A stretch of 63,283 nt of DNA, filler included, from Collodictyon triciliatum (Eukaryota), in assembly GCA_043381765.1 (NCBI GenBank). It is 5 parts of 5 records of this genome, joined end to end, with 100 filler letters (N's around TTAATTAATTAA, not from the genome) between each part and the next. Parts side by side here need not be neighbours in the genome. Positions count along the whole stretch, not along the records: positions 1 to 23,641 come from JBHJMP010000132.1; 4 more parts are not named here. One strand, 5' to 3'. Each line of letters begins with the position of its first letter. Within the stretch, counting starts at the first letter, position 1. The notes under the pieces were generated by a model, which worked only from the letters and a program-made list of their open reading frames with translations, searched no databases and was not told where the DNA came from. This document shows, in pieces, positions 1 through 63,283 of this stretch. Made by a program: the position numbers and the translations under genes.

Positions 1-2337
1 AGTATCGCAATTGCATTTCCAGAGACCGACACATTCGCCATGGTCGTAGCACTTGTCTCGTCCACATTCAAACGAACAGTCGTTTCCCTAGTTATATATA
101 TATAACAGCAGTTGAGATAGGAACAGGGGATAAAAAAATGAGAAGCCTAAATAATCATTGAAGTTTGTGTTGAAGTAGAATATATAGCAGTAACTTACGT
201 AAAAGCCCGCTGCGCATTTGCACGCTCCGTTTTGGCATACTCCTCCGTTTTTGCACACAGAGTCGTCTGTACAGGTCAAAGGCACATATGGGATAATTGC
301 TTCTGATACGGTAACATGTTCACCACCGCAGTTTTGACTGTAAATATTCGCTCCTTTACAAACGTTCACATCAGCACAGCCTTTGTAGTCTTTCCATATG
401 TAATCAGTGGCTCCTCGAACCAAGATTCCGGCAACCATGTTACTGCTTTGATAAAAGACTGCAGAACCAGAGTTTCCGCCAAACGTATCGAGGTCCTAAT
501 AAAGTGTAGAGCCGAAAAGCGCATTATCAGTTAATGCAACCGTAAGAGGCCAGTAAAACAACTATAAACAAGGGGTAATTCACCGAATTCAAATTAAAGA
601 GAAACCCTATTATGAGTATGAGGTGCTTTAATGTATTTACAGAGGGATATGTGTTGTGGTCCTAATAAAAAAAAACTTACTGCTATAAAAAACCACCGCA
701 AAGTATTGAGATTGGTGTATGTTAGGAAAATTGTTGCATCTCCTGCATACTTGCGAGGTAGACCGGTTGGATGTCCAACAACATAAACAGAAGATGACTG
801 CTTCGGCTGCGATAAAAAATTAAAGAAAATTCTTTAATATTGTAGTATATGTTGGGAAATGCGCCTCATGTTTTCATTTTCTTCTTTTGATATAGAGGAA
901 TTTATTTATGTTTGATTAGTTCAAATAAAGTATCATACAGAAGATGGATCAAGAGACAAAGGTGAAATATTTGTGGCATCTCGGTCAAGCTTGACGATTG
1001 CAAAATCTACATAGCCGTCGTAGACTTTTGTATATGATGAACATGTGTAAACCTGTTTGATTGATTTGATAATTCCAGGTAAAGAGGAGCTATGGTGATA
1101 ATATCCTCAAAAATACGCAGTCAGCTTCAATAAAGAGAATAAGACTAATATGGTAATGTTGCTTCCAAGCTTCATTTTCTTGATTTTTTTTGGCTAAGTT
1201 CGGGTTTTGTCATTTTATTTTATTTTTTTTTAAAAAAAAAACCAAGAACAAAAAAAAATAAAATAAAACAAGAACAAGAACAAGAACATATAATCTGCGA
1301 ACCATGCTAGATGAAAACTCTGTCGTAACAGTCGATTCTGTGGTTTTTGCAAAACCGAATATGATATAGCTGTTTGAGCAGTAGTCATCCGACTGCATGC
1401 TTTGTTTTTCGTTCAACAGAATGAATCATATTAATTAATAGGGTTATACCAGATTATAATATTCGAATATAGATGTAAAAACAATTTTTTGTAAAGAATA
1501 TCATGCAAAACGACCAAGGGGTTAAAAGTACTGTAATTGAATGATTATTATTATTTTTTTTTAAAAAAAAAAAAACATACCAATGACCTGCAGTAACGAA
1601 TAAACGAGGAGAGATAAGAAAGCCAGAACAATGTGCTGGGATAATCTTTGGATATGAATTTCATGAAAGTGTTTTAGAAATACAATACTGTGCAAGCCCT
1701 TCAATCTAAATTTTTTTTTTTATCAGTTTCGAGAAAACAAAGCAACATATATTTCATTCATCGGGATTTAATATGGTGTAAAAGAAAGAAAAAGATATCA
1801 GATAACAGAGATGTAATTTGATAATAGGGACTCAAATATTCTAAGTGGACCTGCTCCGAAAATTTTTGATCACTGCAGACCCCATATTGATATAGCGTTT
1901 TTGTATATGTGATTCGGTAGCTTGAGCCACTCTTTTTGACCTATCGATATGTAAAAACGAGTTTGAAACTTCTGTATATTTAGACATCTAAAGTAAGGTA
2001 TGCTTTTCCCCTTTTGCATATGTGGATATATATATATATATGTATGTATATGTATACATAAATATCCATATATTTGTATCCTTGTGTTCCTCTACAATCA
2101 AACACCTCGTTTTTTTATGTCTTTTATCTTTGCTTCTAAAACGGGAACCTTGCTTTTCGATATCAAAGCTGCAGTGGCCGCCCCGTACTTGTGCAGTCCC
2201 GAGTCGGTCGCATATTCATCCTGGCGATTGTCTTGTCCATATACAACCCGAACTTCCTGTTTGTCGATGCAAGAGGCGTTCTGCAGGGCCGCAGATAAGA
2301 ACAAACCGTGGCAAAGAAGCCAAAGCAAGCCCTTCAT
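1..2337 (-). CDS. Secreted trypsin-like (S1) serine protease of bacterial type with C-terminal EGF-like repeats; multi-exon, 3' end runs off the window
   Basis: Stitched exons: signal-peptide-like MKGLLWLLCHGLFLSAALQ..VVYGQDNRQDEY (2337-~2147); CSDQKFSEQ|IIPAHCSGFLISPRLFVTAGHC (catalytic His, ~1580-1645); YVDFAIVKLDR (Asp, ~980-1015); VYVVGHPTGLPRKYAGDA (~735-790); DLDTFGGNSGSAVF..VAGILVRGATDY (Ser, ~400-496); then CKNGGVCQNGACKCAAGFY|GNDCSFECGRDKCYDHGECVGLWKCNCD (EGF-like). Confidence 0.88.
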
Positions 2338-2558
2338 TCTAAATCAACGCTCGAGCCTCCTTTATATGGCGGCAAAGTCTTCTCTGCCAAGCTAGAGCTA
2401 GAAGAAAGAAGTAGGATTTAATGAGAAAAAAAAAAGAAAGAAAAGAGGAAGTGAGGAAGCAGTCATTTTCGCGGGCATAAAAAAAGCCGTGATCGGGAGC
2501 GATGTGTCTCAAGAGGAGGGTGTGTGATCCCTTGCTGGGGTTTTTTTAAGGTGGGTGG

Positions 2559-3478
2559 ATGAGCCTTTGCTTTGGATCTATTCTATTTTCGGAAATAGAT
2601 CGGCGTGTCTTTGTTTTGCTTGTCGTCTGCTTGACACCACAAAGCAAGCCGGGGGAATCGCTGGGAAAGAAGAAGAAAAAAAAATGAAAAGGAAGACAAT
2701 AATTAAAATGAAAAAAAAAAGAACAAAAGAAGAAGAAAAAAGAAAAAGGAAGAAAAAGCAGAAAAGAAGAAGAGAAAAAAGCAGACAAGAAAAAAAGGAG
2801 AGAAAAGAAAAAAGAAAAGAAAAAAGAAAAGAAAAAAGAAAAGAAAAAATAGGAATAAAAAGAAGAAAAGAAAAGAATGCAACGGCGCACCTCCCGCAAC
2901 ACTCAGGCGCCGCATTCCAAAGCGAAGGCAAGATCAGCTTGATGAGCGCGGACTTGTCCCTGTCGCTCCAGACGCCGCTCGGGACGCGCCTGAAAGAGAC
3001 AGCGACCGGCCACGAGCCGCCCCGAAGCATCTACGCGGACGGCCCGCGCTGGCATGGCGACCCGGGAAGCCTGCGAGTCAGCGTGGCTGCGATTGGGCCG
3101 CGCGGACCGGAGCCGTGCTTTGTGGCGGCAGACGCCTTTGCCGCCCGCATGCGGCGCCTTTCAGACACGATCCAGACGCGCTATCTGGTCGCTACCCGGC
3201 CGACAGAAACGGCGTTTGGCCTGGCCTTTGTCTGCCGCCTCTTCCCGCCGCCGCGCTCGCAGCACGAATCAGCCTCGTGCCATCGCGCGAGGATCAACCT
3301 CGGGCGGCCGCTGCTCTGCTCGTTGCCGCACGCCCCGCGCACATACACCTTCCTGGAGCTTTTGGAGGCGGGCTTTGACTCTGTCCGGTGGAGCGGCGGC
3401 TGCTCTCGCGGTGCGGTCGACCTGGTCTTTGCTTTGGATCAGGTGGCCTTTGCGGGTGAGGTCCTGCTGACCGGCTGA
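2559..3478 (+). CDS. Uncharacterised protein, probably two exons (intron ~2605-2907 containing the A/G tract)
   Basis: GC-rich open frame 2908-3478 with clear G/C third-position bias. An upstream exon MSLCFGSILFSEIDR splices in frame via GT..CAG. No recognisable motif; start uncertain. Confidence 0.45.
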
Positions 3479-3810
3479 GGCTGCGGAGTCTGGCGGCTGC
3501 GGGTCCGTGCCTCCTTCCTCGGTGGTTGGGTTTGCCTGGTGGAGGAGTTGGCACTCTGCGCGCTTGATAAACGCGCCTTCGTGCGTGTGGGAAAGAGTGA
3601 AAAAAGTGAAAAGGATGAACCCCCTCTCTTTTCCTTTTCACAATTATCTTTCCTCGTTTCTCTCTTTTTTTTCTTTTTCTTTTTTTCCTTCTTCTTTCCC
3701 TTTTTCTTCCACTTCTTTGTTGCGGCGTCTTTGTCGTTGCCCTTGTGTCGGACTCTGGGATGCCGAATTGATTCATTGGTGTTTGGTCCGCAAGGTATGT
3801 GATGGTGTCA

Positions 3811-10099
<6,289 letters not shown>

Positions 10100-10213
10100 T
10101 GGACACCTGTGCGATCAGCCGGGGGTGGATCAAGACTAGGAACGTATGTTGATTCGACTGAAGAGAGTGGCGTGGGCTTTCAAAACATATAATTTGTTAT
10201 TGATGCTCTGTGA

Positions 10214-10341
10214 TTTTGCTTTTTGCTTTTTGCTTTTTGCTTTTTGCTTTTTGCTTTTTGCTTTTTGCTTTTTGCTTTTTGCTTTTTGCTTTTTGCTTTT
10301 TGCTTTTTGCTTTTTGCTTTTTGCTTTTTGCTTTTTGCTTG
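10214..10341. repeat. (TTTTTGC)n heptamer tandem repeat; same unit recurs at ~60240-60312
   Basis: Directly visible; abuts an N gap. Confidence 0.9.
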
Positions 10342-10759
10342 NNNNNNNNNNNNNNNNNNNNNNNNNNNNNNNNNNNNNNNNNNNNNNNNNNNNNNNNNNN
10401 NNNNNNNNNNNNNNNNNNNNNNNNNNNNNNNNNNNNNNNNNNNNNNNNNNNNNNNNNNNNNNNNNNNNNNNNNNNNNNNNNNNNNNNNNNNNNNNNNNNN
10501 NNNNNNNNNNNNNNNNNNNNNNNNNNNNNNNNNNNNNNNNNNNNNNNNNNNNNNNNNNNNNNNNNNNNNNNNNNNNNNNNNNNNNNNNNNNNNNNNNNNN
10601 NNNNNNNNNNNNNNNNNNNNNNNNNNNNNNNNNNNNNNNNNNNNNNNNNNNNNNNNNNNNNNNNNNNNNNNNNNNNNNNNNNNNNNNNNNNNNNNNNNNN
10701 NNNNNNNNNNNNNNNNNNNNNNNNNNNTTTTTTTTCTTTTCTTTTTCTTTTTTTTTCGT

Positions 10760-10793
<34 letters not shown>

Positions 10794-10795
10794 GT

Positions 10796-13048
10796 TTATG
10801 CTTTCAACGTGTTTTCCACATATTTGGGGTCGATGATGATGCCGGGACCCATCGTGGAGCTGCGAAATTGGTGTTAGACTGATAAAAACTTTTGATATAG
10901 AGGTATGATTGACTTTCCTAAATATGTACGAAAAAATATCATGGCTGGAGTATATATCCAAATACAAGCGCACCTTAGATATACGTTCTTGATGTAACTG
11001 CGTGGAGAGAAGAACAGAAGCGATTGAAAAAGGAAAATTTGATTGTTGTAAGTAAATCGCGAAATAGACATCCTAAAGTAGAAACACATAAAGAGACACA
11101 CAAATGTATACTGTTGTTTTGTGATTTAGTGAATATATATGCATACGATCCTCCACTCTTAGAAACACCGGGTGGCTTCTGCTGGATCAGTTCTTTCAAC
11201 AACACCTAGAATTAGAAAAGAATCTACTTTAGCATATCAACAAATAAACATTATGTATAAATAGAATAAAGAAGAGTTAATAAGATAAAATAAACCGAAG
11301 ACCTGACGATTAACTATTTTCAATCGTACTTTTCACTCGAGCATTCAATCATAGATCAAAATAATACGTTATTTGGCAAACCATGTAAGGTCACAGCATG
11401 AACTTACTCGTATATTTTCCTCGAGCTTTGAATTCGGGAAGCTTCGGCGACCAACGGGAATGCTAATTACACCAGCTTTGTCGGCCTTATAGTTCACCTA
11501 AATGTTTTCATGTGAAAAGATGGATGCTGAATAAATCATGAACGATATATGAACTTGAGAGTCACAGGCACGAATATGAACTGCATAATCTGTTAAACAA
11601 CTGAAAATTGGAAAGATATTCCGTCATTTTTCCCCCCATATGACCTGCCCAGCTTTTGCGAGTCTGACAGCATTTGCAATATCGTTTGACACAGTTCCGT
11701 GCTTCGGGTTGGGCATCAGTCCTTTGGGTCCGAGGATTCTGGCGACCTTTGGGTAGTTCATGAACGAAATAGAAATGAGTATTCCGATATTTCGCTCTGA
11801 TTTTAATATAAAAGCTCATTCAACTAGGAAATATGAGTTTTAGACTATGAAGTGGGATATTTCGGTTATGTATGATTTTACACGGCATCCGCTAACCTTT
11901 CCTATGACTGGCATCATGTCGGGTGTGGCAAGGCAACGATCGACATCAAATTGACCTTGCTGTGTGTAAAGGTACGTGTTCATCAATATTTATGTATTTC
12001 AACAAGTGTCACTACGCAGATATCAATTGCAATCAGAAGACAGATGAGTGAATGATTATATTGTTCTTTTTTTTTTTTTAAAAAAAAAAAAAAGAAGCAT
12101 AATGCACCGATTCCATCACTACTCAGGGATATGTCGATTGATATGGTTGTGAATGACATAATTGTGGGCGTCAGTCGAGCGCTCTGGGCAGAAAGTAAAT
12201 GACAGAAATAGATGATAATCTTTCCCCCGTCCCACCTGAATCATCTGAACAAGGTCCTGGTCCCCAACAATCTCCGCACCAGCATTGCGGGCCTCCTCAG
12301 CCTTCACGCCTCTGGCGAAGACAGCCACTCGGACGGGTTTACCTAAAAAGAAAAATCGAAAAAAAGAAGAAAAAAGAAAAGAAAAGAAGAGAAGAAAAAG
12401 AAAAGAAAAGAAAAGAAAAAGAAAAAAAGAAAAGAAAAGAAAAGAAAAGAAAAGAAAAAGAAAAGAAAAGGAAAAGAAAAAGAAAAGAAAAGGAAAAGAA
12501 AAAGAAAAAGAAAAAGAAAAAGAAAAAGAAAAAGAAAAAGAAAAAGAAAAAGAAAAAGAAAAAAGAAATTAAGGTGAACCCGGCTTCTTTGAATCGAATA
12601 AAGGAAAAAAAATTAAGGTGAACCCGGCTTCATCTGTTGCTTGTTGCGTAAAATACTGGACAGCTATAGTCCAAGTTTTACTCATCCAGCACCAATACAT
12701 AAAGTTTCAATCCAACAGAATAAACACACGGGGGCAAGCGGAGAACAGAGCAGCAAACAAACCTGATCCGTGAGGCAGAACGAGAGTCCCACGAACCATG
12801 TGCTGATTCTTTTTGGTCACGCGCACACAAGTTACGAGAGAAAAAGTTTCGTCGAAGGAGCGCACAGCATAGGCCTTTGAGGCGTGGATTCCCAGCTGCA
12901 GCGGATTCGACGGCTCCAAAGAGTTTGCCGCTGCGTTTGCTGCCGCAGTCGAGGCAGCAGGAATTGTCGAGGCGCTCCGAAGGGCGGTCGGCTGCAGTTG
13001 CAAAGACCACGGGCGCACAAGTAGTTTGCCCCAGGCAGAAAGGCTCAT
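10796..13048 (-). CDS. MRPL1: Bacterial-type ribosomal protein uL1, likely mitochondrial (N-terminal targeting-like extension)
   Basis: Exons give [113 protein letters not shown]..|[18 protein letters not shown]. These are the canonical bacterial/organellar L1 motifs. Confidence 0.92.
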
Positions 13049-13623
13049 TCTGAAGACTGTGTTTATTTTCTCTCTTATTGTTCGTTCTTTTGCCAGGCAA
13101 GAGGCGTTCACAGGTCTCGCCTTCACAAGCCTCTGCGGCCGAGGAAGTCTGCTGGGAGATTTGATGCTGGCCTCACTTGTTGGATTACTTGTGATTAAAA
13201 AATAATATAACAATTCTTCTTAAAAAATATGTACATATGTGGAAGATATTTTTTGCTGTTTTGTGTCCCTTTAAGTTGGGGTGAGTGTCTTGTTCATAGG
13301 GTTGGTTTATGTGGTGGGATTGGCGGATAACTGAGTTTTAAAAGAGAATGAGGAAGGTGGCAGAAGGGGTTTTTTTTTTGCTCTGTAAACACCGATAGAG
13401 AATAGGAAAGGGCTGTCACAAGTGCGAGATGGGCACAATTCTAGTGGTATTGGTAAGAAGGGTATCACTTTTGAGGGGAGTGAGCGTCGAACATGGTGAT
13501 GACTTTCCCTTGATTCATGCTGTATCGCTCAATTTCGTATGTGCGATAAGTTAAAAGAAAAAAAAAGGGAGAAGAGAGAAAAAAAAAGGAAACAGAAGCA
13601 GGGAAAGTAGTGGTGCCGCGCGA

Positions 13624-15309
13624 TTATAGGTGTCCCAGGAGAGCACGGACAGTGAGGACAATCACATCGCGGAAACGGAGGTTAGTAGTTTGCAGGTAGT
13701 TATCGGCAATGCGGAAAATGGTGGCATCCTTGGGTGACAGAAGAACCTAGGTTATGCAGGAAAATTCAAGACATCAACAACCTCACACATACCGACCATA
13801 ATCTGGGATATACAACGAGGCTGGTATTAGATGCCGTTCTTTTGTTTTTGTTTTTTTGAATTAAGGGATTACGTAATTATTTTTTTATATTGGCTAGCAT
13901 TTTAAGCAAAGATATCAACCTGGGCATCATGGCCATAGCTGTTAACAACAATGTCGTCCTTGCGAATCTCAACAATCCCGTTGGAGACGACGATGCTCCA
14001 GCCTTCAGTGATGGGCTCGATGCCAACCTGTTATAATTTCACGAGGTGGAAGTAGTGAGCAGTATAAAGTCCGAAATCACAAGGGACATGGCCTGGGTCG
14101 TGTCGTTGAGAGTATTCCCTTCTTGGAGAGGAAATATATACAGGCGGAATATATGGATGGATCAATTTATGTTTGAGAGTAGGTGATATGTAATATTCAT
14201 AAAATGATTACGTTGGCAACATTGAAGCTAATGCCTCTCTCGCGAGCAGTGCTCACATATTGGTCGACGAGGCGATGGACTTCGGGGTCTGTGTATACAT
14301 GCAAATTGTGTGTTAGAGTACTGGTCATTGAAGCTTAGCAGAATGGAGGAACATCGGGTGATGAATAGAATTGCTAACGATACATGTGAGATTTAAAATA
14401 AAGAAAGGAACATATGACACACTGACCCATAATAAAGTATTGGGGAGGCACATCGACAGCAAGGGGGATGGGCGAGTTCTGTGGGGTAAACTCGAAGCGA
14501 AGTGTTGTGTATAGGTCATCGGCAGTGGGCGCATAGCAGCGTGTAACGGCAGCTAAGAGTGCATAAAGATTTCATTCTAAAAAATATTAAAATAAAAAAG
14601 GATGAAAGTGAGAGGGGGGAAGAATGATAGCATTATTAAAAAAAAATAAATTATCAGAAGGTCGCATTATTCTTTTGAGTACAATAAGTCGACAAGTTCA
14701 TAGAGGCTTCGATGGTGGCATTGCTGTCTCGAAATTATGGGACGAAGTGAGAGGAAGGTTCACGTATTGTACTCAGAGATGAATGGACAGGTAAAACATA
14801 CATGCAATGGGGACGTAGCTCTGCCCAACATAGCGAGTCCATTGATACTTAGCCTCGGTCAGTTGGCTTCCAGTGTTTTTGTCAACAACCGTAGCCAGGA
14901 TTTGGAAGGAATGGTTCGGTCCGCCGTAGAACGAGACAAGGTATTGCTCAGATGCTGAAGAAAGAAAGAAAATAACACAGTATTCAAACAAAAGAAAATA
15001 AGCGGGTTTAAGTTGGAAAGGCTTAGGCCCTTCCTTGTTTGCCTTCTTTTTTTATTCATATTTTCATTTTCTTTTCAGGAGGCGTTTGTCTTTTTTTTTT
15101 TCTACTTCAGCTTGTCGATTGAGACAAAGTTGAGCAGAGACTCAAGCACTCCTTTGAAGAAATAGGGCCCTACCGTTTACTTCGCTGACTGCATTTCCTG
15201 TTCCGACCATTTCTTTGGATGCGTACCGTGCTGGACTAACGAGGGTTGCTCTTGGAGAGGCTCTTCTTGGTCTAAGAATGTTGATTCGTTAGTATTGCCC
15301 CAGAGAAAG
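13624..15309 (-). CDS. Uncharacterised multi-exon protein (5' end unresolved)
   Basis: Chain of GT-AG-bounded open segments of coding-like composition: FLWGNTNES..|GPYFFKGVLESLLNFVSIDKL|..SEQYLVSFYGGPNHSFQILATVVDK..|..TRCYAPTADDLYTTLRFEF..|DPEVHRLVDQYVSTARERGISFNVAN|VGIEPITEGWSIVVSNG..|VLLSPKDATIFRIADNYL..LLGHL*. Not every splice phase resolved; no family recognised. Confidence 0.5.
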
Positions 15310-16832
15310 CTGTATTGTGAAAAGAATGGTGTGACTGGGGTGTGTGTGTGTCCAAAGTGGCACAAAGTTCTCGTGAGCCACGGACAGGTTTTTCTGTCTT
15401 TGGCTAAAGAAAGAGTTGTTGTCTGTTAGAGATCTTTGATTGATGTGCGGGAAACAAGACACAAGGGTGGTATGCAGCTTGGTGGAGTTGAGAACAAAGT
15501 AATGTGGATTGATACTGATCAGAAAGGGACGAGTACAGATACGGCAAGGAAGGTTGTAAGTATGACTTGTGGTTTTTCTCTTTTTTTCTCTTTTTTTTTC
15601 TTTCATTTCTTTAAATCTAATCTGAATGTTATTCAATTGGGCCCGCGGTGATACACGCATGCCTTTCATGACCAGTGTCTATGCAACACGACTTTCATGA
15701 CTCTGATGTTTAAGTATATGTGGGTTTGAATGCGCAACATCTGGCAGCAAAAAACGCGGCGCCTCGAGTGGACGCAGCTGAAACAGCATCACAGACTTTG
15801 TTCCAAACAGAACAATGTTTTGGAACATCACAAGCATGGTTCTTCATGGATAAGAGTAGTTGAGCAGATAGCAGGATCTTATATGTCTGTTATGAATCTT
15901 GCGTGAGATTACTTGACTTATATATATCCTCCAGACAAGAGCAAAAGCAAAAGCAAAAACAAAAATAAAAGCCACGCGTTAGAAGCGCGTACAACAGAGA
16001 TAAAACCACGTCTGTTTCCCATACAAACCGCACACATTCCACGCTGCATTAAATCCGTGGGGATATTCAAGCAAAATACCACCTGGTTTGACATATGCCG
16101 TCTTCGTTTCATTCACGCCACATGGCAATACATCTACACTGGGCTACTTGTCGGCTTCTCGAACGCGAGCACGCATCAGACGGACTGCTACGCCATCCTC
16201 TTCTTCACAGAATATACATGTATGTGTTGTGTCGTGCGTTCGCCTTTTCTTTCTTTCTTGATTGTTGTACCTTTTGTTTTAAGGTATAAAATCCACACGG
16301 CCATGAAATTATTCAGAAGGCAACGCCACAATGGAAACTCTTGACGAAACAAAGCGCAATGTCGGACAAGGCAACCACCGCGTCAACGGCTATACCACGC
16401 TGCTTCCATCACTGTCCATCAGCCAAGGGCGCAAGACCACACTGACGCAATCACAGGACGCAGCTTTCCTTGTGAAGGCAGTCGACGCGGTCGTGACAGT
16501 GTCGTTCCCAAGCAACAAAAGGAAAAGGAAAAGGAAGACGGGTGGATGGGACTGAGTCATGGAAGCAGGTGGATGCAAATGCTCATCACGTCACTGACAG
16601 CCAAGCATCAACGCCTATGCACTTGTTGGCAGGTTCATCACGCGACCTGTCGGAAATCACAGCTCCTCGTTTAGAAGGCAAGCGAGACTCCGCGCCACCA
16701 TCGCCCATCCCGCCTAGGACACATACAGCATGCAAAGCAAACGAGCAATAAAAGCATCCGTTTCGCCTTATTATGCACAAGGTAGAGCGACAGGCTGTCA
16801 TATACCGCAGCCCAAAGCAAGAAGGAAGGAGC

Positions 16833-16958
<126 letters not shown>

Positions 16959-16966
16959 CGCAACCA

Positions 16967-19900
16967 TCACGCAGCAAGAAGCGACGCCCACGGACGATGG
17001 ACGCGGATTGCATGAGGAACAAACGTGCCAAACAGAGCAAGCAGGTCTTGGATGTGCGGCAGAACAGGCGCAAGGCCGAGGGTGCGGGCAGACTCTGCGA
17101 GCGGATGGTCGGGGTCGAGCAGGGTGTCCGTCACCAGACGGCGAAGACGGCGCGACAGCAGACGATACGTGGGGTCGTCTGCGCGGCACGTCTGGCCCAG
17201 CATCTGGCTGAGGAAAGCATCGTCGTCGTCAGCGGCGGGCGCTTCGGAGCAGGCGTCTGTGCGCAGTCGGCCAAGTGCGTCCTTCCACGAGGCGTGCAGG
17301 CGATGCAGCGAGAGGGACGGCGACGTCAGGACGCCAAAGAGCATGCGGCGCAACTCGTCCCAGTCCGCAGGGGCCGGGCGGCAGCGGGACTTTGCCAGGT
17401 GCGCACCCACCGCCTGCAGATGCGTCGCCATCAGCACGCACAGCTGCACCTGATTCTGCGCCTGCTGCATGCGCCGCGTGTCCAGCCGCAGGATGATGCT
17501 GCTGTTGCTGCGTGCTGCTTGCCCGCTTTCCGCCTGCGAGGCTGCCTCGAATGCCCACGCCGTGCACACGTACGAGGAGGCCAGGATGTGCTCGAGCCTG
17601 GGCTCGCGTGGTGACGGCCTGCCTTGGTGCTCCTGCAGAGCCTGCTTGCCCTCCTGCATCCAGCTGGCAAGGTCCTGTGCGACGAGCGGGCGATTTTAAG
17701 CGTGCGTTTGTGTATGTAGTGTGTGCGGTGTGTCGTTCGTTGACTGAGAATCGATACATGGCTATCTCCCTAGTACTTTTGTCTTGCATCTTATTCTTGC
17801 TATTGCACTTTTGGGTTTTTTTTTTGTTTGAAAAAGGTTGTTTGTTAGGGAATGATTTGGCATGTACCTGCCATATTTTGTGCTGGGCATCGGGCGGCTG
17901 TGAGTTAATGAATGATGCGAATTTGTATCGCTCAAACTCCAGTCCGTGGTGTTGCAAGTAGTGTGCTGCGATTTGCAGCTGGCTGTTGATCACGTCGATG
18001 CGGATCTCCTCGATTTTGTCAAAGACATATTCAAATGCTCTGGGAAGGTGGTGCAGAATGACCTAGTAAGTGACAGCACATAAATTCAGACATTGGGTAG
18101 GAGATGCAGCATCATTTCTCTAGCCCTTCGATTGCTCTCAGCTGGTGAAAACCAAAGAAAAAAAGGAATGCATATATGGCCAAGAGAACAATCGGAAGAT
18201 GAACATGATGATTTAAGTTCAATAAAAAAAATATACCAAATGGGGACCCTCAGTCACCTCTGTTTTGGATACGGAAGAGAGAAATGAAGATAGCCACCGC
18301 CTGGGTTTAGCGTCTCATTTTAATATGAACAGTATCACAATCATCGCTGCCGTCCAACACATACATACATACATACATACATACATACATACATACATAC
18401 ATACATACATACATACATACATACATACATACATACATACATACATACATACANNNNNNNNNNNNNNNNNNNNNNNNNNNNNNNNNNNNNNNNNNNNNNN
18501 NNNNNNNNNNNNNNNNNNNNNNNNNNNNNNNNNNNNNNNNNNNNNNNNNNNNNATACATACATACATACATACATACATACATACATACATACATACATA
18601 CATACATACATACATACATACATACATACATACATACATACATACATACATACAAGACACACAAGACACACACATAAATAATAACATTAATAAAAATAAA
18701 GAATGTGTTTTTGTTTTGGGAGAATAGTAAATAGCCCGAACCTGGTTTGGTCTCCGCGGATGGGTGCCTCAAGTTCGAGAATGTACTCGACACAAAAGTG
18801 TACCAGACCTAAAAATACTTCGTTGTCAAAGTTCCCAGAGGTCAATTGCTCGCCTAGTTCTTTCGAATTTAGCCTTTCGTTCAGGCGCTGAAGGAGTGTG
18901 GCTACAATAATTGCAGAATTAATAAGTCTGGGAAATGCATATTTTCATATAATAATGCGTAAGTGATATATCCTAATAAATCCAATGGTCAACAGCTTTG
19001 ATTATAATAAGTGTAAAAATAAAAAAGTTGCCCACGAGATTTCTTTGGTGTTAAAGACGAGAATCCCTCTCTGATTTCTTCAAACATCCTAATTACTCGG
19101 TCATAAATGGGTGGAGAATTAATCAGTTCCTGTTTGATTCCATCCCAAAAGGCCTATGAAAATGTTATCAGAAATAGTTCGCAGGTAGATGGTTGGCAGT
19201 GAATATCACTCACTTTCCTTAATGTATGTGTGTATGTTCAAGTATCTTCTTCATGTGATTTATAGGCAACACATACTCTTTTCATCGTCTCTTTAACTTT
19301 TTTAAATAGCTCGTTTTGGGGCTCGTCCTGAGTGAGTTTGACAGATGGATTCAAGATGACCTATCGATGTCACATAAATAAGAATAAAGAAAACAAGGAT
19401 TTGACAAGAGCGTGTATTCGTTAACTGAAGCGATATCCAAACGTGGATTATCATTTTTAAATCAAAAAAGAAAAATAAAGTGTATTGGTGCTCGTATAAT
19501 TTCTATAGATATTAGGCTGAAAAAAATATACTTCATGAGCCAGCTGTTCCTCTACAATCTTTTCGGCGATATCTCGCTCTTCATGCTCTATGAATGAATT
19601 GAGATGAAACTGGTTATTAATTTGCGTACTATGGTGGTTTAGACAGGTACTTATTGAATTATCACATCACAATTAGTAACGCTTTCATGTGTCAGAGTTA
19701 CTCGAGCAGATTCCTCATAATGCGCTAATGATAAGCAAACCTCCTATATTCTCAGAGTCTTCGTTTTCGGAAGCGTCCAGACGGCTAAATTGATCTTCAA
19801 CCACAAAGCAGGGGAAGAATAAACAAAAACAAACGAGAATGGGAGCAAATAAAGAAAACAATAAATTCTCAAGCTGACAAGAACACAAAGCGACGAAAGG

Positions 19901-20063
19901 ACATGTTCGTATTGGCAAGACCCTGTTGTTTTCACAAACCCTCAAAGTTTCCAGTCAGGATCGAGTGCGTCACGCTTTGTAACTTGGCCAATTTCTCTTC
20001 AATAACCACTGGCGTACGAGGCGCGGCCGAGTCGGATGAAGCAGGGCGAACAGGAGAGTCCAT
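16967..20063 (-). CDS. T-complex protein 11 (TCP11/Sok1) family protein
   Basis: Family motifs across exons: EEQLAHE|VILNP..KVKETMKR|AFWDGIKQELINSPPIYDRVIRMFEEIREG; LEAPIRGD; IEEIRIDVINSQLQ..LQHHGLEFERYKF; C-terminal exon with LRLDTRRMQQAQ. Start approximate. Confidence 0.85.
18360..18653. repeat. (TACA)n microsatellite spanning an N gap, intronic in the TCP11-like gene
   Basis: Directly visible. Other intronic SSRs include (AAG)n ~7481-7578, (AAC)n ~9055-9158, (ATT)n ~26519-26617, 29157-29250, 32984-33077, 39921-40020, 46556-46636, 47074-47166 and (CT)n ~52429-52530. Confidence 0.95.
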
Positions 20064-21273
20064 CGGGACGTTCGGCTTTGTTATGCGCAGGAAGTCCTAG
20101 TCGAGTCGGACGGATTTTCTGGGTATTACTTTCTCGCGGTCTCCTCGGTGTTCTTGCTCTCGAGTTCAACACTTGCCTTGTGATCTTCCTTCTCAATGGG
20201 TTTATCCTTCAGATCGACGCACACACACACACACACGCCTTTCGGTTCCACAAATGTTTCTGCCCAACCTGATTATTCAATACATAGGTCTAACTTTCGG
20301 TTACGGTTGTCTATAAGCGTCGAGGGGAGTATTCACAGTTCGAGGAAAATCCACGTGGTATCATCATGATATATATTCATTATTTTCGTGTTTTTATATT
20401 TATGGCATTGATATTTATGGAATATTTGTGATATTAAGATGCAATATTTGTAATTTCCACAATTACTAAATTGGAATCTAAGGGTGCATTCGATGGTTAA
20501 TCAAAGCCTTTTTTTTCTTTTTCTTTTTCTTTTTCTTTTCTTATTCCTTCTCTATTCGGTCTCATTCAGCCTGTATATGGATAAACTTCATTGCAAAGGT
20601 TGTGACGAACTTGGTTTTGTCCCTTTCAAGGCACAACACTTTTTATACAATGAAAGTGTACCTATATTTGTATAGCAGTTTATTGCACAGACAATCATCG
20701 AATTGAATCTGGGTTGACAAAAGCAGGAGCTTTGGTGAATCCAAGAAACAACCTGAATCATATAATAGTACGATTAGTATTTAATTAAGATTAAAAATAC
20801 TTAATAGTCTCATTTTATTCCTGATATCAGTTTAATTTTATTTTCCATTATGTGATATTAAAGCTCAAAAATGAAAAATGAAAAACAATCCCTTGCCTTC
20901 GCCCAGACAGAACCCACCCTATAAACCTGCCACCAAACGTGCATTTCAAAAAAGCATACTATCCACACTTGCGGCGGTAATCATGTTGTTTGGGGCCGAT
21001 ATGTTGACTTTCAACCGCAATGGCCATACGACCATCCTTTCAAACTCGCCGAATCAGCTCTCAGTGTTTTGTCTCAAATCACTTATAAAAAAAAACTTTG
21101 TGTGTTTGTTTGCCACAATGCGCACATTTTGAAAGTCTCGGTAAATGCTTAATTTTACATAAATCGATTTTATGCAGTTTATTTATTTATTAAATTGACT
21201 GATTGACGAACGTTTTATAAAAATTGAAAACTCGGTAGTTTTCTAAAGGAAAAAGTAAAACAAAGACTTTTAG

Positions 21274-23214
21274 ATGAGGAAAAAAAAACGCCCTGAGTCT
21301 GAGAATCTAAAGTCTATAAAAACCCAAAATCGTAATACGATAACATCTCTAAAGTCGATTGTTAAGAATGCGGACAACTATTACAAAATCAACGATACGG
21401 GTTTATTGTGTCATAATTTGGTTACTGACACTTATCTGTTTGCAAGATGTTACATATTGAAATCACAACAACACCCAACAATCAATGAAAGTTTTTTTTT
21501 TGTACGCCTTAAAGACAGTCGGAATAGTTTCACAAGATAGACCAGCAAGATTAAAAGCATCCAGAAATGAGAGATGGCATGATGACTTTTTATCTCTATG
21601 ATTTTCAATTCCTTTTATCCCAAGAACACTTTCCGTTAGTTGAACTGTCTCATGTATTACTGTAATTGGCGAAGCAAATGTTAACAGTTTATCATAATAC
21701 CATTAAGGAGCATTTTGTAAAGAGGTTACTGCGCTTTATAAATCAAACATTTCCTAAAGATGTGAATATTACGGAAACTATTAAAAAGGCAGAGCTACGA
21801 AAGTAAAAAAAAAAAAAAAACCATCTTCAAGAATCTCGACATACCGGAACAATATAAATAATGGGCTAGAATACATTTGCATCATATCATTCCCAGCGAT
21901 ATTGTAAATTGTATTGAATATGACGTCAAAGCCAATCCAAAGAAGTGCACTCCATGTCTGATTTACATGAATCGTATTTTGAGGTCATTGGAATCAAAAA
22001 GTATCAACCAATCTCTATGAGAACTACCAATATGTCATGTCATATTACTCTAGATATTGCATGTTTGATGATATATTAGTATTATCTGGAAAAACACCAT
22101 TAATGAAGAATATACCAGGAAGCAAAGATACCCTATGGGATAAGTTATTTGAAATGAAGAAGAGTGTCCTTCATCAAACAGACTAGAGTTTTAAATACAT
22201 GATACAAACACACGGCTTGGCGGTGTCATTATCGTTTGAAAAGAAAGGTATTTCAAATTCAAAATTTCAATTTAATCAAAAAAACCCCCAAGAATATGTT
22301 TATATAGATGAACTTTCCGAAGAGCAGTTATATTTATTAGCGAAAAAAAAAATAGTAGTTGGAGTGGACGCAGGCAAGTTTAATATGGTTTAGATGGTGG
22401 ATGAGAAAGGTATGAAATTACATTACACGACACACAAAAGAAGACATGATAGCAAATCTCTTAAAAATCACAAAATACTTTTGAGAAGAAAGTAAAGTAC
22501 AATGCTTCAGGGATATACATCGCAAAAGATTTACAAAGCGCTGTTTCTTTTGGTCACAGGACTTTTAAAGAGAATCAATGGTTTGAGAGATTAATACTAT
22601 CTTTAATCGATTTTTTTTTTATTCTTCCTTTCAACTTTTGTGATCTTTAATCGATTTAGAGACAGGACTGATTAAACATAATTCATGCACGGTCGATTAT
22701 GAAAAATTTCGGAAGTATGCGTGCATGAAATCAAGATTCCGGTTAGAACTTTCCAGATTTTATGAACACGTGACTTTTCGAAAGATGATATGGAGACAGT
22801 ATGTTTATACAAAAAGAAGTGAAGAATTGTTTATGGACGGAATCGAAAAGGCATTTGGTAATGATGTTGTACTGGCGTATGGAGACTGAAGTAGAAAATG
22901 TCAGATGAAACATTTTATGCCAACAAACGGAAGAGGATTACGAAAAATACTATCCAAACGTTTTGAAACAGTTAGTGTAGATGAATCTAGAACCTTCAAG
23001 ATGTGCTGTAACTGCGAAAAAGAACTTGAATACATGACACCGAAAGGAAATTCAAAAAAAAATATGTAAATGTCACACATATAAAGAATGCAATCGCCCA
23101 GAAAGCAAACAAAGTGTATTCTTGACAAGGGACTTAAACAGCGCTCATAATATACTCAACAAAGTTCTTTTAATCCTTCAAAATTTGCATACGCCTTCCT
23201 CTAAAAAAAGATAG
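21274..23214 (+). pseudogene. Decayed Fanzor (Fanzor1-like, eukaryotic TnpB homologue; RNA-guided RuvC endonuclease)
   Basis: Across stops and frameshifts: N-terminal ITSLKSIVKN..CHNLVTDTYLFARCYIL; LAKQMLTVYHNTIKEHFVKRLLRFIN; YDVKANP..LIYMNRIL; FKYMIQTHGLAVSLSF; RuvC-I IVVGVDAGK (D at 22367); LAYGD*S..MKHFMPTNGRGLRKILSKRF; RuvC-II VDESRT (E at 22983); Zn-finger CCNC..C; RuvC-III TRDLNSAHNIL (D at 23131). Confidence 0.85.
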
Positions 23215-23375
23215 GCTGTTGGGTCTTTCCTCGCAGCCTTCACCACTACACAACCCTTGTGAAACAAGTGGCGAGACCTTGGATACTAGCGCACCAGGTT
23301 TATCAATCGAAAGATGGTATGCCCCTTCTAGTGTTGAATAATTATCCAATTCTGGGGTTTTTCTTTAATTCCCAT
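23213..23375 (+). ncRNA. Candidate Fanzor omegaRNA scaffold
   Basis: Stacked inverted repeats start at the Fanzor stop codon: AGGCTG 23213-18/CAGCCT 23234-39; CTTGT-GAA-ACAAG 23256-68; ATACTAG 23283-89/CTAGTGT 23328-34 enclosing an ATC-GAAA-GAT tetraloop hairpin (23306-15). This is the position where Fanzor/TnpB omegaRNAs lie. Confidence 0.55.
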
Positions 23376-23601
23376 ATGTCGACCACATCCGCCATCATGA
23401 TTTCATATCAGTTTCTCTGGGATTTGCCTTAAAAAGACGCGAGCGCATTTGATTGGTTAGGTTTGACTCTGGCAACACACAAACATACATACAAACACCA
23501 ACACAAAGGATCAAAACAAAAATAAAAAAAAACAAAGAAAAAAATAATCAAATACACAAACTCAGGCAACCAAGGCACACAACGACAGAAACAAAGACTA
23601 C

Positions 23602-23641
<40 letters not shown>

Positions 23642-23741
23642 NNNNNNNNNNNNNNNNNNNNNNNNNNNNNNNNNNNNNNNNNNNNTTAATTAATTAANNN
23701 NNNNNNNNNNNNNNNNNNNNNNNNNNNNNNNNNNNNNNNNN
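23642..23741. other. Artificial scaffold linker (N-TTAATTAATTAA-N)
   Basis: 100-nt block: N run, TTAATTAATTAA (stops in all six frames) at 23686-23697, N run. Confidence 0.97.
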
Positions 23742-23742
23742 T

Positions 23743-24845
23743 TTAAAAAAAAAAAAATTTAATAGATGATAAATTTTTTTTTTTTTTTTCCCCCCCCCCC
23801 CCCCCTTTATTCGATTCCAAGTGGAGCATAATGTATCCTCTGTTTCCATAGTGTTGTGCATCAGTCACGAACCTTTGATTGTCTCCAGATACATCACTTT
23901 CAGTCTTCCATAGAGGAATGATAAGAGCACAGTTTGCAATCGAAGTTAAAATCATAGATGCTATCGTAGTTGAGTCACTGTTTGACGTGTAATAAGAAAA
24001 TGATCTTAAATCTGTTGGTTTCAAGCCTTTCAAGAAAAGAATCATGTTGGAAAAAGGTGGTGGTAAAAGATTCAAGCTGGTAATCTCAATATAAATATAT
24101 GCTTGGCAAGCTCTTACGTCACTTTCTTTTGAAGAACAAGACATAATATCCACATAAATGTTAAGATATTTGCAGCTTGGATGAATGCACCCATGAAGGC
24201 ACCGAAGCTATCTCCCTCTGGGAGCTCATCTACAAAAACACCCAGCTACCGAATATGAAATGTTATGAGATACATATTCTTTTGGAAAAAAAAAAAAGTA
24301 AATATATATGTATGGGGCCAGGACATGAAAAGAAATCTGTAAAGACAACCAAAGAAAGGTAAGTATCCAATAGCTAAATGGCTGTATAATAAACATATGG
24401 GCTATTTATATACGTACCTTTGTCCACAGCCCATTCGCAATTAGGTATGGGTATACTCCGATAAGCACAAACAAAAGGAATATAGTCGAGCTACACGGCC
24501 ATCAAATTAGTCATGAACAAATGTTGTTGTTGTTGTTTTTTTTTAAAAAAAAAAAAAAAGAAAAGCAAGAGCAATGACCACAAAAGTGAAAATGAAAAAT
24601 GAAAGCAATATAAATGAAAAGAAAGGAGTATGTGTGTAACGCCAAAGAGTAGTTTTCCACATGAATTCCTCTTGTTCAAGACAGTTTATTACGTGATTGG
24701 AATCGGCTTCTTTGTCTCTGTCGAGTTCTCGTGTAACAGCGCGCGCGTCTCTGGAGACACAACTTCTGGATATGTCGCACCAGCCTTTGACTGAGACGTC
24801 GGCATCGCAATATACGTGCGCTTCAGCGCAGATTAGTCTTGACAT
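23743..24845 (-). CDS. SLC52/RFT-type riboflavin transporter-like membrane protein, N-terminal part (truncated by scaffold end)
   Basis: Exons STIFLLFVLIGVYPYLIANGLWTK|LGVFVDELPEGDSFGAFMGAFIQAANIL..|..IANCALIIPLWKTESDVSGDNQ match the SLC52 N-terminal signature NG(I/L)WxELPxxVxxLPEGWxL..ANI. Start codon uncertain. Confidence 0.75.
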
Positions 24846-25790
24846 GGAAGGAAAACACGCAAAGGAAACAGACAGAGACAAGGGAGCCAGACAAAGGAAT
24901 TCCACACAGAAGACGCACATAGAAGACGCACAAAGAAAGAAAGGAAGGAAGAGAGAGCACATTGGAAGGGATCTTCACGATTGAAGAGGACCCAAAAGCT
25001 ACGTTGGTTGGGCGGCTGATTCGGAGTCGTTGTATCTTTTTGGTGGACGCGGCCTCTTGTGCGTTGCAGTAAGTCTCTTAGTTCTTGCAACCCAATCGCA
25101 TGTGCGTTTTAAGTTGGTTACAGGGATACAGAAATGGGTAATTCTTATCTGAGAATCTATTACTATATCTGGATGATATAATAAATCTGAAACTTATCGT
25201 CAAAATAACTAATGATTATCCTGTTTTAGATGTTTATTAATTGAGCTATACGTATTATAATCGAATGACGTGAACTTGTCGATTATTGAATCTGAAATCT
25301 CTCACGGATTCTCCGTAAAGTCCAGATATGTCACGTGTCCATACCTTACAAAGTCTCGCGTTGTTTCTTTTTGCTCTAATCTGAATTTACTTTATTTACT
25401 TCTCCCCATCTTATATTTTCTTCTCTTATTCTGTCAGCCAACTGTGCTTGTCAAACTCACAAGTATCTCGATGTGTGTGACTTCATCCCCGCGCACAAAC
25501 ACAAAGTCACCGAAAGACGGCCTTTTTCCGACCTTCACAGTGATCAGAATTGATAACACAAAAGGCTCCCGTGTCACGTAGTCGCTTTTTTTTTTTTCTC
25601 TCTCTTTCTCTCTCTAATACTCGTTGAAAGTTCTCCTTTGAATTCGCACGTCATATTCTTTGCCGCGGTTGCTTACCATATTATGGCAAAATACAAGAAA
25701 ATAAAAACATAAAATAGAAGACTCTCTGTAAAGACAGGGTGGTATGAAACTTACTCGTACCTCTTCAAAGATTGTCTGTACCTTTAGAGA

Positions 25791-35072
<9,282 letters not shown>

Positions 35073-35311
35073 TATGAAGATAAATATCAAATTTCCGTAC
35101 CAATAAGATGAATGCAAAATATATATATATATACTTGAACATCAAACCCTTGGTTTTTCATCTTTACTTTATTTCGTTTTGCTATTTTAAATGCAAGTAT
35201 TACATGTTCTAGATCAATACTTTCACGTGTGAAAGTCCAGAGAACTATATTAGTTTATCACATGGTTCTCAATCTCAATCGAACAAATCTTTGCTGACGC
35301 ACTCGGCTTTT

Positions 35312-35699
35312 ATGTCGACTCAAAAAGGCTCATTGGATGAAACTGGCCAACATTTCGACAGATGTAATGATAGTGCCACAGGTGAGTTCCTCTTCACCGA
35401 AATTACCAGTGAAAGAGAAGCAGGACCAAGTTGGAAACAAGAGGATGTCTATGATTTTTCAGACCCACCATCAAATCATACTGTTGCGAAAACTGACTCT
35501 GATGTGGTGGCCATCATTAAAGTGGACCTTGGTGCTAACCCAGAACCCTTGATATACGTGCGCCGGGGAGACGATCCCAATGAACTCTCTCTGGCTTTTT
35601 GTGTGGAGCATAACCTGTTGGACCCTCTATTGGGTGCAGAGACTGATGCGTGCCGCACCCTCGCGTCCATGATTCGATATAGGATGGACAACCCCCAAG

Positions 35700-35791
<92 letters not shown>

Positions 35792-38069
35792 ATACCTTCG
35801 AGTGAAAGTTTCCCTCCTTGTAAATCAACGGATCAGGATGCACGCAGACTTTCACTTCATACCCCACATTATGAAATCAGGTAAATATTTCTGTTATACA
35901 ATAAAGTTCCTATTACATTCCACATCAGTTATAGCCGTATTGATGGTTGTTTGTTTATTTGTTTTGAAATTTTTTTTCAGAAAATAAATGAATTAACCGA
36001 CTTTGTATAATGCGGTATAATAAACTAAAAGAAGCAGTACACAGGCTCAAAAGGTAATATGAATTGTTCGAGCTATGCAAATAAAAGTGCACTTGATCTA
36101 CAATAATACCGATAAAGATTATACCTATATTTTTCTTCGACTCTTAAGATATCTCTAAAATTAACTTCAATTCAAATTTATAGGGAGATGTATATTCAAG
36201 ATTATATAATTCTGCTCATAAGTACTCTCAACATCGCCGCCAATTGGTCATTCAAAGTCAACGTTCTGCCGATTATGAAGTTGAAGGGCATCTACTTAAT
36301 ATTAACTCGGTTTGGATTCATGTCCATAAAATTGAAGGCAAAAAAAAAAAATTATATTCATTCAATGCATAATTCATCCCAATATACAATACAAGTTAAA
36401 ATTTGGTCATGGATAAGATCAAACTATCATCAGTCAGTTTACCTCCAAAATTAATGACTTTAAGACATCTGCCGAACTTGCGCGGTATCGAACTGTCCAG
36501 GCGCAAAAATATGGTTCTTACTCAGATCTTCTTTACCATGAAGGTCTCATGAAAAAGAAAAAACAGGTAAGTTTTTTAATAATAAAAATGATCAGAACTC
36601 CAGTAATTGTTTTCTATCGTGCACTTAATCATATCTCGAAAGAAAAAGAATAGAAATGCTTCATTATTATGATATATACCGCGTATTCATTCTTGATTTT
36701 GTGCGTTTTCATTTATTCGGTGTTTTCGCTCTCTTTCGTATGCTTTAAAGCAAATGATGGCCGAAAGAATTGTGGCTGAGCGCTGTCATGACCCCGAGGC
36801 TACCTTCCACCCAGAAATAAGGTGTGCTTCCCATCCTCCTTATTTGATTCAAAGTCTCTCAAATTAAGATAATCCCAGAAAATTTATCCTTGGCTCAAAA
36901 AAATATATGTGTATTACATTTACTTTATTTCTTAAAGTGCTCATTTATCTTATTGACAAATCGCGGTTATTCGCTCATATTGATGATGTGATATCATTCA
37001 CTAATTTGGAGGAGAAACAAAATATACCTGCAGCGACTATGCCAAAAAAAGAGGCCAATCCCCATGCTTGTGGAATCGTTTATATGAAGAGAAAATCAAC
37101 AAAATACCTGAGGTTTGTCGCTTAGTCAACTTTTTGTATGAATAAGATTTAAAATCCCCCTGAAATCTAGTACTTTTAGCATCGCTCTGTTTTCTTATCC
37201 CTCTTGTTTGTGTTTATTGTTGTTGCCTTTCTTCATTTGATCTCATAATGGTTGTTCATATTTGGTTGCTCAAATTCTAACCAAACTGTCCCTGCTCTAA
37301 GCACTTGAAAAAAAGTGAAACGCACTCCTTCAAACCGAAATTATCTGCAAAAATTGAATCGTCTCACACTACAGGTTCCATTTAAAATATAGTTAATTCT
37401 ACTAAGGATTTTCATAATATAATACCATCTTTGTGAACTTACATACGCGTTTTTTTTTAAAGGCGGGTTGGGTTCTCTACCCTGAGCATTTTGTTTCACA
37501 TCATCTACTTTCATTTTAAAAGTAAATGTAGTTGACCGGCTGTATACAAATCACATGAAGAAAATGGAAGCTGCGGAGAATTCCAAAGTCAAGCAACAAG
37601 TGTTAGATTTATTTTTATTTTATTTCATTTGATTGTACTTTTCTATTGGTTATTTTTCTTGTGTTGTTGTTATGTTGTTATGTTGTTATGTTGTTATGTT
37701 GTTATGTTGTTATGTTGTTATGTTGTTATGTTGTTATGTTGTTATGTTGTTTTGTTGTTTTGTTGTTTTGTTGTTTTGTTGTTTTGTTGTTTTGTTGTTT
37801 TGTTGTTTTCGTGGTTTGAATCTGTCAAACACTTGAAAAAATTCTGATAAGCTGCTGATTCCTCGATGAATGGGCGAATGTATGAATGATATTTTACTGT
37901 ATTATTTTGTCATCGCTATTCATTAATTTGTACCATCCGAAAGTATCGAACGAAAATCGAACAGGAGGACGCCATCACCATCAAGATTCACAGACGGAAG
38001 GTCAATATTTGACCATCTGTACAACCAGTCGAAAGCTGTCCAGCGACAGAACTTAATCAAGAGACTTCA
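35312..38069 (+). CDS. Uncharacterised poly-Q protein with repeated (R/H/L)LY and TF(H/K)P motifs; 3' end unresolved
   Basis: Exon 1: MSTQKGS..IIKVDLG..IYVRRGDDPNELSLAFCVEHNL.. plus a CAA-encoded poly-Q. Later exons: DLLYHEG, EATFHPEI, LWNRLYEE, HSFKPKLS, VDRLYTN, SIFDHLYNQ. Confidence 0.65.
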
Positions 38070-39008
38070 GGTACAGCTATTTTCTCACCAACGAATGATA
38101 TTTTTCTCTTCATCTATGAGGTTCTCCGTTTGCGTACATCAGTCACCACTTATCATGGTTTCAGTATTCGCTTATTTTCATCCATTATATTATTATTATT
38201 ATTTTGGTGTATTCTAACAATGTACGGGGTCAATGTGGTTCGTATCTCTAAATTAATTCTATTAAAAACCGAAAATCCCAGAACTGTGACGATGAATAGA
38301 AATACTAGCCTCTCCCTTCACAATTAAACTTATGAAGTGGTGCTGCGGTGCCATCATTTGCTGTTCATCCTTTATTTCAGGGGTTGTACGAGTACAGATT
38401 AAGATGATGAAACGGTAGAGCTTATCACAATCAATAAATCGCAAGCAAGAGTTTGTAGTAGCTTGCGATACTAATTTTAAGTGCAATGGCAGAATAAGTC
38501 ACAGAGAGAACGGTCGGTGTTTGTTATTTTTTTTTAAGAGAATGAAAAAAAAAGGAAAATTTTTTCAATGCTCAAGTTTGTAATTGGAACTAGCAATAAT
38601 CAACTAGAATGCGCAAGACAATATGAAAGAGAATCCAGGAGCTGGGATTTTTCTGCTTTTTTTTTTTTTTTTTGGGGGGGGGGGGGGGGNNNNNNNNNNN
38701 NNNNNNNNNNNNNNNNNNNNNNNNNNNNNNNNNNNNNNNNNNNNNNNNNNNNNNNNNNNNNNNNNNNNNNNNNNNNNNNNNNNNNNNNNATTATTCTTAT
38801 TATTATTCTTATTATTATTCTTATTATTATTCTTATTATTATTCTTATTATTATTCTTATTATTATTCTTATTATTATTCTTATTATTGGAAAGTCATTT
38901 CCACTAACCGTGAAATGATTCATTTAATTGAAGTTTGCTAATCAAAAAACTTTTTTAATGGCGGGTGTTCCTTTTTTTTTTCTTTTTTTCTTTTTATTGG
39001 GAAAAAAG

Positions 39009-39379
39009 TGATCTTTCACGCGCAGCACAAGCTTTTCGGCATATATCGATTGCAGCTTTGACTTTAGGGAGGATAGCTGAAGCTTATTCTTATTGCAAGC
39101 AAGGACAGGAACATGCTAGGAAGGCGAATGATTTACAAAACCAGGTGATTAAGTCTCTTTTTTGGCCGTCATATTTCCTCAAAATCTGTAGAACCTGCTG
39201 TTGGATCTGATGCATGTGCGGTATAGATTAAGTTAAGGTCCATCGAGATGTCCATCTTGCACATACAGTCGAAACCAACAGAAGTCGCAACGACCGGTCG
39301 ACGTTTGCGGGAGGCAGCAGCATCAATAGGAAACACAAGATTTCAAGAGATAGCCCTCACTTATTTGATCTACAATTGG
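39009..39379 (+). CDS. Two orphan TPR-like helical exons, probably part of the adenylyl cyclase gene
   Basis: DLSRAAQAFRHISIAALTLGRIAEAYSYCKQGQEHARKANDLQNQ|IKLRSIEMSILHIQSK..LTYLIYNW on a small contig between two N gaps. Splice phase matches the cyclase exon ending at 34400. Confidence 0.65.
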
Positions 39380-39815
39380 GTGAGATATGGCAATGGGAAT
39401 AAATCTGAATTGGCTGACAGGTTTGGCCGTAGACTTTTTAGATATTGCTAACTAATTCACAGAAAATTCGTACAGTACGAAAACCCATATTAGNNNNNNN
39501 NNNNNNNNNNNNNNNNNNNNNNNNNNNNNNNNNNNNNNNNNNNNNNNNNNNNNNNNNNNNNNNNNNNNNNNNNNNNNNNNNNNNNGATAGTATTTAGTGT
39601 GAGGTGAATGTTCGAGAAACTGCATATTAATAAAACGTAATCAAAGTACCACAATGTTATCAATAAGAAGAGCGGAAACATAAGGAATGATATCATCAAG
39701 CATCCGAAAGATTTCTACCACACAGTGTAGATGGAAAGAAAACGGAAGTTTTATCAGCATCGAATCACTGATTAATCACTTGTCTATTTCGTTGTTTCAT
39801 CGAAGCTGTTTGTGA

Positions 39816-44855
<5,040 letters not shown>

Positions 44856-45712
44856 TGCGATTGGAGTGAACTACTCAATTCCTGTCGTATTCCGTCGACT
44901 TTTTTCTTCCTCTTTTTCCTCCCTTTAATAAAAGAACATCCGAGACCTCATCCACACTCGTTGGAGCGTGGCATCACACGATTCTGCGCGCCGCACACAA
45001 ATAATGCCAATTCACTCGGAGCCGCACCAAACCAAGACGAAGGCAGCAACACGAGTCGATGATAGGTGAATGCCGTTTCTGCCTTCCTCTCGCTCTGTCT
45101 CTGGCCTGTTGGACAAACCTTGCACTTGTCCGCTTCGTCCTTGTGCTGCAATCAGCTGACGAAAAGCAGTGTATCTGATTCGGTAGCGTGGCCCAAGGTG
45201 GCATGGTTGATTTAAGAGTCATGTCAGGGTCGAAAAGTCTTTTTTTTTTTTTTTTTNNNNNNNNNNNNNNNNNNNNNNNNNNNNNNNNNNNNNNNNNNNN
45301 NNNNNNNNNNNNNNNNNNNNNNNNNNNNNNNNNNNNNNNNNNNNNNNNNNNNNNNNNNNNNNNNNNNNNNNNNNNNNNNNNNNNNNNNNNNNNNNNNNNN
45401 NNNNNNNNNNNNNNNNNNNNNNNNNNNNNNNNNNNNNNNNNNNNNNNNNNNNNNNNNNNNNNNNNNNNNNNNNNNNNNNNNNNNNNNNNNNNNNNNNNNN
45501 NNNNNNNNNNNNNNNNNNNNNNNNNNNNNNNNNNNNNNNNNNNNNNNNNNNNNNNNNNNNNNNNNNNNNNNNNNNNNNNNNNNNNNNNNNNNNNNNNNNN
45601 NNNNNNNNNNNNNNNNNNNNNNNNNNNNNNNNNNNNNNNNNNNNNNNNNNNNNNNNNNNNNNNNNNNNNNNNNNNNNNNNNNNNNNNNNNNNNNNNNNNN
45701 NNNNNNNNNNNN

Positions 45713-46552
45713 GACAAGTGAGCTCATTGAGTTTGAGTTTCTCGAGTTCTGTTTTTGCTGCTGCTCGGCCTTTTCCGATGGCACAGCCATAATAGGCCTA
45801 TTAAACACGTATAAAAAGAAATTGAGTGGTGTTGGACTCAGGTCAGAGGATTGGTGTCATTCTTGAACGTTTTTCTCAATGTTTATCTAGACTTTCGCAG
45901 ATGTGGCAATGGTAATAGTCACCCAGTATTTTTTGGTTACTTCAGAAGAGTATGATTATGCGTTGCAAGATAAAGACATACATATGCGGCACCCGAAGGG
46001 TCAATGACATGAAGAAGGTGTCCGTGTCTGGGGTGATATGAAGCTAGCATGCCTGTGCACCCGAAGGGACGGACAGAACCGTATAGTGTGTACGCCTGCA
46101 TAATTCGTAAATCATGAAAATCGCATTCCCATTCTCTTTTCTTCTTTTTGGACAATGCGCGCTTTTAGATTTAGACGTACTGGGGCAAGAAAGAAGCACT
46201 GTCACTCCATGATATGTCATTCATTCATAGAATATAATAAGTTACAGCTAGACAATTAAAAAAAAAAGTACCTGGTAGAATAAGCCAAGTCTCTCAGCAA
46301 GGACTTTACCGGGGATTTGGTCTCCATAAGTTTCGCGGTAGTTTGTGGCTTCCTCCTCGGCTCGGCTAGCTATCTGGCGGGCGTCAGCTTGAAGTCCGGC
46401 GAGCATCTGAGTTATGTTGCATAGAGGAAAATCAGTGATGTATAGATCGGAAAAAAGGGGGAATAGCTTTCAACTATACCAGCATCACGTAATAAATAAT
46501 CCTTTCTTATGAAAAGTAAAGAGAGAACCAAAAAAGAAGAAAATACTTTACA

Positions 46553-46640
<88 letters not shown>

Positions 46641-47070
46641 ATGATAGAAAAATTCACCATTCCAAGGTGCTTGTCTGGTGTGTGAGAGCGTTTGTTGCTT
46701 CCTGGGATCAGCATCTTTGAGACTATAAGCTTTTCTGCGGCAAGAACAACTCCGTCTTTACAACGGGCTCCAATCACGGTTCTGAATGTAATTGTAACAA
46801 AATCGTTGATGATTGCGAGAAAATGAAAATGAACGAAGATACAAACAATGTGAAATGCAAAATTCTTTGACAAACCCGCTGTTGTCGACAGCCTTCATGG
46901 CATAGTCTACTTGAAAAACATGACCATCGGGAGAGAATGTTGTGCACGAAAAATCATACTATGGGGAAAGCTTTTAATTGTTGATCTCAACATGCGTACA
47001 AACATTGTAGACAGCAACAACAAAAACAATGACAAAAACAATGACAAAAACAATGACAAAAACAAAAACA

Positions 47071-47167
<97 letters not shown>

Positions 47168-47233
47168 GCATTTTCATATATAAAAATAGCAGCAGGGAAA
47201 ACATAGATTCACCCCAGTTCCGATGCTAGACAT
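45713..47233 (-). CDS. PSMA3: 20S proteasome subunit alpha type-3 (alpha7); 3' part lost in N gap
   Basis: [59 protein letters not shown]..|[26 protein letters not shown]..|[37 protein letters not shown]. Confidence 0.95.
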
Positions 47234-47559
47234 ATTGTCCTTTCTGTGTCAAGTACGTTTCTATTTTAGAGTGTGTTAAACTTCAGTTTGTTTATTTTCT
47301 AGCGACAAACCAGCTTCAGCTTCGAATGTAACAATTAAGCTTTGAAAAGCCAAAAAAAAAAAAAAAAGCACGTCCCAAAACAGAACCCAGTAGGCGTAGA
47401 GAACAAAACAACATGAAGCAAAAATAAGTCAAAACTCGAGGCTCGAAAAAGTGATTGGAAGGTCAAGTTCGGAAATAATAGTAATAATAATAATAATCGT
47501 CATGAGCAAAGGAAGCAATTCTCTGGGCGATCAAAGTGTGAGCGAAGTAGACTCAAAGT

Positions 47560-48500
47560 ACAGAGATCAAATGCTCGACCAACAAGGCTGGCAGCAACTC
47601 CTTTCTTTCTAGCTAGGACACAGTATTATCCACAGGCAGACTCTGCTTCTACAGAATCGTAGGGCTTTGTTCGCAATTGGACGATCGATTTTGCCTTGGC
47701 TCTGATCTTGGGTGGCGAGCTTTTGTGCTTCGCCAGAGAATGTTCGATCTATTCCTGGAAACCCTCCCGGGTTGGTAATGTTCTATATACCGTACCTTAT
47801 ATATCGTATGCTCCTGTCCGAACAGGGCAATTCCCTACGCCCTTCCCCTTACGATGAGGTATCACGCAAAAAGGATTCTACGCGTGATTGTGATGGGTCG
47901 TCATCTTTGGCAGCATCGCGTATCTCGGCCTCGTCAATCGGTCGCAGCGTGGGCTAGTGAAATACAGACCGCTAGTTGCAACGCAAAAGATCGTGGAGTC
48001 GCTGGCCTGGGCTCTCTGTTGGTATCGCAAAGACATGGATGCCTTCTAGAGGGCGTCTGCATGTTGTTTCCTGGGGTACTTATTAACTTCGAGATGACGC
48101 GTTTGGGAAATGCTTCGATGTCCATCCCGTGAGAAGTGACATCAATTCACGATACGAAATCGGTCACGGACTATCAGGGATATGGGTGCCTGTGTATCCT
48201 TGCGAGCGGTGATGTCGCATTACTCAATGCAATCTTGAGGTTCAACAAGGAATTCCCCAAGGTTATTCATGAGCCAGCATTCCATGTTTCGCACATAGGA
48301 GAGAAACTTCATGTGTTATGGATATAGCTAAAAGACTGGATTGTATAAGGATCAAATGAGCTTTCCATGCTTCGTCGTTTATTGCAGCGGTTGGGCGAAG
48401 ACGTGAAGAGTTGCTTATCAACAAAAGGTTCGTGGCAGACAATCCAGCCCGAAGAGGTTCTACACGACAGGCGAGACAGTTATTTGAGTGGCTGACACAG
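47560..48500 (+). ncRNA. Candidate long structured non-coding RNA, family not identified
   Basis: About 0.95 kb with balanced GC, no convincing ORF and none of the poly-T/microsatellite texture of local introns. Many local and nested stems whose wobble pairs are G-U on the + strand. Boundaries approximate. Confidence 0.4.
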
Positions 48501-48569
48501 GGGTGCAGTACTTGTGAGATATGCCGCATTAAAGAAAGCATGGTAGGGTATTGCAAGAGACTCACGTGT

Positions 48570-49070
48570 TTAGCGAAGGCGTCTGGCTTCACGCTCGGAC
48601 TCCAGGAGGGTGATAACATCTCCCTCGCGGACTGGGCCCTTGACGTTGCGGATCATGGAGCGCTCGGTCTTGTCCATGAGTTCAACACGGACTTGAGTGA
48701 TGCCACCGCGGGATCCGGTGCGGCCGAGGCATTTGCTGACGCGAGCGAGCTTGATTTGGTTGTCCTGTGAATTGGAACAGGCGCAGGGTTAAAAGTCTCT
48801 CGGGCTGAAAACCACGTGAATGAGTGAGCAGGTGGAAAGAGACACAGCAGATTGTTGAGATCTTGGTGTCGCGGAATTTGCAGATCAGACAATTAGCAAG
48901 AGCCCGGGCGTGGGATTTCTTGGTTGTGCGATATTTTTTCCTGTGGCTGGTGATTGAGTGTTTGTGAAAGCGGCAGTGGCGTCCGTGGGGGTGGCAATAT
49001 GAATTGATTTTGAGCATGTTGAGGTGCGTTGGAGGATGGAATCAGCAGATGTCCGGGATTTACTGACCAT
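48570..49070 (-). CDS. RPS28: 40S ribosomal protein S28 (eS28); ATG-only first coding exon, intron 48765-49067
   Basis: [65 protein letters not shown], in a frame not listed in the ORF track. Confidence 0.97.
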
Positions 49071-49552
49071 GTCGAGGTTCTTGGTGGTGCGGGCAGACTA
49101 AGGGACACGCGGTATCGATAGCAGTGGTCGAAGGCGAAAGAGATTTTTGAGTGCCTTGTTTTGGGTGGCGCGCAATTCTTGAGGGGACGTGGGTTATTTT
49201 CAATTTCCACATATGTCGAAAATAATGGTGTCATATAATAAATATGATTGATAAAATACGGTAATAATCATGCTTTATTGCGCTTTTGTTTTTTCCGCTT
49301 GCCCTTTTCCTTCGCGTGCTTGCTGCATCAAAGTTCCTCCCTTCAACTGCCTGGTCGCATACCCCCGGTTCACTCGCCCGCCCAAGTGCAGCATGGCCTC
49401 CAATCCAGTTGCAAATGAAGTATGTTCCTATTGGAATTATTTCTTTCTCTTTTTTCTCTTTTTTCTCTTTTTTCTCTTTTTTCTCTTTTTTCTCTTTTTT
49501 CTCTTTTTTCTCTTTTTTCTCTTTTTTCTCTTTTTTCTCTTTCTCTTTTTCT

Positions 49553-49652
49553 NNNNNNNNNNNNNNNNNNNNNNNNNNNNNNNNNNNNNNNNNNNNTTAA
49601 TTAATTAANNNNNNNNNNNNNNNNNNNNNNNNNNNNNNNNNNNNNNNNNNNN
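49553..49652. other. Artificial scaffold linker
   Basis: N-TTAATTAATTAA-N block. Confidence 0.97.
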
Positions 49653-49657
49653 AATAA

Positions 49658-49750
<93 letters not shown>

Positions 49751-49885
49751 CATAATAATCATAATAATCATAATAACCATAATAACCATAATAACCATAA
49801 TAACCATAATAACCATAATAATAATGATAAATAAATCAATCAATAAAAATGCAAATGAATGAATAATGAGTCATTTTGAGATAGA

Positions 49886-52972
<3,087 letters not shown>

Positions 52973-53104
52973 GGTTCAGTAAGAAACACGACAAATTGTT
53001 ATATCCCACCTTTTTTTTTTTCAGCATCTTGCTCTTTTTTTTTTTTTTTTTTTTTTTTTGTTTTTTTTTTTTTTTTATTTTTTTTTTTTTTTTTTTTTTT
53101 TTTT

Positions 53105-53204
53105 NNNNNNNNNNNNNNNNNNNNNNNNNNNNNNNNNNNNNNNNNNNNTTAATTAATTAANNNNNNNNNNNNNNNNNNNNNNNNNNNNNNNNNNNNNNNN
53201 NNNN
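53105..53204. other. Artificial scaffold linker
   Basis: N-TTAATTAATTAA-N block. Confidence 0.97.
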
Positions 53205-53379
53205 ACACAAAAAACACAAAAAACACAAAAAACACAAAAAACACAAAAAACACAAAAAACAAAAAAAAAACAAAAAAACACAAAAAAACACAAAAAACAC
53301 AAAAATCAAAAGACAAGAAGACCCGGAAAAGATTTGATCTCTTCCTCTTCTGACGCTTGTGTAGGTTAGAAAGGAAGAA

Positions 53380-56300
53380 ATGAGTGACTGGGAGGCTGAC
53401 AGCGACGACGAAGGAGAATTCAGACCGCACGGGTTTTCGCGTATGCGGCTTAAGTCTATTCTCATCTTTTCTTTTTCTTCTCTTTCTTTTCTTTTGTTTT
53501 CTTTTGTTTTCTTTCTTTTCTTTCTTTTGTTTTCTTTTGTTTTCTTTTGTTTTCTTTTGTTTTCTTTTGTTTTCTTTTCTTTTGTTTTCTTTTCTTTTTC
53601 TTCTCTTTCTTTTGTTTTCTTTTCTTTTGTTTTTTGTTTTTTTTGTTCCTATTCTTCTTTTCTTAATTGATGAAACGGAGACCCTATATAACTATTATTT
53701 CCTTTCACTTTTTAAAAGGTAAATACAGCAAGAACGAGCAAATATACGGTGTGTTTGGCGAGGAAGAAGAAGATGACGAACTAAACGAGAAAAGAAGGGG
53801 CGGACGCAAAAAACAAGAGTGAGCAAACATTAATATGCTTTCTCTCTTCATCAAACATTTCTATATATTCCTCTGATTTGTTGTCAAAATTTCCTGTGTT
53901 TTGCTTTTCCTGGGTATTATCAATCATATACAATTGCGCACACATCTACCTGTTTGAATATTTGATCTTTGGATGCTTAAACGTCTGCATGGTTTCTTGT
54001 TTGCTTTCTGCGTTGGGGACGTTTATTTGTTAGTTTATACCAAGCTTCTTCATACCTCCTTTTCATAGTCCACTCAGCGGTGTTGCTTTCGTCAAGTCGT
54101 CAAAACCCCTGAATCCTTCCAAAGAAACCCCCAAAGACAGCGAAGGCGAGGAGGATGAAAACGGAGTGGATATTCAAGACTTAACTGAAGATGACAGAAA
54201 TGACGAGGACGGCGACAGGGATGATGATTATGCAATCAGCGTAATGCAGAGAAAGACGCACAACAGCAAAGGCGATAGCGATGATGATAATGACAGTGAT
54301 GGACAAAGCGTCAAATACCTAAAGACTCTCTCTACATCAAAAAATAGACAAAATTTGTCTGGTTTGTACAAAATAGCTTGCAGATATTCCTTGGGGAGAT
54401 ATGTATATATAATCAACAAATAATTGAAAGAAAAACTAAAATGTATACAAATATCAATATGTATTATCGAATAAAATCATCGATCGGTTTAAGGAGAAAT
54501 GTGCTATCCATTGTCTCCTGAACCTCAGCTATATTATCTTCCTACAGCTCCTACTAACCGGGAATCAGAGTGGAAAAGAAAGCTATCAAGTGAACAAGCA
54601 AGTTACCTTCCTACGAAGCATATCGAAAAGCCCACAGAACCAAAGAAAACAACTGCACCGTCTACTGCCAAGGCTTTGAGTCGCGATGAACTGGAACGCA
54701 AATATGACTTTACAAAATACTCTTCTGGATTCGCTCTCAAAATGATGAACAAAATGGGCTTCAAAGTCGATATTCTTTAGTATTTGAACAATATTTTGGA
54801 ACTATGTATAATAATATTTTTTTTCGTTAATAAAAAAAGGAGCAATTAATTGATTGATTTATCATAAGACAGAAGCTCTTTCGTTTTTCTTTTTTCTTTT
54901 TTTCTTTTTACTTCCGACTGACGCATTTTTACATTCGTATATCAACATATACGCAGGGGAGAATGGGGCTAAAAGAGGATGGTATCGATCGAGCCATCGA
55001 AGTGGATATGTACAGCGGCAAAGGTGGAATCGGAACACTAAAGCATGCAAGAAAGGAGCAACCGATGACGAAGAGTCAAGAGGAACAAAAGATTCAGCAA
55101 ATTCAAAAGGAGAAAGAGACATTTGCCGCTCCTTCGTGGAAAAAGACGACAAAGGTATGGATGTCTACATGTTTGAGATAAAGACAGTTTCAGTGACGGA
55201 CATCATGTTGTTGAATATGTTAATTGATTTACTTGTATGAAAAAAATTTTTGTGTGTGTGTGTGTTGCGTAATTTATAATTGGCTTCGAATTTTATTGAA
55301 TGAACTGTAGAGAAAGGTTAAAATCGAATTCCAATCGAATGACGCCATCCTAGAATCATTAAGGAAACAGCCCAATAAAGTTATATTCACAGATATGACA
55401 GGCCCGAGGGTATACAGCCTACCGATCGTCTTTGATATTTTATTTTACACTGATGAATTTTTTTTTCATTTCTATGATTCTTGATGTTTTAATATTAACA
55501 CAAAGGATGCTCCATTATCAGACTCGCACGGTTACCCTTGGAGGGTTGACAACGATGGAAGAAATCGAGAAGGCTAATGAAGGAAATTGTGTTGAATTGC
55601 TCTACAATGTGCGTTTATTGAAGGATCGAACAGAACTGGACATACAAAAGGCGGATGGGGATATAAGGCAAGAACAATGTCATGCTTAAAAAAAAAGAAA
55701 CGGTTTTATTTATTTTCTTGCATTAACCATTTATACAACATAATTTACTCTATAGAAAGATTCGAGACCAAGTTTCACAAATCTCCAAATCTGATTTTGA
55801 TATCTCTCAAAAGTTAACCCAGCAACAAAAAAGTGATTATATATAGTTTAATTCACTTTAATATACCACCTTGACAATTCTAATAAATTTGCATAAATAT
55901 ACATACGTACCATATTTACTGTATAACCTTCGTTGTTCGACTCAAAAAAAAATACATTCCAGAACTTGAATGTTTTGATACTATCAGCAAAATCGTCGAG
56001 CCTATTCTCCAAGAAAGGCAGTCCAAAGAGAAACCCCTCACTCTCGACAAGTTAGTTTCAGAATTTTCTTACATCAAAGGACTGTTCCCAGAAGAATTTA
56101 TCATCCATAACCTTGATAAGATGGCCTGCGCATTGGGTGTTCCTCTGGTATTTAATCAAAAATAACATATGACTTGCCGATTCATATTTTATTAATGGTC
56201 CTTTAATCGTTTATATATCATTACAGGCAAATAAAAGTTTATTACTCCATTTACTTCGTAATGCATTTATAGCTTCTTCAAAAATTTCAAACATGGAGCC

Positions 56301-58800
56301 CACTCAAAGAGATCAACTTTGGTTATGATGATGTATACTCTTGGAGAAAATTGCTCGACGCAAATCTCTCTGAAATGACCTCACCGTACTGTCGCCTTGT
56401 AGCTGACGTTATCCTCCCCAGAATACGCTATGCCTTTGTGTAAAAAGAAAAAAAATCACTTTTCCTGCATTTTTTACTCACACTTGCGCAATAATGCCTC
56501 TATATAAATGTGTTATGTGTGTACTATCATCACTGCATATATACCTCTTAGTATTAGTGCATGTGCTAATATTGAAATTATGTTTGCCTCATGACAGGAA
56601 TGAGTGGAATGCAAGAGAGAGTGACTGTGCTGTTGATTTAATGACTACATGGAGGCACTTACTGCCCAACCCTATTATGAATAATATAATCAATATGCTT
56701 ATTATTCCGAAACTCCGCGCGGCTGTTGATATGTGGAATCCTCGTTCGGATCCAGTTCCTATTCACCTATGGCTACATCCGTGGCTCCCTTTGATGGGTT
56801 TTTTTTCCTTTCCTTTTCTTTTCTTTTGTAAAAAGACATACTTAATAATATCTCATAAATGCATTTATTTATTTATGAATAGAATATAACCACCTGGTCT
56901 TGAGTCAGCACGATAATTACAACCTGTATTCTTATTTTTGTAGCCTTTAATATCTATAAAATCATCTAATATATTTTCAAATTCTACCATTAATTAGCTT
57001 CGCAAATGGAGCCACTTTACCATTCAGTCAAGTACCACATCAGCACTGTTTTGCAAGTGTGGCAACCGAACGACCCATCTGCTATCGCTTTGTTAGAACC
57101 CTGGAGAATGGTTCTTTTCTTAAATAGAAGGATAACAACAACAAAATTTGTTATTTATTTTTATTTTTTCCTATCTATTTCCGATATTAAGAATTATCTC
57201 ATCCTAAAATCATATGACGAGAAAAAGTATTTTTTTTTATACGTTTCAGCATAGTTACTAGGCCTGATAAGGTATTAAATTTCCACTTGATATTAGGTTT
57301 TTGACAAAACCAGCCTGGATTCGATGATTCGCAATTTCGTCCTCCCGAAGCTAATACACGAGATGAAAGCCCTTGTCCTGCACCCAAGCGCACCTTATAT
57401 TGACCCGTTTCATGTTTGGTTCCAGTGCATTGCATAACATCTCTCCGCAAGGACAATTTCTGAAAGGATCTAAATCCTGATTATTTTTTTCATATGTATA
57501 GTGGCTAATGAACTGGAAGGAAATTCTACCAGTATCTGTCATCACCACAATCCTAGAAGGGGACTTCTTCCCTCGCTGGTTCGCCGTTTTGAAAGCTTTA
57601 TTGGCTGGAAATCCAAACTTTGAAGAAGTCGCAAATTGGTATGTGTGTTGCTTTTATCATTATATTTACATCACTTGTAAACACAATTATTTTGGTCATG
57701 TACGCCCGAGAAAACCGCAGCATATATTTTTAGACATTTTTTTTATCCGATTTCGTATTGGTCTTTGAGGAACATAATTTCTTACATCCCACAAATTTAC
57801 ATGTATCAAGGTATCGATACTGGAAGGCGTTATTTCCGCCGGACATTCGTGAGGCTGACCCGATACGCCGCCAGTTTACTCGAGCTCTTGATTATATCAA
57901 CCAGGCTATGAGTGGAGAGGTTCTGTCCGAGCCAACCATCGCACATCCGCAGCCTCCTCCAAAACCAACTCGTCAACCCCCACAACCACACACACAACCC
58001 CCGCTGCAGCCTTCACACAAATCAGTTCCAAAGGTAGTTTTACATGTTAGAAAATATCGACATTATTGGGCTGTGGAAGATTTCCATCATATATATCTTG
58101 GGTGCCTCAGACTGTGGATATATCAACAGCTTGATGAATACATTTTATATGTTTTTACATTTTTATATCTTTTTTATATCTTTTTTATATCTTTTTTATA
58201 TCTTTTTTATATCTTTTTTATATCTTTTTTATATCTTTTTTATATCTTTTTTATATCTTNNNNNNNNNNNNNNNNNNNNNNNNNNNNNNNNNNNNNNNNN
58301 NNNNNNNNNNNNNNNNNNNNNNNNNNNNNNNNNNNNNNNNNNNNNNNNNNNNNNNNNNNTTTTTATATCTTTTTTTATATCTTTTTTTATATCTTTTTTT
58401 ATATCTTTTTTTATATCTTTTTTTATATCTTTTTTTATATCTTTTTTTATATCTTTTTTTTTCGTAGTATCAACCACAATCAAAATATAGGGAAATGAGA
58501 AAACGAAGGAGGGAGACTATTAGATAAATTTGAAGGTTTAATCGCTAATTTCTCATTTAAAACTTACAGGTTTTCATCCCCGAGTTTGGAGTTTCGCTCA
58601 AAGATGAAGTCCAACGAATGTCCGAGTTGTTGAACATCACTTTTTTCCCAAAGAAAGGCTCTCATGATGGGAAGCAGATATACGAACTTGGTCCTCTCAG
58701 CGTATACCTTGACAAGGATATTGTTTACGCGAAGGAAAAGACCTCATGGTTTCCTACGGATTTGGATAGCCTCTTTTTCAAACTTCAAAACGGTGAATAA
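53380..58800 (+). CDS. TFIP11: Tuftelin-interacting protein 11 / Ntr1-Spp382 spliceosome disassembly factor (G-patch and GCFC domains)
   Basis: SKNEQIYGVFGE; VAFVKS; G-patch FTKYSSGFALKMMNKMGFK|GRMGLKEDGIDRAIEV; IFTDMTGP; ELLYNVRLL; LIIPKLRAAVDMWNPRSDPVPIHLWLHPWLP; FFPRW..NPNFEEVANW|YRYWK; FFPKKGSHDGKQIY. Confidence 0.93.
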
Positions 58801-59028
58801 AACGTCAGGAATTATCATGCAACACTTGCAACACGTGAAGCAGATCATTAAGAAGCATTGAAATCTTATTCATTTAAATGATTGTGCTTCATATAGCATT
58901 AATCTCCCTCTGTTTGCGTTCATTTACTGTCGGCGTTTTGCAAAGTAGCCGCCCCCGCAACATTGCGAAAAAAAATCGAGGTAAAATATGTTTTCTTTAT
59001 TTATTGAATTTCTTCCCAATCATGAATA

Positions 59029-59100
59029 TCCGATATGGTGTAGTCGGTAGCACATGTGGCTTTCACCCACACAACCCGGGTTCGATTCCCGGTATCGGAA
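59029..59100 (+). tRNA. tRNA-Glu (anticodon TTC)
   Basis: Acceptor stem TCCGATA/TATCGGA; A-box TGGTGTAGTCGG; anticodon arm TGTGG-CTTTCAC-CCACA; T-arm CCGGG-TTCGATT-CCCGG; followed by a TTTT Pol III terminator. Confidence 0.96.
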
Positions 59101-59368
59101 CTTTTGCTTCTTATTTTGTCATGGCGACTTATTTAGTGAGCACCAATGTCTTCACACCAGAAAGGTAAACTAATCATTCGATTGTTAAATATGGTCCGCT
59201 AGCGTCCAAGGTCTCACCACTTTTTTCACATTGTGAGGCATGGAATATATCTAACTTTCAAAAAAAATTCACACACACAAACAAACAAACAAACAAACAA
59301 ACAAACAAACAAACAAACAAACAAACAAACAAACAAACAAACAAACAAACAAACAAACAAACAAACAA

Positions 59369-59468
59369 NNNNNNNNNNNNNNNNNNNNNNNNNNNNNNNN
59401 NNNNNNNNNNNNTTAATTAATTAANNNNNNNNNNNNNNNNNNNNNNNNNNNNNNNNNNNNNNNNNNNN
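59369..59468. other. Artificial scaffold linker
   Basis: N-TTAATTAATTAA-N block. Confidence 0.97.
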
Positions 59469-59590
59469 TTTTTTTTTTTTTTTTTTTTTTTTTTGTTTTT
59501 TGTTTTTTGTTTTTTGTTTTTTGTTTTTTGTTTTTTGTTTTTTGTCTTTTGTTTTTTGTTTTTATGAAGTGCTAAGGAAGCCAGAAGCCG

Positions 59591-63122
<3,532 letters not shown>

Positions 63123-63283
63123 ATAGTTCTGTTGTTCTCTTCATAAATATGGAATACATTTTGCCACTTTGTTTTTGTTTTCTTTTTTTCTTTTCTTTTC
63201 TTTTTTTCTTTTCTTTTTTTCTTTTCTTTTTTTCTTTTCTTTTTTTCTTTTCTTTTTTTCTTTTCTTTTTTTCTTTTCTTTTT

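Follow-up and report, generated by a model that had tools for sequence, protein, structure and literature searches.

A decayed Fanzor1 gene lies on the plus strand of the 63,283-nt stretch of Collodictyon triciliatum DNA analyzed here (the window). The initial annotation had proposed that short reading-frame fragments at 21274-23214 join into one broken protein of 550 to 600 aa, and a frameshift-aware search over the locus recovered such a gene. When a frameshift-tolerant dynamic programme was used to align positions 21200-23400 with P0002, an intact metagenomic protein of 648 aa on a 2.6-kb contig, the two were colinear along the entire gene, and 370 of the 640 codons aligned were the same (58%). 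The start of the proposed span is unchanged; its end, however, coincides only with a seventh stop codon (TAG at 23212), past which the likeness to the tail of P0002 runs on to 23271, and by this alignment the gene comes to ~650 codons rather than 550 to 600.

The open reading frame is broken by eight frameshifts (21493, 21554, 21801, 21997, 22068, 22493, 22591, and 23055) and six internal stops (Table 1). Three of the frameshifts fall in long homopolymers (T10 at 21493, A16 at 21801, and A9 at 23055) and may be assembly errors, two fall in short A runs (21554 and 21997), and three lie outside any run (22068, 22493, and 22591). The earlier description of the breaks as stops and homopolymer frameshifts holds for the stops and only in part for the frameshifts. 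In the alignment to P0002, the 44-nt insertion amounts to ~14 extra codons plus the frameshift at 22591, and it is associated with a perfect direct repeat (22599-22613 and 22643-22657).

Table 1. Coordinates of features in the window and of complete related elements in viral contigs
Feature	Position	Strand	Basis or remark
cNMP-binding	8370-9771	-	Pfam, exon-sized pieces
Tcp11	16970-18062	-	Pfam, exon-sized pieces; upstream of the gene, 3.2 kb away
Whole decayed Fanzor1 gene	21274-23271	+	Colinear with P0002; 8 frameshifts, 6 internal stops
N-terminal fragment from ATG, basic KKKR stretch	21274-21537	+	E 4.2e-12, profile 1-77; frame lost in T10 at 21493
Internal stop TAA	21663	+	Opposite Y of P0002
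Middle (REC-like) fragments, 21666-21803 and 21862-22017	21666-22017	+	E 2.3e-9 and 4.5e-7; profile 129-167 and 193-239; stops 21663 and 21859; A16 frameshift 21801
Internal stop TAA	21859	+	Opposite E of P0002
Internal stop TAG	22184	+	Opposite Y of P0002
RuvC-I fragment and next fragment, split by TAG 22391	22187-22492	+	E 5.3e-15 and 9.1e-7; D364 kept, P365 to A
Internal stop TAG	22391	+	Opposite Y of P0002
44-nt insertion within gene	22599-22642	+	First 15 nt equal the following 15 nt; TGA at end
Internal stop TGA	22641	+	At end of 44-nt insertion; no P0002 counterpart
Best-preserved part: YGD*S, RuvC-II, first CxxC	22644-23066	+	E 4.2e-27 and 1e-19; TGA for W; S559 to F
Internal stop TGA	22887 (22887-22889)	+	Opposite conserved W of P0002
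Second zinc knuckle (first Cys to Y at 23080) and RuvC-III RD, to TAG 23212	23038-23214	+	E 1.5e-8; A9 frameshift 23055
3' tail like P0002 C-terminal tail	23215-23300	+	Alignment continues past stop; MFE fold -24.4 kcal/mol
Poly-T run, then 44 N, a 12-nt linker, and another 44 N	23606-23741		Sequence, N-run list; break ~400 nt downstream of the gene
DEAD-box helicase	41241-44034	+	Pfam, exon-sized pieces
Proteasome subunit	45940-46894	-	Pfam, exon-sized pieces
GCFC	56407-56886	+	Pfam, exon-sized pieces
Complete viral element	L002:3637-6952		Inverted repeats at both ends
Complete viral element	L004:3638-6919		Inverted repeats at both ends
Complete viral element	L005:3627-6949		Inverted repeats at both ends

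The motifs quoted for the hidden protein are all present on the plus strand (VVGVDAG, YGD*S...P..GRGLR..L, VDESRT, CCNC, and TRDLNSAHNI), the asterisk in YGD*S standing for the in-frame TGA at 22887-22889. The codons of the three catalytic acids lie at 22367-22369 (D of VVGVDAG), 22983-22985 (E of VDESRT), and 23131-23133 (D of TRDLNSAHNI). A family profile, A1, built from an alignment of 30 full-length relatives (607 positions), was searched with hmmsearch against all 2447 stop-to-stop pieces of at least 15 aa from both strands of the whole window. Ten of these fragments matched at E ≤ 0.0025 (best, 4.2e-27), all of them within 21274-23211 on the plus strand and in profile order, together reaching from the first profile position to position 592 of 607. 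One more fragment, at 21555-21662, occupies the correct place with an E value of 0.27, and the best score outside the gene was E 0.059. The fragments resemble Fanzor as claimed, with profile matches that are colinear and, at this threshold, restricted to the locus, and no second gene copy was found within the window by tblastn or by the A1 search of the 2447 fragments. Both the start of the gene (21274-21300) and that of P0002 carry a basic stretch (KKKR/KKRKR) that looks like a nuclear localization signal; such signals are reported for ~60% of Fanzors in PMC10530073.

Fanzor1 proteins, of which SpuFz1 is an example, are described as omega-RNA-guided double-stranded DNA endonucleases with hosts among fungi, protists, arthropods, plants, and giant viruses (PMC10432273, PMC10530073). 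To this family the fragments could be assigned through P0001, a 141-aa piece of the window whose frame is read through the TGA with an X at the break and which is 68% identical to P0002. In phmmer searches of PDB sequences, P0001 matched PpFz1 of Parasitella parasitica (E 4.9e-9), GtFz1 of Guillardia theta (E 7e-6), and SpuFz1 of Spizellomyces punctatus (E 2.7e-4), its VDESRT...CxxC segment aligning with the DE.RTS..C..C of all three proteins. The A1 profile found only PpFz1 (E 1.9e-94), SpuFz1 (E 2.6e-87), and GtFz1 (E 8.4e-73) in the PDB at E ≤ 0.001, and its match to SpuFz1 and GtFz1 spans almost the whole profile. The gene fragments gave no significant match to Pfam or NCBIfam; intact P0002 gave PF07282 alone in Pfam, at E 0.11, and the Pfam Cas12f1-like TNB domain was detected in 22 of the 30 full-length relatives.

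An AlphaFold model of intact P0002, computed with A1 as the alignment, reached a pLDDT of 82.9 and a pTM of 0.81. In this model the intact relative shows the Fanzor1 fold, in which the REC and RuvC lobes are enlarged, in contrast to TnpB and Fanzor2. In Foldseek comparisons the model best matched SpuFz1 states (E 5.6e-27; TM 0.72/0.77), followed by PpFz1 and GtFz1, with Cas12 variants, mimivirus Fanzor2 (TM 0.21), and ISDra2 TnpB (TM 0.20) far behind. The likeness to SpuFz1 that the initial annotation had anticipated was thus found, on the intact relative rather than on the broken copy, and its choice of Fanzor1 over TnpB and Fanzor2 agrees with the P0001 matches, the A1 matches, and the fold of P0002, all of which point to Fanzor1.

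The window family has full-length homology with SpuFz1 (8gkh/9ceu), PpFz1 (9cf0), and GtFz1 (9cer), and it shares their RuvC D..E..D order and zinc-finger position, at ~20% identity. Unlike these proteins, the window copy is no longer intact: W523, C587, and S559 are gone, and neither an omega RNA nor element ends were found for it. TnpB (ISDra2, 8h1j) and Fanzor2 (mimivirus ApmFz2, 9b0l), which according to the literature perform RNA-guided DNA cutting, have the RuvC and zinc-ribbon core in common with the family but are much shorter, and neither was matched by A1 at E ≤ 0.001. We consider it next to inconceivable that the locus represents a bacterial TnpB, a Fanzor2, or contamination instead of the Fanzor1 of a eukaryotic genome. 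The TNB domain of the relatives is common to TnpB and Cas12f, but the PDB sequence matches are all to Fanzor1, the Fanzor2 and TnpB structures reach a TM of only ~0.2, and the protein, at ~650 aa, has a long N-terminal region. Moreover, the locus, bounded by N gaps at 18553 and 23642, shares one contiguous sequence with a cellular Tcp11 gene.

All three RuvC acids survive in the window copy, as originally claimed (D364, E555, and D604 in P0002 numbering), and all are invariant in the 30 relatives. Other conserved residues have been lost. The window copy retains 13 of 17 invariant family positions, with the changes P254S, P365A, E391D, and S559F, and 24 of 31 near-invariant positions, the losses including W523, which is now a stop codon, and C587, which is now Y. 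With C587 the second zinc knuckle has lost its leading cysteine, so that three of four cysteines remain; the CxxC zinc-finger start noticed earlier is present. Bao and Jurka 2013 (PMC3627910) defined the C-terminal motif as [TS][TS]-x-x-C4 zinc finger...RD. This motif is intact in P0002; in the window copy its order and the RD are kept, but it is broken by S559F and C587Y, and we therefore count it among the dead relics of the family rather than among its working members.

Two of the internal stops could be checked in public sequencing data. Among 11 listed runs, the share of the sampled words did not exceed 0.10 in any, and none is recorded as RNA. Run X2 yielded one 218-nt contig identical to 22830-23047, which spans the stop at 22887, and run X3 yielded one 151-nt contig identical to 22083-22233, which spans the stop at 22184. 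Both runs are freshwater metagenomes from other studies, and one identical contig each is too little for a firm habitat. Because these two stops recur in identical contigs of two other studies, they are not artefacts of this assembly, and the decay is real. The gene is decayed, as claimed, and homopolymer error does not account for all of the damage, which includes six single-base nonsense codons, two of them seen in independent contigs, and lost invariant residues.

Were the breaks homopolymer assembly errors, small introns, or codons that are read as sense in a variant code, the gene could still be alive. This reading draws on the three of eight frameshifts found in homopolymers 9 to 16 bases long, on the position of the TAA/TAG stops opposite tyrosine in three of four cases and of the TGA at 22887 opposite tryptophan, and on the retention of the three catalytic acids. 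We nevertheless judge it very improbable, given that three frameshifts are in no run (one of them with the 44-nt insertion), that the segments between frameshifts align as coding sequence and hence are not introns, and that no single code can explain TAA opposite both Y and E plus TGA. The recurrence of the stops at 22184 and 22887 in other studies and the replacement of 4 of 17 invariant residues and of a zinc-binding cysteine argue against it as well. A variant genetic code was also discarded as a candidate because the frameshifts persist under any code.

Other copies of the gene were evident from two of the runs. Run X5, whose RNA label is a guess, contributed 335 contigs on the gene stretch that cover all 30 bins; 28 of these are at least 99% identical to the window, 46 are 95 to 99% identical, 131 are 90 to 95% identical, and 130 are less than 90% identical. 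A further 68 contigs came from run X1, a subsurface metagenome. This spread of contigs is the signature of a multicopy, diverged family, and the 335 from X5 lend indirect support to the view in the initial annotation that this genome hosts a Fanzor family. At position 21665, within the stop at 21663, all 11 X5 contigs covering the position differ from the window, and 14 contigs differ from it at position 22186, within the stop at 22184. Four X5 contigs and one X3 contig are of a different length at the frameshift at 22068, and a contig belonging to another copy leaves out 22601 to 22646, so that it is without the 44-nt insertion. Since several copies are free of lesions found in the window, less damaged copies exist somewhere.

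A search for longer proteins turned up a single close relative, P0002. An exhaustive protein search returned 1333 representatives at E ≤ 0.001, 373 at E ≤ 1e-10, and 6 at E ≤ 1e-30, and most full-length relatives have 620 to 700 aa. When the whole of P0002 was searched against 5.8 billion proteins, 104 proteins reached E ≤ 0.001 among 8000 scored candidates, and the best relative outside its own cluster among these candidates was 46% identical. With the next relative of P0002 this distant, the sub-lineage made up of P0002 and the window copy is thinly sampled.

Scans with A1 extended the comparison to viruses and metagenomes. Relatives were encoded in 276 of 307 candidate stretches from IMG/VR, and a JGI metagenome scan gave one distant locus. 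We examined 80 loci, namely, the best 80 of the 276 IMG/VR stretches (79 distinct loci) and the one metagenome locus. Many of the best 80 IMG/VR stretches come from giant-virus bins, an open frame of 520 to 800 aa was present in 78 of the 80 loci, and the flanks of five loci carry giant-virus genes (VLTF3, mRNA capping enzyme, and ribonucleotide reductase small subunit). In a tree of 45 rows, the window copy and P0002 are paired (SH-aLRT 100) and are sister (SH-aLRT 96) to viral L006, L004, and L002 plus P0004. The tree comes from a quick LG+G4 search in which SH-aLRT is the only measure of support and no bootstraps were computed; for 30 of the 45 rows there is no taxonomy. The terminal branch of the window copy measures 0.50 versus 0.26 for P0002.

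Perfect inverted repeats of 18 to 36 nt surround the gene in 59 of the 80 loci examined (the best of 276 plus one). Most of the repeat-bounded elements are 2.33 to 2.44 kb long and hold Fanzor1 alone, with the right repeat lying a few to ~70 nt past the stop codon. A DDE_3 transposase is present in the fetched flanks of 12 of the 80 loci, and among the five full-length ones that were scanned with Pfam, four also bear HTH_28; in L002 to L005, the transposase is divergent, just upstream of Fanzor1, and inside the repeats of a 3.3-kb element (Table 1). The repeat sequence is strikingly conserved among the viral loci, even in L001, whose protein is 21% identical to P0002, and the repeat ends read as though a TA had been duplicated within a TTTAAA target. 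In the giant-virus contig L002, an ORF with a CP12 domain, a Calvin-cycle regulator (L002:1866-2201), adjoins the Fanzor element, which hints at a photosynthetic host for this virus.

Tc/mariner-type Fanzor1 elements were described by Bao and Jurka 2013, among them PGv-1, with a Mariner transposase, and PUl-4, in which Fanzor1 stands alone between Mariner repeats and TA duplications (PMC3627910). Compared by description rather than by sequence, the viral relatives of the window copy share the PGv-1 and PUl-4 architecture. The window copy, in contrast, has neither repeats nor a transposase. Around its gene, the only inverted repeats are low-complexity pairs, and the viral repeats gave no Smith-Waterman match in the window above shuffles (in the best case, 24 of 200 shuffles scored at least as high). 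With 118 repeat arms combined into a profile, no match turned up close to the gene (best E in the window, 0.15 at 52393), the best candidate for a DDE transposase remnant in the window had an E value of 0.55 and was not beside the gene, and no target duplication was found at the window copy. The right end of the element may have been lost in the scaffold break, which follows the gene by ~400 nt.

The gene is embedded in AT-rich sequence (31 to 39% GC) that is bounded by N gaps at 18553 and 23642. A Pfam scan of 109 window ORFs identified the neighbors listed in Table 1, which are ordinary intron-bearing cellular genes, and found no viral or transposase-like genes among these ORFs. When window ORFs outside the Fanzor fragments were compared with the flanks of the 80 related loci, only a generic helicase motif at 43573 was matched.

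These surroundings bear on whether the copy arrived as part of an integrated giant-virus genome, of which it would be a relic, or through transposon spread within the cellular genome. The former is suggested by the sister position (SH-aLRT 96) of the window copy and P0002 to the giant-virus clade of L002, L004, and L006, by the relatives encoded in most of the IMG/VR candidate stretches, and by the virus-mediated spread of Fanzor proposed in PMC3627910 and PMC10432273. It nonetheless appears unlikely to us, since the flanks of the 80 related loci (79 viral and one metagenomic) are unmatched in the window apart from the helicase motif, cellular genes are found upstream (Tcp11) and farther off with nothing viral among the scanned ORFs on either side, and the 335 X5 contigs, ranging from less than 90% to more than 99% identity, fit repeated copying within a genome.

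A two-helix hairpin with covariation is present at the 3' end of viral Fanzor1 genes, at L002:6827-6868 and in 15 other viral loci (alignment A5). In this alignment, 90.4% of cells are paired, relative to 78.1% in shuffles and 38 to 50% with the partners slid. Seven of 11 pairs have changed on both sides, a number reached by 1 of 500 shuffles, and the outer helix is 100% paired. The viral hairpin is likely to be an omega-RNA scaffold overlapping the gene end, in line with what is published for Fanzor1. By eye, second and third hairpins can also be traced in the viral 3' ends, the third pairing with the inner part of the right repeat. At the 3' end of the window gene, covariance models R1 and R2 found no omega-RNA scaffold at E ≤ 10; the best hits of R1 (3' region plus repeat; E 1.3) and of R2 (hairpin alone; E 0.22) lay elsewhere. 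Window positions 23220-23285 had been considered as a counterpart of the viral hairpin because the same blocks follow in the same order by eye, and this candidate was rejected, as R1 and R2 give it no support.

We consider it very probable that a gene with this homology, these lesions, and this loss of conserved residues is a dead Fanzor1 copy, a pseudogene that presumably derives from a Tc1/mariner-type element, has lost its ends and any transposase, and is drifting neutrally without function. By analogy with published Fanzor1 proteins, the ancestral protein of ~650 aa would have bound an omega RNA whose transcription began at the 3' end of the mobile element that carried its gene, and the complex would have cut matching double-stranded DNA at the RuvC site. 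Its nearest relatives of known origin, in giant-virus contigs, are carried by a Tc1/mariner-type element with ~30-nt repeats, in which the gene is alone or beside a DDE transposase. Judging from these relatives, the window copy presumably came in such an element; it would then have lost the ends and any transposase and drifted neutrally, and would now do nothing.

Fanzor1, a homologue of the transposon nuclease TnpB, is already known as a transposon-borne family from eukaryotes and giant viruses, and the initial annotation identified the family correctly, but in a dead copy. Taken alone, the locus adds another dead copy to a family whose described members number in the thousands (3655 according to PMC10530073). 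It points, however, to an organism with many diverged copies of a little-sampled Fanzor1 sub-lineage that is tied to the Tc1/mariner elements of giant viruses, in keeping with the published view that viruses probably move Fanzor1 between eukaryotes (PMC10432273, PMC10530073). Such genes are missed entirely by an ORF-based scan and are recovered cleanly by a frame-aware profile search.

We tentatively raise a further scenario, which we regard as possible though somewhat doubtful, in which the barely sampled sub-lineage of the window copy and P0002 took part in exchange with the Tc1/mariner-Fanzor elements of giant viruses before it multiplied in a freshwater eukaryote. If this were true, the organism would still hold intact, possibly transcribed copies of an RNA-guided nuclease of ~650 aa, together with the guide RNA that belongs to it. 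The sub-lineage may already figure in the supplements of the surveys PMC10530073 and PMC10432273.

Several other features of the window deserve mention. The layout of 44 N, 12 letters, and 44 N seen downstream of the gene (23642-23741) recurs at 49553-49652, 53105-53204, and 59369-59468. The linker at 23642-23741, the only gap at which the letters were read, is of the TTAATTAATTAA type, with stops in all frames. These four gaps suggest artificially joined contigs, such that adjacency across them is not assured. The Tcp11 exons (16500-18000) reach up to 67% GC per 500-nt window, relative to 31 to 39% in the flanks, and they are adjoined by long (GA)n and (ATAC)n microsatellites. Finally, a single tRNA gene is present at 59029-59100 on the plus strand, and nothing else in the whole window matches Rfam at gathering score.

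What the first reader, a model, noticed from the sequence alone, without database searches (positions are those of the whole stretch)
23213..23410. Putative omegaRNA scaffold (with possible pseudoknot) starting at the Fanzor stop codon
Seen: a dense, GC-richer block of stems begins exactly at the ORF stop. They are AGGCTG/CAGCCT (23213-39), CCACT 23243-47/AGTGG 23267-71 overlapping CTTGT-GAA-ACAAG, and ATACTAG/CTAGTGT (23283-23334) enclosing a GAAA-tetraloop hairpin. The loop of the first hairpin, GGGTCTT (23221-27), is complementary to GAGACCT (23273-79), a possible pseudoknot. A weaker TGGG..CCCA stem lies at ~23353-23374. Established: TnpB/Fanzor omegaRNAs derive from the element's right end and take their guide from flanking DNA. 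Inference: this is the scaffold, and the guide would begin near 23375-23400.
Basis: partly seen in the sequence, partly recalled or inferred. Interest (0 to 1): 0.8.

Follow-up and report, generated by a model that had tools for sequence, protein, structure and literature searches.

The report
Guide-RNA end of dead Fanzor transposon

Summary
Only the first hairpin (23213-23239) folds far better than shuffled sequence. The proposed pseudoknot and the TGGG/CCCA stem are at chance level.

The gene upstream is a full-length but ruined Fanzor1 gene, with about 7 stop codons and about 8 frame changes. The "stop codon" at 23212-14 is a premature Gln-to-stop change. The ancestral stop is TGA at 23260-62, so hairpin 1 lies inside the old coding tail.

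An ~80-nt block right after that stop (23258-23338) recurs at 59151-59230 (- strand) without any gene. Diverged metagenome contigs bridge from the coding tail into this block and become unlike the window at 23315-23335. The element therefore ends near 23333-23338, not at 23375-23400.

Fanzor1 relatives 32-49% identical in protein carry a covarying five-helix RNA module in the same position. It starts inside the coding tail and ends in the right terminal inverted repeat. A covariance model of that module does not detect the window's block, so the likeness is one of position and architecture, not shown family membership.

Verdict: a decayed omegaRNA scaffold and transposon right end; a new member of a known kind, of low interest.

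The parts
21274..23262 (+). Full-length but decayed Fanzor1 gene (pseudogene)
   Evidence: tblastn of the intact 648-aa relative P0001 covers its residues 1-642 over 21274-23250 in 8 pieces. There are about 8 frame changes and about 7 in-frame stops. The RuvC D / E / D motifs are still readable. A profile of 30 relatives matches solved Fanzor1 chains 9cf0, 8gkh and 9cer.
23212..23214 (+).
   Evidence: P0001, P0270 and P0271 all read KKQAVG here. The BLASTP alignment runs through this codon to P0001 residue 642.
23260..23262 (+). Stop codon (TGA) of the ancestral reading frame
   Evidence: It is the first stop in frame after the read-through tail AVGSFLAAFTTTQPL. The block shared with copy B starts here.
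23213..23239 (+). Hairpin 1: 10 pairs and one U-C mismatch, lying inside the ancestral coding tail
   Evidence: MFE -14.5 kcal/mol, z = -5.0, 0 of 200 shuffles. In run X2, 4 diverged contigs read G for C at 23232, which turns the mismatch into U-G. Copy B lacks it.
23243..23271 (+). Hairpin 2 (CCACT/AGTGG with inner CTTGT/ACAAG)
   Evidence: Present in the MFE fold of 23213-23338. The inner stem is not kept in copy B or in the metagenome copies, which read A for C at 23265.
23258..23338 (+). Conserved ~80-nt block (copy A): the non-coding part of the presumed omegaRNA scaffold and transposon right end
   Evidence: 61 of 80 positions are identical to copy B, against 4-10 of 20 in each flanking bin. 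A 58-nt BLAST HSP is 84.5% identical. Model R2 scores it at E = 1e-23.
23272..23282 (+). Linker around GAGACCTTGG, invariant between A and B apart from C/T at 23272
23283..23334 (+). Closing stem ATACTAG/CTAGTGT around an inner GAAA hairpin (about 23299-23317)
   Evidence: In the consensus fold of A+B all 7 pairs are kept in both copies. Three one-sided changes each give a standard pair: U-G to C-G, A-U to G-U, U-A to U-G. The G-U pairs mean the stem fits only the sense strand. Relatives show the same layout, a stem closing on the element end.
23333..23338 (+). Inferred right terminus of the element
   Evidence: A/B similarity ends here. A contig in X3 runs on unlike the window after 23332, and two in X2 do so from 23315, keeping some likeness to about 23335 by eye. 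The end motif GTGT+RAA resembles the relatives' GGTGTAAA.
23339..23353 (+). Where a ~15-nt guide would have lain (by analogy only)
   Evidence: Inference from SpuFz1, whose transcripts run 14-15 nt past the conserved scaffold (PMC10432273, section 7). Nothing in the window tests it.
23353..23374 (+).
   Evidence: It lies beyond the A/B homology. 23339-23420 folds no better than shuffles, z = +0.66.
59151..59230 (-). Copy B: solo copy of the ~80-nt block with no Fanzor gene
   Evidence: Upstream of it lie about 40 unrelated bases, a (TTGT)n run and an assembly gap. It lies 49 nt from tRNA-Glu. On its own it folds poorly, z = +1.21.

Best explanation
Window 23213 to about 23335 is the decayed right end of a dead Fanzor1 transposon copy. 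In living relatives this region encodes the scaffold of the omegaRNA that guides the nuclease.

The scaffold would have started in the last ~16 codons of the gene (hairpin 1). It would have run through the ~75 nt after the ancestral stop codon (linker, then a closing stem around an inner hairpin) and ended at the element terminus near 23333-23338. The DNA just beyond would have been transcribed as the guide.

Shown here: the position, the conservation with its end point, the dead state of the gene, and a covarying RNA module in relatives. Inferred: that this block was once an omegaRNA. The gene is ruined and both copies of the block are drifting, so nothing suggests it still works.
For: 1. The gene is Fanzor1. 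A 141-aa piece is 68% identical to the intact 648-aa P0001. A profile of 30 relatives matches PpFz1 (9cf0, E = 4.9e-55), SpuFz1 (8gkh, 2.1e-51) and GtFz1 (9cer, 2.1e-39).

2. Position and size fit published Fanzor1 omegaRNAs. [quoted passage not shown] The GtFz1 omegaRNA overlaps 17 C-terminal codons. 'Ghost' loci lacking the gene exist (PMC10432273, section 7). Here about 16 codons overlap, and 76 nt lie between the ancestral stop and 23338.

3. Conservation stops at one place. A and B share 61 of 80 positions in 23258-23337, against 4-10 of 20 per flanking bin. In metagenome run X2, 3-5 diverged contigs per listed site differ from the window between 23185 and 23272, and their distances to the contig ends show single contigs bridging the coding tail and the block. 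Contigs then run on unlike the window from 23315 (X2, 2 contigs) and from 23332 (X3, 1 contig).

4. All 7 pairs of the closing stem are kept in both copies through 3 one-sided changes, with strand-specific G-U pairs.

5. Hairpin 1 has z = -5.0. Its arms fall on residues that recur in all four known tails (QAV and A-A/T-A), while the loop residues vary. This last point is inferred from protein only.

6. Thirteen non-redundant relatives share a 3' module, found in 15 of 80 fetched loci, some of them duplicates. It has 5 helices, 93.7% of cells paired, and 9 of 24 pairs with two-sided changes. Of 500 shuffles, 0 reach the observed value on four measures and 12 on the count of further pair types. 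Slid controls give 32-56%. The module starts inside the coding tail and ends in a 31-33-nt right TIR. Identity is 72% in the last 30 nt and 29% in the next 30 nt (78 pairs). In L012, L015, L022, L014, L024 and L026 the module, whole or in part, lies after the stop codon, so its conservation is not due to the protein.
Against: 1. The covariance model of the relatives' module (R1) does not hit 23213-23338 or copy B. It gave 26 matches at E <= 10, all elsewhere, the best being A/T-rich.
2. The model of A+B (R2) finds nothing in the 80 relatives' loci; its best hit there has E = 0.29.
3. Only two DNA copies of this family could be aligned. None of the 14 predicted pairs has a two-sided change.
4. 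The 81-nt block folds no better than shuffles (z = -0.50), and copy B folds worse (z = +1.21).
5. Copy B lacks hairpin 1.
6. No left inverted repeat was found in the window.
7. The neighbouring gene is dead.
8. Rfam has no match.
Confidence: 0.68

Rival explanations
1. The block is only the transposon's right end: a terminal inverted repeat and subterminal transposase-binding DNA, and/or the 3' UTR of the Fanzor mRNA. It is conserved for transposition or mRNA processing and never served as a guide-RNA scaffold.
For: The relatives' module ends in a true 31-33-nt TIR whose left partner was found in L007, L018 and L009. DNA-level constraint on this region therefore certainly exists. Within the window's own family no two-sided compensatory change was seen, and the 81-nt block is not unusually stable.
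Against: In the relatives, covariation lies in helices outside the TIR (helices 1 and 3), and the G-U pairs fit only the sense strand. A purely DNA-binding role does not predict this. In characterised Fanzor1 elements the TIR and the omegaRNA share the same DNA (PMC10432273, section 7), so the two roles do not exclude each other.
Confidence: 0.17
2. The stems are chance features of drifting DNA. The A/B similarity comes from an unrelated short repeat, for example a retrotransposon tail, that happens to lie next to the Fanzor remnant.
For: The overall fold is only borderline, z = -1.8 to -2.1. The pseudoknot is at chance level. Copy B has no gene.
Against: Diverged contigs in X2 bridge the coding tail and the block. 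Their variants at 23232, 23265 and 23272 lie 66, 52 and 44 nt from the contig ends, so the block belongs to the Fanzor family unit. No poly(A) follows the block in A or B. The block starts exactly at the ancestral stop. Its layout and end motif match those of the relatives.
Confidence: 0.07
3. One or both copies of the block are still transcribed and serve in trans as guide RNAs for an intact Fanzor1 elsewhere in the genome, like the gene-less 'ghost' omegaRNAs of S. punctatus.
For: Ghost omegaRNAs are active with SpuFz1 (PMC10432273, passages seen). Intact P0001-type proteins exist in public data. The core from AAGTGG through GAGACCTTGGA to CTAGCG is nearly identical in A and B.
Against: A and B differ at 19 of 80 positions. 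Copy B does not form the consensus stem in its own MFE fold. The local gene carries about 7 stops. No intact copy from this genome was available.
Confidence: 0.06

Closest known systems
SPu-1 elements, SpuFz1 omegaRNA and 'ghost' Spu-1 loci of Spizellomyces punctatus (Bao & Jurka 2013, PMC3627910; Saito et al. 2023, PMC10432273; PDB 8gkh)
   Same: The protein is Fanzor1: the family profile matches 8gkh over nearly the full length, E = 2.1e-51. The element is a single-ORF unit. A ~75-80-nt conserved non-coding block lies directly after the stop codon and runs to the element end. Gene-less copies of the block exist. Relatives have ~32-nt TIRs, against 33-bp TIRs with TA duplications in SPu-1.
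   Different: The window copy is a pseudogene. No left TIR was found. The scaffold seems to start inside the coding tail. There is no detectable sequence similarity to any characterised omegaRNA. The 7-bp SL1 described for Fz1 (PMC11423790, section 5) could not be identified with confidence.
GtFz1 omegaRNA of Guillardia theta (Saito et al. 2023; Xu et al. 2024, PMC11423790; PDB 9cer)
   Same: The omegaRNA overlaps the C-terminal coding sequence: 17 codons in GtFz1, about 16 codons here if hairpin 1 belongs to it. The scaffold is longer and has several stems (150 nt in GtFz1, about 120 nt here).
   Different: The protein is more distant (profile E = 2.1e-39, partial). No RNA-level comparison was possible with the tools at hand.
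Fanzor1-bearing TIR (Mariner/Tc1-type) elements of giant viruses, e.g. PGv-1 (Bao & Jurka 2013), and the metagenome relatives L004-L083 found here
   Same: These are the closest relatives with DNA in hand, at 32-49% protein identity. Their structured 3' module starts in the coding tail, its closing stem uses the right TIR, and the element end reads GGTGTAAA, against GTGT+GAA in the window.
   Different: The model built from them (R1) does not detect the window's block. They have one helix more. Several lie on contigs of 100-250 kb, and their viral origin was not tested here. No transposase gene was looked for.

Membership tests
Fanzor1 protein (the gene next to the finding) | Sequence homology to solved or characterised Fanzor1 nucleases | tested here: met
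   A 141-aa piece is 68% identical to P0001. The profile of P0001 plus 29 relatives matches PpFz1, SpuFz1 and GtFz1 at E = 4.9e-55 to 2.1e-39.
Fanzor1 protein (the gene next to the finding) | Intact reading frame with the RuvC D-E-D triad and zinc-finger cysteines | tested here: not met
   The triad motifs are still readable. The frame carries about 7 stops and about 8 frame changes, so it is a pseudogene.
Fanzor1 omegaRNA scaffold | Encoded at or overlapping the 3' end of the Fanzor ORF and running to the element's right end | tested here: met
   Hairpin 1 lies in the last ~16 codons. The conserved block starts at the ancestral stop (23260-62) and ends at 23333-23338.
Fanzor1 omegaRNA scaffold | Conserved among copies up to a sharp boundary, then copy-specific (guide) sequence | tested here: met
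   A vs B: 61 of 80 identical, then 5 of 20. Contigs run on unlike the window from 23315 (X2) and 23332 (X3). Only a few copies were available.
Fanzor1 omegaRNA scaffold | Base-pair covariation supporting the fold | tested here: inconclusive
   Within the family, 3 one-sided pair-keeping changes and 0 two-sided changes in 14 pairs, from 2 sequences. In relatives 32-49% identical in protein, 9 of 24 pairs covary, but that module is not alignable to the window's.
Fanzor1 omegaRNA scaffold | A 7-bp first stem-loop (SL1) followed by further stem-loop(s) and the guide (Xu et al. 2024) | tested here: inconclusive
   Candidate stems exist (hairpin 1 with 10 pairs, a weak 4-pair stem at 23266-80, the closing stem). 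None can be equated with SL1.
Fanzor1 omegaRNA scaffold | Transcribed as a discrete small RNA bound by the nuclease | not testable with these tools
   No run on record as RNA holds the stretch.
RNA family of the metagenome relatives' 3' module (model R1) | Significant match to the covariance model | tested here: not met
   cmsearch with filters off found no match at 23213-23338 or 59151-59230 among 26 matches at E <= 10.
TIR transposon with TA duplication (SPu-1 / Mariner-type Fanzor1 elements) | Terminal inverted repeats at both ends and a TA target-site duplication | tested here: not met
   No inverted partner of the right end was found in 20300-23460 or in the whole window. TT follows the inferred end in A and TG in B. 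TIRs are present in relatives.

The most novel reading that the evidence does not exclude
This freshwater eukaryote may hold a still-living Fanzor1 lineage. Intact 648-aa P0001-type proteins exist in public data. Its omegaRNA scaffold is unlike any characterised one, since neither the relatives' model nor Rfam detects it. Gene-less copies such as the one beside tRNA-Glu at 59151-59230 might then be transcribed as extra guides used in trans.
Probability: 0.07. Interest if true: 0.5.

Novelty: new member of a known kind. Interest (0 to 1): 0.22.

Why it matters
It matters little on its own: this is one more decayed Fanzor1 right end. It is useful for annotation, because it places the element boundary at about 23335, identifies the 'stop' as a nonsense mutation, and explains the solo block at 59151-59230.

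The side result is of modest value for mining compact RNA-guided nucleases. Aquatic-metagenome relatives share a covarying five-helix 3' module that overlaps the coding tail and ends in the right TIR. Elements of this design have already been described.

Tried and rejected
- Whole-genome search for other copies: no genome is held for this window.
- Rfam: no match at E <= 1 over 20000-24500, and only the tRNA at gathering score over the whole window.
- Pfam on 7 pieces of the remnant and on P0001: no credible family. The precomputed family PF26935 listed by the protein search seems absent from the local copy.
- The search for related loci with P0001 alone in viral contigs: 36 pattern matches, none a relative.
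- DNA pattern scans for the conserved core: 3 hits in viral contigs, and 0 then 6 hits in prokaryote genome contigs. All are chance matches, with flanks about 25% identical.
- Model R1 on the window and model R2 on the 80 loci: no cross-detection.
- Search for a left TIR in the window: only 9-nt chance matches.
- Sequencing runs: no RNA holder is listed. In the laid contigs nothing covers 23350-23463.
- Earlier-findings look-ups by place (near) and by sequence returned nothing.
- The idea that hairpin 1 equals the relatives' helix 1 was dropped. In the protein alignment it lies about 12-15 nt upstream of that helix's position.
- The DNA of the contigs encoding P0001, P0270 and P0271 could not be fetched.
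Full report
**Observation**

The stretch is richer in G+C than the gene before it: 0.475-0.483 for the 120-nt windows between 23180 and 23339, against 0.33-0.35 upstream.

Thermodynamic support is uneven:

| Region | z-score | Shuffles folding as well |
|---|---|---|
| Hairpin 1 (23213-23240) | -5.0 | 0 of 200 |
| 23213-23338 | -2.13 | 5 of 200 |
| 23258-23338 (81 nt) | -0.50 | 54 of 200 |
| 23339-23420 (holds the TGGG/CCCA stem) | +0.66 | 151 of 200 |

The proposed pseudoknot is a 7-bp complement with two G-U pairs. A complement at least that long, between the 15-nt loop and the next 101 nt, appears in 1302 of 2000 shuffles. It carries no weight.

**The neighbouring gene**

The window is eukaryotic-looking DNA: 37.6% G+C, many assembly gaps, cNMP-binding and zf-HIT exons, and one tRNA. 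No whole genome is held for it.

The ORF pieces upstream of the finding belong to a Fanzor1 gene:
- A 141-aa piece, read with X at its one stop, is 68% identical to an intact 648-aa protein, P0001.
- A profile of P0001 and 29 relatives matches the solved Fanzor1 chains of Parasitella parasitica (9cf0, E = 4.9e-55), Spizellomyces punctatus (8gkh, 2.1e-51) and Guillardia theta (9cer, 2.1e-39).
- tblastn of P0001 against the window covers residues 1-642 over 21274-23250, in eight pieces with about eight frame changes and about seven in-frame stops.

This is a full-length but dead copy. Metagenome contigs of other copies read G for A at 22889 (TGG for the window's TGA) in 5, 1 and 1 contigs of runs X2, X3 and X4. 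At least that stop is therefore private to this copy.

**The 'stop codon'**

P0001, P0270 and P0271 all read KKQAVG at this point. The BLASTP alignment of P0001 with the read-through translation continues to P0001 residue 642. The ancestral frame ends at TGA 23260-62.

Hairpin 1 therefore lies in the last ~16 codons of the old gene. This does not argue against an omegaRNA: the GtFz1 omegaRNA overlaps 17 C-terminal codons (PMC10432273, section 7, read in full).

The residues under the hairpin arms (QAV, and A-A or T-A followed by a codon starting with T) recur in all four known tails, while the loop residues vary. That is what a constrained stem would give, but it is inferred from protein only.

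**Conservation and where it ends**

BLAST of the region against the window found one other copy of 23258-23315, at 59230-59173 on the minus strand. Aligned, the two copies share 61 of 80 positions over 23258-23337, against 4-10 of 20 in every 20-nt flanking bin.

Copy B has no Fanzor gene. Upstream of it lie about 40 unrelated bases, a (TTGT)n run and a gap. It sits 49 nt from tRNA-Glu(UUC).

No RNA run holds the stretch. Four DNA runs from freshwater and subsurface metagenomes do, and their contigs were laid on 22400-23520 at 80% likeness or more:
- Contigs identical to the window occur in X1, X2 and X3.
- In X2, 3-5 diverged contigs per listed site carry variants at 23185, 23193, 23232, 23254, 23265 and 23272. 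The last two are the copy-B state.
- Their distances to the contig ends (66, 52 and 44 nt at 23232, 23265 and 23272) show that single contigs bridge the coding tail, the ancestral stop and the block.
- Contigs then run on unlike the window from 23315 (X2, two contigs, median 84 further letters) and from 23332 (X3, one contig, 110 letters).
- By eye, the X2 loose end still resembles the window up to about 23335.
- The variant table was truncated (132 rows not shown), so I cannot say that no other variant exists.

Together with copy B this puts the element's end at 23333-23338.

**Structure within the family**

The consensus fold of A and B keeps all seven pairs of the outer stem ATACTAG/CTAGTGT through three one-sided changes: U-G to C-G, A-U to G-U, U-A to U-G. 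It also keeps a 3-bp core of the inner hairpin. None of the 14 predicted pairs shows a two-sided change.

The G-U pairs would be A-C mismatches on the other strand, so the stem fits only a sense-strand RNA. With two sequences this is weak evidence, because roughly half of random transitions in a stem keep pairing.

The inner CTTGT/ACAAG stem is lost in copy B and in the X2 copies, which read A for C at 23265. The best-supported change inside hairpin 1 (23232 C to G, four X2 contigs) turns its one U-C mismatch into U-G. It is also a synonymous third-position change.

**Relatives**

- P0001 has 243 word-sharing homologues at E <= 1e-5.
- It has 3147 cluster representatives at E <= 0.001.
Of these, 506 were confirmed as relatives and the best 80 were kept (L004-L083, 32-49% identity). 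None is close to the window's family.

Fifteen of the 80 loci, 13 of them non-redundant, share a nucleotide-conserved 3' module. On 12 sequences a five-helix structure gives the following:
- 93.7% of cells are paired.
- Two-sided changes occur in 9 of 24 pairs.
- Of 500 shuffles, 0 reach the observed value for four measures and 12 reach it for the count of further pair types.
- Slid controls give 32-56% paired.

A shorter version of the alignment gave 93.1% paired and 6 of 20 pairs covarying.

The module begins about 75 nt inside the coding tail. In L012, L015, L022, L014, L024 and L026 the ORF stops earlier and the module, whole or in part, is non-coding, so the protein is not what conserves it. 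The module ends in GGTGTAAA. Mean pairwise identity is 72% in the last 30 nt and 29% in the next 30 nt (78 pairs of 13 loci).

The last ~32 nt are a terminal inverted repeat whose left partner was found in L007, L018 and L009, giving elements of 2.8-3.3 kb. SPu-1 likewise has 33-bp TIRs and putative TA duplications (PMC3627910, passages). Earlier notes of this scan on other genomes led me to test for a TIR that forms the last stem arm.

**How the window compares with the relatives**

The layout is the same. There are hairpin(s) in the coding tail. There is a long closing stem whose outermost pairs (A-U, then U-G) and innermost pair (G-C) match the relatives' commonest pairs. That stem encloses an inner hairpin. 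The end motif is GTGT followed by GAA, GAAG or AAA.

The evidence stops there. The covariance model of the relatives' module (R1) gives 26 matches at E <= 10 in the window with filters off, and none lies at 23213-23338 or on copy B. The model of A+B (R2) finds only A and B among the window and 80 loci. No left TIR partner exists in the window. I therefore claim the same position and architecture, not membership of that RNA family.

**Mechanism (inferred from published Fanzor1 work)**

In a living element, an RNA covering the end of the gene, the ~75-nt non-coding block and about 15 nt of flanking DNA would bind Fanzor1 through the scaffold and direct it to DNA matching the flank (PMC10432273, section 7; PMC11423790, section 5; both read in full). 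Here the nuclease gene is ruined, the two block copies differ at 19 of 80 positions, and copy B no longer forms the consensus stem in its own MFE fold. I read the finding as a relic.

**Rivals**

- A purely DNA-level role for the right end: about 0.17. It does not exclude the RNA role.
- Chance stems plus an unrelated repeat: about 0.07. The bridging contigs and the start at the ancestral stop argue against it.
- Continued use in trans: about 0.06.

**Novelty**

This is a further, decayed member of a published design: SPu-1/SpuFz1 with its ghost loci, the GtFz1 overlap, and TIR elements carrying Fanzor1. Interest is low.

**Papers seen**

- PMC10432273: passages, and section 7 in full.
- PMC11423790: passages, and section 5 in full.
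- PMC3627910: 12 of 32 passages.
- All other papers: only the search listing.

Noticed in passing
L004-L025, L044 (e.g. L007:174-3503, L018:1137-4452, L009:521-3362): Metagenome relatives are 2.8-3.3-kb elements with 31-33-nt TIRs. A small basic ORF lies upstream of Fanzor1. A covarying five-helix 3' module overlaps the coding tail and ends in the right TIR. The flanks read TT|TA...TA|AA, which suggests a TA duplication in a TTTAAA-like target.
   Followed up: partly
window 59029-59101 (+): tRNA-Glu(UUC), found by ARAGORN and Rfam (68.6 bits). The solo scaffold copy B lies 49 nt beyond its 3' end, in convergent orientation.
   Followed up: partly
window 22598-22660 (+): Inside the pseudogene the motif TCTTTAATCGATTT occurs twice, about 47 nt apart, and P0001 residues 442-446 (SLIDL) align to both. 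This looks like a short tandem duplication or extra segment.
   Followed up: no
window 5215-9771 (-): Exon-like ORFs with cyclic-nucleotide-binding domains (Pfam PF00027, E ~1e-10), separated by homopolymer runs and gaps. This looks like a PKA-regulatory-subunit-like or cNMP-dependent kinase-like host gene.
   Followed up: partly
window 40254-40553 (+): A HIT-type zinc finger (PF04438, E = 1.4e-7) in an ORF that follows a long poly-isoleucine run.
   Followed up: no
window 43969-44060 (-): A weak match (12.8 bits, E = 0.19) to the relatives' model R1 that contains the invariant AATCAGTTGAT of its second helix. It is probably chance and was not examined further.
   Followed up: no
window 23642-23741 and six other gaps: Several 100-nt assembly gaps are built as 44 N + TTAATTAATTAA + 44 N, an all-frame stop linker. 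Sequence next to them is often a homopolymer or microsatellite.
   Followed up: no
P0001, P0270, P0271 C-termini: The last ~13 residues after KKQAVG differ at about half their positions, although the rest of the C-terminal region is 84-91% identical. That is faster protein change exactly where hairpin 1 and the presumed RNA overlap lie.
   Followed up: partly
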